A stretch of DNA of 64,000 bases from Alphaproteobacteria bacterium (GTDB taxonomy: Bacteria > Pseudomonadota > Alphaproteobacteria > SHVV01), in NCBI GenBank assembly GCA_965261735.1, contig OZ253470.1:2432001-2496000 (forward strand), in the 5' to 3' direction. Under the pieces are notes generated by a model. The model saw only the letters and a list, made by a program, of their open reading frames with translations, ran no database searches and was not told where the DNA came from. This document shows positions 1 to 64,000 of this stretch, piece after piece. Within the stretch, counting starts at the first letter, position 1. Each line of letters begins with the position of its first letter. The position numbers were made by a program, and so were the translations under genes.

Positions 1-113
1 GTCCCCGTGCCGCTTGCGCGCGCGTCATAATGGCGCGGACGCTACCAGCATCGCGCCCCAGCGTCCAGCGGGGGCCCGTGAAGGCGCCAACTCGTGAGCC
101 TCGCCATGCGAAG

Positions 114-145
114 CGCCTGGCCTCACTCCCGCCTGGCCTCACTCC
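114..145. repeat. Perfect 16-bp tandem duplication (CGCCTGGCCTCACTCC x2)
   Basis: Read directly: units at 114-129 and 130-145, at the expected 3' end of the flavoprotein gene. Confidence 0.9.
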
Positions 146-1518
146 TAAGGGCTTGAGGTCGCCCAGCATCGTTGGGATCAGCTCGGTCACCGTGGGGTGG
201 ATGTGCATCGCGCGCTGGATCACGGTATAGGGCGCGTCGGCGTACATGACGTCGAGCACGGAGTGGATGATCTCGTCGCCGCCTATACCGAGGATGGAGG
301 CGCCAAGGATCCTATCGGTCTCCGCGTCGACCAGCATTTTCATGAAGCCTTGGGTTTCGCTGCGCTCGCGGGCGCGCCCCACGCGCGCCATCGCCATCTT
401 GCCGACCAGCGCCTTGCGTCCCGAATCGCGGACCTCGCGCTCGGTCAGGCCGACCCGGCCCAGGGGCGGATCGATATAGAGCGCGTAGGCCGTGATGCGA
501 TCGGTGACGCGGCGCGGATCGTCGTCGAACAGGTTGGCGGCGAGGATCTCGTAGTCGTTGTAGGAGGTGTGCGTGAAGGCGCCGCGGCCGTTGACGTCGC
601 CCATGGCCCAGATGCCGGGAACGTTGGTGCGGAGCTCGTCGTCGACCACGACGTAGCCGCGCTTGTTCGTCTCGACGCCGGCCTCGTCGAGCCCGAGATC
701 GCCGCTGTTGGGGCGGCGCCCCACCGCGAGCAACAGATGCGAGCCCTCGACCTCGTCCGGGCCGTCGTCGCAGCTGAGCTTGACGGCGACGCGCTCGCCC
801 CGCTTTCGACGGTCAGGCACTCGGCGTTGAGGCGCACGTCCACGCCCTCGTTCTCGACGATCTCCTTGACCGCGGCGGAGACGTCCTCGTCGTCCCTCGA
901 GATCAGCGCACTACCCTTCTCGACCACCGTGACGCGGCTGCCAAAGCGGCGGTACATCTGCGCGAACTCGAGCCCGATGTAGCTACCGCCGATGACGATC
1001 AGGTGCTCGGGCAGGAAATCCACCTCCATGACACTCGAGTTGGTCAGGTAGTCGACCCCCTCGATCCCCGGCATGTCGGGGACCAAGGCGCGGGCGCCGA
1101 CGTTGAGGACGATCTTGTCGGCCTCGAGCACGTCGCCGTTGACGCGCACGGTATTGGCGCTCTCGAATCTGCCGTGGCCCTCGTAGACCGTGAGATTCTT
1201 CATGTTCCTGAGCCAGTTGGTGACGCCCTCGTTCGACTGGCGCACGACCCCGTCCTTGCGCGCCTTGACCTGCGCCATGTCGACCCGGATGGCGCCGTCG
1301 ATCATGACTCCGAAATCGGCGCCACGCCGCGCCATGTAGGCGGCGCGGGCGCTGGCCACCAGCGTCTTGGTCGGGATGCAGCCGACGTTCACGCAGGTGC
1401 CGCCAAACAACTTGCGCTCGATGATGGCGGCCTTCATGCCCTCGCGCGTCATGCGTGCCGCCAGGGCGGGCCCGGACTGGCCGGTGCCGATGATGATCGC
1501 GTCAAACTTTTCCGCCAA
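139..1518 (-). pseudogene. FAD-dependent pyridine nucleotide-disulfide oxidoreductase (mercuric reductase/dihydrolipoamide dehydrogenase-like), frameshifted
   Basis: GTGQSG, GGTCVNVGCIPTK redox disulfide and GGSYIG motifs. The frame breaks at the T3 run 804-806; the alternative frame continues ...AVGRRPN...GDVNGRGAFTHTSYND...HIHPTVTELIPTMLGDLKPL. No in-frame stop follows at the expected end, so the 3' coordinate is approximate. May be a sequencing error. Confidence 0.8.
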
Positions 1519-1699
1519 GAGTGCCGCCCCCGATTGGCCGAACGCGTGCGGTCCGACTCATGCGTTTTCTGCAGTCTAGCGCAATCGGGAGCGCGCCCAA
1601 ACGCAAGCTTTCGGCCCTTTGATCCAGGTTAAAGCGCGCGGCAGCCGGGAAAATCAACAATCGCACCCAGAATCGCGATCGCAGCCAGGGGCCGTCCAC

Positions 1700-2137
1700 G
1701 TGCAGCCGAGCTACGTTCATGGGACATCCGAAGAGCCGCTGATCGGCGAGACCGTGGACGGTGTGCTGGCGCGGGCGGCCGTCCGTTGGCCCCAAAACGA
1801 TGACCTGATCGTCTGCCATCAGGGCGTTCGCTGGAGCTACGCCGAGCTCGACGCGCGCGTCGACCGGCTTGCCGCCGGGCTTGCGGGCCTCGGCCTGCAG
1901 CCCGGAGAGCGGATCGGCATTCTCTCGCCCAACAACGCCGAGTGGGTGCTGACGCAGTTCGCGAGCGCAAGGGCGGGGCGGCGCGTCGCCGAGTCCGGCC
2001 TGATGTCGCTGGAGGCGCCCATTCAACGCGTCGCGGGCTATGATACGGCCATGCCTCTGCCGCGCCTCGAGCGGCACTACATGCCGACGAGCGAGCGCAT
2101 CGCCGCCGCCGCTCGGCGCGCGCTCGATTACGCATAA
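1700..2137 (+). pseudogene. Chimeric remnant: AMP-binding acyl-CoA synthetase N-terminus fused in frame to the C-terminus of a 2-oxoacid dehydrogenase E1 beta subunit
   Basis: SYVHG...RWSYAELDARVDRLAAGL...GERIGILSPNNAEWVLTQFASARAG (acyl-CoA synthetase) switches near 1980 to LEAPIQRVAGYDTAMP...YMPTSERI (E1-beta/transketolase C-terminus). Confidence 0.8.
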
Positions 2138-2157
2138 AGCGTTTCGAGGGAGGCGAC

Positions 2158-3267
2158 ATGAGCGAGGCGGCGTTTCGGTTCTGCGACGACCTCGGCCCCG
2201 TGAAGGTCGTCCACGTTCATGATCCGCGCATCGGACTCAAGGCGATCGTCGTCATTGACAACGTCGCCTGCGGGCCCTCGATCGGCGGCGTGCGCATGGC
2301 ACCCGACGCGAGCACCGAGGAGTGCTTCCGCCTGGCGTGCGCCATGACCCTCAAGAACGCCGCGGCGGCGCTCCCGCACGGCGGCGGCAAATCGGTCATC
2401 CTCGGCGACCCGGCCATGCCCGAGGCCGAGAAAGAGCAGCTGATCCGCTGTTTCGGCCACGCCATTCGCGGTCTTGAGGACTACATCCCCGGACCCGACA
2501 TGGGCACCAACGAGCGCTGCATGGCATGGATGGCCGATGAGATCGGCCGCGCCGTCGGGCTGCCGGCTGAGATTGGTGGCATCCCGCTCGACGAGATCGG
2601 CGCGACTGGGCTCGGCGTCGCCATCTGCGCCGAGGTCGCCCACGAACTCGCCGGCCTATCGCTTGCGGGATCGCGCGTCGCCATCCAGGGCTTCGGTGCC
2701 GTCGGCCGACACCCCGCCAGGTTTCTGGCCGCGCGCGGGGCGGTCGTGGTCGCGCTCTCCGATTCCGGCGGCGCGGTCCACAACCGCGACGGCATCAACC
2801 TCGACCTAGCGCTCGGGCTCAAGGGCGCGGGCCAGAGCGTCGCCGACGCGACTCTCGGCGAGGTCCTGTCCGGCGACGATCTGATCGGCGTCGACTGCGA
2901 TGTGTGGATTCCCGCGGCTCGGCCGGACGCGATCCGTGCCGAAAATGTCGATCGCCTGAAGGCCAAGCTGGTCGTGTCGGGCGCAAACATTCCGGTCACT
3001 GCCGATGCGGAGGAGACGTTACATCAGCGCGGCGTTGTCGTCGTTCCCGACTTCATCGCCAACGCCGGCGGCGTCATCTGCGCGGCCGTCGAATACCGCG
3101 GCGGCACCGAGCGGGCGGCGCTCCAGATGATCGAGGAGAAAGTCCGCAGCAATAGCCGACAGGTGTTGGAGACCGCGCGCCGGGAGGCGCTCGCCCCGCG
3201 CGCCGCAGCGGTGGCTCTGGCCGAACGGCGGGTGCGCGCGGCGATGGAGGTGCGCCGCTGGCTGTGA
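2158..3267 (+). CDS. Glu/Leu/Phe/Val dehydrogenase
   Basis: GGVRM, MTLKNA..LPHGGGKS, PGPDMGT, IQGFGAVG, GAN, PDFIANAGGV motifs; GGAGG RBS. Confidence 0.93.
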   Translation: MSEAAFRFCDDLGPVKVVHVHDPRIGLKAIVVIDNVACGPSIGGVRMAPDASTEECFRLACAMTLKNAAAALPHGGGKSVILGDPAMPEAEKEQLIRCFGHAIRGLEDYIPGPDMGTNERCMAWMADEIGRAVGLPAEIGGIPLDEIGATGLGVAICAEVAHELAGLSLAGSRVAIQGFGAVGRHPARFLAARGAVVVALSDSGGAVHNRDGINLDLALGLKGAGQSVADATLGEVLSGDDLIGVDCDVWIPAARPDAIRAENVDRLKAKLVVSGANIPVTADAEETLHQRGVVVVPDFIANAGGVICAAVEYRGGTERAALQMIEEKVRSNSRQVLETARREALAPRAAAVALAERRVRAAMEVRRWL

Positions 3268-3274
3268 GACGCGC

Positions 3275-5980
3275 CTAGGGCCGGCGCCGGCTCATGCGCT
3301 TGTAGATCTCCATGATGACGACGACGCCGGCGGCCAACGGGAGCACCGCACCCCAGGTCCCGGCCGACACGGGCCCGGCATTGATGAGGACGCCGAGGGG
3401 CGTGTACATGGCGGCGAGCTGGAGCCCCAGCGCCCCGGCGACCGCCACGATCAGGAACCGGTTGTCGCGGAGCGACAACGTGAATGTCGAGCGTGATTCC
3501 GAGCGGCAGTTGAAGGTATGCCCGTTCTCGAAGAGGACGAGGAACAGCAGGACCACGTTGCTCGCCTGCTCGACGGCCCACCCGGCCTGAAGCGCCCACA
3601 GGAACAGCAGGTAAGACGCGCCGCCGCCATAGAGTCCCGAAATCAACGTTTGCTCGATCATCCAGCGATCGAAGATGCCCTGCCGCGGTGGTCGCGGCCG
3701 GCGCTCGAGAACACCGGGCTCCCCCTTCTCGAAGGCGAGGGCCACGTGTTGCACGCCCTCGGTCACCAGGTTAAGCCACAGGAGCTGGAGCGCATTCAGC
3801 GGCAGCGGCACGGCCGCCGCGATAGCGAGGATGAACAGCACGATTTCGGCCGCGTTGGTGCTGATCAGCAGATAGATGACCTTGCGCACGTTGTCGTAGG
3901 CGATGCGCCCCTGCTCGACGCCATCGACGATCGAGGCGAAGTTGTCGTCGGTGATGATGAGGTCGGCGGCGTCGCGCGCGACATCGGTTCCACCGAGCCC
4001 CATGGCGACGCCGATGTCGGCGGCGCTGAGCGCGGGCGCGTCGGCGGCGCCGTCACCCGTGACGGCGACGACATGGCCGAGCCGCTTGACCGCCTCGACG
4101 ATGACGAGCTTTTGTAGCGGCTCGACGCGGGCGAACACCCGCGCGCCGGCAACGAGCGACACCAGGGCCTCGGGATCGGCACCGGCCACCTCCAGATCGG
4201 TACCCGTTACGACCTCGTCGGCGCGCTCGGCCATGCCCAGCTGGCGCGCGATCGCCAGCGCCGTGGCCGGGTGGTCCCCGGTGACCATGGCGACCGTGAT
4301 CCCGGCGTCGCGACATCGCCGGACGGCGTCCGACGCTTCCGGCCGCAGGGGATCGATGAGGCCGAGGAAGCCGAGGTCCGCAAGCGCGCTCCTCTCGGCG
4401 ACGGAGGCGACGGAGGCGCCGGCGGTGCCGGGGATCGCCGTTTCGCCATTGGCGAGCGCAAGGATCCGGAAGCCGTCGGCGGCGAGCTCGTCGGCTTGAC
4501 GCAGGACCGCGTCCCTGTCGATGCCGGCGCACATCGGCAACAAGGTCTCTGCCGCGCCCTTGACGTGGGCTACCACCTTGTCGCCCCGCATGTTGAACGA
4601 GGCCGCGAATCGGTTACCCGATTCGTAGGGGATGACCGCGACCTGCGGGTAGCGGCGCACCAGTTCCTCGGTGCGCAGGCCGAGCTTGCGCGCCGCGACC
4701 AGGAAGGCCACGTCGACGGTGTCGCCGAAGTGGCGCGCCGAGCCGTCCGGGAGCTCCTGCAGGCTGGCCTCGTTGCATAGGGCGCCCGTGGTCATCATGT
4801 CCTCGACCGCGGCCCGCTCGCCGCTCCCGAGCGGGCGATCTTCACGCGTGGCCTAGCCGCGCGGAAGGTAGCCCTCGCCCGACAGATCGACGGCCTCGCC
4901 GCCAGCGAGGACGAGGCGACGCAGGGTGAGCTCGTTACACGTGAGGGTGCCGGTCTTGTCGCTCGCGATATAGGTGCAGGCCCCGAGCCCCTCGACGGCG
5001 GGGAGCAGGTGCACGATGACATGGCGCTGCGCCATTCGGTGGACCGCAACGGAGAGCGCAACGGTCAGCGCCACCGGTAGGCCCTCGGGAATGGCGGCGA
5101 CCGCGAGCGCGGCGGCGACGAGGAAGACCTCGGCCACACCCAGGCCACGGGCGATCTCGATCGCCGCCAGAGCGACGATGAGCGCCATCATCACGGTGGC
5201 GACGTTGCGCGTGAAGAGGCGCATCCGCACCATCAGCGGCAGCGGCACCTCCTCGGCCTTGCTCAACGTCTGGGCGATGCGTCCGAGCTCGGTGGCGGCG
5301 CCGATGAGCGTAACCACGCCGATTCCCCGCCCGGCGCCGACCGTGGTCCCGGCATGCAGCATGTTGCGGCGGTCGGCGAGGCCGGTGCCGCGGTCGAGCT
5401 CGGTCTCGGCCGACTTCGTGACCGGCGTCGATTCGCCGGTCAGCAGGGACTCGTCGATCTCGAGGTCGAAGGACTCGAGCAGGCGCACGTCGCTCGAGAT
5501 GAGGACGCCGGATTCGACGAGCACGACGTCGCCGGGAACGAGATCGGTCGCGGCGATGCGCATCCGTTCACCGTCGCGCCGCACGACCGCCCAGTTTCTG
5601 ATCAGCGCCCGCAGGCTCTCGGCCTCGGCGGCCGCCTTCCACTCCTGATAGGTGCCGATCGCGGCATTGGTCTGCAGTACGACGAAAATGAAGATGGCAT
5701 CGACGATCTCGCCGATGAGCAAGGATACCGCGGCGGCACCGAACAGCAGGTAGATGAACGGGCTCCTGAACTGCGCGAAATAGGTTCCGAGCAGACTGGG
5801 CGGCTTGGGCTGCGGCAGGACGTTGGGGCCAAGGGCCTCGTGGCGCCGTGCGGCCTCGACCTCGGCCAGGCCGTGCGGGCCCGTGTCCAAGGCGGCAAGG
5901 GCATCGGCGGGCGAGAGCGCATGCCACGCCACCTCGGCGAGAGGCGTTGGCGTCGATTGGCGAAGCCGGTCAGGGCTCAT
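3275..5980 (-). pseudogene. Cation-transporting P-type ATPase (Ca2+/type II-like) interrupted by an in-frame TAG
   Basis: TGES, IPEGLP, DKTGT and TGD motifs across two in-frame ORFs separated by one TAG at 4853-4855; hinge motif degenerate (GDGAADAPAL versus usual GDGVNDAPAL). Confidence 0.88.
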
Positions 5981-6056
5981 CCGAGGATGCGAAAGACCAC
6001 AATCGGCGCCGTAGGTGACGCCCTGCCGACGCTATCCTTAGACGCCGCGGCTTTGG

Positions 6057-7181
6057 TCAGGCGGGCGACTCGCCGGCTTCGACGCGGCGCTGCCTCCCCG
6101 CCACCTTGCCGATCAGGTGCAGGGCACCGCCCTCGTCGGCCACGTCGCCGAGGATGTTTCCCGTCATCCATACGACGGCATCGCGGCCGATCGTGAGATC
6201 GCCCTGAATGTTGCCCGTCATCTTGAGCGAGACGCGGTCCGTCACCCGCACGCTGCCCTCGATATTGCCGACCACGCGCATTTCGCGGTCGAACGTCACG
6301 TCACCCGAGATGTTGCCGAAGCGGAGCCCGCGCGCGTGCCGCCCGCGGCGACGGTCGCCGCCGGACACGTTGATTTCCACGTTGCCGTGCCGCCCGCGCC
6401 CGCGGCGGTGTTCGCCGCCGTACACGCTGACCCAACGAAACGCGAGGTAGCAGCCGATCCCGAGCGCCGGCCAGACAAACCACCAGGAGCCGAACGAGGT
6501 GATCACGTTGATGAGGAAGAGGAAACCGACGATGATCGACATGCGTGCAGCGCTCCTGCGGAACTTGGCGTGGGCCTTGTCGTCACCGTCGGGCGAGCGC
6601 GCGGCCCGGTCCGTCCCTCGCTGCTCCGTTGTCGCGGCGCTGCCATCGAGCGCGACTCGATAGACCGGGACGTCGTCGGATATGTTCTTGACGTTTTGTG
6701 GGCCCAGGAACTCATAGCCGAGGGTCAGCTTATTCTTGACCTGGTCGTACACCGTCCCGCTGATACAGATCCCGCCCGGCTCGGCGAGGCCCTCGAGCCG
6801 CGCGGCGATGTTCACCCCCTCGCCGTAGATATCGTCGCCCTCGACAATGACATCACCGAGATTGATGCCGATGCGGAACTCCATACGCCGATCGTTCGAT
6901 AGGTTCCCGTTGCGCACCGCCAGTTCGCGTTGAACCTCGGCGGCGCACTGCACCGCCTCGACGACGCTGCCGAACTCGGCCAGCATACTGTCCCCGGACA
7001 TGTTGACGACGCGACCCTCATGCCGGGCGACGAAGCCAGTAATGGCTTCGCGGTATTCCTTCAGTGTCGACAGTGTCGCCACCTCGTCCGCGTCCATGAG
7101 GCGGCTGTAACCCTTGACGTCGGCACACAATATGGTGGTGAGTCTACGCTTGACGGCGTCCGGCACGGTGTCCCTCTTCAC
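6057..7181 (-). CDS. Class III adenylate/guanylate cyclase with 2TM domain and C-terminal bactofilin-like repeats
   Basis: RRLTTILCADVKGYSRLM, FRIGINLGDV, GEGVNIAARLE motifs; two hydrophobic helices around WWFVWPALG; repeated GNI.G.V/L units at the C-terminus. Confidence 0.85.
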   Translation of the reverse strand: MKRDTVPDAVKRRLTTILCADVKGYSRLMDADEVATLSTLKEYREAITGFVARHEGRVVNMSGDSMLAEFGSVVEAVQCAAEVQRELAVRNGNLSNDRRMEFRIGINLGDVIVEGDDIYGEGVNIAARLEGLAEPGGICISGTVYDQVKNKLTLGYEFLGPQNVKNISDDVPVYRVALDGSAATTEQRGTDRAARSPDGDDKAHAKFRRSAARMSIIVGFLFLINVITSFGSWWFVWPALGIGCYLAFRWVSVYGGEHRRGRGRHGNVEINVSGGDRRRGRHARGLRFGNISGDVTFDREMRVVGNIEGSVRVTDRVSLKMTGNIQGDLTIGRDAVVWMTGNILGDVADEGGALHLIGKVAGRQRRVEAGESPA

Positions 7182-7243
7182 TCGCCTGAAGCCACGGAAC
7201 AGCTACCCTACCAAACATCGCACTCGTGTGCGCACGCTGACCT

Positions 7244-7291
7244 TCACATGGGAGCGCAGCGCCAGTATCACATGGGAGCGCAGCGCCAGTA
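7244..7291. repeat. Perfect 24-bp tandem duplication (TCACATGGGAGCGCAGCGCCAGTA x2)
   Basis: Read directly, in the divergent intergenic region between the cyclase and the LLM gene. Confidence 0.9.
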
Positions 7292-7389
7292 TTCCAAGGG
7301 CACCACGAACCTCGCGGCTGCAGGACGAAGGTGGCGGGCGGCCGTGGCCGTAGTCGGCGCTCGGTCATCCTGATCCAGGGAGGAATAGC

Positions 7390-8373
7390 GTGGAACTGAC
7401 CCTCGATAGGCGGCTGAGCATCGGCCTCCAGGGCATCCACGGGCGCCCCGAATCGACGGCCGGCGAATGGCGTCCGGAGGCGGAGAAGGGCCGAGAGCTG
7501 GTCGAGCGCATCGAGCGGTTGGGCTTCGATTCGATCTGGGTCGGCGATCACGTGGCATTCGCCGTGCCCATCCTCGATCCTCTGATCCAGCTCGCGCAGG
7601 CGGCGGCCTACAGCAAGCGGCTGACGATCGGTACCTGTATCTACCTGCTGCCCCTGCGGCATCCCGGACCGGTAGCGAAACAGGTCGCCTCGCTCGACCT
7701 CTTGTCGGGCGGGCGCATGGTCTTCGGCGTCGGCGCCGGCGGCGAGTTTCAGTCTGACTTCGACGCGTCCGGCATCGCCATGAAGGAGCGCGGCGGCCGC
7801 CTCGGCGAGTCGATCGAGGTCCTGCGCAAGCTGTGGTCCGGCGAGACGGTCTCGCACCACGGGCGCTACTTCGCGTTTGAGGACATTCGGCTGCTGCCGG
7901 CGCCGCTTCAGGCCGGTGGACCACCGATCTGGTGTGGCGGGCGATCGCAGGCGGCGCTCGAGCGTACGGGCCGCATGGCCGATGGTTGGGTCTCCTACGT
8001 GGTCACGGCCGAGCGCTACGCGCAATCCCTTTCGGTGATCGATGGCGCGTACGCGCAAGCCGGGCGAGGCCTGGACCGGTTCGCCACCGGGCACCTGCTG
8101 TTCGCGCGGCTCGACAAGGACTATGAGCGAGCCCTCGACACCGCGTCGGCGCTGCTGAGTGCGCGCTACGCCATGGACTTCCGCCCGGCGGCGGAAAAAT
8201 ATTGTGCGCTCGGCACCGGCGAGGACGTGGCCGCCGCTATCGCGCGCTTTTACGAGGCCGGCGTGCGGTGCCTCGTCGTCGATCTCATCGGGCCGCACGA
8301 GGAAAGGCTCGAGCACATCGACGCCTTCGCCAGCGAGGTGCTGCCCAAACTGGCGAGCTACCGTGAGTCGTGA
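7390..8373 (+). CDS. LLM-class flavin-dependent oxidoreductase
   Basis: GFDSIWVGDH, PLRHP..VAKQVASLDLLSGGR, PPIWCGG, ADGW motifs; GGAGG RBS before the GTG. Confidence 0.92.
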   Translation: MELTLDRRLSIGLQGIHGRPESTAGEWRPEAEKGRELVERIERLGFDSIWVGDHVAFAVPILDPLIQLAQAAAYSKRLTIGTCIYLLPLRHPGPVAKQVASLDLLSGGRMVFGVGAGGEFQSDFDASGIAMKERGGRLGESIEVLRKLWSGETVSHHGRYFAFEDIRLLPAPLQAGGPPIWCGGRSQAALERTGRMADGWVSYVVTAERYAQSLSVIDGAYAQAGRGLDRFATGHLLFARLDKDYERALDTASALLSARYAMDFRPAAEKYCALGTGEDVAAAIARFYEAGVRCLVVDLIGPHEERLEHIDAFASEVLPKLASYRES

Positions 8374-8479
8374 TTTCCGCCGCCAGACTACGGCTGCAGC
8401 GCGCCGCTCCGGTCCCACTCGCCGCGATCGGTTAACCGGATGCTAAGGGCGGGGTGACTAGGCTTCGCCCCACCAGGCC

Positions 8480-10444
<1,965 letters not shown>

Positions 10445-10473
10445 GCCTGGGGCCGCACAAGCGGTCGCGGGGC

Positions 10474-11025
10474 TCAGTCGCTGGGTAACGGAAATTCGTC
10501 AAGCAAGGCGCGATAGTCGTCCTCGACCTCGACCCGCATCGCCGCGAGCAGGCGTGCCGTCCCGTTGTAGACCGTAATCGTGAAGATCAGCTCGACAAGG
10601 CGCTCGCTGTCGAGCGCCTCGCGAAGTGCGTCAAAGGTCTCGTCGGTCAGTCTCGCTTCGAGCGTGATCTCGCGCGCCGCCCGCAGCACCGCGCTCGCCA
10701 GCGGGTCTAGGCTGCTCGGCCGGCCGGCCGACTCTTCGTAGAGCGCCCCGATGTCGCCGTCGGATACGCCGAATTCGCGTCCGATCTTCAAGTGATGCGC
10801 GAACTCATAAGCCGATCGCGTCGAGAAGCCGACCTGAAGGATGGCGAGCTCGCGCAGCCTCGGGTCGAGCTTGCTGCGGTGGCGGATATGCATCGCCGTC
10901 GCCTGGGCGCAGCGCGCGGTGCCGGGGCTGTGCGCGAGCAGCCGAACGAGGTTGATGTTGCGCTCGAGCAGGTCTCTGTCCTGCGGCGCGAGGTCGGATT
11001 CGTCGAGATAGGGCAGACGCGCCAT
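10474..11025 (-). CDS. Carboxymuconolactone decarboxylase/AhpD family protein
   Basis: MARLPYL start; LDPRLRELAILQVG...YEFAHH motif. Confidence 0.85.
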   Translation of the reverse strand: MARLPYLDESDLAPQDRDLLERNINLVRLLAHSPGTARCAQATAMHIRHRSKLDPRLRELAILQVGFSTRSAYEFAHHLKIGREFGVSDGDIGALYEESAGRPSSLDPLASAVLRAAREITLEARLTDETFDALREALDSERLVELIFTITVYNGTARLLAAMRVEVEDDYRALLDEFPLPSD

Positions 11026-11059
11026 CGCCGGGGTCCGCCGGTTGCTCGCGCCGCGCCGC

Positions 11060-11998
11060 TCAGCCCCCGAGCTCCACGCCGATTCCGGCGAAAAGCTCGA
11101 GGTGCCGCTCATGGTCGCCGATGAAGCGGAGCACGAAGTGGCCGACGCCAGCGCGCGCGTAGGCGGCCATCACCGTCCGGGCGCCCGCAAGCGGGCCCGC
11201 GTAACAGGCTTGGCCCACGCGGCCCACTCCCGACAGTGAGCCGTAGTATTGTGCCATGTAGGCGTCCATCCGCCCTTCGGCGCGTTCGACATCGTCGTCG
11301 ATGGCGAGTGTGAGGTAGGTCGCCCCGGTGAGCTTGTCGGGATCGCGCCCCGCATCGCGGGCCGACGCCTTCATCTGCGCCCAGGTCGCAGCGAACGCGT
11401 CAGGATCCGGCCCGTTCGGCAACCAGCCATCGAAATGACGGCCGACACGCTCGATCGTCGCCGGCACCGACCCTCCGATCCACAACGGCGGGCCGCCTGG
11501 ACGATGCGGCGTCGGGCCCATCGTCGCCGCCTCCAATGGCCAGCGCCCGTCCCAGTCGACGGGTTCGCCGCCCCATAAGGCGCGGCACAGGCGCAGGCCC
11601 TCGAGTAGGCGCCCGATGCGCTTGTCGAAGGGCACGCCGGCGGCCGCGAAGTCGGCGCGAATCATCGGCGCGTCGGAGGCGATGCCGATGCCGAGGACGA
11701 CGCGCCCCTCCGAGATCTGGTCGAGCGTCGCGATCTGGTGCGCGAGCACGACGGGATTACGCAGCGCCGCGAGCAGCACCGCGGTGCCGAGCTCGACCCG
11801 GCGCGTGAGGCCGGCGACTGCGGCGAGGAGGGTGATGGGCTCGTGGCGCGGCAGGGCGAGCAGCGAATCACCGACCCAGAGCGAATCGTAGCCCAGCGTT
11901 TCCGCCCTCTCGGCCAGCGCCAACAGCGGTCTTGCCGCAGGACGGCCCTCCATGACGGCCTCTCGCGTCGGTAGCAGGTATCCAATCCGTGGCGCCAT
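11060..11998 (-). CDS. LLM-class flavin-dependent oxidoreductase
   Basis: AETLGYDSLWVGDS, RNPVVLAHQIATLDQISEGRVVLGIG, PPLWIGG, DGW motifs. Confidence 0.92.
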   Translation of the reverse strand: MAPRIGYLLPTREAVMEGRPAARPLLALAERAETLGYDSLWVGDSLLALPRHEPITLLAAVAGLTRRVELGTAVLLAALRNPVVLAHQIATLDQISEGRVVLGIGIASDAPMIRADFAAAGVPFDKRIGRLLEGLRLCRALWGGEPVDWDGRWPLEAATMGPTPHRPGGPPLWIGGSVPATIERVGRHFDGWLPNGPDPDAFAATWAQMKASARDAGRDPDKLTGATYLTLAIDDDVERAEGRMDAYMAQYYGSLSGVGRVGQACYAGPLAGARTVMAAYARAGVGHFVLRFIGDHERHLELFAGIGVELGG

Positions 11999-12317
11999 GG
12001 CGGTCCCTCGCTTCGTCCTCTGGTGCCCGGGCCGTCACGACGGCTCACGCTCCGACTCCGGCCATTCACCAAGCGACAACGAATCTACGTCGGAGCGATA
12101 AGAAGCGGCATCGCTCGGTGCAAGCGGAACGATAATCCTCGAATCGGGGCTCGAAAAGAGTCGAAGTGCCCGAAAATACTCGACGCGAGTCAGACTCGAT
12201 TGGGGGAGGTCTCTACGCCACCGAACGTCGAAACCCAAGGTGGCGCGGGGGCCACTTCTTCCGCGCGATGGTTCGCCGCTCCCGAAGACCCGAGAAGCGC
12301 TCTAGCAGACTTCCGCG

Positions 12318-12611
12318 CTAGTCACGGGATGCCCGCTCAACAACAACGCGACCCCGGCCGCGCCTCACCAGGTAGCCGCCACGAGGGATCTTAAGGCTGC
12401 TTTTTTGCACCAACGGATACAGGGTTTCCGCAATCGTGATGGCATCCTTGTCAACCGCGCTAGCTGCCGCTTCGGGTTGCGCCGTCAGCCATTTCGAGAA
12501 CGCCTCCGTTCCCAATTCCGTCCCTATGGATTTTCGAAGCGCATTAAGCTTTCGAAGCTGTCCTTTGGTAAGGCCCTTTTCGCTCAACGCCTGAGCCGCT
12601 TTCTTTGCCAT
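12318..12611 (-). CDS. Small basic hypothetical protein
   Basis: Lys/Arg-rich ORF (MAKKAAQ...RRGRGRVVVE) with an AAGGAAA RBS and an AT-rich upstream region; no family recognised. Confidence 0.7.
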   Translation of the reverse strand: MAKKAAQALSEKGLTKGQLRKLNALRKSIGTELGTEAFSKWLTAQPEAAASAVDKDAITIAETLYPLVQKSSLKIPRGGYLVRRGRGRVVVERASRD

Positions 12612-12723
12612 GGCTTTTCCTTTTTTCAAACATTCCCCACACGCCAGCGGTTTAGATAATTCAATTCTTGCGAACTGTGAAGCGGTCTTTCTTCAAACAT
12701 TAACTTCTTTTTTCCACGCTCGT

Positions 12724-13359
12724 TCAGACCTCGACACCGCCCGTTGATTCGTGATGACCCTGTACCGACGCGGCAGCGTTCGCGTACTCCGCGCTCGCAT
12801 CGAGGAGCCAGGCCGCCAGATGGCGCGCAAAGGAGCAGCGCACGTAGAGGCGATAAGTGGGCGCGTCGGCGGTCTGCTGGAGGATGATTTGCGCGTGGGC
12901 CACCAGAGTCTGCGCGCATCGGCCGGCGGTAAACGCGCGCGGATGTAGGTCGAGGCTGCAGCCCTTGGCGAGCACGGCCCGTATTCGCGCCCCGCCGGTT
13001 TCGATGATCGTGCGGTTGGCCGAGACGTCGACGATGGAGGCGTGGCGCCCTTCGAGGGCGGTGCACAGGTCGGCTTCGAGCGCAGCCTGCTCGCCGTCGG
13101 CGCCGACGATGAGCCACTCATCGGGGCCCAACCATAGGACGCCGCGCGCGCCCGTCGAGACGACCGTATTGGGCCGCTGCGGCGGCGCAACTCCGACGAC
13201 GCTCGCGACCGCATCGCGGAAGCCCGCATCGCCGGCGTCGCCGCGCAGGTTGATCTGGGCCCGGAAAGAGATTTCGCGCAAGGTGACGGCGTTGCCGGAG
13301 GCGCCGGCCAAGGCGTCGTGGAGGGGCGCGAGCGGGCTACGCCTAACCGGCTCAGCCAT
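12724..13359 (-). CDS. soxG: Sarcosine oxidase subunit gamma
   Basis: QINLRG, LWLGPDEWL, DVS...LAKGCSLDLHP, RCSFA..L..WLLDA motifs; overlaps the soxA end. Confidence 0.92.
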   Translation of the reverse strand: MAEPVRRSPLAPLHDALAGASGNAVTLREISFRAQINLRGDAGDAGFRDAVASVVGVAPPQRPNTVVSTGARGVLWLGPDEWLIVGADGEQAALEADLCTALEGRHASIVDVSANRTIIETGGARIRAVLAKGCSLDLHPRAFTAGRCAQTLVAHAQIILQQTADAPTYRLYVRCSFARHLAAWLLDASAEYANAAASVQGHHESTGGVEV

Positions 13360-16300
13360 CGCGCCGCGCTCCGTCGGGATCGTAAAACACCGGCGAGCGA
13401 ATCGTAGCCGCGACGAAGCGCCCGCTGACCGAGGCATGCAGCGTCTCGCCCATGCGCTCCGCGCCCGCCTTGACGAGCGCGAGAGCGATCGAGCGCCCGA
13501 GCGTGGCGCTGTCGTAGCTCGAGCTCACGTGCCCCTCCATGGGCACCGGCCGGCCGAGCGCCCGCGCGGTCTCGAGGTTGCTCGCGGCGATCAGCTGCGC
13601 GCCCTCGGGCAGCACCTGCGCCGGATCTTCGGTCTCCAGGCCGACCAGCTGTTTGCGCCCGGCGCGCGCCGTATCCGGGCGGGCGAGCGAGCGCCGGCCG
13701 ATAAAGTCCTTCTTCTTGGAGACCGCCCACCCCATCCCGAGATCGAGTGGCGTCACGGTGCCGTCGGTGTCCTGGCCGACGATGGGGAAGCCCTTCTCGG
13801 CGCGCAGCACGTGCATCGTTTCCGTACCGTAGGGCGTGATGGCGAAGGCCTCGCCCGCCGCCATCACCGCCCGCCAGACGTGAAGACCATGGTCCCAGGG
13901 AACGTTGATCTCGTAGGACAGTTCGCCCGAGAAGCTGATGCGACAGATCCTGGCCGCGACGCCGGCAACCTCGTGATCGCGCACGGACATGAAGGGAAAT
14001 CTCTCCCTATCGAGCGCAAGGCCGGGCGCCAACGGCGCCAGCACCTCTCGCACGTGCGGCCCGGCAATGGCGATCGTCGCCCACTGTTCGGTCACCGAGG
14101 TGCAATACACCTCGAGCTCGGGCCATTCGGTCTGCAGCCATTCCTCCAACCATTCCAGCACGAGCGCCGCGTTGCCGGTGGTCGTGGTCATCAGAAAGCG
14201 GTTCTCGGCGAGGCGGGTCGTCGTCCCGTCGTCGAACACCATGCCGTCCTCGCCGCACATGAACCCGTAGCGGATGCGCCCGACGGCGAGCGTGGTCCAA
14301 GTGTTGGTGTAGATGCGGTTGAGGAACTCGGCCGCGTCGCGCCCCTGAATGTCGATCTTGCCCAGGGTCGAGGCATCGAGCACGCCGACGCCGGTGCGCG
14401 CGGCAAGGCACTCGCGGTGCAGCGCGGCGCGCATGTCCTCGCCGGGCCGCGGGTAGAACCAGGGGCGCTTCCACTGGCCCACATCCTCGAACTCCGCGCC
14501 CTTCTCGACGTGCCAGTCGTGCATCGGGGTGATGCGGGCAGGGTCGGACAGCGCACCGATGTCGCGCCCCGCTAGCGCCCCGAACGTGACCGGGGTGTAA
14601 GGCGGGCGAAAAGTCGTGGTCCCGACCTCGGCGATCGGACGTGCGCTCGCCTCGGCGACGATGCCGAGCGCATTGATGTTTGCCGTCTTACCCTGATCGG
14701 TTCCGAACCCGGTGAGCGTGTAGCGCTTGACGTGCTCGATCGAGGCGAAGCCCTCGCGCACGGCAAGTCGCAGGTCGGCGGCGGTGGTGTCGTTCTGGAA
14801 ATCGACGAACTGCTTGGCTCGCGCCGCGGGCCAAGCCGGCACCTGCCACAGGGCTCTAATCGGGCCGTGCCGCGGCTCCTCGATCTCGGGCGCAGCGGGC
14901 GCCTCGGCCGGCCCAAACCCGGCGCGCGAGGCCGCGTCGGCGCCCGCCGCGGCGCCGCTCCGCAGGCTCTCGGCGAGGCCGGTGCAACCGGCCAGCGCAC
15001 CCGCGCACTCCTGCGCCCGCCCAGGCGCCGCCGGCCCAAACCCGGCGCGCGCTTCGTCGAACGCGAGTTTGCCCTGGGATTGGCCGAAAAGGTGGACCGC
15101 CGGCGACCAGCCGCCCGACACGGCCATGAGATCGCAGGTGATGTCGCGCTTGTCGCCGTTCAGCTGGCCGTCAGCGCCGAGCCGGGCCACGGATACGGAA
15201 CGGACGCGTTTGGTTCCGCGCGCCGCGACGACGACATGGCCGGCCAACACCTCGATCCCCCGGGCGCGCGCCGCCACCGGGAGATCGGCGTCCGGGTGCT
15301 CGCGGGCATCGACGACGGCCGCCACCTCGGCGCCCGCATCGCTTAGAGCGAGAGCCGTTTCGTAGGCGCTGTCGTTGGTGGTGAACACGACGGCGCGGCG
15401 CCCGGGCAGCGCGCCATAGCGCCTGACGTAGGTCAGTACCGCGCCCGCCAGCATGATACCCGGGCGGTCGTTGTCCGTGAACACCAGCGGTCTTTCGTGC
15501 GCCCCGGTGGCGAGCACGACCTCGCGGGCGCGGATCTGCCACAACCGCTGGCGCGCTGCGTGCGGTCCGCCTTCGCCGTGGTCGGAGCGCCGTTCGAGGG
15601 CGCAGACGAAGTTGTCGTCGTAGTAGCCGAACGCCGTCGTGCGCGCGAGCACGGTGACCTCGGGCATGGCCGCGAGTTGCGCCGCCGCTGCGTCGGCCCA
15701 TTCGGCCGCTGGTAGGCCGTCCACGCTCGCCCCCGAATCGAGGAGGAAACCGCCGGGCTCCGGCTGCTCGTCGACCAGGATCACCCGCGCGCCCGTCGCG
15801 GCCGCCGCACCGGCTGCCGCCAAGCCCGCTGCGCCCGCGCCGACGACGAGGACGTCGCAGTGGGCATACATCTGATCGTAGCGGTCGGGATCGGCGAGGG
15901 TCGGCGCGCGGCCGAGCCCCGCCGCCTTGCGGATCAAGGGCTCGTAGAGGCGCTGCCATAGGTGCCCCGGCGCCATGAAGGTCTTGTAGTAGAAGCCGGC
16001 GACGAGCAGGCCCGACAATAGGCTGGTCGCCGCCAGCGCATCGAACGCGAGGCTCGGCCAGCGATTGACGCTGAGCGCGCGCAAGCCGTCATAGAGCTCG
16101 ACCTCGGTCGCGCGCGCGTTGGGTTCAACACGTCCGCCCGCGCCCACTTGCACGATGGCGTTGGGTTCCTCGACTCCGGCGGCGAGGATGCCGCGCGGGC
16201 GATGGTACTTGATGCTGCGCCCCACCAGGTGGACGCCGTTGGCGATGAGAGCCGAAGCCAGCGTATCGCCCGCGAAGCCCGTGTAGGTGCGGCCGTCGAA

Positions 16301-16381
16301 CGTGAAGTTGAGCGGCCGGCTGCGGTCGATGCGGCCGCCCTGCGCGAGACGGTAGGGCTGGCCGGGCACGACCGTGTTCAT
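13352..16381 (-). CDS. soxA: Sarcosine oxidase subunit alpha
   Basis: GDTLASALIANG..RSIKYHRPRG, HERPLVF..NDRPG, KRYT..GFGTDQGK, TTFRPPY motifs and a GcvT-type C-terminus. Confidence 0.96.
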   Translation of the reverse strand: MNTVVPGQPYRLAQGGRIDRSRPLNFTFDGRTYTGFAGDTLASALIANGVHLVGRSIKYHRPRGILAAGVEEPNAIVQVGAGGRVEPNARATEVELYDGLRALSVNRWPSLAFDALAATSLLSGLLVAGFYYKTFMAPGHLWQRLYEPLIRKAAGLGRAPTLADPDRYDQMYAHCDVLVVGAGAAGLAAAGAAAATGARVILVDEQPEPGGFLLDSGASVDGLPAAEWADAAAAQLAAMPEVTVLARTTAFGYYDDNFVCALERRSDHGEGGPHAARQRLWQIRAREVVLATGAHERPLVFTDNDRPGIMLAGAVLTYVRRYGALPGRRAVVFTTNDSAYETALALSDAGAEVAAVVDAREHPDADLPVAARARGIEVLAGHVVVAARGTKRVRSVSVARLGADGQLNGDKRDITCDLMAVSGGWSPAVHLFGQSQGKLAFDEARAGFGPAAPGRAQECAGALAGCTGLAESLRSGAAAGADAASRAGFGPAEAPAAPEIEEPRHGPIRALWQVPAWPAARAKQFVDFQNDTTAADLRLAVREGFASIEHVKRYTLTGFGTDQGKTANINALGIVAEASARPIAEVGTTTFRPPYTPVTFGALAGRDIGALSDPARITPMHDWHVEKGAEFEDVGQWKRPWFYPRPGEDMRAALHRECLAARTGVGVLDASTLGKIDIQGRDAAEFLNRIYTNTWTTLAVGRIRYGFMCGEDGMVFDDGTTTRLAENRFLMTTTTGNAALVLEWLEEWLQTEWPELEVYCTSVTEQWATIAIAGPHVREVLAPLAPGLALDRERFPFMSVRDHEVAGVAARICRISFSGELSYEINVPWDHGLHVWRAVMAAGEAFAITPYGTETMHVLRAEKGFPIVGQDTDGTVTPLDLGMGWAVSKKKDFIGRRSLARPDTARAGRKQLVGLETEDPAQVLPEGAQLIAASNLETARALGRPVPMEGHVSSSYDSATLGRSIALALVKAGAERMGETLHASVSGRFVAATIRSPVFYDPDGARRDG

Positions 16382-16662
16382 GGATCGGTGAGCGGCGGCC
16401 CGGGCGCGCCGATCTCGTACACAGCCTTGATCTCGTGGGTGGCGGTATCGCGGACGACGTTGAACCAGCGCCGGCAGCCATGGACGTGAACCCAGCGCTC
16501 GGCGTGCAGGCCCCTGGGGTTCTTGCGCATGAACACGTAGTCGGCCCACTCGGCGTCGCTTTGCGCATCCACATCGCGTGGCCGCGCGATGTGCGCCTCA
16601 CCGCCATAGCGAAACTCGATCTCGTCACGAGGACCGCAATAGGGACAGGCGATCAGCAGCAT
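16378..16662 (-). CDS. soxD: Sarcosine oxidase subunit delta
   Basis: MLLIACPYCGPRDEIEF...ERWVHVHGCRRWFN Zn-binding pattern; ATGA overlap with soxA. Confidence 0.95.
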   Translation of the reverse strand: MLLIACPYCGPRDEIEFRYGGEAHIARPRDVDAQSDAEWADYVFMRKNPRGLHAERWVHVHGCRRWFNVVRDTATHEIKAVYEIGAPGPPLTDP

Positions 16663-16672
16663 AACGCGCCGC

Positions 16673-17923
16673 TTAGTGGGCGACGGCGGCGGCGCCGTGC
16701 TCGTCGATGAGGGCGCCCGTGGTGAAGCGATCGAGCGTGAACGGCGCGTTGATCGGGTGCGGCGCGTCGCGGGCGATGGTGTGGGCGAAGGCCCAACCTG
16801 ACCCCGGTGTCGCCTTGAAGCCGCCGGTCCCCCAGCCGCAGTTGAGGTACAGCCCGGCCACAGGCGTCTTGCCGAGAATGGGCGAGGCATCGGGGCAGAC
16901 ATCGACGATGCCGCCCCAGGCGCGCATCATTTTCAGGCGGCTGAAGGTCGGGAACAGCTCCAGGAGCGCCCCCATCTGCCCCTTGATGGTTGGGAGGCTT
17001 CCGCGCTGGGCGTAGGAATTGTAGCTGTCGATGCCGGCGCCGATGACGAGTTCGCCCTTGTCCGACTGGCTGACGTAGACGTGCACCGCGTTCGACATGA
17101 CCACGCAATCGAGTACCGGCTTGATGGGCTCCGACACCAGCGCCTGCAAGGGGTGGCTCTCGATCGGCAGGCGCACATCGGCCATCGCCGCGAGCACCGA
17201 GCTGTGCCCGGCGGCGACGAGGCCGATCTTGCCGGCGGCGATGGGGCCGCGCGTCGTCTCGACCCCGCTCACGCGGTCGCCGCCGCGGCGAATAGCGGTG
17301 ACCTCGCAGTTCTCGATGATGTCGACGCCGCGCGCGTCGGCGGCGCGGGCATAGCCCCAGGCGAGGGCATCGTGGCGGGCGACGCCGCCGCGCCGCTGCA
17401 ACGTGGCGCCCATCACCGGATAGCGGGCATCGGCCGCGATGTTGAGTAACGGGCAGAAGTCCTTGACCCCACCCGGCGTGAGCCACTCGGCATCGACGCC
17501 GTTTAGGCGGTTGGCGTTGACGCGCCGCCGCCCCTCGCGGATGTCGCCGAGGCTGTGGGCGAGGTTGAGCACGCCGCGCTGGCTCAGCATGACGTTGTAG
17601 TTGAGGTCCCGCGACAGGCCTTCCCACAGCTTCAGCGAATGCTCGTAGATGGCAGCGCTCTCGTCCCACAGGTAGTTGGAGCGGATGATGGTCGTGTTGC
17701 GCGCGACGTTGCCGCCGCCGAGCCATCCCTTCTCGAGCACCGCGACGTTGGTGAGGCCGTGCTCCTTGGCCAGGTAGTAGGCGGTCGCGAGGCCGTGACC
17801 GCCGCCACCGACGATGACGACATCGTAGACCGCTTGCGGCTCGGGACTTCGCCACTGGCGCGGCCAGCCGCGGTGACCGGCGAGCGCTTGGCGCGCCAGG
17901 GACAGGATGGAGTGGCGCTTCAT
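16673..17923 (-). CDS. soxB: Sarcosine oxidase subunit beta
   Basis: [53 protein letters not shown] motifs. Confidence 0.97.
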
Positions 17924-17924
17924 G

Positions 17925-20366
17925 TCAGTCGGAGACGTCGCGCAGGCGGCGGTTGTCAGGGTCCCACGGCGATTCGGGGACGACCGCCGCCGGCCGCCGA
18001 TCGCCGAGAATCTCGATCTCAACGGCGGTGCCGGGTGCGGCGTGCGGGCTCGCGATATAGCCGAGCCCCAGGCTCTTCTCGAGGCAGTGGCCGTAGGCCC
18101 CCGCGGTCAGGCGGCCGACCATGTGCCCGTCATGATAGATCGGCTCGTTGCCGAGCGCATCGGCATCGCCGGCGTCGACCTCGATGGTGACGAAGCGCCG
18201 CAGCACCCCCCGCTCTTGCTGGCGCAGCAGGGCCTCGCGGCCGATGAAGTCCGGCTTGTTGAGGTTGACGAAGCGGTCGAACGAGGCCTCGAAGGCGGTG
18301 TATTCGGTCGTCAGGTCCTGACCCCACATGCGGTAGGACTTCTCGATCCGGAGCGAGTCCATGGCCCGCATGCCGCACATGCCGATACCGAACTCCGCGC
18401 CCGCATCGACCAGGGCGTCGAACAGGGCACGCTGGTATTCGATGGGGTGGTGGAGCTCCCATCCCAGCTCGCCGACGAAATTGATCCGCAACGCCCGCAC
18501 CGGCGCCATCCCGATCTGGATGTGCCGGCCCGAGAGCCAGGGGAACGCCGCGTTCGACAGGTCGGCATCGGTGAGCTGGGCGAGAACGTCGCGCGCGCGC
18601 GGGCCGACCAGCACTAGGACGCCGTGGCTGGTGGTCAGGTTGTCGATGCGGACGCCGTCACCGTCGGGCAGGTGGCGGCGCAGGTGGTCGCCATCGTGCC
18701 GTTCGGCCGCACCCGAGCTGATCAAGTAGAAGCGGTCGGGCGCATCGCGCATGATGGTGAACTCCGAGCGCACGCCGCCCGCGGGCGTGAGCGCGTGAGA
18801 CAGGTTGACCCGCCCCACCTTTTTCGGCAGCGAGCGCGCCACCAAATGATCGAGATAGGCCTCGGCGCCGGGCCCGGAAACCTCGAACTTGGAAAAGCTG
18901 GTGATGTCGATGATCGCCGCCTTTTCGCGCGCCAGTCGGCATTCGGCGCCGACGTGAGGAAAATAGTTGGAGCGGCGAAAGCTCCACACGTCCTTGCCTT
19001 CGACGCCCTCGGGCGCGAACCAGTTGGGCCGCTCCCAGCCGTAGCGTTGGCCCCACACGGCGCCGCGCGCCGCGAGCTTGTCGTGGATGGGGCTCGTTTT
19101 GGCGGGCCGGGCGGCTGGGCGTTCCTCGTCCGGGTAGTGGATGATGAAGACGTGCTCGTAGGCCTCGACGTCCTTGGCCACCGCATAGGCCTTGCTGGCG
19201 TAAGCGCCGAAGCGGCGCGGGTCGACATCGAGCATGTCGATGCCGGCGTCGCCCTCGACGATCCACTCGGCGAGCTGCCAGCCGGCGCCGCCGGCCGCGG
19301 TAATGCCGAAGCTGTGGCCCTCGTTGAACCAAAAGTTCCTGAGGCCCCAGGCCGGCCCGACCATGGGGCTGCCGTCGGGGGTGTAACAGATCGGGCCGTT
19401 GATCACCTCCTTGACGCCGACCTCGCCGAAGATCGGCACCCGGCGGATGGCCGCGTTGATATGCGGCTCGAGGCGATCGAGGTCGCCTGGCAGCAACTCC
19501 TGGCCGAAGCCCTCGGGCACGCCGTCCACGGCCCAGGTGCGGGCGCCCTTTTCGTACGGACCCAGGATCAGGCCCTGGCGCTCCTCGCGCATGTAGTAGG
19601 ACTCGTCGCTCTCGCGCAGGACGGCGAGCTCGGGCAGCCCCTGCTCGTGCCGTTCGATCAGCGCGGCGTGGGGCTCGCTGACGATGTATTGGTGCTCGAC
19701 CGGGATCACCGGAATGTCGAGGCCTACCATCGCCGCCGTCGCGCGGGCGTAGAACCCCGAGGCGGCGACGACGTGCTCGCAGGCGATGTCTCCCTGGTCG
19801 GTATTGACCGACCACTCGCCGCTCCGTGTTCGCGTAATCCCGCTGACCTCGGTGTCGCGGTAGATCTCGGCACCGCCGTTGCGGGCGCCGGTGGCCATGG
19901 CTTGCGTAACGTCGGCCGGCGCGATGTGGCCGTCGTCGGGGTGGTAGAGCGCGCCGACCAATCCATCCGTGTCGCACAGCGGCCAAAGCTCCCTGATCTC
20001 GTCCGGCGTGATGATCTCGAAGGGCACGCCGATCGTATTCGCGGTACCGCAATACTTATGGTACTCGTCCATGCGCTCGTTGTTGGTTGCGAGGCGCAGG
20101 TTGCCGGTGACGTGGAAGCTCACATCCTGGCCGGTCTCCGCCTCCAGTTTCTTGTAGAGGTCGACGGAATATTTGTGCAGCTGGCCCACGCTGTAGCTCA
20201 TGTTGAACAGCGGCAGGAGGCCGGCGGCATGCCAGGTCGAGCCCGCCGTGAGCTCCGCACGCTCGCACAGCACGACGTCGGACCAGCCCTTCTTCGTGAG
20301 GTGATAAAGGGTACTCACGCCGACGACACCGCCGCCAACCACGACGACACGCGCGTGTTCCTTCAT
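17925..20366 (-). CDS. Dimethylglycine dehydrogenase-like FAD/GcvT-family protein
   Basis: [17 protein letters not shown] (covalent-FAD His), [21 protein letters not shown] motifs; directly upstream of soxB. Confidence 0.9.
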
Positions 20367-20554
20367 CCTCCCCCTCCTCGAGCCGCCGACCGGATTGTAG
20401 CCGTCACACCTGTTCGAAGCGGCACATTTATCAGTGTGATTCGAACCCCTCGGGTAGGAGAAGAAATGATACGCGCGACGCGCCGGAGGCGACAAGAGGT
20501 GCGCGAGATGCGCATACAGGTGGGACGACCGCCACCGGCCAGGGTGGGCCGAAA

Positions 20555-21289
20555 GTGACGGCGGCACCGACAAGCTCGATTCGCGGTGTTCTGTTCGACA
20601 AGGATGGCACGCTGGTGGACTTCTTCGCCAGCTGGATCCCGGCCTTCCGGGCCACCGCCGAGGGGCTTGCGAGCGCAGCGGGCCGGCCCGACAGCGCACC
20701 GCAGCTCCTGCGCAGCGGCGGTTACGATCCGGCGACGGGCGCACTCGACCCCGCCTCGCTGCTCGCATGCGGCACCTCCGCCGAGCTCGCCTCATGCTGG
20801 GCGCCGCTCCTCGGGCTCGCCTCGGCTTCGAACCTCGAGTCCCAGCTCAACGCGTTGTTCGCTAAATACGGCGTGACCGACTCCGTCCCGATTGGCGACC
20901 TGCCGGGTTTGTTCGGCCGGCTGCGGGCGCGCGGACTGGCCATGGGTGTTGCCACGTCGGATAGTACCGCCGGCGCGGGCGCCATTCTTGAGCACCTCGG
21001 CATCATTGGCCTGTTGGACCACGTGGCCGGCTACGATAGCGGCACTGGCGTGAAACCGGATCCCCAGATCGTGTTCGCGTTTTGCGCTGCCGTCGGGCTC
21101 GAGCCGCGCCAGGTCGCGGTGGTCGGCGACTCGGTGGTCGACCTCGGCATGGCCCGCGCGGCCGGCGCCGGTCTTGCGGTCGGGGTGCTCAGCGGCGTCT
21201 CCGCGAGGGAGTATCTCGCCCCCCTCGCCGACCACGTGCTCGACGACATCGCGACACTTGAAACCGTGCTTGGGCTCGCGGATAGCTGA
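20555..21289 (+). CDS. HAD-family hydrolase (phosphoglycolate phosphatase-like)
   Basis: LFDKDGTL motif I, ATSD, KPDP, VGDS..DL motifs. Confidence 0.9.
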   Translation: MTAAPTSSIRGVLFDKDGTLVDFFASWIPAFRATAEGLASAAGRPDSAPQLLRSGGYDPATGALDPASLLACGTSAELASCWAPLLGLASASNLESQLNALFAKYGVTDSVPIGDLPGLFGRLRARGLAMGVATSDSTAGAGAILEHLGIIGLLDHVAGYDSGTGVKPDPQIVFAFCAAVGLEPRQVAVVGDSVVDLGMARAAGAGLAVGVLSGVSAREYLAPLADHVLDDIATLETVLGLADS

Positions 21290-21358
21290 GAATCGCCGAC
21301 GCGCCGCGGCGGCCGCTCTACCCCTGCCGTCGTCGGCCTTCAGCCGAGTGGCGCGTAG

Positions 21359-22859
<1,501 letters not shown>

Positions 22860-23873
22860 GACTGTTCGACATTGCGGCGCTACCCGATGCGATGGCCGTG
22901 GGCGAGGCCGAGATTGACGGCGATACGTTGGCGCTCCGTTTCGCGCCGGAGGGTCATCGCGGCCGCGTCGACGGCGCCTGGCTGCGCGCCCACCGCTACA
23001 CGGGGGGAGCCCAACGAGAGCGTTACGGCGCGCCGCGCAGGTGGGGGCGTGAGTTAGGCGACGACTTGCCCGTGGCCGAACACGACGCCGTCATCCGGAG
23101 CCAGGCGGAGATGGGGCGCTGGCTCGGCTTAATTCGCGCCTACGGCTTCAGCATACTGCGCGGCGTCCCGAGGGTGCCGGGCGAGGTCGCCCGGGTAGCG
23201 GAGCGGTTCGGTTTCGTGCGCGAGACCAATTTCGGCCGCATCTTCGAGGTGGTCGCCAAGCCGGCCGCGAACGATCTCGCCTTCACCCGCCTTGCGCTCG
23301 GTCCCCACACCGACAACCCCTACCGCGACCCGGTGCCGGGACTGCTGTTGCTGCATTGCCTGGCCTCGGGGGCGAGTGGCGGGATATCGCTCGTCGTCGA
23401 CGGGTTTCGCGCCGCCGAGCGGCTGCGCGCCGAAGCGCCGGAGCGCTTCGCCTTGCTCGCGAGCCACGAGGTGCCGTTTTGGTTTCGCGACGCGGACTAC
23501 GATATCCAGACCAGCGCACCCATCGTGACCGTCGATCACGGCGGGGCGGTAACGGCCATCCGTTACAGCAACCGCACGGGCGCACCCTTCGACGTGCCCG
23601 CCGATACGATGGCGGCCTTCTACGACGCCTATCGCCACTTCGGCCGCCTGCTCGCGGACGCCGAGGCCCAGGTCACCTTCCGCCTCGACCCCGGCGATCT
23701 CCTCATCCTCGACAACCGGAGGGTCCTGCACGGGCGTCGCGAGTTCGCCGCCGATGGGGCGCGCCGTCTGCAGGGCTGCTACGCGGATCGCGATGCGCTC
23801 GATTCACGGTGGCGAAAGATCGCGGCCGCATGATGGCGTCGTCCGGGTGGCGAGAAGGGCGGCCGTGAGGCGG

Positions 23874-24417
23874 ATGGATTGCATTGACGATCTAGCCGCC
23901 CTCTTCGATTCGCGGGGCGGTGGCGGTGAGGGCTATTTCGGCGAGCCGGTAACGATTACCGAGCATATGCTGCAGGCGGGTGCGCTGGCCGCCGCGGCCG
24001 GGGCTGCGCCGGCCCTCGTCGTTGCCGCGCTGTTGCACGACGTGGGGCACCTGACGCAGCCGGCCGCGGCGCAAGACGATTGGCATCGCGAGCACGATCG
24101 CGTCGGCGCGGAGTGGCTGGGCCGCCACTTCCCGCCCGAGGTGTCCGAGCCGGTCCGCCTTCACGTAGGTGGCCAAGCGCTATCTCTGTGCCGTTGAACC
24201 CGACTATGTGGGGCGCCTGTCGAGTGCTTCGATTCGTACGCTCGAGCTGCAAGGGGCGGCGCTCTCAACAACGGAGGCGGCCGCGTTCGCCGGCCACCCG
24301 CACTGCGACGAAGCCGTGCGCCTGCGCGGCTGGGACGAGGCGGCCAAGGTGCCCGGGCGCGCGGTCGCAACGTTCGCGCATTACGTCCCGCTCGTCGATT
24401 CGCTTTTGGTTTCCTAG
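23874..24417 (+). pseudogene. tmpB: HD-domain diiron phosphonate oxygenase (TmpB/PhnZ-like), +1 frameshift
   Basis: YFGEPVTITEHMLQ, ALLHDVGH, EH..VGA, VRLHV then a frameshift near 24165-24169 into AKRYLCA...LSSASIRTLELQG...WDEAAK, the PhnZ/TmpB signature set. Confidence 0.8.
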
Positions 24418-24454
24418 GGGCTGGACGGCGACCCCCCGATCCGTGGCCTCTTCC

Positions 24455-25543
24455 ATGCCCATCCCGACGACGACCATCGGCGCCTATCCCAAGCCGACCT
24501 ACGTGCCGATCTCCGACTGGTTCGCGGCGCCGGCGACCGAGGAGGCCGCGGCAACTACGCAGCAATACGCGGCGGCCCTGGCCCATGCTCGCGACCGATA
24601 TGAGTCCGCTCTAACTGACGCAGGCGAGAGCGCCGAAGCGCTGTTTGTGCGCGCCACACGCGAGGCGGTGCGCGATCAGGTCGAAGCCGGAATCGATGTT
24701 CCGACCGACGGCGAGGCGCGCCGAGAGAACTACATTCACCCCCACTGCCGCCACGTCGCGGGATTCGATTTCGAGCGCATCGGCGAACGCCTCATGCGCG
24801 GCCATTACGTGGCACGCCTGCCGACCATCACCGGGCCTATCAGCGCGCGCGAGCCCTTCTTGCCCGATGAGTGGCGCATCGCGCAGTCGGTGAGCGAGCG
24901 GCCCATCAAGGTCACCATGCCGGGGCCGATGACGATCGCGGACACGGCGGTAGACGAGCATTACGGCGATCCCGTCACGCTCGGGCGCGATTTGACCACC
25001 GCCCTGAACGCCGAGGTTCTGGCGCTCGCGGCCGCCGGCTGCACCTATATCCAGATCGATGAGCCGGTCATGGCCCGTGCCGCCCAACAGGCGCTCGATC
25101 ACGGGATCGACAACCTGGCGCGCTGCTTCGACGGCGTGCCCGAGGGCGTAACACGCGTCGTGCATGTGTGCCTCGGCTACCCCGACCGCCTCGACAGCAC
25201 CGACTACCCCAAGGCACCGAGGAACGCCTACCTGCAACTCGGCGACGCGCTCGATGCCGCCGGATTCGACCAGATCAGCTTCGAGGACGCGCACCAACCC
25301 AACGATCTCGCCGCGCTGCTGCCGCGTTTCCGCTCCGCTTCGATCGTGCTCGGCGTCGTCGCTATCGCCAAGAGCGAGGTCGAGACGGTGGCGCGTATCC
25401 GCGCGCGCCTCGCGACCGCGCTCGAGCACATCGAGCCGGAGCGGCTGATCGCTGCGCCCGACTGCGGCCTCGGTTTCCTGGGCCGTGACCTGGCGCTCGC
25501 GAAGCTGTGCAACATGACGGCGGCGGCGCGCTCCATGGCGTGA
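24455..25543 (+). CDS. Single-barrel (core) cobalamin-independent methionine synthase family protein
   Basis: TTTIGAYPKP, TDGE.RRE.Y, IQIDEP, Zn ligands HVC / E / PDCGLG; lacks the MetE N-terminal barrel. Confidence 0.88.
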   Translation: MPIPTTTIGAYPKPTYVPISDWFAAPATEEAAATTQQYAAALAHARDRYESALTDAGESAEALFVRATREAVRDQVEAGIDVPTDGEARRENYIHPHCRHVAGFDFERIGERLMRGHYVARLPTITGPISAREPFLPDEWRIAQSVSERPIKVTMPGPMTIADTAVDEHYGDPVTLGRDLTTALNAEVLALAAAGCTYIQIDEPVMARAAQQALDHGIDNLARCFDGVPEGVTRVVHVCLGYPDRLDSTDYPKAPRNAYLQLGDALDAAGFDQISFEDAHQPNDLAALLPRFRSASIVLGVVAIAKSEVETVARIRARLATALEHIEPERLIAAPDCGLGFLGRDLALAKLCNMTAAARSMA

Positions 25544-25590
25544 CGATTGGCGCTTGATTGCGGGCGCGCCGTGCCGCAACGTGCGGAGTG

Positions 25591-27054
25591 ATGAGGAACC
25601 TTCCCGAGCAGAAGCTCTATATCGGCGGCGGCTACGTCGATGCCACCTCGGGCGAGGCCTTCGTCACGCGTAACCCGGCCGAGGGCGAGGTCATCTGCGA
25701 GGTCCAGGTGGCGGGCGCCGCCGATGTCGATGCGGCGGTCCACTCGGCCGCGGCGGGCTTCCGTGCCTGGTCGGCGATGCGCGGCGCCGAGCGCGGCCGT
25801 GTGCTCATGAAGGCGGTGGCGCTGCTGCGCGAGCGCAACCGCGAGCTCGCCGAGCTCGAGGTCGCCGATACCGGCAAGCCGATCGCCGAGGCGAGCACGG
25901 TCGACATTCACTCGGGCGCGGACTGCATCGAGTATTTCGCGGGGCTGGCGGCGAGCCTCCATGGCGAGCATTTCGAGCTCGGCACCGCCTTCGCTTACAC
26001 GCGGCGCGAGCCGCTCGGCGTGTGCGCCGGCATCGGCGCGTGGAACTACCCGCTACAGATCGCCTGCTGGAAGTCGGGGCCGGCGCTGGCGTGCGGCAAT
26101 GCCATGGTGTTCAAACCGGCCGAGCAGACCCCGCTGAGCGCGCCTAAGCTCGCCGAGATCTACAGCGAGGCCGGCGTGCCCGACGGTGTATTCAACGTCG
26201 TTCAGGGCGCCGCGGCCACCGGACAGCTGCTGTCGCGCCACGTGGGTATCGCCAAGGTCTCGTTGACCGGCGAGGCGGCGACTGGAAAACAGGTGATGGC
26301 CGATGCCGCGGGTACGCTGAAGCACGTCACCATGGAGCTCGGCGGTAAATCGCCCCTCGTGATCTTTGCCGATGCCGACCTCGACAACGCGGTCTCGGCC
26401 GCACTCATGGCGAACTTCTATACCCAGGGCGAGATCTGTTCGAACGGCACCCGGGTCTTCGTCGAGGAGCCGATCCACGATGCGTTCGTGGCCAAGCTCA
26501 CGGCCCGTGTCGCCAACATGAAGGTCGGCGATCCGATGGACCCGGAGACGACCATCGGCGCCCTCATCAGCGAGGATCACCGCGCCAAGGTGCTGAGCTA
26601 CGTGGCCGGGGCCGAGCGCGAAGGCGCGAGGCTCATCGCCGGCGGCGCCGCGCCGAGCGACCCGGCGCTGGCCAAGGGCTACTTCGTCATGCCGACCGTG
26701 TTCGACCGTTGCACCGACGACATGACGATCGTGCGCGAGGAGATCTTCGGCCCCGTGATGGCCGTCCTCACCTTCCGCGACGAGGACGAGGTCGTGGCCC
26801 GCGCCAACGCCTCGGACTATGGCCTCGCCGCCGGCGTCTTCACCCGCGACATCACGCGCGCCCATCGCGTCGTCGCCCGCTTCGAGGCCGGCACCTGCTG
26901 GATCAACAATTACAACATTACGCCCATCGAGATGCCCTTCGGCGGCACCAAGCACTCGGGCTTGGGGCGCGAGAACAGCCTGGTCACGATCGGCCACTAC
27001 ACGCAGCTCAAGAGCGTCTACGTCGAGATGGGCGACGTCGAGGCGCCGTTCTGA
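25591..27054 (+). CDS. betB: Betaine aldehyde dehydrogenase
   Basis: [56 protein letters not shown] motifs. Confidence 0.93.
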
Positions 27055-27085
27055 GCGGGCCGCACGCCGGCGGGGAGGGAAGGCG

Positions 27086-27922
27086 ATGAGCGATAGGTTC
27101 CTCGCTGGGCGTGTAGCCTTGGTGACGGGCGGCGCCTCTGGCATGGGCCGGGCGATGGCGCTTGCGTTTGCCGGCGCCGGCGCCCAGGTGGCCATCGGCT
27201 CGCTACTGGCCGATCGGGCCGATCGCGCGGCGGAGGGCGAGCTCGCGCACCTGCCGGGGCGCGAGGCCCCCGACGCCGCCGCGCGAGACATCGAAGCACT
27301 CGGCGGCCAGGCGCTGGCGATGGAGCTCGACGTCACCTCGTCCGAATCGGTGGCCGCGTTCCACGGAGCTGCGCTCGCGCGCTTCGGCAAGGTCGACATC
27401 CTCGCCAACGCGGCCGGCATCACGGCCGAACAGACCATCGTCGGCCACGAAGACGCCCTGTGGCACAAGGTAGTCGACGTCAACCTCAACGGCACCTACC
27501 GGACCATCAAGCAATGTCTTCCCGGCATGATCGAGCGTGGCTGGGGCCGCATTGTCAACATCGCGTCCACGGCCGCGTCGGTGGGGGCGCCGACGTCTGC
27601 TGCCTACGCCGCCGCCAAGGCCGGCGTCGTCGGGCTCACCCGCTGCGTGGCCCTCGAGGGCGCCCCGCACGGCGTCTCCTGCAACGCCATCAGCCCGACC
27701 TGGGTGGAGACCGATTTCGGTCGCCGGTGGATGTCCGATATCGCCGAGAAGCAGGAGGGCCGAGCCGGCGCGGAGTATATCGCCGAGGTCAAGGCGAGCA
27801 ATCCGCAGCGGCGGCTGATCCAGCCCGGCGAGGTCGGCGCGCTGGCGCTGTTCCTGTGTCGCGACGAGGCCCTGGGCCTGACGATGCAGGATCTCGTGGT
27901 CTCCGGCGGCTCGTTATGGTGA
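27086..27922 (+). CDS. SDR-family oxidoreductase (3-hydroxybutyrate dehydrogenase-like)
   Basis: TGGASGMG, NAAG, IVNIAS and YAAAK catalytic motifs. Confidence 0.9.
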   Translation: MSDRFLAGRVALVTGGASGMGRAMALAFAGAGAQVAIGSLLADRADRAAEGELAHLPGREAPDAAARDIEALGGQALAMELDVTSSESVAAFHGAALARFGKVDILANAAGITAEQTIVGHEDALWHKVVDVNLNGTYRTIKQCLPGMIERGWGRIVNIASTAASVGAPTSAAYAAAKAGVVGLTRCVALEGAPHGVSCNAISPTWVETDFGRRWMSDIAEKQEGRAGAEYIAEVKASNPQRRLIQPGEVGALALFLCRDEALGLTMQDLVVSGGSLW

Positions 27923-28030
27923 CGCCCGGCGCGCGCGCCGTTCACGACAATTTGGGCGAATTCGGTCACACTTAACGCCCTTGAGCCAGGGGATCGACGC
28001 CCGGCACTACCGGGTAAGGAGGAGCGTTCC

Positions 28031-29248
28031 ATGAACCAATTGAAAGCGCGTAGCGTTCCCGTAAACCTGCGCCAGAGCGGCAACAGCGATGCCCGTATGC
28101 TGATCTCGACCCGCGTGCGCAAGTCGCCCTATTGGCACCTGTCCAAGGCCGCCGGCTGCCGCGCCTACACCGTGTACAACCACATGTACCATCCGCGCTC
28201 CTACGTCAGGCCCGAGGACGGCGGCCTGCTCAAGGAATACGAGCACCTCACCACGCACGTCAGCATGTGGGACGTCGCCGTCGAGCGGCAGGTGCAGATC
28301 AAGGGGCCCGACGCGCTCGCCTTCACCAACCTGCTGGTGACTCGCGACCTCACCAAGAAGTGCCCGGTCAACCAGGCCCGCTACGTCATCCTGTGCGACG
28401 AGCGCGGCGGCATCATCAGCGATCCCGTCCTGCTCCGCGTCGCCGAGGACGAGTTCTGGCTGAGCATCTCCGACAGCGACACGCTGCTGTGGGCACGGGG
28501 CGTGAACTACAAGGTGGGCTACGACATCGAGGTCAACGAGATCGATGTCGCCCCGATACAGATCCAGGGCCCGAAATCGAAAGACCTGATGCGCAAGCTG
28601 TGCGGCGACGACATTCTCGAGGTGCGCTACTACGGCCTGTGGCAGACTAAGCTCGCCGGCATGGACGTCGTTATTTCGCGCACCGGATGGTCGGCGGAGG
28701 TGGGCTACGAGATCTACCTAAAAAATGCCATGACCAACGCCGACAAGCTATGGAACCTGGTGCTCGAGGCGGGCGAGGAATTCAACCTGAAAGTCATTGC
28801 GCCGAGCCACATCCGCAGGCTCGAGGCGGGTATCCTCTCCTACGGCCAGGACATGGACCTCGAAACCAATCCGTTCGAGGTCGGCCTCGACTGGCAGGTC
28901 GACCTATCCAAACCCGACTTCATCGGCAAGCCGGCGCTGGCCGAGATCAAGGAGCGCGGCGTGAGCCAACGCCTCGTCGGGCTCAAGATGGGGGGCGAGC
29001 CGATCGATTGGTATATCCCGGACTTCTGGATCGTGCGCGACGGCGGCGGCGCCGAGGTGGGCTACGTCACCAGCGCGTTCTACTCGCCCAAACTGGAGTC
29101 GAACATTGCGCTGGCCATGCTGCCGAACGCCTGCAACGCGCTCGGCACGCCGCTGAGCGTGGCCATACCCGATCGTGGCGAGGCGGTGGCGGCGACCGTG
29201 GTGGAAACCCCGTTCTACGATCCCAAGAAGGCAATCCCGGCAGCCTAG
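28031..29248 (+). CDS. GcvT/DmdA-like folate-dependent aminomethyltransferase/demethylase
   Basis: RKSPY...YTVYNHM, WDVAVERQVQIKGPDA, SRTGWSAEVGYEIY, RRLEAGILSYG motifs; AAGGAGG RBS. Confidence 0.88.
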   Translation: MNQLKARSVPVNLRQSGNSDARMLISTRVRKSPYWHLSKAAGCRAYTVYNHMYHPRSYVRPEDGGLLKEYEHLTTHVSMWDVAVERQVQIKGPDALAFTNLLVTRDLTKKCPVNQARYVILCDERGGIISDPVLLRVAEDEFWLSISDSDTLLWARGVNYKVGYDIEVNEIDVAPIQIQGPKSKDLMRKLCGDDILEVRYYGLWQTKLAGMDVVISRTGWSAEVGYEIYLKNAMTNADKLWNLVLEAGEEFNLKVIAPSHIRRLEAGILSYGQDMDLETNPFEVGLDWQVDLSKPDFIGKPALAEIKERGVSQRLVGLKMGGEPIDWYIPDFWIVRDGGGAEVGYVTSAFYSPKLESNIALAMLPNACNALGTPLSVAIPDRGEAVAATVVETPFYDPKKAIPAA

Positions 29249-29283
29249 GCGCAAGGCGCCCACCGACGGGCCGAGGACGCGAC

Positions 29284-30216
29284 ATGGCGACATCGCGCAA
29301 AGTGATCATCACCTGCGCCGTCACCGGGGCGGCGCACACGCCGACCATGTCGCCGCACCTCCCGTGCACGCCCGATGAGATCGCCCGCGATTCGGTCGCC
29401 GCCGCCGAAGCCGGTGCGGCCGTCATCCACGTCCATGCGCGCGAGCCCGACGGCAAGCCGACCAGCGACGTGGACGTGTTCATGGAGTTCCTACCCCGCA
29501 TCAAGCAGGGGTGCGACGCGATCGTCAGTATCTCCAGCGGCGGCGGCACGGGCATGAGCGTGGAAGAGCGCCTCGCGGCGGTATTCCGCGCCGAGCCCGA
29601 ACTCACCACCCTCAACCTGGGCACGATGAACTTCGGCTACTACCCGATGATCGAGCGGCATCGCGGCCAGTGGCGCCATGACTGGGAGGAGCCCTATCTC
29701 GAGAGCTCGCGCTCCGAGCCCTTTATCAGCACGTTTGCCGGCATGGAGTCCATGATCGAGAAGGTCGGCGAACTCGGCACCCGGTTCGAGTTCGAAGCCT
29801 ACGACGTTGGCCACCTCTACACGCTCGCCCATTTCGCCGATCGCGCGCTGGTCAAGCCGCCGCTGTTCGTCCAGACCATTTTCGGCAACCTCGGCGGTAT
29901 CGGCACCGACATCGACAACCTCGTGTTCATGAAGCGCACCGCCGACCGCCTGTTCGGCGATGACTTCGTCTGGTCGGTGCTGGGCTCGGGCCGGCACCAA
30001 TTCGGGCTGGTGACGACCGGCGCCATCATGGGCGCCAATATCCGCGTCGGCCTCGAGGACAACCTCTACATCGCCAGGGGCGAACTCGCCGCGTCCAACG
30101 CCGAGCAGGTCGCCAAGATCCGCCGCATTCTCGAAGAGCTATCGCTCGAAGTCGCGACGCCCGCCGAGGCGCGCGAGACCCTACAGGTCAAGGGCGCCGA
30201 TCGCGTCGCCTTCTAG
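29284..30216 (+). CDS. BKACE / 3-keto-5-aminohexanoate cleavage family protein (DUF849)
   Basis: KVIITCAVTGAAHTPTMSPHLP, HVHAR, FEAYDVGHL, IRVGLEDN motifs. Confidence 0.92.
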   Translation: MATSRKVIITCAVTGAAHTPTMSPHLPCTPDEIARDSVAAAEAGAAVIHVHAREPDGKPTSDVDVFMEFLPRIKQGCDAIVSISSGGGTGMSVEERLAAVFRAEPELTTLNLGTMNFGYYPMIERHRGQWRHDWEEPYLESSRSEPFISTFAGMESMIEKVGELGTRFEFEAYDVGHLYTLAHFADRALVKPPLFVQTIFGNLGGIGTDIDNLVFMKRTADRLFGDDFVWSVLGSGRHQFGLVTTGAIMGANIRVGLEDNLYIARGELAASNAEQVAKIRRILEELSLEVATPAEARETLQVKGADRVAF

Positions 30217-30231
30217 GGTCATGCATTCATG

Positions 30232-31336
30232 CTTGCCTTTCCGGTTAACGCCCATGACCGCTACATGTAGGGTGCCGCCACTCTCCCGAGTAAAGCTCGG
30301 CATAGGTTGGAGCAGAGGTGTCGCCCGCGATGCCGAGCAATGAGCGGAAGGCGTTGAACGGGTAGAACCGCCTGTTGAAGCGGAAGGTGAACTCGTTGAG
30401 GTAGGCTTGTAGGTGCTGGTGGCTAACGCCGTGGTGGATATCGATCAGCCACGTCTTCAGGTTGGCGAAAACCAGATGGATGATCGGCAGGTATTGCTCG
30501 GCAACCTCTGGATCACCACACTCGGCAACAGCGAAGTGCTCATAGCCGCGCTTACCGAGGCCAGCATAGCCGCTCCAATCGTCAGTAACGATCAGCGATC
30601 GCGGCGCGACGGTGCTCTCGACGAACCCACAGAGCGACTCGGCGCTACGGTCGAGCACGACGGCGAGCCGAACGCGTCCGGCATAGCGTCCGTCTTTCCG
30701 GTTGTCGAGCTTGGTGCCCGGCTTTCGATGACGCACCTCGATGGCACAGGAGACGGGAACCTTGTGGTGAACACCACGGCCTTCCCCACGCGTTCGCCCG
30801 CCAACCCAGGTTTCGTCCACCTCAACATGGTTCTTGGGCTGTCCACCGATCCTGTCTTGGTTGGGCCGCACCATGCCCGAGCGGAGCTTGTGGAGAATTT
30901 GAAAGGCCGTCTCGTAGCGCGAAAGACCAAGTTGCCGCTGAAACTGCACGGCGGACATGCCGGGCGTCTGACTGGCGACCAGATAAGCGGCCCAGAACCA
31001 GACGTTCAGCGGAGTGTGGCTACGCTCCATCACTGTTCCCACCGTCAGCCCGGTGTTCTGGCGGCACTTGCGGCAGCGCAGGACGCCAGGGCGGTTTTCA
31101 AAGTGGAACGGCTCTCCCGCCGTGCCGCAGTGCGGGCAGGCAAAGCCGTCTCCCCAGCGGGCTTTCTCCAGGTAGGCGGCGCAGGCCGCATCATCGGGGA
31201 AAAGTCGCTGGAACTCGGGTAGCGAATGCGGGAATGGGAGATCGGCGCGGTCGAGAACATCCATGGCGCGCTCCCCTATATCCGGGTTGCGCCCATTCTA
31301 GCCCTAGTGGGTGTGGGTGTAACCCGGATAGGCAAG
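30232..31336 (-). mobile_element. IS1595-family element, copy 2 (1105 bp), no TSD
   Basis: Near-identical to copy 1 in the opposite orientation; both IRs present; flanks CATTCATG and AGTTCTTC do not match. Confidence 0.95.
30245..31264 (-). CDS. IS1595-family transposase
   Basis: 339 aa; differs from copy 1 at G>D (LIDIHH) and the final residue. Confidence 0.95.
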   Translation of the reverse strand: MDVLDRADLPFPHSLPEFQRLFPDDAACAAYLEKARWGDGFACPHCGTAGEPFHFENRPGVLRCRKCRQNTGLTVGTVMERSHTPLNVWFWAAYLVASQTPGMSAVQFQRQLGLSRYETAFQILHKLRSGMVRPNQDRIGGQPKNHVEVDETWVGGRTRGEGRGVHHKVPVSCAIEVRHRKPGTKLDNRKDGRYAGRVRLAVVLDRSAESLCGFVESTVAPRSLIVTDDWSGYAGLGKRGYEHFAVAECGDPEVAEQYLPIIHLVFANLKTWLIDIHHGVSHQHLQAYLNEFTFRFNRRFYPFNAFRSLLGIAGDTSAPTYAELYSGEWRHPTCSGHGR

Positions 31337-31566
31337 AGTTCTTCTTGGCTAGCTTCACCATCCGGCTGATGGTGCAAGTATCTCAGGACGGCCACGGACA
31401 TTTCGAATTCGGTGGTTCTTCCGATCTTGCTGGGCACGATTCGCCTTCCTTTGCGTCAATAGAAAGGCGCACTTGACGGGCGGTCAGGAATCCGCGATGA
31501 TTCTTCCTGACGCTGTTTCGCCGTTCCGCGCGCCTTCGTGGGTTTACGCGGGACCATCTGTTACCG

Positions 31567-31592
31567 AAAGCCTGGGGGCAACCAGGCTTTTT
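31567..31592 (+). terminator. Candidate intrinsic terminator
   Basis: AAAGCCTGG-gggcaa-CCAGGCTTT stem running into a T tract. Confidence 0.55.
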
Positions 31593-31860
31593 GGCGTTCA
31601 GTGGCATATGTCGTGGGTACTATAAGGAAATTCGCAACATCTCGTCAACCGAAATCAATACAAGCTTATAAGCCCCCAAAAAAAAGCAGTCCGCAACACG
31701 CTGAGGCGCCGCGCCGCGGCACGATGATGGTGCGAAAACAGAGGCCTAGGGGCGCCGGTTGACAGCCACGGGAGCCGCCAACTATGGTCCGCCGTCCTGC
31801 GCTCCATCGTTGATCCCCGGCGGCATGACCGTGGCGGGCAACGATTTGGAAATCCCTGAC

Positions 31861-31989
31861 ATGCAAGTATCGGTGCACGGCAAGCAGCTCGATGTAGGTG
31901 ATCCGCTGCGCGCCCAGCTGAGCGTGTTCTACCGGCGCGCCGACGGCAGCAGCGGTTGGATCGAACCGGGCCAATCCGGCGACGGCTGA
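31861..31989 (+). pseudogene. hpf: Ribosome hibernation promoting factor with a large internal deletion
   Basis: N-terminus MQVSVHGKQLDVGDPLR joined directly to the C-terminal LSVFYRRADGSSGWIEP of long HPF; canonical position upstream of ptsN. Confidence 0.85.
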
Positions 31990-32004
31990 CTTCAGGTACG
32001 GATC

Positions 32005-32469
32005 ATGGATATCGCCGATCTGCTGAGCCTCGAGGGCATCGTCGCCAACCTCAAGGCGACCAGCAAAAAGCAGGTGTTCCAGGAGTTGGCCGCCCGGGCG
32101 GCAACGCTGAGCGGCGCCGATCCGCGCCATATCTTCGATGTCCTGCTCGAGCGCGAGCGCCTCGGCACCACCGGGATCGGCCGCGGCATCGCCATCCCGC
32201 ACAGCAAGGTGACGGGAATCGAGACGCTCTACGGCCTGTTCGCGCGCCTCGAGCACCCGGTCGACTTTGCGGCGATCGACGAGCAGCCGGTCGATCTCGT
32301 GTTCCTGCTGCTCGCACCGCAATCGGCGGGTGCCGAGCACCTCAAGATTCTCGCCCGGATATCGCGCCTGTTGCGCGACGAGATGATGTGCGAAAAGCTG
32401 CGCGGCTCTCACACCGCGGATGCGATCTACGCTCTGCTCACCGAAACCGCCTCCTCACACGCCGCCTAG
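32005..32469 (+). CDS. ptsN: PTS IIA-like nitrogen regulatory protein
   Basis: RERLGTTGIGRGIAIPH phospho-His motif, IDEQPVDLVFLLLAP, HLK.LARISR. Confidence 0.95.
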   Translation: MDIADLLSLEGIVANLKATSKKQVFQELAARAATLSGADPRHIFDVLLERERLGTTGIGRGIAIPHSKVTGIETLYGLFARLEHPVDFAAIDEQPVDLVFLLLAPQSAGAEHLKILARISRLLRDEMMCEKLRGSHTADAIYALLTETASSHAA

Positions 32470-33546
32470 CGCGCAGAACACCAGGACCTTGTCGGCCGCC
32501 GTCGTTTCCTGGGCGAGCTCGTCCATGGTGCTGCGCCGCGCGCCATCCATCACGTCGCCCTCGCCGATGCCGCGGGCGTCCATGCAGGTGCCGCACAGCA
32601 GCACCTGGCCGCCGCCCGAGGTCACGCGCCTCAACATACGCTCGACGTTGTAATACCCGTTCGGCGTCTTCTGCCCCCTGCGCGCCGCGGCGACCGCATC
32701 GGCCATCAGGAACACGGAGACCTGCGGTGCCGAACCGCCCTTGAGCGGCGCATGCGCGAGGCGTAGCGCGTTGTAGCAGCGCTCCGTCCCGTAGGGCGGA
32801 TCGTTGAGCGGGTCGACCGCCTGCTCGAACAGGGGAATTCGGGTTTCATCCCAGAGCACCCGACCGAATGCGAAGGGCGCGTTGGCGCACGCCGCGAGGA
32901 TCGGTCCCGACACCATGAGAGACGCGTTGTAGTAGCGGTGCGCCAGACGCGCCGGCGTCTTGAGGTGGATCTGGAACGCCGTCGTCGCCGCCTCCGGCAT
33001 GACGTCCCTGTGCTCCGTGACGAGCCGCTCGCGCCCGCCGATGTCGATCTTGAGCGGCCGGCCGTGGCGCTGGCGCAGCACCTCTCTGTTGAGCTCGTAA
33101 TAGCGCTTCAGGGGCGAAATATTGGCGACGGAGAGATCTTCGCCGCGTAGCGTCGGCAGCGTGCCGATCAGCACCATGTTGGCATTGAGCCCATGGGCGA
33201 CAGCATTGGAGTGGGACCAAAGATCGCTGAGCTCGGCGGTCGCCCGCCGCAGCACGTCGCCGCGGAGCTGCAGCGGGGTGGAATTCAGCTCCACGTTGAA
33301 GCGCGAACGTTTGGGCACGACGAGGGGATGGTCGAGCGCGTCGAGGAAGGCCTCGTTGATGGAGTACGGGAAAGTCCCGTGGTCCAGCAGCCAGGCCTCG
33401 ACCTCGAAGCCAATGGCGTAGCCCGTCTCCGAGAGTTCATTGCGGGCGAACAGATTGGAGGCATGCCGCGTTTCGTCGCGCAGCCGGCTCTGGAACTGGT
33501 CGAAATCGGAGGGATCGAACAGTGTTTGTTCGATTTCTTCGCCCAT
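32455..33546 (-). pseudogene. Chimera: truncated glutamate-cysteine ligase-like protein fused in frame to a DsrE/YchN-family protein
   Basis: IGFEVEAWLLD, FNVELN, EAATTAFQIHL, WDETRIPLFEQAV (GCS2-like), then from about 32810 LNDPPYGTERCYNALRLA...FLMADAV...CGTCMDARG...ADKVLVF (DsrE/YchN). The expected stop reads TGC and the ORF runs into ptsN. Confidence 0.78.
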
Positions 33547-33674
33547 CGGCCGCCTCAATGCCCGCGTCTGCTTGGCGCGGGGTCAAACGCGACGCACGCC
33601 CCCGCTTGCGTCATGGCGCCGCGCGCCGTCTTCGAGCCGGATACCCTCGGCCGGAGCGCCGATTCTCACCCAAC

Positions 33675-33890
33675 CTAGTGGACGCTGACGGGATCGAGAT
33701 CGTTCTGGATGGCGACCGCGAATGCGGCCCCGCGGCTCGCCACGACGGCGATCCGTGTGCCGTCGGCGGCGAACAGGGCATACAGCGACGACCCCTCCCA
33801 CACGACCGGCTTGACGTAGGCGAGATCGGGCGCACCCCAAGTGGCCAGCGCTTCCGGCGATATCGCGTTGATGTGGGACGTGCGCGTCAT
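33675..33890 (-). CDS. DUF1150-family protein
   Basis: LAYVKPV, YALFAADG, C-terminal PVSVH; translationally coupled to Hsp20. Confidence 0.85.
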   Translation of the reverse strand: MTRTSHINAISPEALATWGAPDLAYVKPVVWEGSSLYALFAADGTRIAVVASRGAAFAVAIQNDLDPVSVH

Positions 33891-34387
33891 GCCTCGCCTC
33901 CTTCTGCGCGGGAATCTGGCGCGTCGCTGGCGCCCGCGTCCACCGCCACGAGCGTCGCTTTGGCCCGCTTGCTCTTGCTGCTCGCGATCTCGATGTTGCG
34001 GACGCGCGCCACCGGGCGCGGGCGTACCAGATCGACCGCAAGGAGGCCGTTATCGAGGCTCGCGCCCTGGACCTCGATCCCCTCGGCGAGCACAAAGGCA
34101 CGCTGGAACTGGCGCGCGGCGATACCGCGGTGGATGAACACGCGCTCGGCGCCCTCGTCCGCCTGCTTGCCGCGGATGATGAGCTGGTTGTCCTCGACCG
34201 TGATCGACAGATCGGCGACGCCGAAACCGGCGACCGCCACGGTGATGCGCAGCCGGTCGGGGCCGATCTGCTCGATATTGTAGGGCGGGTAGCCATCGCC
34301 GACCGATTTCGTCACGCGATCGACGGTGCGCTCGAAATGCTCGAATCCGAGCAGCAGCGGGCTATTGAAGACGGAAAGCCGCGTCAT
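33887..34387 (-). CDS. Hsp20 small heat shock protein (IbpA-like)
   Basis: SPLLLGFE, YPPYNIE, AVAGF, HRGIAARQFQRAF, LDNGLL motifs. Confidence 0.95.
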   Translation of the reverse strand: MTRLSVFNSPLLLGFEHFERTVDRVTKSVGDGYPPYNIEQIGPDRLRITVAVAGFGVADLSITVEDNQLIIRGKQADEGAERVFIHRGIAARQFQRAFVLAEGIEVQGASLDNGLLAVDLVRPRPVARVRNIEIASSKSKRAKATLVAVDAGASDAPDSRAEGGEA

Positions 34388-34487
34388 GGTGGCTGACCTC
34401 CTCGAGAACGAGCGAGCGCGCCGGTGGCAGCCAACTTACGGCGCTCCACCAGCGCCAACCTGCGGCAGCCCGAACGGCACCGCCGCC
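34388..34487 (-). promoter_or_regulatory. ROSE-like RNA thermometer in the Hsp20 5' UTR
   Basis: SD-sequestering hairpin CUC-G(bulge)-CUCG-uucu-CGAG-GAG at 34398-34416 contains the UCGCU/AGGA ROSE pairing; 5' boundary approximate. Confidence 0.7.
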
Positions 34488-34493
34488 CCATAA

Positions 34494-34521
34494 ATGTAGG
34501 CGTGGCCGCGGCTCTTTCAAG
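34494..34521 (-). promoter_or_regulatory. RpoH (sigma32)-type promoter
   Basis: CTTGAA-N15-CCTACAT upstream of Hsp20 matches the alphaproteobacterial RpoH consensus. Confidence 0.75.
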
Positions 34522-34609
34522 GCGGCGCCGGCTAGCCGGCCGGGCGCCCGTGCTGCTACAAGTGGTCGGCGCAGGCGCGCCCGGCCGCGCCACCAGAGGG
34601 GAGCAAATC

Positions 34610-36118
34610 GTGGCGCTCGACGCAACCCGCAGCGACCTTCGGGTCGGCATCGTCGGTGGCGGAGCCATGGGGCGCGGCATAGCCCAGGTCGCCATCGCGG
34701 GCGGCATCGCGACGCTGATCCACGACAGTGCCCCCGGTGTCACCGAAGCGGCGCGCGACTTCATCGCACGCATGTTGCGCCGCCAGGCCGAAAAGGGGGC
34801 GATGTCCGGCGACGATGTGGAGGCGGCTTTGGCGCGGCTCGGTATCGCCGCACACCTCGACGATTTGGCCGCGTGCGACGTCGTCGTCGAGGCGGTGGTC
34901 GAGGACCTCGAGGCCAAGCGCACTCTGTTTCGTGAACTCGAACGTATCGTGGGCGCGGAGGCGGTGCTCGCGTCCAACACCTCGTCGCTCCGCATCGCCG
35001 CCATCGCCGCCGCCTGCGAGCATCGCCGCCGCGTCGCCGGCATGCACTTCTTCAATCCGGTCCCGTTGATGAAGCTGGTCGAGATCGTCAGGGCGCCCGA
35101 CACCGACCCGGCGGTGGTCGAGCAGCTCGCGGTACTCGGCCGGCGCATGGGGCGCACGGCGGTCGAGGTCGCGGACGGACCCGGCTTCCTCGTTAATCTC
35201 GGGGGGCGCGCCTTCGTCACCGAGGGCCTGCGCATCGCCCAGGAGCGCATCGCGCCACCCAGTGCCGTCGACGCCGTCATGCGCGATGCGTGGGGTTTTC
35301 GCATGGGACCCTTCGAACTCATGGACCTGACCGGTATCGACGTGAACTTCCCGGCCACCATGGCGATCTATGACGGCTACTTCCAGGAGCGGCGGATCGC
35401 CACCTCGCCACTCCACGAATCCCTGCACGCGTCGGGCCGCTTCGGGCGCAAGGCGGGGGCGGGCTACTACGCCTACGACAAGGGCGGAAGCAAGATCGCC
35501 GAGAGTCCCGACGCGCCGACCGACGCCGATCCGGCGCCGCTCGTATGCCTGGCCGAGCCCGACGATGCGCTGGCGGCGCTCGCCGATGCGGCCGGCGCCG
35601 AGATCGTTGGCGACGGGGGCACCGAGCCGATTCTCGCGGCACCGCTCGGCGAGGACTGCACCGCGCTGGCGGTGCGCGCCGGTATCGACCATCGCCGCCT
35701 CGTCGCCGTCGATTTGACGGGCGACCTCATGAAGCGCCTGACCGTGATGACGGCGCCGGGGGCCGACGCTGCGGTCCGCGCGCAAGTCGTCGCGCGCCTC
35801 GCCAACACCGGCGCGCCCGTCACCGCGATCGCCGATTCGCCGGGCTTCATCGGCCAGCGCATCGCCGCCATGGTCGCCAACCTCGGTTGCGAGATGGCGC
35901 AGCTCGGCATCGCCCGGCCCGACGACATCGACACCGCCATGAAGCTCGGGCTCAACTACCCGCTAGGCCCGCTCGAGTTGGCGCAATCCATGGGCCCGGC
36001 ACGCGTGCTGGCGATCCTCGAGCGTCTTCAGGCGATCACCGGCGACGACCGTTACCGCCCGAGCCAATGGCTACGGCGCCGGGCCATGCTCGGCCTGCCG
36101 ATCAGCGTTCCGGGCTGA
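34610..36118 (+). CDS. 3-hydroxyacyl-CoA dehydrogenase (PaaH-like, duplicated C-terminal domain)
   Basis: GGGAMGRGIA, EAVVE, ASNTSSL, GMHFFNP, MGPFELMD, GLNYPLGP motifs. Confidence 0.92.
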   Translation: MALDATRSDLRVGIVGGGAMGRGIAQVAIAGGIATLIHDSAPGVTEAARDFIARMLRRQAEKGAMSGDDVEAALARLGIAAHLDDLAACDVVVEAVVEDLEAKRTLFRELERIVGAEAVLASNTSSLRIAAIAAACEHRRRVAGMHFFNPVPLMKLVEIVRAPDTDPAVVEQLAVLGRRMGRTAVEVADGPGFLVNLGGRAFVTEGLRIAQERIAPPSAVDAVMRDAWGFRMGPFELMDLTGIDVNFPATMAIYDGYFQERRIATSPLHESLHASGRFGRKAGAGYYAYDKGGSKIAESPDAPTDADPAPLVCLAEPDDALAALADAAGAEIVGDGGTEPILAAPLGEDCTALAVRAGIDHRRLVAVDLTGDLMKRLTVMTAPGADAAVRAQVVARLANTGAPVTAIADSPGFIGQRIAAMVANLGCEMAQLGIARPDDIDTAMKLGLNYPLGPLELAQSMGPARVLAILERLQAITGDDRYRPSQWLRRRAMLGLPISVPG

Positions 36119-36959
36119 GCGAGGCGAGCTCGCGGATGTAGTTGGGGAGGGCGAAGGCCGCGCAGTGAACCTCGGGGTTGTAGTAGCCCGTGGCGAGCTC
36201 GGCCGCAGCGCAGCGCGCGGCGATCGTCTTGCGCTCGGGCTTGGCCAGCTCGAGCGCGTCGCTGGCCCAGCCGAACGCCATGGCGCCGCCGTAATAGGCG
36301 GGAACAGGTGCGAGGAAAAAGCCGCTGTGGGCGAACAGCTCGGCGAACAGCCGGTGGCATCCGACGACTTCCTCGGGCTGAAAGAACGGAACCCCCGTCT
36401 GCGCCGCGATGAGCCCCGACTCCGCCAACGCGCGGCGGCAGTTCTCGTAGAAGGGGCGCTCGAACAGCGCCGTCGCCGGGCCGATCGGATCCGGTGAATC
36501 GACGATAATGAGGTCGAAGGCGTCGGCCGCGTCGGCGACGAACTCGGCGCCATCGCCGATGACCAGCATGGTACGCGGATCCTCGAAGGCACCACCGCAA
36601 ATCCCGCCCAGATGCTCGCGGCAGACATCGACGACGTTTTGGTCGATCTCGACCATCGTCACCGCCTCGACGCCGTGCTTGAGCAGTTCCTCGAGCATGC
36701 CGCCGTCGCCGCCGCCGATGATCAGAGCGCGCGAGACGTGGCCGTGGCCGAGCGCCGGCACGTGGGTGAGCATCTCGTGATAGATGAACTCGTCGCGCTC
36801 GGTGGTCTGGACGATTCCGTCGAGCACCAGAACGCGCCCGAAATGGGCGTTCTCGAACACCTCGATGGTCTGAAAGGCGCTCTCGCCCCGGTAGATCGTC
36901 TTGCTGATTTCGAGAGCCTGCTTGGCGGAGTCGTGCAGACGCTCCCGAAACCAGGTCAC
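36102..36959 (-). CDS. speE: Polyamine aminopropyltransferase (spermidine synthase)
   Basis: LDGIVQTTERDEFIYHEM, LIIGGGDGG, VEID, DSPDPIGP motifs; GTGA overlap with speD. Confidence 0.95.
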   Translation of the reverse strand: MTWFRERLHDSAKQALEISKTIYRGESAFQTIEVFENAHFGRVLVLDGIVQTTERDEFIYHEMLTHVPALGHGHVSRALIIGGGDGGMLEELLKHGVEAVTMVEIDQNVVDVCREHLGGICGGAFEDPRTMLVIGDGAEFVADAADAFDLIIVDSPDPIGPATALFERPFYENCRRALAESGLIAAQTGVPFFQPEEVVGCHRLFAELFAHSGFFLAPVPAYYGGAMAFGWASDALELAKPERKTIAARCAAAELATGYYNPEVHCAAFALPNYIRELASLSPER

Positions 36960-37381
36960 GGGCGCAGGCCCCGCCGGTGCTTGGTGAGACGGACGTCGGT
37001 GGGGCGAAAATGGGCGCGTAAAACGGGCACCGCCTTCTCGGCATCGCACGCGCCACATACGAAGATGTCGATCGCGGCGTAGCCGGTCTCGGGCCAGGTG
37101 TGGATGCTCATGTGCGATTCGGCGAGGATGGCGACCCCGGAGACACCGCCCGTGGAGGAGTACTGGTGGAGGTCGACCTTGAGGAGCGTGGCACCCGCGG
37201 CGGCGACCGACTCGGTGAGCGCGGCCTCGATGGCGCGCACGTCGTCGAGGCCGACTCCGCCCCACATGTCGAGCAGCAGATGGGTGCCCGCGAAGCGCAC
37301 GCCATCCTCCTCGACGTAGTACGGGCTCGTCGCTTCGGCCTCGGACCAACGCGTGTCTTCAACCACAGCTTCGTGCGCCAT
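36956..37381 (-). CDS. speD: S-adenosylmethionine decarboxylase proenzyme
   Basis: AGTHLLLD and GVAILAESHMSIHTWPE self-cleavage motif, DIFVCG. Confidence 0.95.
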   Translation of the reverse strand: MAHEAVVEDTRWSEAEATSPYYVEEDGVRFAGTHLLLDMWGGVGLDDVRAIEAALTESVAAAGATLLKVDLHQYSSTGGVSGVAILAESHMSIHTWPETGYAAIDIFVCGACDAEKAVPVLRAHFRPTDVRLTKHRRGLRP

Positions 37382-37541
37382 GGCCGGCCTCCCTGCCTAT
37401 TTATGGTGACGCGCTCGGGCTGCGTTGTTTGGCGTAAAACAGCCGAAAATGCAAGACTCTTGCGCGGCCACCGGGCGCTGCCTGGAACGGCCCGCGGTGC
37501 GCCGGGCGCAGGCGCACGGGGGCACCGCCACGAGGGAGGGA

Positions 37542-39062
37542 ATGATGGCACCGCGCCCACCGACGCCGGCGAGAATCGCGGCGATGGCCTCCGAGCTCGG
37601 CCTCGCGCTCGAGCCCGCGGACATCGCCTTCTTCGGCGAGCTGATCGCCGCGAGCGTGACCCGAAGCTACGGCGCGCTCGACGCGCTGCCCGACGACATG
37701 CCGCAGGTCACGTACCCGCGCACACCCGGCTACCGCCCGGACGCGAACGAGGACCCGCTCCATGCCTGGTCCGTAAAGACGCGCATCAAGGGCGCGGCCG
37801 CGGGCAAGCTCGCGGGGCGCACCGTCGCGCTCAAGGACAATGTGTGCCTCGCCGGCGTGCCGATGATGTGCGGCGCCTCGACGCTGGAAGGCTACGTGCC
37901 CGACATCGATGCCACCATCGTCACCCGCATGCTCGACGAGGGCGCAGAGATCGCCGGCAAGGCCCATTGCGAGTACTTCTGCTTCTCGGGCAGCAGCCAC
38001 ACGAATGCGACCGGGCCGACCCACAATCCCTATCGACACGGCGTTTCCGCGGGCGGATCGTCATCGGGCTCGGCGGCGCTGGTCGCGGCCGGCGAGGTCG
38101 ATCTCGCGATCGGCGGCGATCAGGCGGGCTCGATCCGCAACCCGGCCTCCTTCTGCGGCATCTACGGCATGAAGGCGACCTGGGGGCTGGTGCCCTACAC
38201 CGGCGTGATGCCGGTCGACATCACCCTCGATCACGTCGGCCCGATGACCGCGACGACGGCCGACAACGCGCTCCTGCTCGAGGTCATTGCCGGCGCCGAC
38301 GGCCTCGACCCGCGCCAGTACGCGCCCCGCGTCGCTGCCTACACCGAGGCTTTGGGGCGCGGCGTCGAGGGCCTTAAGGTCGGCATCGTCAAGGAGGGCT
38401 TTGCCCATTCCCATTCGGAGCCGGCGGTCGATGCCAAGGTGCGCGCCGCGGCCAAGCGGCTTCGCGAGCTCGGCGCCCGAGTGGCGGACGTGTCGATCCC
38501 CATGCACACACTCGGGGTCAGCATCTGGATCCCGATCGGTATCGACGGCACGGTCGAAATGATGATGAAGGGCAACGCCTACGGCACCAACTGGCGCGGC
38601 CTCTACGTCAGGAGCCTGATGAGCGCCCACAGCCGCTGGCGCGAGCGTGCCGACGAGCTGCCCGATGGCCTCAAGCTCGGGCTCCTGACAGGCCACTACA
38701 TGCACACCGAATATGGCGGGCGTTACTACGCCAAGGCGCAGAACCTCGCGCGCAGGTTGACTGCCGCTTACGATGCGGCGCTCGCGCGCCACGACATCCT
38801 GGTGATGCCGACGGTGCCGACCAAGGCGCCGCCGCTGCCCGGGCCGGAGGCCTCGCGGATCGAGATGATGGCGCCGGGGCTCGGCAACATCACCAACGCC
38901 GCGCCCTTCAACGTGACCGGCCACCCCTCGCTGTCAGTGCCCTGCGGCATGGTCGATGGATTGCCGGTCGGCATGATGCTCACCGGCCGCCACTGGGACG
39001 AGGAGACGCTCTACCGAGCGAGCGACGCCTTCGAGCGGGGGTTCGACTGGAAGACGCTGTGA
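37542..39062 (+). CDS. Amidase-signature family protein
   Basis: LKDN, GGSSSGS, GGDQAGSIRNPA motifs. Confidence 0.93.
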   Translation: MMAPRPPTPARIAAMASELGLALEPADIAFFGELIAASVTRSYGALDALPDDMPQVTYPRTPGYRPDANEDPLHAWSVKTRIKGAAAGKLAGRTVALKDNVCLAGVPMMCGASTLEGYVPDIDATIVTRMLDEGAEIAGKAHCEYFCFSGSSHTNATGPTHNPYRHGVSAGGSSSGSAALVAAGEVDLAIGGDQAGSIRNPASFCGIYGMKATWGLVPYTGVMPVDITLDHVGPMTATTADNALLLEVIAGADGLDPRQYAPRVAAYTEALGRGVEGLKVGIVKEGFAHSHSEPAVDAKVRAAAKRLRELGARVADVSIPMHTLGVSIWIPIGIDGTVEMMMKGNAYGTNWRGLYVRSLMSAHSRWRERADELPDGLKLGLLTGHYMHTEYGGRYYAKAQNLARRLTAAYDAALARHDILVMPTVPTKAPPLPGPEASRIEMMAPGLGNITNAAPFNVTGHPSLSVPCGMVDGLPVGMMLTGRHWDEETLYRASDAFERGFDWKTL

Positions 39063-39224
39063 GGGCACACAAAACCGTGTCATCGCAGGGTCTTGCAACG
39101 GCTCGCGGCGCTCCCCATATCGCGTTTTAACGAGGTCAACAGGCGCCGCAAACAGCCGGCGCAGCGAGTGGGAAGGGGCGTTGTCCGTATGGGACCGCCA
39201 CGAGGGTTCTGGAGGAGATTGGGG

Positions 39225-39443
39225 ATGTTTAGGCGCGAGATAATGGCGGCTTGGGTTGTCGGTGGCGGTCTCTGGCTCACGGGCATGATGGGCCTGATGA
39301 TCTTGCCCGGCCCGGCCGATGCTGTTCAGCGTGCCACGGCCAACGGGCCCTCATACTTCGTCCCCACGGGGACCCTGTCGTCCTACCAGCCGCTCTCGGG
39401 CAAATACACCGTCTTCACGCGCAGCCTGCGCCCGGCCTCCTAG
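39225..39443 (+). CDS. Small hypothetical protein with N-terminal hydrophobic segment
   Basis: GGAGGAG RBS and hydrophobic N-terminus; its TAG stop is the IS630 target site. Confidence 0.45.
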   Translation: MFRREIMAAWVVGGGLWLTGMMGLMILPGPADAVQRATANGPSYFVPTGTLSSYQPLSGKYTVFTRSLRPAS

Positions 39444-40522
39444 TGGATTGATTCCAACGTTTGGAACCCTCTGTTTCGTGCGGCGATGATATGATCGGGG
39501 TCGGCTTTCCAGATGAAGGGTTTTGGGTTTGCGTCATTGTATTCGCGGACAAATCGGTTGATGGCGGCCTGAAGGTCGACGACGGATTGGAAGACGCCGT
39601 ATTTGAGCCTGCGCCGCGTTAGTTTGGCGAAGAAGCCCTCGACGGCATTGAGCCACGAGCACGAGGTTGGCGTGAAGTGGAAGGTCCAGCGTGGATGGCG
39701 GGCGAGCCAGGCGCGGACCTTGTCCTTCTTGTGCGCGGCGTAGTTGTCGAGGATGACGTGGACGGCCTTGTCCGTCGGCACCTCGCGCTCGATGCGGTTG
39801 AGGAAGCGGATGAACTCCTGATGGCGGTGGCGCTGCATGTTCTGTGCGATGACCGTACCGTCCAGCACGTTGAGCGCGGCGAACAGCGTCGTCGTGCCAT
39901 GCCGTTTGTAATCATAGGTCATCGTACCGGCGCGGCCCTTCTTCATCGGCAAGCCGGGTTGGGTGCGGTCGAGCGCCTGGATCTGTGATTTCTCATCAAC
40001 CGACAGCACCACGGCATGGGCCGGCGGATCGACATACAAGCCGACGATATCTGTGAGCTTCTCGGCGAAGGCGGGATCATTGGAGAGCTTGAAGTGCCGC
40101 CAGCGGTGCGGGCTGAGGCCATGGGCCTTCCAGATCGATTGGACCGTCGACGCCGCGACGCCAGCAACCTTCGCCATCGCGCGCAGCGTCCAGTGGGTCG
40201 CCTCGTGCGGCGGCGCTTGCTGGGTCAGGCGGACGATCTCGGCGACGCGCTCCGGCGGGATCGGCGCTTTGCCAGGCGGACGGGACCTGTCGCGAAGCAA
40301 GCCGTTGACACCCTCGTGCATGAACCGCTCCTGCCAGCGCCAGACACAGGTCTTGGACTTGCCGGTCTCGGCCATGATCGACGAGTTCCCGAGCCCCTCG
40401 TCGCTCTTCAGGATGATCCGCGCCCGCCAGACATGTTTCTGCGAGCTCTTCGGGTCCGCGACGATAGCTTGCAATCGCTGACGGTCGCCAGACGTGACAG
40501 TAAAATGGATGCCGGTGCGCAT
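39440..40522 (-). CDS. IS630-family transposase
   Basis: SVDEKSQIQAL, YKRHGTTTLFAAL, ILDNYAAHK, TPTSCSWLNAVE motifs. Confidence 0.95.
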   Translation of the reverse strand: MRTGIHFTVTSGDRQRLQAIVADPKSSQKHVWRARIILKSDEGLGNSSIMAETGKSKTCVWRWQERFMHEGVNGLLRDRSRPPGKAPIPPERVAEIVRLTQQAPPHEATHWTLRAMAKVAGVAASTVQSIWKAHGLSPHRWRHFKLSNDPAFAEKLTDIVGLYVDPPAHAVVLSVDEKSQIQALDRTQPGLPMKKGRAGTMTYDYKRHGTTTLFAALNVLDGTVIAQNMQRHRHQEFIRFLNRIEREVPTDKAVHVILDNYAAHKKDKVRAWLARHPRWTFHFTPTSCSWLNAVEGFFAKLTRRRLKYGVFQSVVDLQAAINRFVREYNDANPKPFIWKADPDHIIAARNRGFQTLESIH

Positions 40523-40593
40523 AGCACAGACTCGCATGACACCGCACAATACGGAATCTCAAATCGGACTCTTTCGTTCCGATCAATCCACTA
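39441..40593 (-). mobile_element. IS630-family element
   Basis: IRs TAGTGGATTGAT / ATCAATCCACTA; CTAG at both ends (39440-39443, 40591-40594), consistent with TA duplication. Confidence 0.93.
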
Positions 40594-40800
40594 GGACACC
40601 CCCCAGCGCCCATTATCGCCGGAGGGCCACTCGGCCCTTCGGGCGCGCCTGACATGGCGCTTGCGGCCCGCGCTTGGCGCCGCTGAGCGATCTTGCGGGT
40701 CTAGCCTTCCGTCATTCCGTAAACGATTGGGAATCCGCTTCCCGGTTCGCCTCTGACTATGGGGAAGGCGTCATCCGCGGCAACAGCTGTGCTCGGTGGA

Positions 40801-41100
40801 TCACTTTTTCATCAGGTGCCGGCCGGTGAGGTCACCCGAGAGTACGGCCACGCCAAACAAGATGAGCAAGACCGGCACGAGGGGCCACGGCACCTGGAAG
40901 AGGGTCCCTAGGCCGCCGAGCAGGAACGCGATCCCGAGAGGAATCCAAAACCTCTCGATTCTCAAGCTCATATAACCTTCGGGTTGCTGCTTCAACGAGG
41001 ATGATGACGCCGACGCCGAGCAGGCCCCATCCCCAGCCAAAGTCGGCCAGCAACGCCGACCCAGAAGAAGAAAACGCCCCAACCGGCTGCGTCTGTAATG
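40801..41100 (-). pseudogene. Multiply frameshifted small membrane protein
   Basis: Hydrophobic segments DAAGWGVFFFWVG / LADFGWGWGLLGVGVIIL / FWIPLGIAFLLGG...LVPVLLILFG lie in successive frames. Confidence 0.55.
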
Positions 41101-41185
41101 CCCCTGTTCGCCTTCCTTAGGGGCGTTTGGCGCCGTACGGCTTTGTGACGCCGCTATCGCTCGGAGCGACCGCCGCTAACGCCCC

Positions 41186-41587
41186 CTAGTCGCGCCAGGG
41201 ATCGTAGGTGCCGAAGTTCCAGATGTGGCCCTCGGAATCGCGGCAGGTATAGGCGCGCCCGCCGTGCGGCTGATCCTCGATATCGTAGAGGATCTCGGCG
41301 CCGGCGGCCTTCGCTTGCGTGCAGTGGGCGTCGGCATCGGCGATGACGACATAGGGCGCCTGCGTGACGCCGCCGGCGTCGGCGGGATGCCGGATCAGTT
41401 GGTCGTAAGCGTCTTCGCGGGCCGATCCCAGCATGATCATGCCCTTGCCGAGCACGAGCTGGGCATGGGCGATCGTATCGCCGTCCCCGGGCACGACGAG
41501 GTGGCGCTCGAACCCGAACGCCCGACACAGCCAGTCGATGGCGGCGGGCGCATCGCGGTAGCGCAGAGCCGGGATCATTGTGGCCAT
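41186..41587 (-). CDS. VOC/glyoxalase-bleomycin resistance family protein
   Basis: IPALRYRDAPAAIDWL..AFGF, HAQL, RDSEGHIWNFGTYDPW motifs. Confidence 0.9.
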   Translation of the reverse strand: MATMIPALRYRDAPAAIDWLCRAFGFERHLVVPGDGDTIAHAQLVLGKGMIMLGSAREDAYDQLIRHPADAGGVTQAPYVVIADADAHCTQAKAAGAEILYDIEDQPHGGRAYTCRDSEGHIWNFGTYDPWRD

Positions 41588-41604
41588 CGCCCGCAGCTCC
41601 GCGC

Positions 41605-42330
41605 CTAGTAGTACTGCCAGACGTTGTACATGTTGTAGTACACCTCGGCGGTGTGCAGGACCGTGAAGCGGATGCGGTCCTGGGTATAGGCGGTCGTGGC
41701 CCAGCGCGCGAAGGCGTCGGGCCCGAGGCTGCCGTGCTCCTCCTCGACGTGCGAGGCGTGCACCGCGACCGACATCAGCGCCTCGTCGCTGATGTCGTAG
41801 TTCTTCTTCAGCCCCTCGTAGACGCGGCCGAGGACGAACGGGTTGAGCCGCTCGGCGGTGAACGAGAGCGCGGCGATCGACTCGACCACCGGGCGGCAGG
41901 TCACGACGACCTCGAACCAGTGGCGCAGCGCCCAGGTCTCCGGCTTGACCTCATCGGCGGCGCGGCGCGCCTCGTCCCAGCCGAGCTCGTCGAGGAAGCG
42001 CCAGTTGAGCTGTATGTGGCCACCCGTCTGCGAGTAGGTGCCCGACAGCTCCTCGACCATGTTCTCGAAGATACCCTCGCTCAGGTGGTCGTCCTGGCAG
42101 CGTGACCACATGATCCCGTAGAGCTTGTTCGTGGGGTGCGCCCACTGCGTGATCTGGTTGCGCCAGCCGGCGATCTGATCGATCGTCGCCTCGCCGCGCT
42201 CGACGGCGAGCACGAAGGGGTGCTCGGTGCGGTCGCGCCCGGGTTGGTGGATGGCCGCGTCGAGCTCCTTGACGAACGCTTCGGTACTCAGCACCTCGCC
42301 GGTCGTTCTGAACTGGGGCATCGGCAACAT
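41605..42330 (-). CDS. Heme-oxygenase-like (TenA/PqqC/CADD) iron-containing redox enzyme
   Basis: HPF..AVERGEAT, ENMVEE...H and HASHVEEEH metal-ligand patterns. Confidence 0.75.
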   Translation of the reverse strand: MLPMPQFRTTGEVLSTEAFVKELDAAIHQPGRDRTEHPFVLAVERGEATIDQIAGWRNQITQWAHPTNKLYGIMWSRCQDDHLSEGIFENMVEELSGTYSQTGGHIQLNWRFLDELGWDEARRAADEVKPETWALRHWFEVVVTCRPVVESIAALSFTAERLNPFVLGRVYEGLKKNYDISDEALMSVAVHASHVEEEHGSLGPDAFARWATTAYTQDRIRFTVLHTAEVYYNMYNVWQYY

Positions 42331-42490
42331 GGTGGACTCCCTCGCTCACTCGCCCTCACGGGATTTTGTTCGCCATCTTACTGTGGCCCCCCGGGGTCGA
42401 ACAAGCCATCGGCCGGGGTCGCGGGTGCTTGGTGTTGGGGCCCCGAAGCGGTATGTAGGGGCAGACGCCCCTCAACCTTCGAGGTCAGCC

Positions 42491-43405
42491 ATGATCGCCT
42501 TCCCGACGCGCCGCATCGGCCACGCCAATTTCTATGTCAGCGAGCTCGTGCGGACGATGGATTTCTACATGAACGTGTGCGGCTTCGAGCAGACCGCGCG
42601 CGAGACCCACAACGGCGCCGGTTTCCTCTCGAACGGCAACACCAACCATGACCTCGGCGTCGCGGTCCGCGATCATCCGGTGGGGCTCAACCATTTCGGC
42701 TGGGAGATGGCGAGCGAGGCCGATCTGGTGGGCGCCTACAAGCGCGCCCTGAATCAAGGCGAGACCCTGCGCCACATCGACATGGGCACCGGGCGCTCGG
42801 TCTACGCCACCGACGACGACGGCTTGCTGCATCAGTTCTTTGCCAGCCAAATGCGCGATTGGCGCAAGGTCTTCACGGGCGGCGAGGTCGAGCTCCATGC
42901 CAATCCGCCGTGGGATCCGCTGGGCCAGCTGCCGAGCACCGAGGAGAAGTTCGATCTCAGCATCGACATCCGGCGCGTCGAATCGGCCCCGCTGCACCCG
43001 ATGCGCATCACCCATGCCGTGATGGTGGCGCCCGACCTCGACCGCTCGATCAGCTTCTACACCGACGTCGCCGGGCTCAGGGTGGTGGGGCGCCTCGACG
43101 ATGGCGCCGGAGCCTACCTCGCCGGCTCGGCCGCGCGCCACGACGTGGTGGTTCTGGCCGAGCGCGATTCGCTCACGCGGGGGCTGCATCACGCCGCCTT
43201 CGAAGTCTGGCCGGAGGACGATCTCGGCGCGGCGGCGAACGCGCTCGCGGGGCTCGGCGTGCCGGTCGCCCTCGAACTCGACCTGCCCTACAAGCGCAGC
43301 CTCTTCATCCACGACCCCGACGACATCCGCCTCGAGTTCTACCAGCACCGCGCGCCGCCGGCGCCGTCCGGCCTGCGCGGCGAGGCCCTGGCCGACGCGG
43401 CTTAG
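42491..43405 (+). CDS. Two-domain VOC protein (extradiol dioxygenase-like)
   Basis: RRIGHANFYV, GLNHFGWE, RITHAV, GLHHAAFE, DPDDIRLEFY motifs. Confidence 0.8.
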   Translation: MIAFPTRRIGHANFYVSELVRTMDFYMNVCGFEQTARETHNGAGFLSNGNTNHDLGVAVRDHPVGLNHFGWEMASEADLVGAYKRALNQGETLRHIDMGTGRSVYATDDDGLLHQFFASQMRDWRKVFTGGEVELHANPPWDPLGQLPSTEEKFDLSIDIRRVESAPLHPMRITHAVMVAPDLDRSISFYTDVAGLRVVGRLDDGAGAYLAGSAARHDVVVLAERDSLTRGLHHAAFEVWPEDDLGAAANALAGLGVPVALELDLPYKRSLFIHDPDDIRLEFYQHRAPPAPSGLRGEALADAA

Positions 43406-43472
43406 TATGTCGTAAGCGCCGACGGCGGCGGCGCGAGCAGCACGAGGAACGGCGTTTCTTTGGGCCCAAGGG

Positions 43473-43558
43473 ATGAAGGTTTATGGAGATCTCGCATCGG
43501 GCAACTGTTTGAAGGTCAAGTACACGGCCGATTTCCTGGGTATTCCCTACGATTGGAT
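43473..43558 (+). pseudogene. Glutathione S-transferase N-terminal fragment truncated by IS1595
   Basis: Own translation MKVYGDLASGNCLKVKYTADFLGIPYDW (GST SGNC motif) ends at the IS left end; the remainder is absent from the other flank. Confidence 0.8.
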
Positions 43559-44663
43559 CTTGCCTATCCGGTTTACACCCACACCCACTAGGGCTAGAAT
43601 GGGCGCAACCCGGATATAGGGGAGCGCGCCATGGATGTTCTCGACCGCGTCGGTCTCCCATTCCCGCATTCGCTACCCGAGTTCCAGCGACTTTTCCCCG
43701 ATGATGCGGCCTGCGCCGCCTACCTGGAGAAAGCCCGCTGGGGAGACGGCTTTGCCTGCCCGCACTGCGGCACGGCGGGAGAGCCGTTCCACTTTGAAAA
43801 CCGCCCTGGCGTCCTGCGCTGCCGCAAGTGCCGCCAGAACACCGGGCTGACGGTGGGAACAGTGATGGAGCGTAGCCACACTCCGCTGAACGTCTGGTTC
43901 TGGGCCGCTTATCTGGTCGCCAGTCAGACGCCCGGCATGTCCGCCGTGCAGTTTCAGCGGTAACTTGGTCTTTCGCGCTACGAGACGGCCTTTCAAATTC
44001 TCCACAAGCTCCGCTCGGGCATGGTGCGGCCCAACCAAGACAGGATCGGTGGACAGCCCAAGAACCATGTTGAGGTGGACGAAACCTGGGTTGGCGGGCG
44101 AACGCGTGGGGAAGGCCGTGGTGTTCACCACAAGGTTCCCGTCTCCTGTGCCATCGAGGTGCGTCATCGAAAGCCGGGCACCAAGCTCGACAACCGGAAA
44201 GACGGACGCTATGCCGGACGCGTTCGGCTCGCCGTCGTGCTCGACCGTAGCGCCGAGTCGCTCTGTGGGTTCGTCGAGAGCACCGTCGCGCCGCGATCGC
44301 TGATCGTTACTGACGATTGGAGCGGCTATGCTGGCCTCGGTAAGCGCGGCTATGAGCACTTCGCTGTTGCCGAGTGTGGTGATCCAGAGGTTGCCGAGCA
44401 ATACCTGCCGATCATCCATCTGGTTTTCGCCAACCTGAAGACGTGGCTGATCGGTATCCACCACGGCGTTAGCCACCAGCACCTACAAGCCTACCTCAAC
44501 GAGTTCACCTTCCGCTTCAACAGGCGGTTCTACCCGTTCAACGCCTTCCGCTCATTGCTCGGCATCGCGGGCGACACCTCTGCTCCAACCTATGCCGAGC
44601 TTTACTCGGGAGAGTGGCGGCACCCTACATGTAGCGGTCATGGGCGTTAACCGGATAGGAAAG
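43559..44663 (+). mobile_element. IS1595-family element, copy 3 (1105 bp), no TSD
   Basis: IRs CTTGCCTATCCGG / CCGGATAGGAAAG; flanks GATTGGAT and CGTCCTTC differ. Confidence 0.95.
43631..44650 (+). pseudogene. IS1595-family transposase with a nonsense mutation
   Basis: CAA>TAA at 43961-43963 relative to copies 1 and 2. Confidence 0.93.
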
Positions 44664-44971
44664 CGTCCTTCATGCGTCGTGCGATTTCAGTGCCATAGGC
44701 CGACAGCAGCATCCGACCAGAAGCTCTCCAGATAGTGCCGCAGGTCGTCCAACCCATCGCGCTTGATGGAATACAGACGGCGATTACCCCGTGGCTCCAT
44801 ACCGACCAATCTCGCCGACTCGAGCACCCTGAGGTGTTGCGATACGGCGGGCCTGCTTACGGGCTCGCCTTCCGCCAACTCACCCACGGTCCTGGGCTGC
44901 TCGCGCAACGCCTCGAATATGTGCCGACGGGTTGGATCTGCTAGTGCCGTAAACGCTTCTGCGTAAGCCAT
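44664..44971 (-). pseudogene. ArsR/SmtB-family regulator, 3' frameshift and IS truncation
   Basis: FTALADPTRR, VSRPAVSQHLRVL HTH. After FWSD the plausible tail LSAYGTEIARRMKD is in another frame and runs into the IS. Confidence 0.7.
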
Positions 44972-44979
44972 GACTAACC

Positions 44980-45006
44980 GTAAGCTACGACTTACTCACC
45001 TGTCAA
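44980..45006 (-). promoter_or_regulatory. arsR promoter (TTGACA -35) with palindrome GTAAG-N6-CTTAC
   Basis: Read directly; proximity to the ATG suggests a leaderless autoregulated transcript (inference). Confidence 0.55.
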
Positions 45007-45052
45007 GCAGCGGCTGGCCGCCGAAGACAACGAGGTGGCTCTGAGACAAAAA

Positions 45053-45082
45053 CATTGACCGATCGATTTAAGTATCTATATT
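45053..45082 (+). promoter_or_regulatory. tetR promoter (TTGACC-N16-TATATT) overlapping operator site 1
   Basis: CATTGACCGATCGATTTAAGT recurs inverted (19/21 identical) at 45697-45717. Confidence 0.7.
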
Positions 45083-45088
45083 GGCTTC

Positions 45089-45682
45089 ATGGCGAGGGGA
45101 CCTGACAAGCAATTCGACCCTGAGATCGCCCTCGAGAGGGCGATGCAGCTCTTCTGGGCGAAGGGGTATGCCGCGACCAGCTTGAACGAGCTCCTGGCAA
45201 CGATGGAGATCGGCCGGAAGAGCCTGTACGACACGTTCGACAATAAGCGGGCGCTCTTCATCAGGGCGCTCTACCGCTACTCGCATACGATCGTGAGCGA
45301 GATCGATAGCGGGCTCAACAACACGGATAGACCAGCGCTGGAGAACGTGCGGGCGGTGATGCGCGACATCGCCGCAAAGAATTCCAAGCCGATGAGCCCG
45401 GGCTGCCTGCTCGGCGTCAGCATGGCGCAGTTCCGCACGGATGATGCGGAAATGGCTGGCGTTCTCCGCAAGCACATGCAGCGTGTCGAACGCGCTTACT
45501 ACAAAGCGTTCGCCAAGGCCCAAGCCGAGGGCGACCTGAAGCCGAGCACGAATGTGCGCAACCTCGCGCGGCTCTTCATGGGCGCCTACCAAGGGTTGGT
45601 CCTGATTGGGCGTGTGACCCAGACGCGGGACGTGCCGCACGGCATCGTGGACGGTGCGCTTGCCGTTCTCGAGGCGGCGTAG
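45089..45682 (+). CDS. TetR/AcrR-family regulator (NemR/ComR-like)
   Basis: FD...ALERAMQLFWAKGYAATS, SLYDTF.NKRALF, GCLL motifs. Confidence 0.93.
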   Translation: MARGPDKQFDPEIALERAMQLFWAKGYAATSLNELLATMEIGRKSLYDTFDNKRALFIRALYRYSHTIVSEIDSGLNNTDRPALENVRAVMRDIAAKNSKPMSPGCLLGVSMAQFRTDDAEMAGVLRKHMQRVERAYYKAFAKAQAEGDLKPSTNVRNLARLFMGAYQGLVLIGRVTQTRDVPHGIVDGALAVLEAA

Positions 45683-45696
45683 TTTTTTTTGTCGAA

Positions 45697-45717
45697 ACAT
45701 AGATCGATCGGTCAATG
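45697..45717. promoter_or_regulatory. TetR operator site 2
   Basis: ACATAGATCGATCGGTCAATG, a quasi-palindrome upstream of the CMD gene. Confidence 0.7.
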
Positions 45718-45757
45718 AAAGACCAAGTAAACGCTAACCCGAAGAAAGGAGCATCCC

Positions 45758-46324
45758 ATGACGACGTTCACCATCCATACCCTCGACTCCGCACCGGCCG
45801 AGAGCAAAGAGCAGCTCGAAAGCACCCAGCAGCGTGTCGGGCGTATCCCAAATCTCTACGGCGTGCTGGCCGAAGCCCCGATCGCCGTCGAAGCCTACGA
45901 CAAGCTCGCCAGCTCGTTGATGCGATCGAGCTTCACCCCGATCGAGCGCCACGTCGTGTGGTTCACGATTAACGCGTATCACGACTGCCACTACTGCATG
46001 GCGGCGCACACGTTTCTCGCCAAGGGCGAGAAGGTGCCCGAGGACGTGATCGAAACCGCCCGCGCGGTTGGCTCCTATGAGGACCCGACTCTGGAGGCCC
46101 TACGGGTCTTCACGCTGAACCTGGTCGAAAACCGCGGCTGGGTCTCGCCGGAGGCCCTCGACGCGTTCCTCGCCGCCGGATTCACGAAACAGAAGGTGCT
46201 CGAAATCGTCGTGGTCATCGCCCACAAGGTCCTCTCGAACTACACCAATCACATCGTGGACACCCCCGTGGACGATGCGTTTGCGCGGTTCACGTGGACC
46301 AAGCCCGTACCGAACGCCGCATAG
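45758..46324 (+). CDS. Carboxymuconolactone decarboxylase/AhpD-like peroxidase-related protein
   Basis: FTIHTLDSAP, IPNL, CHYCMAAH, KVLSNYTNH motifs. Confidence 0.9.
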   Translation: MTTFTIHTLDSAPAESKEQLESTQQRVGRIPNLYGVLAEAPIAVEAYDKLASSLMRSSFTPIERHVVWFTINAYHDCHYCMAAHTFLAKGEKVPEDVIETARAVGSYEDPTLEALRVFTLNLVENRGWVSPEALDAFLAAGFTKQKVLEIVVVIAHKVLSNYTNHIVDTPVDDAFARFTWTKPVPNAA

Positions 46325-46414
46325 GCGCTATCACCTTTTTGTCGTTCCAGGCATGACGGGCAACCGACCGGCGGACAAACGGTCGGTGTGCTCACAGCTC
46401 TCGGCAAAAGCCTT

Positions 46415-47440
46415 CCTGCTTATCCCTGAAAGTCATCCGGCGATGAGGAGGCGATAGGGCATGGGCTGGTTTCGTGCGGCGCTATGGACGAAACGCGGGA
46501 TCATTGTCTGGAGTTGATAGCGCCGGTTGTAGCGCCAGGCGAAGCTGGCGAGATAGCGTCCGGCATGGTCGGGGCCGAGCTTGCGATAAGTCCCGGTGAT
46601 CGCGCTCTTGATGTTGCCGAGCGTCGTGTTCACCCATTTGAACGATGCCATGCGGGCCGCCTGGCGGCCCGACCCGGTGCGGATCGCCTGGTGGCTGCAG
46701 GCGGCTTCTTCGAGTGCGCTCCAGCAGCCCAGGCGGTCCGTCACAACCGCCGCGCCGGGGGCCAGCCAGTGCTTGGCGCCGCGCGCGATCTCGCGCTTGC
46801 GGAAGCCCTTGACCGGCGCCAGCTTCAGCTTGCGCGGGCGCCCCTCGGGACTGGTCGAGACCGCCGCCACGAAGGGCGTTTTGCCCGCCGCGCCGCGGCC
46901 CCGCTTGCCGCCGGAGCGCACCCCGCCGAGATAGGCGTCGTCCATCTCGACCCGCCCCGTAAGCGCCGTCTCCCCCTCGCGCCGCGCCATCACCGCCATG
47001 ATCTTGTGCTTCACGGCCCAGGCCGTCGGCTGCTTGACCCCGAGACGGCGGCCGAGTTCCACCGACGAGATGCCGTTCTTCGCCGTCACGATCAGGTGGA
47101 TGGCGGCAAACCAGACTGTCAGCGGCAGCTTGGTCGCGTGGAAGATCGTGCCCGCCGTGGGCGATGTCTGCTTCTTGCACCGGTTGCATTGATAGAGACC
47201 CCGACCCGCCAACACGCAATGCTCCCGATGGCCGCAGCAGGGGCAGACGAAGCCGCCCGGCCAGCGCAGCCGGACCAGCGCCGCGCGGCACTGCTCCTTG
47301 GTGCCGAAGGCCTCCCGAAACGCCTCGTCGTTCAGACCACGCACGCGCGATGCAACCTTGAACCCCATAACCGTGACCCCCTCATACAGAACATATTGAG
47401 AACATACATCCCCATAGGCGGAGTGTCGCGGATAAGCAGG
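46415..47440 (-). mobile_element. Second IS1595-family element (1026 bp)
   Basis: IRs CCTGCTTATCC / GGATAAGCAGG; perfect 8-bp TSD AAAGCCTT at 46407-46414 and 47441-47448. Confidence 0.95.
46433..47368 (-). CDS. IS1595-family transposase
   Basis: CPCCG...CNRC Zn ribbon, VEMDDAYLGG, VVTD, WVNT.LGNIK, YLASFAWRYNRR motifs. Confidence 0.92.
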   Translation of the reverse strand: MGFKVASRVRGLNDEAFREAFGTKEQCRAALVRLRWPGGFVCPCCGHREHCVLAGRGLYQCNRCKKQTSPTAGTIFHATKLPLTVWFAAIHLIVTAKNGISSVELGRRLGVKQPTAWAVKHKIMAVMARREGETALTGRVEMDDAYLGGVRSGGKRGRGAAGKTPFVAAVSTSPEGRPRKLKLAPVKGFRKREIARGAKHWLAPGAAVVTDRLGCWSALEEAACSHQAIRTGSGRQAARMASFKWVNTTLGNIKSAITGTYRKLGPDHAGRYLASFAWRYNRRYQLQTMIPRFVHSAARNQPMPYRLLIAG

Positions 47441-47497
47441 AAAGCCTTTTGCCCTCGGTTCACCCGCCCCCACCGAGGGTTGGGGTGGGCGAAGCGC

Positions 47498-47953
47498 TCA
47501 GGCGCGCGGCTTCTGGATGAGCTCGATGGCGAGGCCGTCGGCGTTGCGTAAGTAGACGATGCGGCCACCCTTGTTGGGGCCGGCGTCGGTGATGGCGACG
47601 GTCCCGAGCGGTGCGAAGCCGGCGTTCGCCGATGCGGCGATCGCGGCGTCGATGTCGTCGACGTCGAAGGCGATGTGGGTGGCCCCGGTATCGCACGGGC
47701 GGGCCGCGATCCGGCTACGGTCGGCGGGCGCCGCGTACTCGATGAGCTCGATCCGGTGGCCGGGCGCATCGACGAAGGCGACCGTGATCTCGGCGCCTTC
47801 GATTCCCGTCACGTCGCGCACCACGTTGGGCCCGCGCGGCAGCTTGGGCGTTGCCGCAAAGCCGAGGACGTCGCGGAAGTAGGCGAGCGTCGCGTCGAGG
47901 TCGGAGACGGTGAAGCTCGTGTGATTGGTGCCCAGAATCTTGAAATCGCTCAT
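47498..47953 (-). CDS. VOC/glyoxalase family protein
   Basis: NHTSFTVSDL, IELIEY, HIAFDVDD, DGLAIELIQ motifs. Confidence 0.9.
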   Translation of the reverse strand: MSDFKILGTNHTSFTVSDLDATLAYFRDVLGFAATPKLPRGPNVVRDVTGIEGAEITVAFVDAPGHRIELIEYAAPADRSRIAARPCDTGATHIAFDVDDIDAAIAASANAGFAPLGTVAITDAGPNKGGRIVYLRNADGLAIELIQKPRA

Positions 47954-48040
47954 CGCTCGCCCTCCGGCTTGCCTGGCGCGGGGTTTGCCGCCATCATCGC
48001 GCGGCCAGATCACATCAGGGATAGTTGCGGAGGTAAAGTC

Positions 48041-48844
48041 ATGAGCGAAGCCGCGAGCGCCACCCGCAAGCCTTCGGGCTATGCCGCCCACCCAGGCTAC
48101 CGCATCGACTTCGAGCCCAGCCCGCGCCGCGTGCGCGTCCTGTTCGCCGGCGAGACGATCGTCGATGCGCGCCAGCCCATGCTGTTGCACGAGAGCCACC
48201 ACATACCGGTCTACTACTTCAACCAGGCCGACATGCGCATGGATCTGCTAAGCCCGACGTCCCACACGACGCACTGCACGTTCAAGGGCGACGCCGCCTA
48301 CTGGACGCTCCGGGTCGGCGCCAAGGTCGCCGAGAACGCGGTGTGGGGCTATCCCGATCCCTATGACGAGGTGGCCGAGATCAAGGATCACGTGGCGCTG
48401 TACTGGGACCAGATGGATGCCTGGTACGAGGAGGACGAGGAGGTCTTCGTGCACGTGCGCGATCCCTACAAGCGCATCGACGTGATCGACTCCTCGCGCC
48501 CCGTCGCCGTCGTGCTCGGCGGCGAGACGGTGGCCGAGACGCGGCGCGCCCGCTTCCTGTTCGAGACCGGCCTGCCGACTCGCTACTACATTCCGCGCAA
48601 GGACGTGCGCACCGAGTTGCTCGAGGCGAGCACCAACCAGACGCGCTGCCCCTACAAGGGAATCGCCTCCTACCACAACGTTCGCGTCGGCGATTCGCTC
48701 TACGAGGATATCGTGTGGACCTACCCCGACCCGATCCCCGAGTGCCCAAAGATCAAGGACTACCTGTGCTTTTTCACCGAGAAGGTCGACGCCATTCTGG
48801 TCGAGGGCGAGCCGGTGCCCAACGTCAAAACGCCGTGGTCGTAG
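48041..48844 (+). CDS. Tandem DUF427 domain protein
   Basis: Two repeats of LxE..PxYY / T.C.FKG.A.Y / WxYPDP. Confidence 0.9.
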   Translation: MSEAASATRKPSGYAAHPGYRIDFEPSPRRVRVLFAGETIVDARQPMLLHESHHIPVYYFNQADMRMDLLSPTSHTTHCTFKGDAAYWTLRVGAKVAENAVWGYPDPYDEVAEIKDHVALYWDQMDAWYEEDEEVFVHVRDPYKRIDVIDSSRPVAVVLGGETVAETRRARFLFETGLPTRYYIPRKDVRTELLEASTNQTRCPYKGIASYHNVRVGDSLYEDIVWTYPDPIPECPKIKDYLCFFTEKVDAILVEGEPVPNVKTPWS

Positions 48845-48848
48845 CGAC

Positions 48849-49754
48849 TCAGGGCGCAGGGGCGGTAGGCGCCCGCGCCTCGCGGCTCGCGAGGTAGGTC
48901 GCGCCGGCGACGATCATCGCACCGCCGACCCACGTCCAGGGATCGGGCGTCTCGGCGAAGGCGATGTAGGCGACGAGGGTCGCCCACAGCAGCTGGGTGT
49001 ATTCGATCGGCATCAGCGCCGACACCTCGTCGGCTATCCGTACCGCCTGCGTCATCGCCAGATGCGACACGCTGCCGAGGCCGCCGAGGACCGCGAGCCA
49101 CATCCACTGCGCGAGCGTCGGCGTTTGCCACACGACGAGCGTGGGCGCGAGCGACATCAGGGTGAGGAGGAGCGAGAAGTAGGCGACGATCGTGACGCTC
49201 GAATCGGTCCGCCCTAGAACGCGCACGATTAGCTTGGTCACCGCGAACAGCGCCGCGGCCGCGAGTACGTACAGCATGCCGAAATCGAAGGCCTCGAACC
49301 CCGGCCTCGCGATGAGGACGACGCCGAGGAAACCGACGGCGATGCCGCCCCAGCGCCACAGCCGGCTCGATTCGCCGAACACGAGGATCGCGCCGATGGT
49401 GACGAAGAGGGGCTGCGAGAAGTTGAGCGCGGTCGTATCGGCCAGCGGAATGCGGCGCAGGCCGTAGATCAGCGACATCAACGCGACGAGCTGGATGACG
49501 GCCCGCAGTACGTGGAGCCCGTGCTGGTGGCTGCGCACCTGATGCCATTTCAGGCTCAAGAGCCAGGGCATCAGGACCGCGAAGCCGATGGCATAGCGAA
49601 AGAACGCGATCTCGATGGCCGGGAGGTCGCCGATGAGGCGCACCGCGCTGTTCATGCCGACGACGCAGGGCGCGGCACATGCGATCCACAGGATGCCGCG
49701 CACGTTCGCCCGCTTTGGGGCGAGCGCCGCGGCCGCGCCGAACAGGCCAGCCAT
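48849..49754 (-). CDS. DMT/EamA-family transporter
   Basis: About ten hydrophobic helices; PLADTTALNFSQPLF, GFLGVVLIARPG, PIEYTQL motifs. Confidence 0.9.
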   Translation of the reverse strand: MAGLFGAAAALAPKRANVRGILWIACAAPCVVGMNSAVRLIGDLPAIEIAFFRYAIGFAVLMPWLLSLKWHQVRSHQHGLHVLRAVIQLVALMSLIYGLRRIPLADTTALNFSQPLFVTIGAILVFGESSRLWRWGGIAVGFLGVVLIARPGFEAFDFGMLYVLAAAALFAVTKLIVRVLGRTDSSVTIVAYFSLLLTLMSLAPTLVVWQTPTLAQWMWLAVLGGLGSVSHLAMTQAVRIADEVSALMPIEYTQLLWATLVAYIAFAETPDPWTWVGGAMIVAGATYLASREARAPTAPAP

Positions 49755-49803
49755 CAGGAGCCGTCAGAAGCGGGCGCGCTGGCGGGCGCTTGCGGCACCG
49801 CGC

Positions 49804-51009
49804 TCAGATCACGCCATCGCGTTCGAGTTCGTCGAGCTCGTCGTCCGATAGCCCGAGCAGGCCGGTGTAGACCTCGCGATTGGCGTTGCCGAGCTCGGGC
49901 CCGAGCGCCTCGATCCGCCCCGGCGTTTCCGACAAGCGCGGCATCACCGAGGGCACGACGATGGGACCCAGGCCCGGCACCTCGACGCTGGCGAGGTTGC
50001 CGCGCGCCGCGAACTGGGGATCCTCGAAAATGTCGGCGATGGTGTTGAGCGGCCCGCACGGCACCTCGCCGGCGATGCACCGGTCCATCACCTCGTCGCG
50101 GCTCAGCGTCGCCGTCCACTCCTCGACGATGGCCTCGACCGTCTCGCGCGCCTCCACACGCTTGCCGACCTCGCCGTACGCGTCCGGCGCCGCGAGGTCG
50201 GGCCGGCCCATGACCTCGGCCAAGCGGGCGAACATCTTGTCCGAGGTGCAGGCGATCGACACCCATTGATCGTCCGCCGTGCGGTAGTTGCTGTGCGGGC
50301 ACACGTTGGAGGAGCCGCGGCCGAGCCGGCCGCGCACCTTGCCCGTGTAGGCGTAGGCCGGCGCGATCTCGTCGAGCACCCGGAACGCGGCCTCGTAGAG
50401 ACCGATATCGATGGATTGGCCGCGGCCGGTCGCGGCGCGCGCGCGCAGCGCGATCATGACGCCGACCGTGCCGTAGAGCCCGGAGATATAGTCCGCGAGC
50501 GAGGTCGAGCCCGGCGTCACCGGCACGTCGCCCGGCATGCCGGCGAGGTGGGCGATACCGCCGACAGCGTGGGCGATTCGGGCAAAGCCGGGCCGGTCAC
50601 GGTAGGGGCCGTCCTGGCCGTAGCCGGTGACTCGCAACATGACGAGGCCCGGGTTGAGCTCTGCCAGGTCGTCGTAGCCGAGGCCCCATTTCTCGAGTGT
50701 GCCGGGACGGAAGTTCTCGCACACGACGTCCGACTCGGCGGCCAGGCGGCGGAAGAGCTCGGCGCCCTTGGGTTTCTGGAGGTCGAGCGTGATCGACTTC
50801 TTGTTGCGCGATTCGCTGAGCCAGGCCAGGGTGTCGCCGCGCGGCGTGGGCGTGCCGAAGCGCCGCATGGCGTCGCCGCCGCCCGGTTTTTCGACCTTGA
50901 TCACGTCGGCGCCGAATTCCGCCAGCATCGTCGCGCAGTAGGGCGCGGCGATGAAGGTCGCGCAATCGAGCACGCGCAGGTCCGAGAGCGGTAAGTCGGG
51001 TGCCGCCAT
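49804..51009 (-). CDS. CaiB/BaiF family III CoA-transferase
   Basis: LRVLD..IAAP, GADVIKVE, RNKKSITLDL, ENFRPGTLEKWG motifs. Confidence 0.94.
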   Translation of the reverse strand: MAAPDLPLSDLRVLDCATFIAAPYCATMLAEFGADVIKVEKPGGGDAMRRFGTPTPRGDTLAWLSESRNKKSITLDLQKPKGAELFRRLAAESDVVCENFRPGTLEKWGLGYDDLAELNPGLVMLRVTGYGQDGPYRDRPGFARIAHAVGGIAHLAGMPGDVPVTPGSTSLADYISGLYGTVGVMIALRARAATGRGQSIDIGLYEAAFRVLDEIAPAYAYTGKVRGRLGRGSSNVCPHSNYRTADDQWVSIACTSDKMFARLAEVMGRPDLAAPDAYGEVGKRVEARETVEAIVEEWTATLSRDEVMDRCIAGEVPCGPLNTIADIFEDPQFAARGNLASVEVPGLGPIVVPSVMPRLSETPGRIEALGPELGNANREVYTGLLGLSDDELDELERDGVI

Positions 51010-51081
51010 GTCTCTCCTTCCGGTGCCGAGGGCACGGCGCCCGCGCGGTGGTGGTGCGGCGGACGAGGGCGGTGATGGGCC

Positions 51082-51777
51082 CTAGTTTCGCTTGCGCTCG
51101 AACAGCGCCAGCACCTCGTCCTTGGTCATGACGTCACCGAACTGCTGGATAAACGTCTCCAGCGTCGCCAGATGCTCGCGGTCGGTGAGCGCGGCGCAGC
51201 AGTCGGACACGAGGACCGCGTTGAAGTCCAGCATCATTGCGTCGCGACCGGTCGACTCGACGCACACGTTGGTCTTGGTGCCGGCGAGGATCAGCGTCTC
51301 GATGCCGAAGCCGCGGAGCAGGCGCTCGATCTGCGAGGCGCCGCTGGTGAAGGCGCTATAGCGGTTCTTGGAAACGCGCAGGTCGGCCGGGTCAACCTCG
51401 AGTTCGCGCCAGATCAGGGTGCCGTGCGCGCCCGGCTCCATGTTGTCGAGGATCGCCGCGATCTTTTCGGGGTCGCCGACGATGTGGTCGAAAAAGCCGC
51501 GCCAATCGGTGGCCAGCCCGTCGCGGCGGTTGGCGTGAGTGACCCAGATGACGCGGACGCCGAGGCCGCGCACCGCGCGCGCGAGTTCGTTGATGCCGGG
51601 CACGACCTCGCGCGCCATCGGCACCTCCGCGGGCGCGCCTGGCTCGACAAAGGTGTTCTGCATGTCGACCACCACGAGCGCGCAGCGCGCCGGGTCGAGC
51701 GCATCAAACAAGTGGACGCGACCGCGCCGCGCCAACACTCGGTTGAGGATGTCTTGGCCGATATCCACGGCATGCAT
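51082..51777 (-). CDS. Isochorismatase-family cysteine hydrolase
   Basis: VVDMQN, KNRYSAF, GTKTNVCVEST.RDA catalytic D-K-C triad. Confidence 0.92.
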   Translation of the reverse strand: MHAVDIGQDILNRVLARRGRVHLFDALDPARCALVVVDMQNTFVEPGAPAEVPMAREVVPGINELARAVRGLGVRVIWVTHANRRDGLATDWRGFFDHIVGDPEKIAAILDNMEPGAHGTLIWRELEVDPADLRVSKNRYSAFTSGASQIERLLRGFGIETLILAGTKTNVCVESTGRDAMMLDFNAVLVSDCCAALTDREHLATLETFIQQFGDVMTKDEVLALFERKRN

Positions 51778-52668
51778 GAGCCCGCCTCCCCGCTACGCGA
51801 TTGTTGCCGATGGCGCGCCGGCAAGGCAAGCCGCATCGCCGGGCCAGCGCCGCGTGCTCAACGACGGATTGGCACCGCCTATGCCGCGGAGATCGTCAGC
51901 CCACGCCTTGGACGAATTCGGGAGAGCTCAGCCGTCGGCTACGGCCTTTAGCACTGCCGCTACCTCGCTCGGCGGCAGGCCCGCAGGGGCCTCGCTAGAG
52001 ACGGCGAGGAGGCGCGCCGGCAACTGATTGCCGCGGACCTGCGACCACGCGCGACCGAGCCGGAGTTCGGCAGGAGAAGGCACGACATCGACACCCAGTG
52101 CGAGCGCAACATAGAGGTGCCGGACCCGTTTGCTCTCCCTTAGCAGCACCTTAGTGTGTCGGACGTGGAAACATTCATTGTCCGTGCACGCTTTGAGCGC
52201 CTGATTGGTTGCCGGCATCCAGGCGCCATCGCCGGTCAGATTGACGCTGCCACCAGTGACCTTATCGCGCCGCCCGGTGGCTGTGGCGAGAAAGACATCG
52301 ATGACGCCGAGCGGGCCGCTGTACGACGCCAAGGTCGAGGAGGCGGCGCCGTGCGCGGTAGGTGCCCAATCCGTGTCATGAGGGTACCGCTGCCATCCCG
52401 CGAGGTTCGCCGGGAGAAGCGCGCTCACGGTGGCTTCCGCGACCGGCGGTTGGTCGTCGAGTACGTAAGGAGCCATCGCCGGTAGAGCTGCCGCGAGCAG
52501 CGCGTAAACCACGACCTGTGGTCGTCCTCTGCCGAGCCCCCGCCTAAGGCGCTGTGGCGTCTCGGCGCTTCTTTCCGGCTTCAACACTGCGACAAGCGCC
52601 ATCAACAGAAGAATGGTCGCCGCAAGTGCGGCCCATTGGAAATAGCTGTGAGTGAGTTCGAGCTGTGT

Positions 52669-54062
52669 GGTTGTGTCTCGAAAGTGGTGGAAATTGGTTT
52701 TGGCGCCTCTCCGAGCGGGTTGAGTTTTGCGGCGGTCAGGCTGCGCGGTCAAGGGTTTCGTCGGCGATTAGCTGATCGAGGGTTTCCCATCCATCGACTT
52801 TGCGCATCTGGATTTGGCCGGAAGCGAGGAGTGCCCAGAGGAGCATCGGCACTGTTTCGGGACACGGCAGCACGGTCTGTGTTTTGATCCGGCGCTTGAA
52901 CTCCTCGTTGAGACGCTCAATGGCGTTGGTCGTTCGGGCTGATTTCCATTGGCTCTTGGACAGGCGCGTGAAGGTAAAGAGCTTGTCGCCCGCTTCTGCG
53001 AGGCTGTCCGCGACGGCCCTGCATTTCAGCCGCCACTTGCGGACAAACGCCTTGCGGCGGGTTTCCACCTCGGAGGCAGTGTCGGCATAGATCATATCGC
53101 GGTAATCTTCGCTCAGCTCGTCATGCATGTGTTTGGGAGCATGACCCAGAAGGTTGCGGTGCTTGTGCACGGTGCAGCGTTGAACGGGAAGGTCATCGCC
53201 CCAAAGCGCCGACAGAGCCGCCTCCAGTCCCGGCGCGCCATCGACGATGACAAACCCGGGCCGTTTCAGTCCACGCGCATCAAGGTCGTCGAGGAACTGG
53301 CGCCACGCCGCCTGGCTTTCTCCGCCCATATTCCCGATCGAAAGCAAGACCTTCTGGCCATCCCGGCGCACCCCTATAGCCGCGAGAACCGAGATGTTGG
53401 TGGCCTTGCGGTCCAGTCGGGTCTTGATCACAGTGCCGTCAAGGATCAGCCGAACGATATCCTCATCCGCGAGGCCACGGCTGCACCAGGCGTCCCAATC
53501 GACCTTCACCTTGCGCCACGCCCGGCTCACAACGTCCTTGCTCACAGCACCCCGGAAGAGCCCGAACAGCGCGCGTTTCACCCGCCGCGTGTTGGTTCCG
53601 GACAGATACACCGAAGCGATCAGCGCCTCGGCCTTTCTGGTCAGCCGCTGGTAGCGCGGCAGCGCCCGCGAACGCCATTCCGACGCCCGACCGTCTTCCT
53701 CAACGATCCGCGCACGCGGCACGCTCACCCTCTCGGTCCCGAATGTCCCCGTCAGTTGCCGCTCCCGGTGCCCGTTCCGATACCCTTGCCGAAGCGCGTC
53801 CTCTCGACCGTATCGGCAGCGCCCGAGAAACTGCGCAAGTTCCTCCTCAAAAACGGCCTCGATCGTGGATCTGATGTTCTCCCGCAGCCGGTCCTCGAGC
53901 GGATCATAGCCGGCGTCATTGGCCAGTAGCGAAAGCGCGGAAGTCTCGGTAGTGTTCTTCATGGCGTGATCTCCTTGGCGGTGCTAGCCGCCGATTGGGT
54001 GGTTGTCTTGTCACCCGGAGATTACGCCATCCTCAAATTTCCACCACTTTCGAGACACAGCC
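52669..54062 (-). mobile_element. IS256-family element (1394 bp)
   Basis: IRs GGTTGTGTCTCGAAAGTGGTGGAAATT / AATTTCCACCACTTTCGAGACACAGCC; 9-bp TSD GAGCTGTGT at 52660-52668 and 54063-54071. Confidence 0.96.
52736..53962 (-). CDS. IS256-family transposase
   Basis: GYRNG, LILDG, IVDGAPGL, QRCTVH, RTTNAIERLNEEFKRR motifs. Confidence 0.96.
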   Translation of the reverse strand: MKNTTETSALSLLANDAGYDPLEDRLRENIRSTIEAVFEEELAQFLGRCRYGREDALRQGYRNGHRERQLTGTFGTERVSVPRARIVEEDGRASEWRSRALPRYQRLTRKAEALIASVYLSGTNTRRVKRALFGLFRGAVSKDVVSRAWRKVKVDWDAWCSRGLADEDIVRLILDGTVIKTRLDRKATNISVLAAIGVRRDGQKVLLSIGNMGGESQAAWRQFLDDLDARGLKRPGFVIVDGAPGLEAALSALWGDDLPVQRCTVHKHRNLLGHAPKHMHDELSEDYRDMIYADTASEVETRRKAFVRKWRLKCRAVADSLAEAGDKLFTFTRLSKSQWKSARTTNAIERLNEEFKRRIKTQTVLPCPETVPMLLWALLASGQIQMRKVDGWETLDQLIADETLDRAA

Positions 54063-54835
54063 GAGCTGTGTTCCGTGGACATAGTCGGTCGCAACGATTG
54101 CCACGACCCGTATGGCGTTCGCCAAAATGCCGAGGACGCCACCGGCGAGGGTAAGCGCGATGATTCGGCCCTCGCTGCGATAGAGGAGTAGCGCGAACGT
54201 GAGGCCGAGGAACAGGCCAACAAGAACGAACGGCAGACCCGCACAGGAATCCACGACGACGTAGCGTTGCCCGTCGAAGTAAAGCGAGAAGCCCTCTCTC
54301 GCGAACGGGAGCCCCGACACGTACGCGAACCCTTCAATGAAGGCGACGGTCAGCCTCCGGAGCGGGAGGAGAAGGAATTCTCCGGTCGGGATCACGAACG
54401 CCAGCAGCGCCAGGAAGGGCAAGAGACGCCGGAACACCTGCCATCCGACGGCGGCCATGACGATCGCGGCAACGGACCCAACGAGCGCAACCTGGCGCCC
54501 TTCCGAGACGTTCAACACGTCGGCGGCGAGCCAGAGAAGGGCAGCCAACGTCGCTGCCGCGACGCCAATCAGGTTTGCCGCGGGCGACGTCGCGGCCAGG
54601 CGCCTCCGGCTGTACCACAGCACACAGCCGAGCGTCGGCAGGACGGCCCAACCGTACTGGTAGGTGGTACTGCTGGCCCACGTTCCGCCGATCTCGATGA
54701 CCGTGGGGGCATGAGCGCCGAGCACGCCAGCGATGCCGAGGGTGACGGCGACCAACGCCGGAAACCAGGGATGCCGCACGAGTGAGCGTGCGTCCCAGCC
54801 GGCGAGCACGGCGCCATCGTGGCGCGCGGCGATAC

Positions 54836-55684
54836 TCATGATGCGATCTGTCTTCCACCGCCCGGCGCGGTGAGGGGCGCAGGCGGTCGCCCTTGTCTGG
54901 GCAAGAAGGGCAAACACAGCACCCGGTCGAGGCGGGCGGAGCGGTTGTCGCGAAAGGCCTCGAGGCCCAGGACTCGCGCACGATCGGCGTTCTCGTTCGA
55001 GCCGCAATACGTTTCGAACATCCGGTCCCACAGCGAAAGCACGATGCCAAAGTTGCTATCGGTTTCGCGCTGTTCTGCGGAATGGTGAACCAGGTGGACG
55101 GCGGGCGTTATCAGCGCCGTCCGGAGCGCTCGGTCAAGCGCGTCCGGTAGTCGGATGTTGGCGTGGGTCAAAACGGAAAATACGCCGGCAATCAGCATGT
55201 ACACCCCAACCGCCACGGGCGGGACGCCGCCCACGAAGACCACCAACAGAAAGCCGCCCGCGCCCACCAGGATCTCGAGCGGATGGTGGCGTTCCGACGT
55301 CGTGAAATCGACATCAACGTCGGCGTGGTGAACCACATGGAATCGCCAGAGGATCGGGACCACATGTAACAACCTGTGCTCAGCGTACTTCCAGACGTCG
55401 AGCAACAGTACGCCGAGGACGATCGTCACCGCCGCCGGTAGCGAGCCGACCGACAGGAGACCGAATCCCTCGTGCGCCGCCGCGTACGCCACCGCAAGCC
55501 CCGAGACCGGCACGATTAGCCGGATACAAAGCTGTCCGATCAGAAAAAGCCCGATGTTGGTGAGCCAGCGTCGGCCCAGGCTTATCGTCGACTGGCGCCA
55601 CGGGGCCACGGTCTCTGCGACCGCGAACGTCACGATAGCGCCGTAGAATGCCAGCATGGCAAGCAACGTCAGCACTTCGGCCAT
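54836..55684 (-). CDS. Sterol desaturase / fatty acid hydroxylase family membrane diiron enzyme
   Basis: His boxes HRLLH, HVVHH, RHHP.E, HAN, HLVHHS and NFG..LSLWDRMFET; ATGA overlap with the exosortase start. Confidence 0.92.
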   Translation of the reverse strand: MAEVLTLLAMLAFYGAIVTFAVAETVAPWRQSTISLGRRWLTNIGLFLIGQLCIRLIVPVSGLAVAYAAAHEGFGLLSVGSLPAAVTIVLGVLLLDVWKYAEHRLLHVVPILWRFHVVHHADVDVDFTTSERHHPLEILVGAGGFLLVVFVGGVPPVAVGVYMLIAGVFSVLTHANIRLPDALDRALRTALITPAVHLVHHSAEQRETDSNFGIVLSLWDRMFETYCGSNENADRARVLGLEAFRDNRSARLDRVLCLPFLPRQGRPPAPLTAPGGGRQIAS

Positions 55685-55764
55685 CGCGCCCTCGTGACCC
55701 CCCTACGAAGGACGAATACCGCTTTTGTGAGCGCTATCGTGCCTCGGATGCGGAGCTAGCCGAA

Positions 55765-55972
55765 CTACCGTTTGCGGCGAATGAGCCAAGCCCCGCCAAT
55801 GACGCTTGCAGCGACCAGGGCGATGAGACCGCCTCCCGCAATTGGCAGCGACGTACCGAGGGGGGGCGCTGAGCGACTGACCCAGCGGGACTGCGTTGCC
55901 GGCCAAGGCGGCCGATATCGTGGTCGCGAGCACGGCCGCGGCCGATCCGCATGAAACGACGAAGCGATGCAT
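55765..55972 (-). CDS. Cryptic 68-aa secreted micropeptide with CTERM-like sorting signal (+1 frameshift in a G7 tract)
   Basis: GGAGGT RBS. Removing one base at 55860-55866 gives MHRFVVSCGSAAAVLATTISAALA-GNAVPLGQSLSAPLGTS-LPIAGGG-LIALVAASVIGGAWLI-RRKR*. Confidence 0.72.
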
Positions 55973-56138
55973 CTTGGACCTCCATCTTCTCGCTGCTTGA
56001 GTGCCTTTGCACTCGTACCCGGTTTGCTTAGCATGGCCGTGACGTGGCGTATGTGATGGGCGTTACACCGCGCCCGGGCCGGAGGACGGCGAGACGGCGG
56101 CCACAATGGGCCGATAGGGCAGCCGTACAGCGCCCGCC

Positions 56139-56537
56139 CTAGTGCATGGAGTCCTCATACTCCTCCTCGGGTACGGGCTGGGTCGTGGGGCCGGCTTGGT
56201 GGTGGACCATTTTCCAGCGCCCGCCCTCGAGCACGAAGATGTTGGTGGCGATCAGGAAGCCGCTGCCGATGTGCTCGTGGCAGATGACGAATGCGCACGC
56301 GCCCTGGAGCAACGCGCGCGCATTGTGGCAGGTAATGGCGGGGGCGCCGCCGCCGCCGAGAATCCGCCGCCAGCTCGCCATCACCTGGTCGCGCCCGGTC
56401 AGCGCGTTCCAGCCGGGATGGATGCAGGCGACGGGGGCCTCCGCGGCCCAGACCGCGTCCATCGCCGCCGAGTCGCGATCGGCGAAGGCCCGGTAGAACG
56501 CCTCGTTGGCAAACAGAACCGCCTCGTGCTCGGCCAT
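56139..56537 (-). CDS. NTF2/SnoaL-like protein
   Basis: ANEAFYRAF, CIHPGW..L.GR, ATNIF, WKMVHHQ motifs. Confidence 0.9.
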   Translation of the reverse strand: MAEHEAVLFANEAFYRAFADRDSAAMDAVWAAEAPVACIHPGWNALTGRDQVMASWRRILGGGGAPAITCHNARALLQGACAFVICHEHIGSGFLIATNIFVLEGGRWKMVHHQAGPTTQPVPEEEYEDSMH

Positions 56538-56761
56538 GCCGGCCCCTCCGTCGCCCGCCCCGCGGTAGCGGCATCCCACTTCGTCCGAGCTGGCGTTGTG
56601 CGCGGATGGTACGCGCGCGCGGCCCTGCCCTCAAGCATGGCCCGCGCCGGCCGCCTCCACTTAAAAGCTTGACAGTAGACACAAGATTTTGGGTATATAC
56701 CGCGTGGCGCTACTAAACATGCCATTGTTAGGTAGCGTAAACGATGAATTGGGGGATTCAA

Positions 56762-57001
56762 ATGCCAGATTGGCTGGATCGGATTAAGAGGGGCGTCGGC
56801 TCGTTGACCGAGCTGGTGCTCTTGTTGGCTGCCTTGGCGATTGTGTTCCAGGTGTTGATCGGCCAAGGGAACATGTGGATCTTTGCCGACGTGATCGGGC
56901 ACCTAATGGACATCATCACCCAGATTGGTGATCGAGGCATCGTTGGCTTGATCGCGGTTGCCGTCGTGCTGTGGCTATTCAGCAGACGAACCATGTCCTA
57001 A
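56762..57001 (+). CDS. Small membrane protein, paralog 1 (79 aa)
   Basis: Hydrophobic helices; aligns end to end with 57257-57496 (MPDWL, QVLIG..NMW, G.VGLIA). Confidence 0.8.
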   Translation: MPDWLDRIKRGVGSLTELVLLLAALAIVFQVLIGQGNMWIFADVIGHLMDIITQIGDRGIVGLIAVAVVLWLFSRRTMS

Positions 57002-57008
57002 GCGTTTT

Positions 57009-57079
57009 CCTCAGCCATCGGAGCAACTCAGAATGGTTGGCTATACCTCTCCCGATCGTTCTGGGTTCTCCGGCTGAGG
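57009..57079 (+). other. Long G-U-rich RNA hairpin between the two paralogs
   Basis: Nested pairings CCTCAGC/GCTGAGG, CGGAG/CTCCG, AACTCAGAAT/GTTCTGGGTT and GGTTGG/CCGATC, with several G-U pairs on the + strand. Confidence 0.65.
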
Positions 57080-57256
57080 TTTCTGCGTAGCGGCCGCCCC
57101 TCTTATTCGTGGGGCGAGTCTAGGTCGGGTTTCATCGGTTACTTTCCGGCCGGCGCCGTCGCAAGGACGTGTTCAGGGTCCGTGGTGCCCTACTTGGGTC
57201 CCCGGTTCGGCGTTATGCACGCCATGGCGGCGTCGACTTGAGATCGGGAGAATTGC

Positions 57257-57496
57257 ATGCCTGACTGGCTCGGCGGGTTTAGGAAAGGGATCGGTTGGAC
57301 GATCGAGATCATCGTTTTGGTGGTGGCTCTCATCGTCGTCCTTCAGATTCTCATCGGCCCGGAAAACATGTGGGTGCTCGCACCCGTCGTCACCAACCTC
57401 ATCGACTTGTTCAACCAGCTCGGCGGAGCCGGTGTGGTCGGCTTGATCGCACTCGCCGCCGTGATCTGGGCCTTCGGTCGGCGGCCCGCAAGCTAA
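57257..57496 (+). CDS. Small membrane protein, paralog 2 (79 aa)
   Basis: GGGAG RBS; same length and motifs as paralog 1. Confidence 0.8.
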   Translation: MPDWLGGFRKGIGWTIEIIVLVVALIVVLQILIGPENMWVLAPVVTNLIDLFNQLGGAGVVGLIALAAVIWAFGRRPAS

Positions 57497-57658
57497 CGCG
57501 AATCGCTCGCCGTCCCTGAGGGCGGCGAGCGATAGCGGGCGGCTTCCGCGGCCCGAACCCGTTCTGATTCTCCTGTGGCTAGGCTGGCCGTCGCCAGTCC
57601 GCGAACCGCGTTCTTAGCGTTCGCGACCGACCGCGCGCCCGTTCGGCCCTGGCCATGT

Positions 57659-57748
57659 TCAACCGATACCCTCGGCTTGGTGGCATGCCACCAAGCGGCC
57701 CTCGAGCGCGCGCAGCTCCGGCCGCACCTCGCGGCACAGCTCGCTCGC
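57659..57748 (-). pseudogene. dppF: 3' end of a peptide ABC transporter ATP-binding subunit
   Basis: Own translation ASELCREVRPELRALEGRLVACHQAEGIG* matches the C..xxP.L...VACH tail of DppF/OppF. Confidence 0.75.
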
Positions 57749-58738
57749 GCTTGGCCTGAATCAACAGATCGTCGAAGGGCTTGTGGCACCACTGCGCCCG
57801 GTTCGAGCCACCGACCGCGTCGCAGCCGAGCAGCACATGTAGGAAGTTGTCGGGATCGCCGTTGTCGCCGGTCCACCCCAGCAGAACGGTCTGGTGCTCG
57901 CCGTCCTTGGAGCGCTTCAGGTACTCCGGCCAGTCGAAGGTGACGATCTTGGCCTTGACGCCCACTTTGGCGAAGTCGGCCTGGATGAGCTCGGCCATAC
58001 GCCGTGCGTTGGGGTTGTAGGGCCGCTGCACCGGCATCGCCCAGATGTCGGTCTCGAAACCGCCACCCAGACCCGCCTCGGTAAGCAGCTGCTTGGCCTT
58101 GGCCGGATCGTAATCGTAGTCGTTGATGGCATTGTTGTAAGACCACATGGTCGGCGGGATCGGCTTCTTGGCCGCCTTCCCGGCACCCTGGAAGACCGCC
58201 TCGATGATGGCCTGTTTGTTGATGGCGTGGTTGAGCGCCCGGCGCACGCGAGCGTCCGTGTACGGCGCCTTCTGGGTGTTGAACGCGAGATAGCCGACGT
58301 TGAGCCCTTCCTGCTCCATCAGGTTGAGGTCGGGGTCCTTGCGCATGGCCGCGATGTCGGCCGGGTTGGGATAAGGCATCACGTGGCACTCGCCGGCCTT
58401 GAGCTTGGCGTAGCGTACCGAGGGATCGGGCGTGATCGCGAACACCAGGTCGTCGATCGGGGCCTTACCGCGCCAATAGCTGGGGTTGGCCTTGTAGCGG
58501 ATGACCGCGTCCTTCTGGTAGTTGACGAGCTGGAAGGGACCGGTGCCGACGGGTTCGAGGTCGACCTTGTTCGGCGTGCCGGCCGCCATCATCTTGTCCG
58601 CGTACTCCGACGAATGGATCGACGCGAAGTCCATGGCCAGATTGGCGATGAAGGGCGCCTCCGGCGCGTTCAAGACGATGCGCACGGTGTAGTCGTCGGA
58701 CTTGTCGACGCTCTTGATGAGGGCCGGCATGCTCATGG
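57749..58738 (-). pseudogene. dppA: Dipeptide ABC transporter substrate-binding protein, truncated at both ends
   Basis: PFIANLAMDFASIHS.EYAD, GTGPF, GLNVGYLAFNT, WAMPVQRPYNPNARRMAELIQ, GWTGDNGDPDNF. The 5' part is cut by the IS and the 3' part is joined to the dppF tail. Confidence 0.9.
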
Positions 58739-59068
58739 CTTGCCTATCCGGTTTACACCCACACCCACTAGGGCTAGAATGGGTGCAACCCGGATATAGG
58801 GGAGCGCGCCATGGATGTTCTCGACCGCGCCGATCTCCCATTCCCGCATTCGCTACCCGAGTTCCAGCGACTTTTCCCCGATGATGCGGCCTGCGCCGCC
58901 TACCTGGAGAAAGCCCGCTGGGGAGACGGCTTTGCCTGCCCGCACTGCGGCACGGCGGGAGAGCCGTTCCACTTTGAAAACCGCCCTGGCGTCCTGCGCT
59001 GCCGCAAGTGCCGCCAGAACACCGGGCTGACGGTGGGAACAGTGATGGAGCGTAGCCACACTCCGCTG
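58739..59068 (+). mobile_element. IS1595-family element, copy 4, truncated (first 330 bp)
   Basis: Left IR and transposase 5' end match copy 1 up to ...CACACTCCGCTG, then unrelated sequence. Confidence 0.93.
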
Positions 59069-59242
59069 CCGGCATTGTCTCCAAGAAAATGGGGTAAGGG
59101 GGCGGTGCCACGGCTTTCAGAACAGGAGGAAGTGGCAGAAACTAGCAAAGATCAGAAGTGGTTCGGACAGCCCAAGGAGGCTTGACCTCCTTCGCTCCAC
59201 TCACGAGAGCTACCGCAGGGTCAGCCCGCCACACCGATCAGG

Positions 59243-59884
59243 TCAGCGAAGGAGGTGCCAGTTGCCGCTCTCGTCGCGGCAGGCATAGACGGGTGACCAT
59301 CCGTCCTCGAGCACGCGGCATTCCGTATGAGCGCTGCCACGTTGGCGCGGCGTCACCCTCGCGGAGCCCGAATGGACGTAGTCGACCGCACCGGCAGGTT
59401 CCGGCGCGCGGACCACCGGGCGCGGCTGGACCACCACCGGGCGCGGCGGCTGGATCACCACCTGTCTCGGTGGCAGCACGATGGGGGCGTACGCCTGCGG
59501 CTGCTGCCACCCGTGATGATAGCGGTCGTGATGCCGGCGGTGGCGCGGTGCCGGCCACGCATGGTGGTAGCCCCGGTTCCCATACCAGCCGTGATGCTGC
59601 CGATGCACCGGGCGATGATGCACCCGCGGCGTGTGATGCTGCTCCGCCAAGTGACGGCCATAGAGGCTGCCCAGCAAGGCGCCGGCGCCGATGGCCGCCA
59701 GCCTGCCTCTGCCTTTGCCGATCTGCGAGCCGATGGCGCCGCCGATGCCGCCGCCCAGCACCATGCCGTTCCACGAGCGCTGGTGATCGGCCTGAACAGA
59801 CGTCGATGCCACGGTCGAGGCGAGCGCAACGGCGGCCGCGAACGCGATCCCACCGCCCAGGTAGCGTCTCCAACTCCTCATCAT
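59243..59884 (-). CDS. Secreted glycine-zipper 2TM protein with His-rich and Pro-rich linker
   Basis: Signal peptide (VQA), G.VLGGGIGGAIGSQIGKGRGRLAA..AGALLG, His/Pro-rich tract, C-terminal CR...ACRDESGNW. Confidence 0.8.
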   Translation of the reverse strand: MMRSWRRYLGGGIAFAAAVALASTVASTSVQADHQRSWNGMVLGGGIGGAIGSQIGKGRGRLAAIGAGALLGSLYGRHLAEQHHTPRVHHRPVHRQHHGWYGNRGYHHAWPAPRHRRHHDRYHHGWQQPQAYAPIVLPPRQVVIQPPRPVVVQPRPVVRAPEPAGAVDYVHSGSARVTPRQRGSAHTECRVLEDGWSPVYACRDESGNWHLLR

Positions 59885-59934
59885 CGTCTTCCTCCGCTTG
59901 CGTTCCCAAGCCGACGAAATGCACTCACAGGGCT

Positions 59935-61290
59935 TTACAGGCGATTGAGGTAGTCGGGCAAGCCGTCGCCGTCCTCGTCCTGGAAGCTGGGCCCCTGGTC
60001 GACCCGCCTGACCCCGCCCCCGGTATCGACGGTCCTCCGGCGGAGAACCATGCCGCGAGAAAGCTCCGCACTCCCGGAAATAAGCTCCGCTACGCTATAT
60101 TTTGGTTTCACATCAACGATTTGCGCAATGCCGACGGACATCTCGATGCGGTCGAGGGGCTCACCCGTATCCGGATCGATCAACTGTTCGCCGAGCACGA
60201 ATACCTCGAACAGGTCGCCCGCGGCGACCGTTTTCCCGCCCCGATTCACGACAAATTGACCGGGTGCCACCACCGCCGTCACCTTCGGCGGATAGATGTT
60301 CTCCGTCAACTCGTCTACCATCGCGGCCGCCACACCCTGCAGCACTGCCGCAGCAGCCGCCTCGGGGTGAATCCTCGCGGGAAACACCCGATCCATCGCG
60401 ATGGACGATGACCATTTGACCTGCCGCGTGGCGGTCGCCAGCACCGTGAATCGGATCTCGGCAAGGCCGACGAGCCGGTTTTTCCGCTCGCCGGTGATCT
60501 CGATCGTCTTGGACTGGTTTTCGACGACCACGCGGTCAATCACGCCATAGAGCAGATAGTCGGCACCCAATACCTTGCCGAGCCGCGCGCGCTCGCCGGG
60601 GCCGGCGTCACTCGACTGCAGAAGCTGCTTCTCGGCCTCATACACATCCGGACGGCTCCGATCGAGCACGCCGAAGCGGCGCCCCTGGGTCAGCAGCGCC
60701 TCGACACTTCCCCGGAACTCGTCCTGGAGATTCCACACATTCTGGACGTCCACGTCGATGCCGACTCGAACGACCCGACCATCGATCCTCTGCAGCCGGC
60801 CGCCGCCGACACCATAGAGGTGAACTTCCTCCATCGGGAAGTCGAGCACTGCGATGCGCCGCCGTTCCATGGGCGGGCCCGGCACCTTGTAGACCGAGTA
60901 GTGGACCCTGAGCGTTGCGCGCGCGCCGCTGCCGTCGCCGGAGATGTCCAGCACGTCGTAGCCCTCGATCTCGCACTCCTGCTTCGCGGTGCTGGCCTGG
61001 ATGCTGCGGTTGATCCAGTCGATCATCCGCACGCCGTCGTCGTCCTCGATCTGCGTCGACTTCACGTCCAGGGTGGAGCTGATGCGGACGCCGCAGATCT
61101 GGAAGGTCGCCTCCTGCAACGCACTCAGGGTGGCAGCCATGTCGTCGGCGCCACTCCCGGCGATCTCGCGCTCCACCCGTTCGCTCTGCGCGTTGGCGGT
61201 GGCGAGAACGAGGACGGACAACGCAAAGACCGCGGCGCTCCCCACCGCCACCAGACGAAGATTCAGGTATCGTCGAGCGAATCCGCTCAT
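59935..61290 (-). CDS. CsgG/HfaB-like periplasmic protein with FlgT-C-like tail
   Basis: Signal peptide (ANA), RIAVLDF, LTQGRRFGVLDR, LGKVLGADYLLYG, VNRG...GD.FEVF..GE.LIDPDTGE.L motifs. Confidence 0.78.
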   Translation of the reverse strand: MSGFARRYLNLRLVAVGSAAVFALSVLVLATANAQSERVEREIAGSGADDMAATLSALQEATFQICGVRISSTLDVKSTQIEDDDGVRMIDWINRSIQASTAKQECEIEGYDVLDISGDGSGARATLRVHYSVYKVPGPPMERRRIAVLDFPMEEVHLYGVGGGRLQRIDGRVVRVGIDVDVQNVWNLQDEFRGSVEALLTQGRRFGVLDRSRPDVYEAEKQLLQSSDAGPGERARLGKVLGADYLLYGVIDRVVVENQSKTIEITGERKNRLVGLAEIRFTVLATATRQVKWSSSIAMDRVFPARIHPEAAAAAVLQGVAAAMVDELTENIYPPKVTAVVAPGQFVVNRGGKTVAAGDLFEVFVLGEQLIDPDTGEPLDRIEMSVGIAQIVDVKPKYSVAELISGSAELSRGMVLRRRTVDTGGGVRRVDQGPSFQDEDGDGLPDYLNRL

Positions 61291-61321
61291 GGCCTTCTCC
61301 CGCCGGCACCCGCCGGCTCGT

Positions 61322-62686
61322 TCAGAAATCCGCCGGGTCCATGAGGTCGCGGCTCTCGGCGGTCCCGCTTGAGACGCTTGTCTTCTGCACCGTCTTCTCC
61401 GCCGGCGGCTGGTGCTTGGGCTTCTTCCCCAGCCCCGCCCGGACCCGGTCTTCCTGGGCCGGCGACCACGAGACCACCACGCCGACCAGCTCATGACCCT
61501 CCAGGTCGGGGTGCGTGCCGGACCACTCCCGCCGAACCTCCAAGCCGGTGAGGCTCACCGTAGAGTTCACCTGCGCCTCTTCCACCACCCTGTCGATGAT
61601 CTTGACCGTCTCTTCGTCGCTCACCGTGCCGTCTGGCGAGACGAGACTGAATTCCTCGGCCTCGGTGCCCTGCTCGCTCACCTTGGTAAAGCGCGTGCTC
61701 GCATTCACGAAGGTCGTCAGGTGCGCGTTGGCGTCGCTCAATGCCTGCTCCATGGCGAAGGCACGGCGCCGGGCCTTCTTGCGTTTGTCGAGGCCTTCGG
61801 GCGACCACGCCCACTGGCCGAACGCGACGATGGTCGGATATCCGTGCTCGTCCCACCAGACGCGGGGGCCGAACTCGTTGACGAGCTCATCGTCGGAGAG
61901 GGCGCCGACCTGATCGGCGATGGGCGTCCGCGCCCGATCGCCGTCCGGCCGCATCGGCCTCCCGGCCGCGACCCGACCGGCCAGCTGCCGCATGTTGGAT
62001 GACACCGCTGCCACCACACCGATCGCCGAGTTGCCTTCGTCGTCGAAGGCCTCGAAGGTCTTGATCGGCATCAGGCCCGCCGCGGACCCGAATGCCTCGA
62101 CAGTCACCTGCCGCACCAGTCGCTCATGGAATGCGACCTTCTTTTGGGGCGGAGTCAGCCTTGCGATCTCGTCCGGGCTCGTGCCGGTCTCCGCGAGCGC
62201 CTTGTCCAGCTTGCGCTCTGCGAGAACCACCGCCTTGGTCGCCACGCGCGAAATCAATTGGTTCGTCGACTCGCCCGTCCGGTAGACGAACTCGCTCTCG
62301 TCGAGATCCTCTTCGAAGTAGTTCCGCAGCAGCCTGCTCGTCGTTCTCGTGCGGATACGCGTGACGTATTCGTTCATCGCCTCGACGAAGGCCTGGGTGT
62401 AGGCGAGGGAGCGGGACTTGCCCCATCGCTTCTCGTCGGTTCCGAGAGAAGCGGTCACGACGCTATCGACGAGAGCGATCTCGCCATCTTCGAAGCGTGC
62501 CTGGAAGCTGCGTCCGACGGGATCGGTCGTCTTCCACTCGTCGATCATGCTCCAGACACGACCGGCGGCGTCCCAGTCCTCCGCCGCGTCGTCCTGCGCC
62601 CCGACGCCGCCGGCAAGCGAGAGCGGGACCGCCAGCGCCAGCGCAGCCAGCAGGGGCCGCCAGGAACGTCCCGCGAGACCGCCCAT
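61322..62686 (-). CDS. Secreted hypothetical protein (Cj0092-like by synteny)
   Basis: Signal peptide (VGA), WGKSRSLAY..A, FGPRV.WDE.G.P.IVAFGQW, GVVVSWSP; position between the LpoB-like and CsgG-like genes. Confidence 0.7.
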   Translation of the reverse strand: MGGLAGRSWRPLLAALALAVPLSLAGGVGAQDDAAEDWDAAGRVWSMIDEWKTTDPVGRSFQARFEDGEIALVDSVVTASLGTDEKRWGKSRSLAYTQAFVEAMNEYVTRIRTRTTSRLLRNYFEEDLDESEFVYRTGESTNQLISRVATKAVVLAERKLDKALAETGTSPDEIARLTPPQKKVAFHERLVRQVTVEAFGSAAGLMPIKTFEAFDDEGNSAIGVVAAVSSNMRQLAGRVAAGRPMRPDGDRARTPIADQVGALSDDELVNEFGPRVWWDEHGYPTIVAFGQWAWSPEGLDKRKKARRRAFAMEQALSDANAHLTTFVNASTRFTKVSEQGTEAEEFSLVSPDGTVSDEETVKIIDRVVEEAQVNSTVSLTGLEVRREWSGTHPDLEGHELVGVVVSWSPAQEDRVRAGLGKKPKHQPPAEKTVQKTSVSSGTAESRDLMDPADF

Positions 62687-62712
62687 GCCTCCCTCCTCAG
62701 TCCTGCGAAGGC

Positions 62713-63372
62713 TCACGATTCCCAGGAGAACGAGCTGTTACTGCCCAGCTTGGCGATCACCTCCTCGAACTCCCAGTAGGCGAGCCCGGTCTCGATGTTG
62801 GTCGCGGTGAGCTGGAAGTAGTAGTCGACCTGCTGCTTGCCGCCGACCCGGTTGGTGCGCTGGATGATCTTGCCCGAGAGGCTGAGGTCGGGCGCCACCA
62901 TGGTGCCGCGCTTGGCCACCGTATCCTGGTTGAACAGGTCCGACTCTTCGAGCTCCCGCACCTGGGCGCTCATGCTGTCCTCCGGCCCGCCCGCGGCGAC
63001 CGCCGTCGTGGTGACCACGCGCCCGCTGTACAGCAGGGCGATGCGGATCTTCTTGACCAGTTGATCGGTGTCGATGTTCAGCGTCGTGTCGTTGATGATA
63101 CGGCTGATCGCCATGATCCAGGGCGCATTGGTGCCGGGCTTTTGCGACAACGGGCTGCTCAGGAACGAATCGACCGCCTGCTTGGCGGAATATTCGAAGT
63201 CGCGGTAGTCCAGGCCGAAGGTGGTGTCCCCACCGGTCGCCGGCCGCGAGGAATAGGCGGGGTCGGTCAGGCTCACGACCTTCGTGCCGCCGCAGCCGAT
63301 CGGGCCCGCCACCGCCACGACACAGATGGTCAGGGTCACCAGGAAGCGCTTGCCAACGGCCATAGCGTTCAT
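62713..63372 (-). CDS. lpoB: LpoB-like lipoprotein (COG3417-type)
   Basis: Lipobox-like PIG-C, GLDYRDFE, IINDT..IDTDQLVKKIR..LL.SG, PDLSLSGKI, DYYFQL...TGLAYWE motifs. True LpoB function is not established here. Confidence 0.8.
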   Translation of the reverse strand: MNAMAVGKRFLVTLTICVVAVAGPIGCGGTKVVSLTDPAYSSRPATGGDTTFGLDYRDFEYSAKQAVDSFLSSPLSQKPGTNAPWIMAISRIINDTTLNIDTDQLVKKIRIALLYSGRVVTTTAVAAGGPEDSMSAQVRELEESDLFNQDTVAKRGTMVAPDLSLSGKIIQRTNRVGGKQQVDYYFQLTATNIETGLAYWEFEEVIAKLGSNSSFSWES

Positions 63373-63383
63373 GACGTCACTCC

Positions 63384-64000
63384 TCAGCGTGTGTTTCGTT
63401 GGTTGTGCGTCGTCTCGCCCGTGCCGAACGCACGGGAAACCGACGACAACTCCAGGTGAAGGTCGCCAATGTCGTCTCGGGGTGCGGTGCCGTGGAAACG
63501 CGCGTACGTCCCCGGCAAGGCATGCACCACCTGCCAGCCCGAGAGAATGCTGTCGACGGGGACGCCGCCTGCGTCCAGCCAGGTGAAGCGGTACATGGCC
63601 GAGAGCTTGTGGCTGGAGTGGTTGTAGAACTCGCCCACCACCCGCGCGAAGCCGCCGGCGTTGAGCGACTGGGTGAAGCTCAACTGCCGCAGCCCCTTGT
63701 TCTTCAAGGTCCTGTCCACCGAGACATGCGGTTTCCACCAGTCGGGGCTGGCGGAGGTATGCTTGGCGGTCGCATGGGCGACGACCAGCTCCTCGGATTC
63801 GGCCAGGGTGTCGTGCCCGTTCGTGGTATCGGTGCTGCTCGCGCGAACAGTCTCCGCCGCCGGCTCCAATTCCATGGCCGCGAGACGAATGTCCATGGCC
63901 GCGAGACGAATGGCGACATCTTCCGGAACCGTATCGATCGCCGCCACGGACCGCACCACCATGTCGCCCGAGCCGCTGGACGTTGCCCCGTCGCTGCTGA
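63384..64000 (-). CDS. YcfL/DUF1425-domain protein (5' end probably outside the window)
   Basis: C-terminal N...L.AMYRFTWLD.GGVPV...W...AP pattern; directly upstream of the LpoB-like gene. Confidence 0.7.
   Translation of the reverse strand, partial: SSDGATSSGSGDMVVRSVAAIDTVPEDVAIRLAAMDIRLAAMELEPAAETVRASSTDTTNGHDTLAESEELVVAHATAKHTSASPDWWKPHVSVDRTLKNKGLRQLSFTQSLNAGGFARVVGEFYNHSSHKLSAMYRFTWLDAGGVPVDSILSGWQVVHALPGTYARFHGTAPRDDIGDLHLELSSVSRAFGTGETTHNQRNTR
63871..63912. repeat. Perfect 21-bp in-frame tandem duplication (TCCATGGCCGCGAGACGAATG x2)
   Basis: Read directly; encodes IRLAAMD-IRLAAME. Confidence 0.9.

What the first reader, a model, noticed from the sequence alone, without database searches (positions are those of the whole stretch)
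51928..55972. Candidate new exosortase system: CTERM-like micropeptide, membrane desaturase and exosortase-EpsI
Seen: three co-oriented genes, with the desaturase and exosortase coupled by an ATGA overlap. The first gene, split across two frames in the ORF track, reconstructs to 68 aa: signal peptide (ALA|G), a ~17-residue core with a repeated PLG.SL unit, LPIAGGG, one TM helix and RRKR. Established: exosortase substrates end in motif + TM + basic cluster (PEP-, VPDSG-, VPEID-, IPTL-CTERM), dedicated exosortases sit beside their targets, and the related archaeosortase ArtA is required for C-terminal lipid anchoring. Inference: the motif matches no CTERM class I know and resembles the sortase LPxTG motif; almost nothing remains after processing, so the product could be a tiny lipid-anchored or RiPP-like surface peptide, with the diiron enzyme tailoring the lipid or peptide.
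Basis: partly seen in the sequence, partly recalled or inferred. Interest (0 to 1): 0.82.

Follow-up and report, generated by a model that had tools for sequence, protein, structure and literature searches.

The report
Exosortase cassette with mini-peptide and hydroxylase
A small, self-contained gene set (a tiny exported peptide with a cut-here tail, a membrane iron hydroxylase and a sorting enzyme) recurs in several bacterial phyla, often with the two enzymes fused, and has no curated name; in this genome it is broken twice.

Summary
On the minus strand lie a 68-codon peptide gene (55972-55765, frameshifted in a 7-base homopolymer), a fatty-acid-hydroxylase-family gene (55684-54836) and an exosortase-EpsI gene joined to it by ATGA and split by an IS256-family element (52669-54061).

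Contigs of near-identical strains from three other studies lack the IS and one homopolymer base, so both genes are whole there. This strain is a double knock-out.

The trio is conserved. Of 19 metagenome loci found with the exosortase, 16 have the hydroxylase directly upstream, 2 do not and 1 cannot be judged. All 16 loci with enough upstream DNA have a homologous peptide: signal peptide, (xxLG)n repeats, LP[IF]xGGG, one membrane helix, RRKR. Enzymes are fused in 13 of 18 loci and 19 of 60 cluster representatives.

The exosortases fall below NCBI's XrtA cut-off (29 of 29 tested). No curated sorting-tail model reaches its cut-off on the peptides (0 of 16).

Most likely this is a new dedicated exosortase class making a C-terminally anchored mini-peptide, with the hydroxylase acting on the lipid partner; that last step is inferred.

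This scan noted the same theme (mini-substrate, hydroxylase, exosortase) earlier on other DNA. I found no paper on it.

The parts
55765..55972 (-). Micropeptide gene. The intact form has 68 codons: signal peptide (..ALA|G), a 17-residue core with two PLGxSL units, the LPIAGGG tag, one membrane helix and RRKR. In this assembly it is frameshifted.
   Evidence: two frames; runs X5, X6 and X8 lack one base at 55860, which restores one frame; alignment with 15 homologues; a profile built without the window row hits this place at E 3.3e-10, the only match at E <= 0.01 in the genome's six frames (next E 0.094).
55860..55866 (.). Run of 7 G (7 C on the coding strand). The extra base causes the frameshift.
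   Evidence: sequence. table 4: one letter is left out here in 3 of 4 runs laid. X1, probably the source sample, agrees with the window.
54836..55684 (-). Membrane diiron enzyme of the fatty acid hydroxylase / sterol desaturase superfamily. It is 282 aa and intact, with all His boxes present.
   Evidence: PF04116, 101.6 bits (cut-off 31). H103, H107, H116, H119, H120, H134, H174, H200 and H201 are invariant and H197 nearly so in 34 relatives. OlsE model only 69.5 of 475 bits; it falls in the clade of exosortase-linked enzymes.
54062..54839 (-). 5' part of the exosortase gene, carrying the catalytic Cys199, Asn241 and Arg244. Its ATG overlaps the hydroxylase stop (ATGA).
   Evidence: PF09721, 129.7 bits. 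XrtA 151 bits against cut-off 208; TIGR04178 27.4 against 23; conserved columns.
52669..54061 (.). IS256-family insertion sequence (1393 bp; transposase at 52736-53962 on the minus strand). It is inserted between the Arg and the His of the exosortase catalytic triad.
   Evidence: 27-nt inverted repeats at 52669-52695 and 54036-54062. NF033543, 270 bits; absent at this site in X5, X6 and X8; 37 full-length copies in the genome, 36 of them 100% identical.
52659..52668 (.). Target-site duplication CGAGCTGTGT. The second copy lies at 54062-54071.
   Evidence: repeat D18. table 5: the joint has 10 letters that fit either side.
51928..52668 (-). 3' part of the exosortase gene. It holds the conserved His (..THSYFQW..), two more membrane helices and the periplasmic EpsI-like domain (DUF3485).
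   Evidence: PF11984, 36.4 bits (cut-off 26.1). TIGR02914, 25.3 bits, below 42.8; it aligns with the C-terminal halves of full-length relatives of 496-523 aa.

Best explanation
This is a decayed copy of a self-contained exosortase cassette that no curated family covers.

In its intact form, seen in near-identical strains, it encodes three things.

(a) A 68-aa pre-peptide. Sec exports it and signal peptidase trims it. A C-terminal helix holds it in the inner membrane, with RRKR in the cytoplasm.

(b) An XrtA-like exosortase with a fused periplasmic EpsI-like domain. Its Cys/Arg/His site cuts at the LP[IF]xGGG tag, which abuts the helix. By analogy with archaeosortase A and rhombosortase, it passes the short (xxLG)n peptide to a membrane anchor.

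(c) A membrane diiron hydroxylase that is translationally coupled here and fused to the exosortase in many relatives. By my hydropathy and charge reading, its His boxes face the cytoplasmic side of the membrane. I therefore infer that it acts on a lipid, either the acceptor or the lipid-linked product, and not on the periplasmic part of the peptide.

Shown: the genes, their conservation, their co-inheritance and fusion, the single tag-bearing target per locus, and the two inactivating lesions.

Inferred: cleavage at the tag, lipid attachment, and what the hydroxylase does.
For: Anatomy of the locus.

Intact alleles: in 3 of the 4 runs laid, each from a different study, contigs skip the IS and lack one G.

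Conservation:
- Of 19 loci found with the exosortase, 16 have the hydroxylase directly upstream or fused, 2 lack it (L086, L092) and 1 cannot be judged (L099).
- 3 more loci found through the hydroxylase show the same unit.
- The peptide is present in 16 of 16 loci with at least 250 nt upstream of the hydroxylase, and also in L086 directly before the exosortase.
- The peptide profile hits 17 linked loci (E <= 1.6e-9) and none of 81 other loci at E <= 0.1.

Fusion:
- 13 of 18 loci are fused.
- 19 of the 60 representatives with E < 1e-30 have the exosortase starting 150-295 residues into the protein.
- In 19 fused proteins the His boxes, and Cys458, Arg503 and His523, are invariant.

Other points:
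- Linked hydroxylases form one clade, 17 of 17, SH-aLRT 97, apart from 65 unlinked ones.
- 29 of 29 clade exosortases score 130-181 bits on XrtA (cut-off 208). 18 of the 21 next-ranked proteins tested score 248-352.
- The tag occurs only once in the genome.
- Neighbours differ from locus to locus, so the unit is self-contained.

Background on the Cys/Arg/His triad and on ArtA-dependent lipid attachment comes from passages of Haft's preprint 10.1101/2023.06.07.544157.
Against: - No experiment bears on cleavage, anchoring or hydroxylation.
- Two exosortase-anchored loci lack an adjacent hydroxylase. L086 still has a peptide; L092 has neither within 278 nt.
- The genome has 10 PEP-CTERM tails (9 at E < 0.01) and no second exosortase. 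G041 has one PEP-CTERM hit and only the fused enzyme. The enzyme may therefore not be private to the peptide.
- The core varies from about 8 to about 45 residues, so it may carry no function of its own.
- No member of this hydroxylase superfamily is known to me to work with a sortase-like enzyme.
- Many linked loci are near-duplicates, leaving about 12 distinct lineages.
- 16 of the linked loci were picked through the exosortase, so frequencies are not population estimates.
- The tree is the quick search, not the finished careful one.
Confidence: 0.7

Rival explanations
1. The exosortase is the organism's general PEP-CTERM sorting enzyme, an XrtA replacement. The micropeptide would be only one of its substrates, or a helper or primer, and not its private target.
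For: Only one exosortase-family gene is found in the 5.03-Mb single-contig genome, with three different queries. Yet 10 PEP-CTERM matches lie over the TIGR02595 cut-off, several on ORFs of 356-442 aa. G041 has only the fused enzyme and one PEP-CTERM hit. XrtA is the best-scoring model for the clade. In L016 a PEP-CTERM hit lies about 1 kb downstream of the fused gene.
Against: G042 and G043 carry a second, higher-scoring exosortase beside the fused one, so the clade coexists with an ordinary exosortase. The peptide and hydroxylase travel with this clade and share its three subclades. All 29 members tested miss the XrtA cut-off. G041 is a 2.6-Mb MAG whose completeness was not reported.
Confidence: 0.3
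2. The hydroxylase tailors the peptide itself, in a RiPP-like pathway. It would hydroxylate Leu or Pro, or the membrane-embedded tail, and not a lipid.
For: The pair is tightly coupled or fused, with a single small hydrophobic peptide. The nearest named model, OlsE, hydroxylates an amino-acid head group of a lipid; that function is recalled, and the match is weak at 69-112 of 475 bits.
Against: Every member of this superfamily whose substrate I know acts on a lipid (recalled). By my reading of hydropathy and charge, the His boxes lie on the cytoplasmic face. The peptide core is periplasmic. The core is poorly conserved and can shrink to a few residues in L086.
Confidence: 0.15
3. The frameshift in the peptide gene is an assembly error at the homopolymer, so only the IS insertion is real in this strain.
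For: The shift sits in a run of 7 identical bases. Three near-identical strains have 6.
Against: The contig of run X1 (word depth 6.9) covers 54036-56200 with no gap against the window (table 8). However, X1 is probably the sample the assembly came from, so this is not independent.
Confidence: 0.15
4. The small ORF is a chance open frame and the three genes are neighbours without a shared function.
For: The GC content is 65.7%, so long spurious frames are common.
Against: Homologous peptides lie in the same position in 17 loci from several phyla, with an ordered signal, repeats, tag, helix and basic end. The enzymes are fused in many relatives. None of the 81 control loci shows a match.
Confidence: 0.02

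Closest known systems
Exosortase A (XrtA/EpsH) with EpsI and PEP-CTERM substrates (TIGR03109, TIGR02914, TIGR02595)
   Same: It is the best-scoring model for the enzyme. Both share the multi-helix exosortase core with Cys, Arg and His, and a fused C-terminal EpsI-like periplasmic domain as in many XrtA proteins. The substrate tail has the same three parts, with the motif touching the helix.
   Different: The clade scores 130-181 bits against a cut-off of 208 in 29 of 29 members tested. The tag is LP[IF]xGGG, not PEP, and TIGR02595 does not find it. There is one tiny target per locus instead of many proteins. The locus is not in a polysaccharide cluster. A fatty-acid-hydroxylase-family enzyme is coupled or fused.
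Dedicated exosortase classes with their own tags (XrtC/VPDSG, XrtD/VPLPA, XrtE/VPEID, XrtH/IPTL, XrtV, XrtW and others in NCBIfam)
   Same: The logic is the same: a divergent exosortase sits next to targets with a private tag. A language-model search ranks 67-72-aa VPEID-CTERM and VPDSG-CTERM mini-proteins among the peptide's nearest clusters, at 0.90-0.91. That is a lead only.
   Different: No class model reaches its cut-off on the enzyme. No CTERM model reaches its cut-off on the peptides: 0 of 16 in NCBIfam and 0 of 12 in Pfam. The best is GVDTG_CTERM at 17.5 of 29 bits, and it covers only the helix and the basic end.
Archaeosortase A / PGF-CTERM and rhombosortase / GlyGly-CTERM
   Same: These are the systems in which removal of the C-terminal helix is tied to attachment of a lipid-containing anchor (passages of 10.1101/2023.06.07.544157). 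They are the model for the anchoring step proposed here.
   Different: They involve a different enzyme subfamily or a different fold, large cargo proteins and no hydroxylase partner. Nothing here shows lipid attachment.
Ornithine-lipid hydroxylase OlsE and the wider FA_hydroxylase superfamily (PF04116)
   Same: It has the same His-box membrane diiron domain. OlsE is the only named NCBIfam model that matches.
   Different: It scores 69.5-112 bits against a cut-off of 475. The linked enzymes form a clade of their own, apart from 65 unlinked relatives at about 40% identity. The neighbours of those relatives gave no hint of a substrate.
Glycine-zipper small lipoproteins and LG-repeat membrane proteins (Pfam Rick_17kDa_Anti; MamG)
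   Same: The core is built of xxLG units, so Gly recurs every fourth residue as in glycine zippers. There are weak hits to PF05433 (E 0.087, 1 of 12) and to MamG (E 0.0016, 2 of 16).
   Different: All of these are below their cut-offs, so the likeness is one of composition only. Those proteins are anchored at the N-terminus or by their own helices.

Membership tests
Exosortase/archaeosortase family (PF09721, TIGR04178) | Profile match over the cut-off, plus the conserved Cys, Arg and His | tested here: met
   PF09721 scores 129.7 bits (cut-off 25.7). TIGR04178 scores 27.4 (cut-off 23). C199 and R244 are invariant, and the His is kept in at least 90% of 58 relatives. The window's His lies in the 3' piece beyond the IS.
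Exosortase A, XrtA (TIGR03109) | Score of at least 208 bits on the curated model | tested here: not met
   The 5' part scores 151 bits. 29 of 29 full-length clade members score 130-181. 18 of the 21 next-ranked proteins tested score 248-352.
Other named exosortase classes (XrtB, C, D, N, Q, V, W; CrtA, B, C) | Score over each model's curated cut-off | tested here: not met
   The best is XrtW at 68-140 bits against a cut-off of 425. All others are lower.
PEP-CTERM sorting domain (TIGR02595) | Profile match to the tail | tested here: not met
   A whole-genome search at E <= 1 lists 10 places, none at the micropeptide. No hit in 16 peptides at E <= 0.05.
Any curated C-terminal sorting-domain model (NCBIfam release 20, Pfam) | Match over the cut-off | tested here: not met
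   NCBIfam: 0 of 16 reach a cut-off; 2 of 16 touch GVDTG_CTERM weakly, best 17.5 of 29 bits. Pfam: 0 of 12 reach a cut-off.
EpsI family (TIGR02914 / PF11984 DUF3485) | Profile match of the C-terminal periplasmic domain | tested here: inconclusive
   Pfam scores 36.4 bits, over its cut-off of 26.1. TIGR02914 scores 25.3, below its 42.8. The domain is EpsI-like but not the curated equivalog.
Fatty acid hydroxylase superfamily (PF04116) | Profile match and complete His boxes | tested here: met
   101.6 bits against a cut-off of 31. The His residues are invariant in 34 relatives and in 19 fused proteins.
Ornithine lipid hydroxylase OlsE (NF052566) | Score of at least 475 bits | tested here: not met
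   69.5 bits. Fused relatives score 88-112.
Sortase / LPXTG anchor (PF00746) | LPXTG motif, a spacer, a helix and a basic tail matching the profile, with a sortase present | tested here: not met
   1 of 12 peptides scores 13.3 bits against a cut-off of 20. The motif abuts the helix with no spacer. No search for a sortase gene was made.
IS256 family | Transposase profile, terminal inverted repeats and a short target duplication | tested here: met
   NF033543 scores 270 bits against a cut-off of 150. There are 27-nt inverted repeats and a 10-bp duplication. The empty site is seen in three runs.

The most novel reading that the evidence does not exclude
The fused hydroxylase-exosortase marks the long-sought acceptor step of exosortases. 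The enzyme pair would make a ribosomally encoded peptide-lipid conjugate: the exosortase transfers the (xxLG)n mini-peptide from its tag onto a lipid that the diiron domain prepares or finishes. With cargo-less substrates of 8-45 residues, this cassette would be the smallest natural system in which the chemistry of exosortase transpeptidation can be read directly by mass spectrometry. It would also define a new route to lipopeptides.
Probability: 0.3. Interest if true: 0.85.

Novelty: new variant of a known kind. Interest (0 to 1): 0.7.

Why it matters
What exosortases attach their substrates to is still unknown. Even for archaeosortase A it is unclear whether cleavage and lipid attachment are one step (passages of 10.1101/2023.06.07.544157).

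A class in which the sorting enzyme is physically fused to a lipid-type hydroxylase, and in which the only substrate is a peptide of a few dozen residues, gives a concrete and small test system:
- two or three genes;
- one product small enough for intact-mass analysis;
- clear catalytic residues to mutate.

It also adds an unnamed exosortase class, an unnamed sorting tag and an unnamed hydroxylase subfamily that annotation pipelines now label only generically.

For this genome the point is more modest. The only exosortase is knocked out by one of 37 copies of an expanding IS, and its peptide is frameshifted, while sister strains keep both.

Tried and rejected
- **Complex prediction.** I asked for a predicted complex of a fused enzyme with its peptide. 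The first job was lost on the remote machine. A second, cropped request was answered 'not available'. No fold exists, and nothing follows for or against binding.
- **Metagenome scan.** A 10-sequence alignment worked.
- **Hydroxylase as a search handle.** It is poor for this purpose. Of the 80 best genome loci only 3 carry the exosortase. The rest are a separate clade at about 40% identity.
- **Neighbours of unlinked hydroxylases.** I scanned 60 ORFs from 33 loci. They are unrelated to each other and gave no hint of a substrate.
- **A fourth conserved gene around the cassette.** None was found among 25 flanking ORFs from 9 loci.
- **Simple tail filter.** My hand-made filter missed true peptides in L007 and L016 and passed three noise ORFs. 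I replaced it with a profile search.
- **Regulatory signals.** Promoter and terminator scans and a fold of the peptide-hydroxylase spacer showed nothing above chance (z = -0.6).
- **Solved structures.** No solved structure matches the fused family by sequence at E <= 0.01.
- **Expression.** An RNA run held 7% of the sampled words (X20).
- **Haft's 2012 paper on exosortase classes.** It is not held under the PMC id I recalled, so I did not read it.
- **Literature searches.** 'exosortase' with 'fatty acid hydroxylase' returned 0 papers. With 'sterol desaturase' it returned 0. With 'hydroxylase' it returned 6, none on this link by title or abstract. For 'exosortase' since 2019, 73 papers hold the term and the 25 listed show nothing on this link.

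Full report
**What is in the window**

All parts lie on the minus strand.

The small gene starts at ATG 55972, preceded by GGAGG. It encodes a typical signal peptide ending ALA|G. It changes frame inside a run of seven identical bases (plus strand 55860-55866). The second frame reads PLGTSLPIAGGGLIALVAASVIGGAWLIRRKR and then stops.

After an 80-nt spacer comes an intact 282-aa protein of the fatty acid hydroxylase superfamily (PF04116, 101.6 bits). Its stop overlaps, as ATGA, the start of an exosortase gene (PF09721, 129.7 bits).

After 256 codons that gene is interrupted by a 1393-bp IS256-family element. The element has 27-nt inverted repeats and a 10-bp target duplication. Its transposase scores 270 bits on the IS256 model. 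The gene resumes in frame at 52668 with the conserved His, two helices and an EpsI-like domain (PF11984, 36.4 bits). The IS therefore separates Cys199 and Arg244 from the His of the catalytic triad.

**The two lesions belong to this strain**

I laid Logan contigs of four runs on 51800-56200.
- In X5, X6 and X8, from three different studies, one contig spans the locus with 6-7 substitutions over about 2.1 kb. It skips exactly 52659-54061 (the IS plus one duplicate copy, with 10 letters fitting either side) and lacks one base at 55860.
- X1 agrees with the window, but it is probably the sample the assembly came from.

Sister strains thus carry an intact 502-aa exosortase-EpsI and an intact 68-aa peptide.

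The IS has 37 full-length copies in the genome, 36 of them identical. The insertion is therefore part of a recent expansion.

**Conservation**

The hydroxylase alone is a poor handle. A profile of 34 relatives pulled 80 genome loci at 32-46% identity, and only three of them (L007, L016, L019) have an exosortase next door.

Those three are striking. Each encodes one 769-776-aa protein joining hydroxylase, exosortase and an EpsI-like domain. Each is preceded by a 69-81-aa ORF with a signal peptide, Gly/Leu-rich repeats, an LP[IV]xxG motif, a helix and RRKR-type residues.

An exhaustive HMMER search with the exosortase part found 60 cluster representatives at E < 1e-30. In 19 of them the exosortase match begins 150-295 residues into the protein.

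A metagenome scan with a 10-sequence exosortase alignment gave 19 more loci. I then counted by tblastn and ORF inspection.
- Hydroxylase: directly upstream or fused in 16 of these 19. It is absent next to the exosortase in 2 (L086, L092). L099 cannot be judged because the contig ends.
- Peptide: with the three genome loci included, every locus with at least 250 nt upstream of the hydroxylase has one (16 of 16). L086 has one directly before its exosortase. L092 shows none in the 278 nt available.
- Arrangement: the enzymes are fused in 13 loci and separate in 5.
- Independence: several loci are near-duplicates (L093/L095, L088/L102, L094/L096, L100/L103/L101), so about 12 lineages are independent.

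**The peptide family**

Aligned, the 16 sequences share five parts:
1. a signal peptide;
2. a variable number of four-residue xxLG units, from none in L086 to about nine in L093;
3. the tag [ST]xLP[IFV]x[GE]GG, placed directly against the helix;
4. a helix with an invariant Gly;
5. a basic end, R/K-R-K-R/K.

A profile built without the window row finds the window's second frame at E 3.3e-10, the only six-frame match at E <= 0.01 (next E 0.094). The tag therefore marks a single target there.

Across all stored loci, the same profile hits the 17 linked loci (E <= 1.6e-9). It hits none of 81 others at E <= 0.1. Fifteen of the 17 were in the training set.

No curated model covers the tail. Of 16 peptides, none reaches an NCBIfam cut-off. 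Two touch GVDTG_CTERM (best 17.5 of 29 bits, over the helix and basic end only) and two touch MamG. Of 12 peptides, none reaches a Pfam cut-off. TIGR02595 (PEP-CTERM), run over the whole genome at E <= 1, does not list this place.

A language-model search puts mini-proteins of 67-72 aa with VPEID- or VPDSG-CTERM tails among the nearest clusters (0.90-0.91). That is only a lead, but it fits the idea of a cargo-less exosortase substrate.

**The enzymes**

The exosortases form a group of their own. All 29 members tested score 130-181 bits on XrtA (cut-off 208) and less on every other class model. Of the 21 next-ranked proteins tested, 18 are true XrtA at 248-352 bits.

Cys, Arg and His are conserved.

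The linked hydroxylases are also one clade. In a quick IQ-TREE of 83 rows, all 17 linked rows sit together (SH-aLRT 97). L006 is their sister (100), and 65 unlinked enzymes are apart. Caveats on this tree:
- Before the tree I dropped 11 loci whose match held a stop codon.
- I also dropped loci with matches under 200 residues.
- The careful search did not finish.
- Most linked rows were ascertained through the exosortase.

L006 has two tandem mini-peptides with a VPAPG/LPAPG-type tag before its hydroxylase, and no exosortase in the 460 nt that follow.

Peptide features track the three hydroxylase subclades, as expected for co-inheritance.

Flanking genes differ from locus to locus.

**How it probably works**

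Steps that rest on the sequences:
- export by a cleavable signal peptide;
- retention by a C-terminal helix with the positive end inside;
- a tag abutting the helix, as in the PEP-, PGF- and GlyGly-CTERM domains;
- an enzyme with the exosortase triad.

Steps taken from established knowledge of relatives (passages of Haft's 2023 preprint):
- exosortases and archaeosortases are cysteine proteases with a Cys/Arg/His triad;
- ArtA is needed both for removing the helix and for adding a prenyl-derived lipid.

Inference:
- The exosortase cuts at the tag and passes the short xxLG peptide to a membrane anchor.
- By my reading of hydropathy and charge, the hydroxylase's His boxes lie on the cytoplasmic face while the peptide core is periplasmic. 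Its substrate is therefore more likely a lipid, either the acceptor or the product, than the peptide.

The fusion of the two enzymes in a third of the clusters argues that they act on the same molecule or on consecutive steps.

I could not test docking, because the complex predictor lost the job and then was unavailable.

**What does not fit neatly**

This genome has 10 PEP-CTERM matches, on ORFs of up to 442 aa. It has no other exosortase by three searches. G041 likewise has only the fused enzyme and one PEP-CTERM hit. G042 and G043 have a second exosortase.

The enzyme may therefore also serve PEP-CTERM proteins. In that case the IS insertion would have orphaned them all in this strain.

None of the 7 genomes of the same family has any exosortase match. 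The cassette thus looks acquired.

**Comparison and novelty**

The closest known system is XrtA-EpsI with PEP-CTERM substrates. This cassette works like a dedicated exosortase class, but it fails the membership tests for XrtA and for all named classes and tags. It also adds a partner enzyme of a family not linked to exosortases in any paper I could find. The 2012 survey of exosortase classes was not readable here.

Earlier notes of this scan describe the same theme on other DNA:
- a mini-substrate and a lipid-type hydroxylase with exosortase H, with fused forms elsewhere (e1-3950035);
- a divergent exosortase with twin mini-substrates (e1-3833722);
- a mini PEP-CTERM peptide before a hydroxylase (e1-730519).

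They are unchecked AI notes. Here I verified the fusion and the trio for this clade only.

**Verdict**

This is a real, conserved and uncurated variant of the exosortase sorting systems. It is inactive in this strain. Its interest lies in being a minimal system for finding what exosortases attach their substrates to.

Noticed in passing
window 52669-54061, and 36 further places in the genome: The IS256-family element has 37 full-length copies in the 5.03-Mb genome, 36 of them 100% identical. Its word depth in all four runs laid is in the hundreds to thousands. A protein 99% identical to the hydroxylase comes from a 5,000,832-bp contig, about 31 kb shorter than this genome. Fewer IS copies in a sister strain would fit that difference.
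   Followed up: partly
own genome G000:C1, for example 4246527-4246604, 1496871-1496945, 2929348-2929422: There are ten PEP-CTERM tails over the TIGR02595 cut-off, yet the IS-disrupted gene is the only exosortase-family gene found. Either this enzyme also serves them or they are orphaned in this strain.
   Followed up: partly
L006:1217-1393 and L006:1464-1643: Two tandem mini-peptides lie directly upstream of the hydroxylase that is sister to the linked clade. Each has a signal peptide, a VPAPG/LPAPG-type tag, a helix and a basic end. No exosortase is seen in the 460 nt that follow. The peptide profile does not match them.
   Followed up: partly
L086:352-522: In the metagenome locus whose exosortase is closest to the window's (53% identity), the peptide has almost no core, only a few residues between the signal peptide and the tag. 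It sits directly before the exosortase with no hydroxylase between them.
   Followed up: no
window 56744-57001 and 57257-57496 (+): Two paralogous small membrane-protein ORFs (85 and 79 aa, both containing ...MPDWL... and ...GQGNMW/GPENMW...) lie in tandem on the opposite strand, about 0.8 kb from the peptide gene. They were not seen next to the cassette in other loci.
   Followed up: no
P0028 (484 aa): This hydroxylase-exosortase fusion has a shortened exosortase part. It may be a decayed or mis-called member.
   Followed up: no
runs X1-X19: Near-identical DNA of this locus is held by 19 runs (half or more of its sampled words), filed under several different coded organisms; 20 rows from 10 studies hold any part of it. 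The bacterium therefore turns up alongside varied hosts or samples. I did not look into what they are.
   Followed up: no
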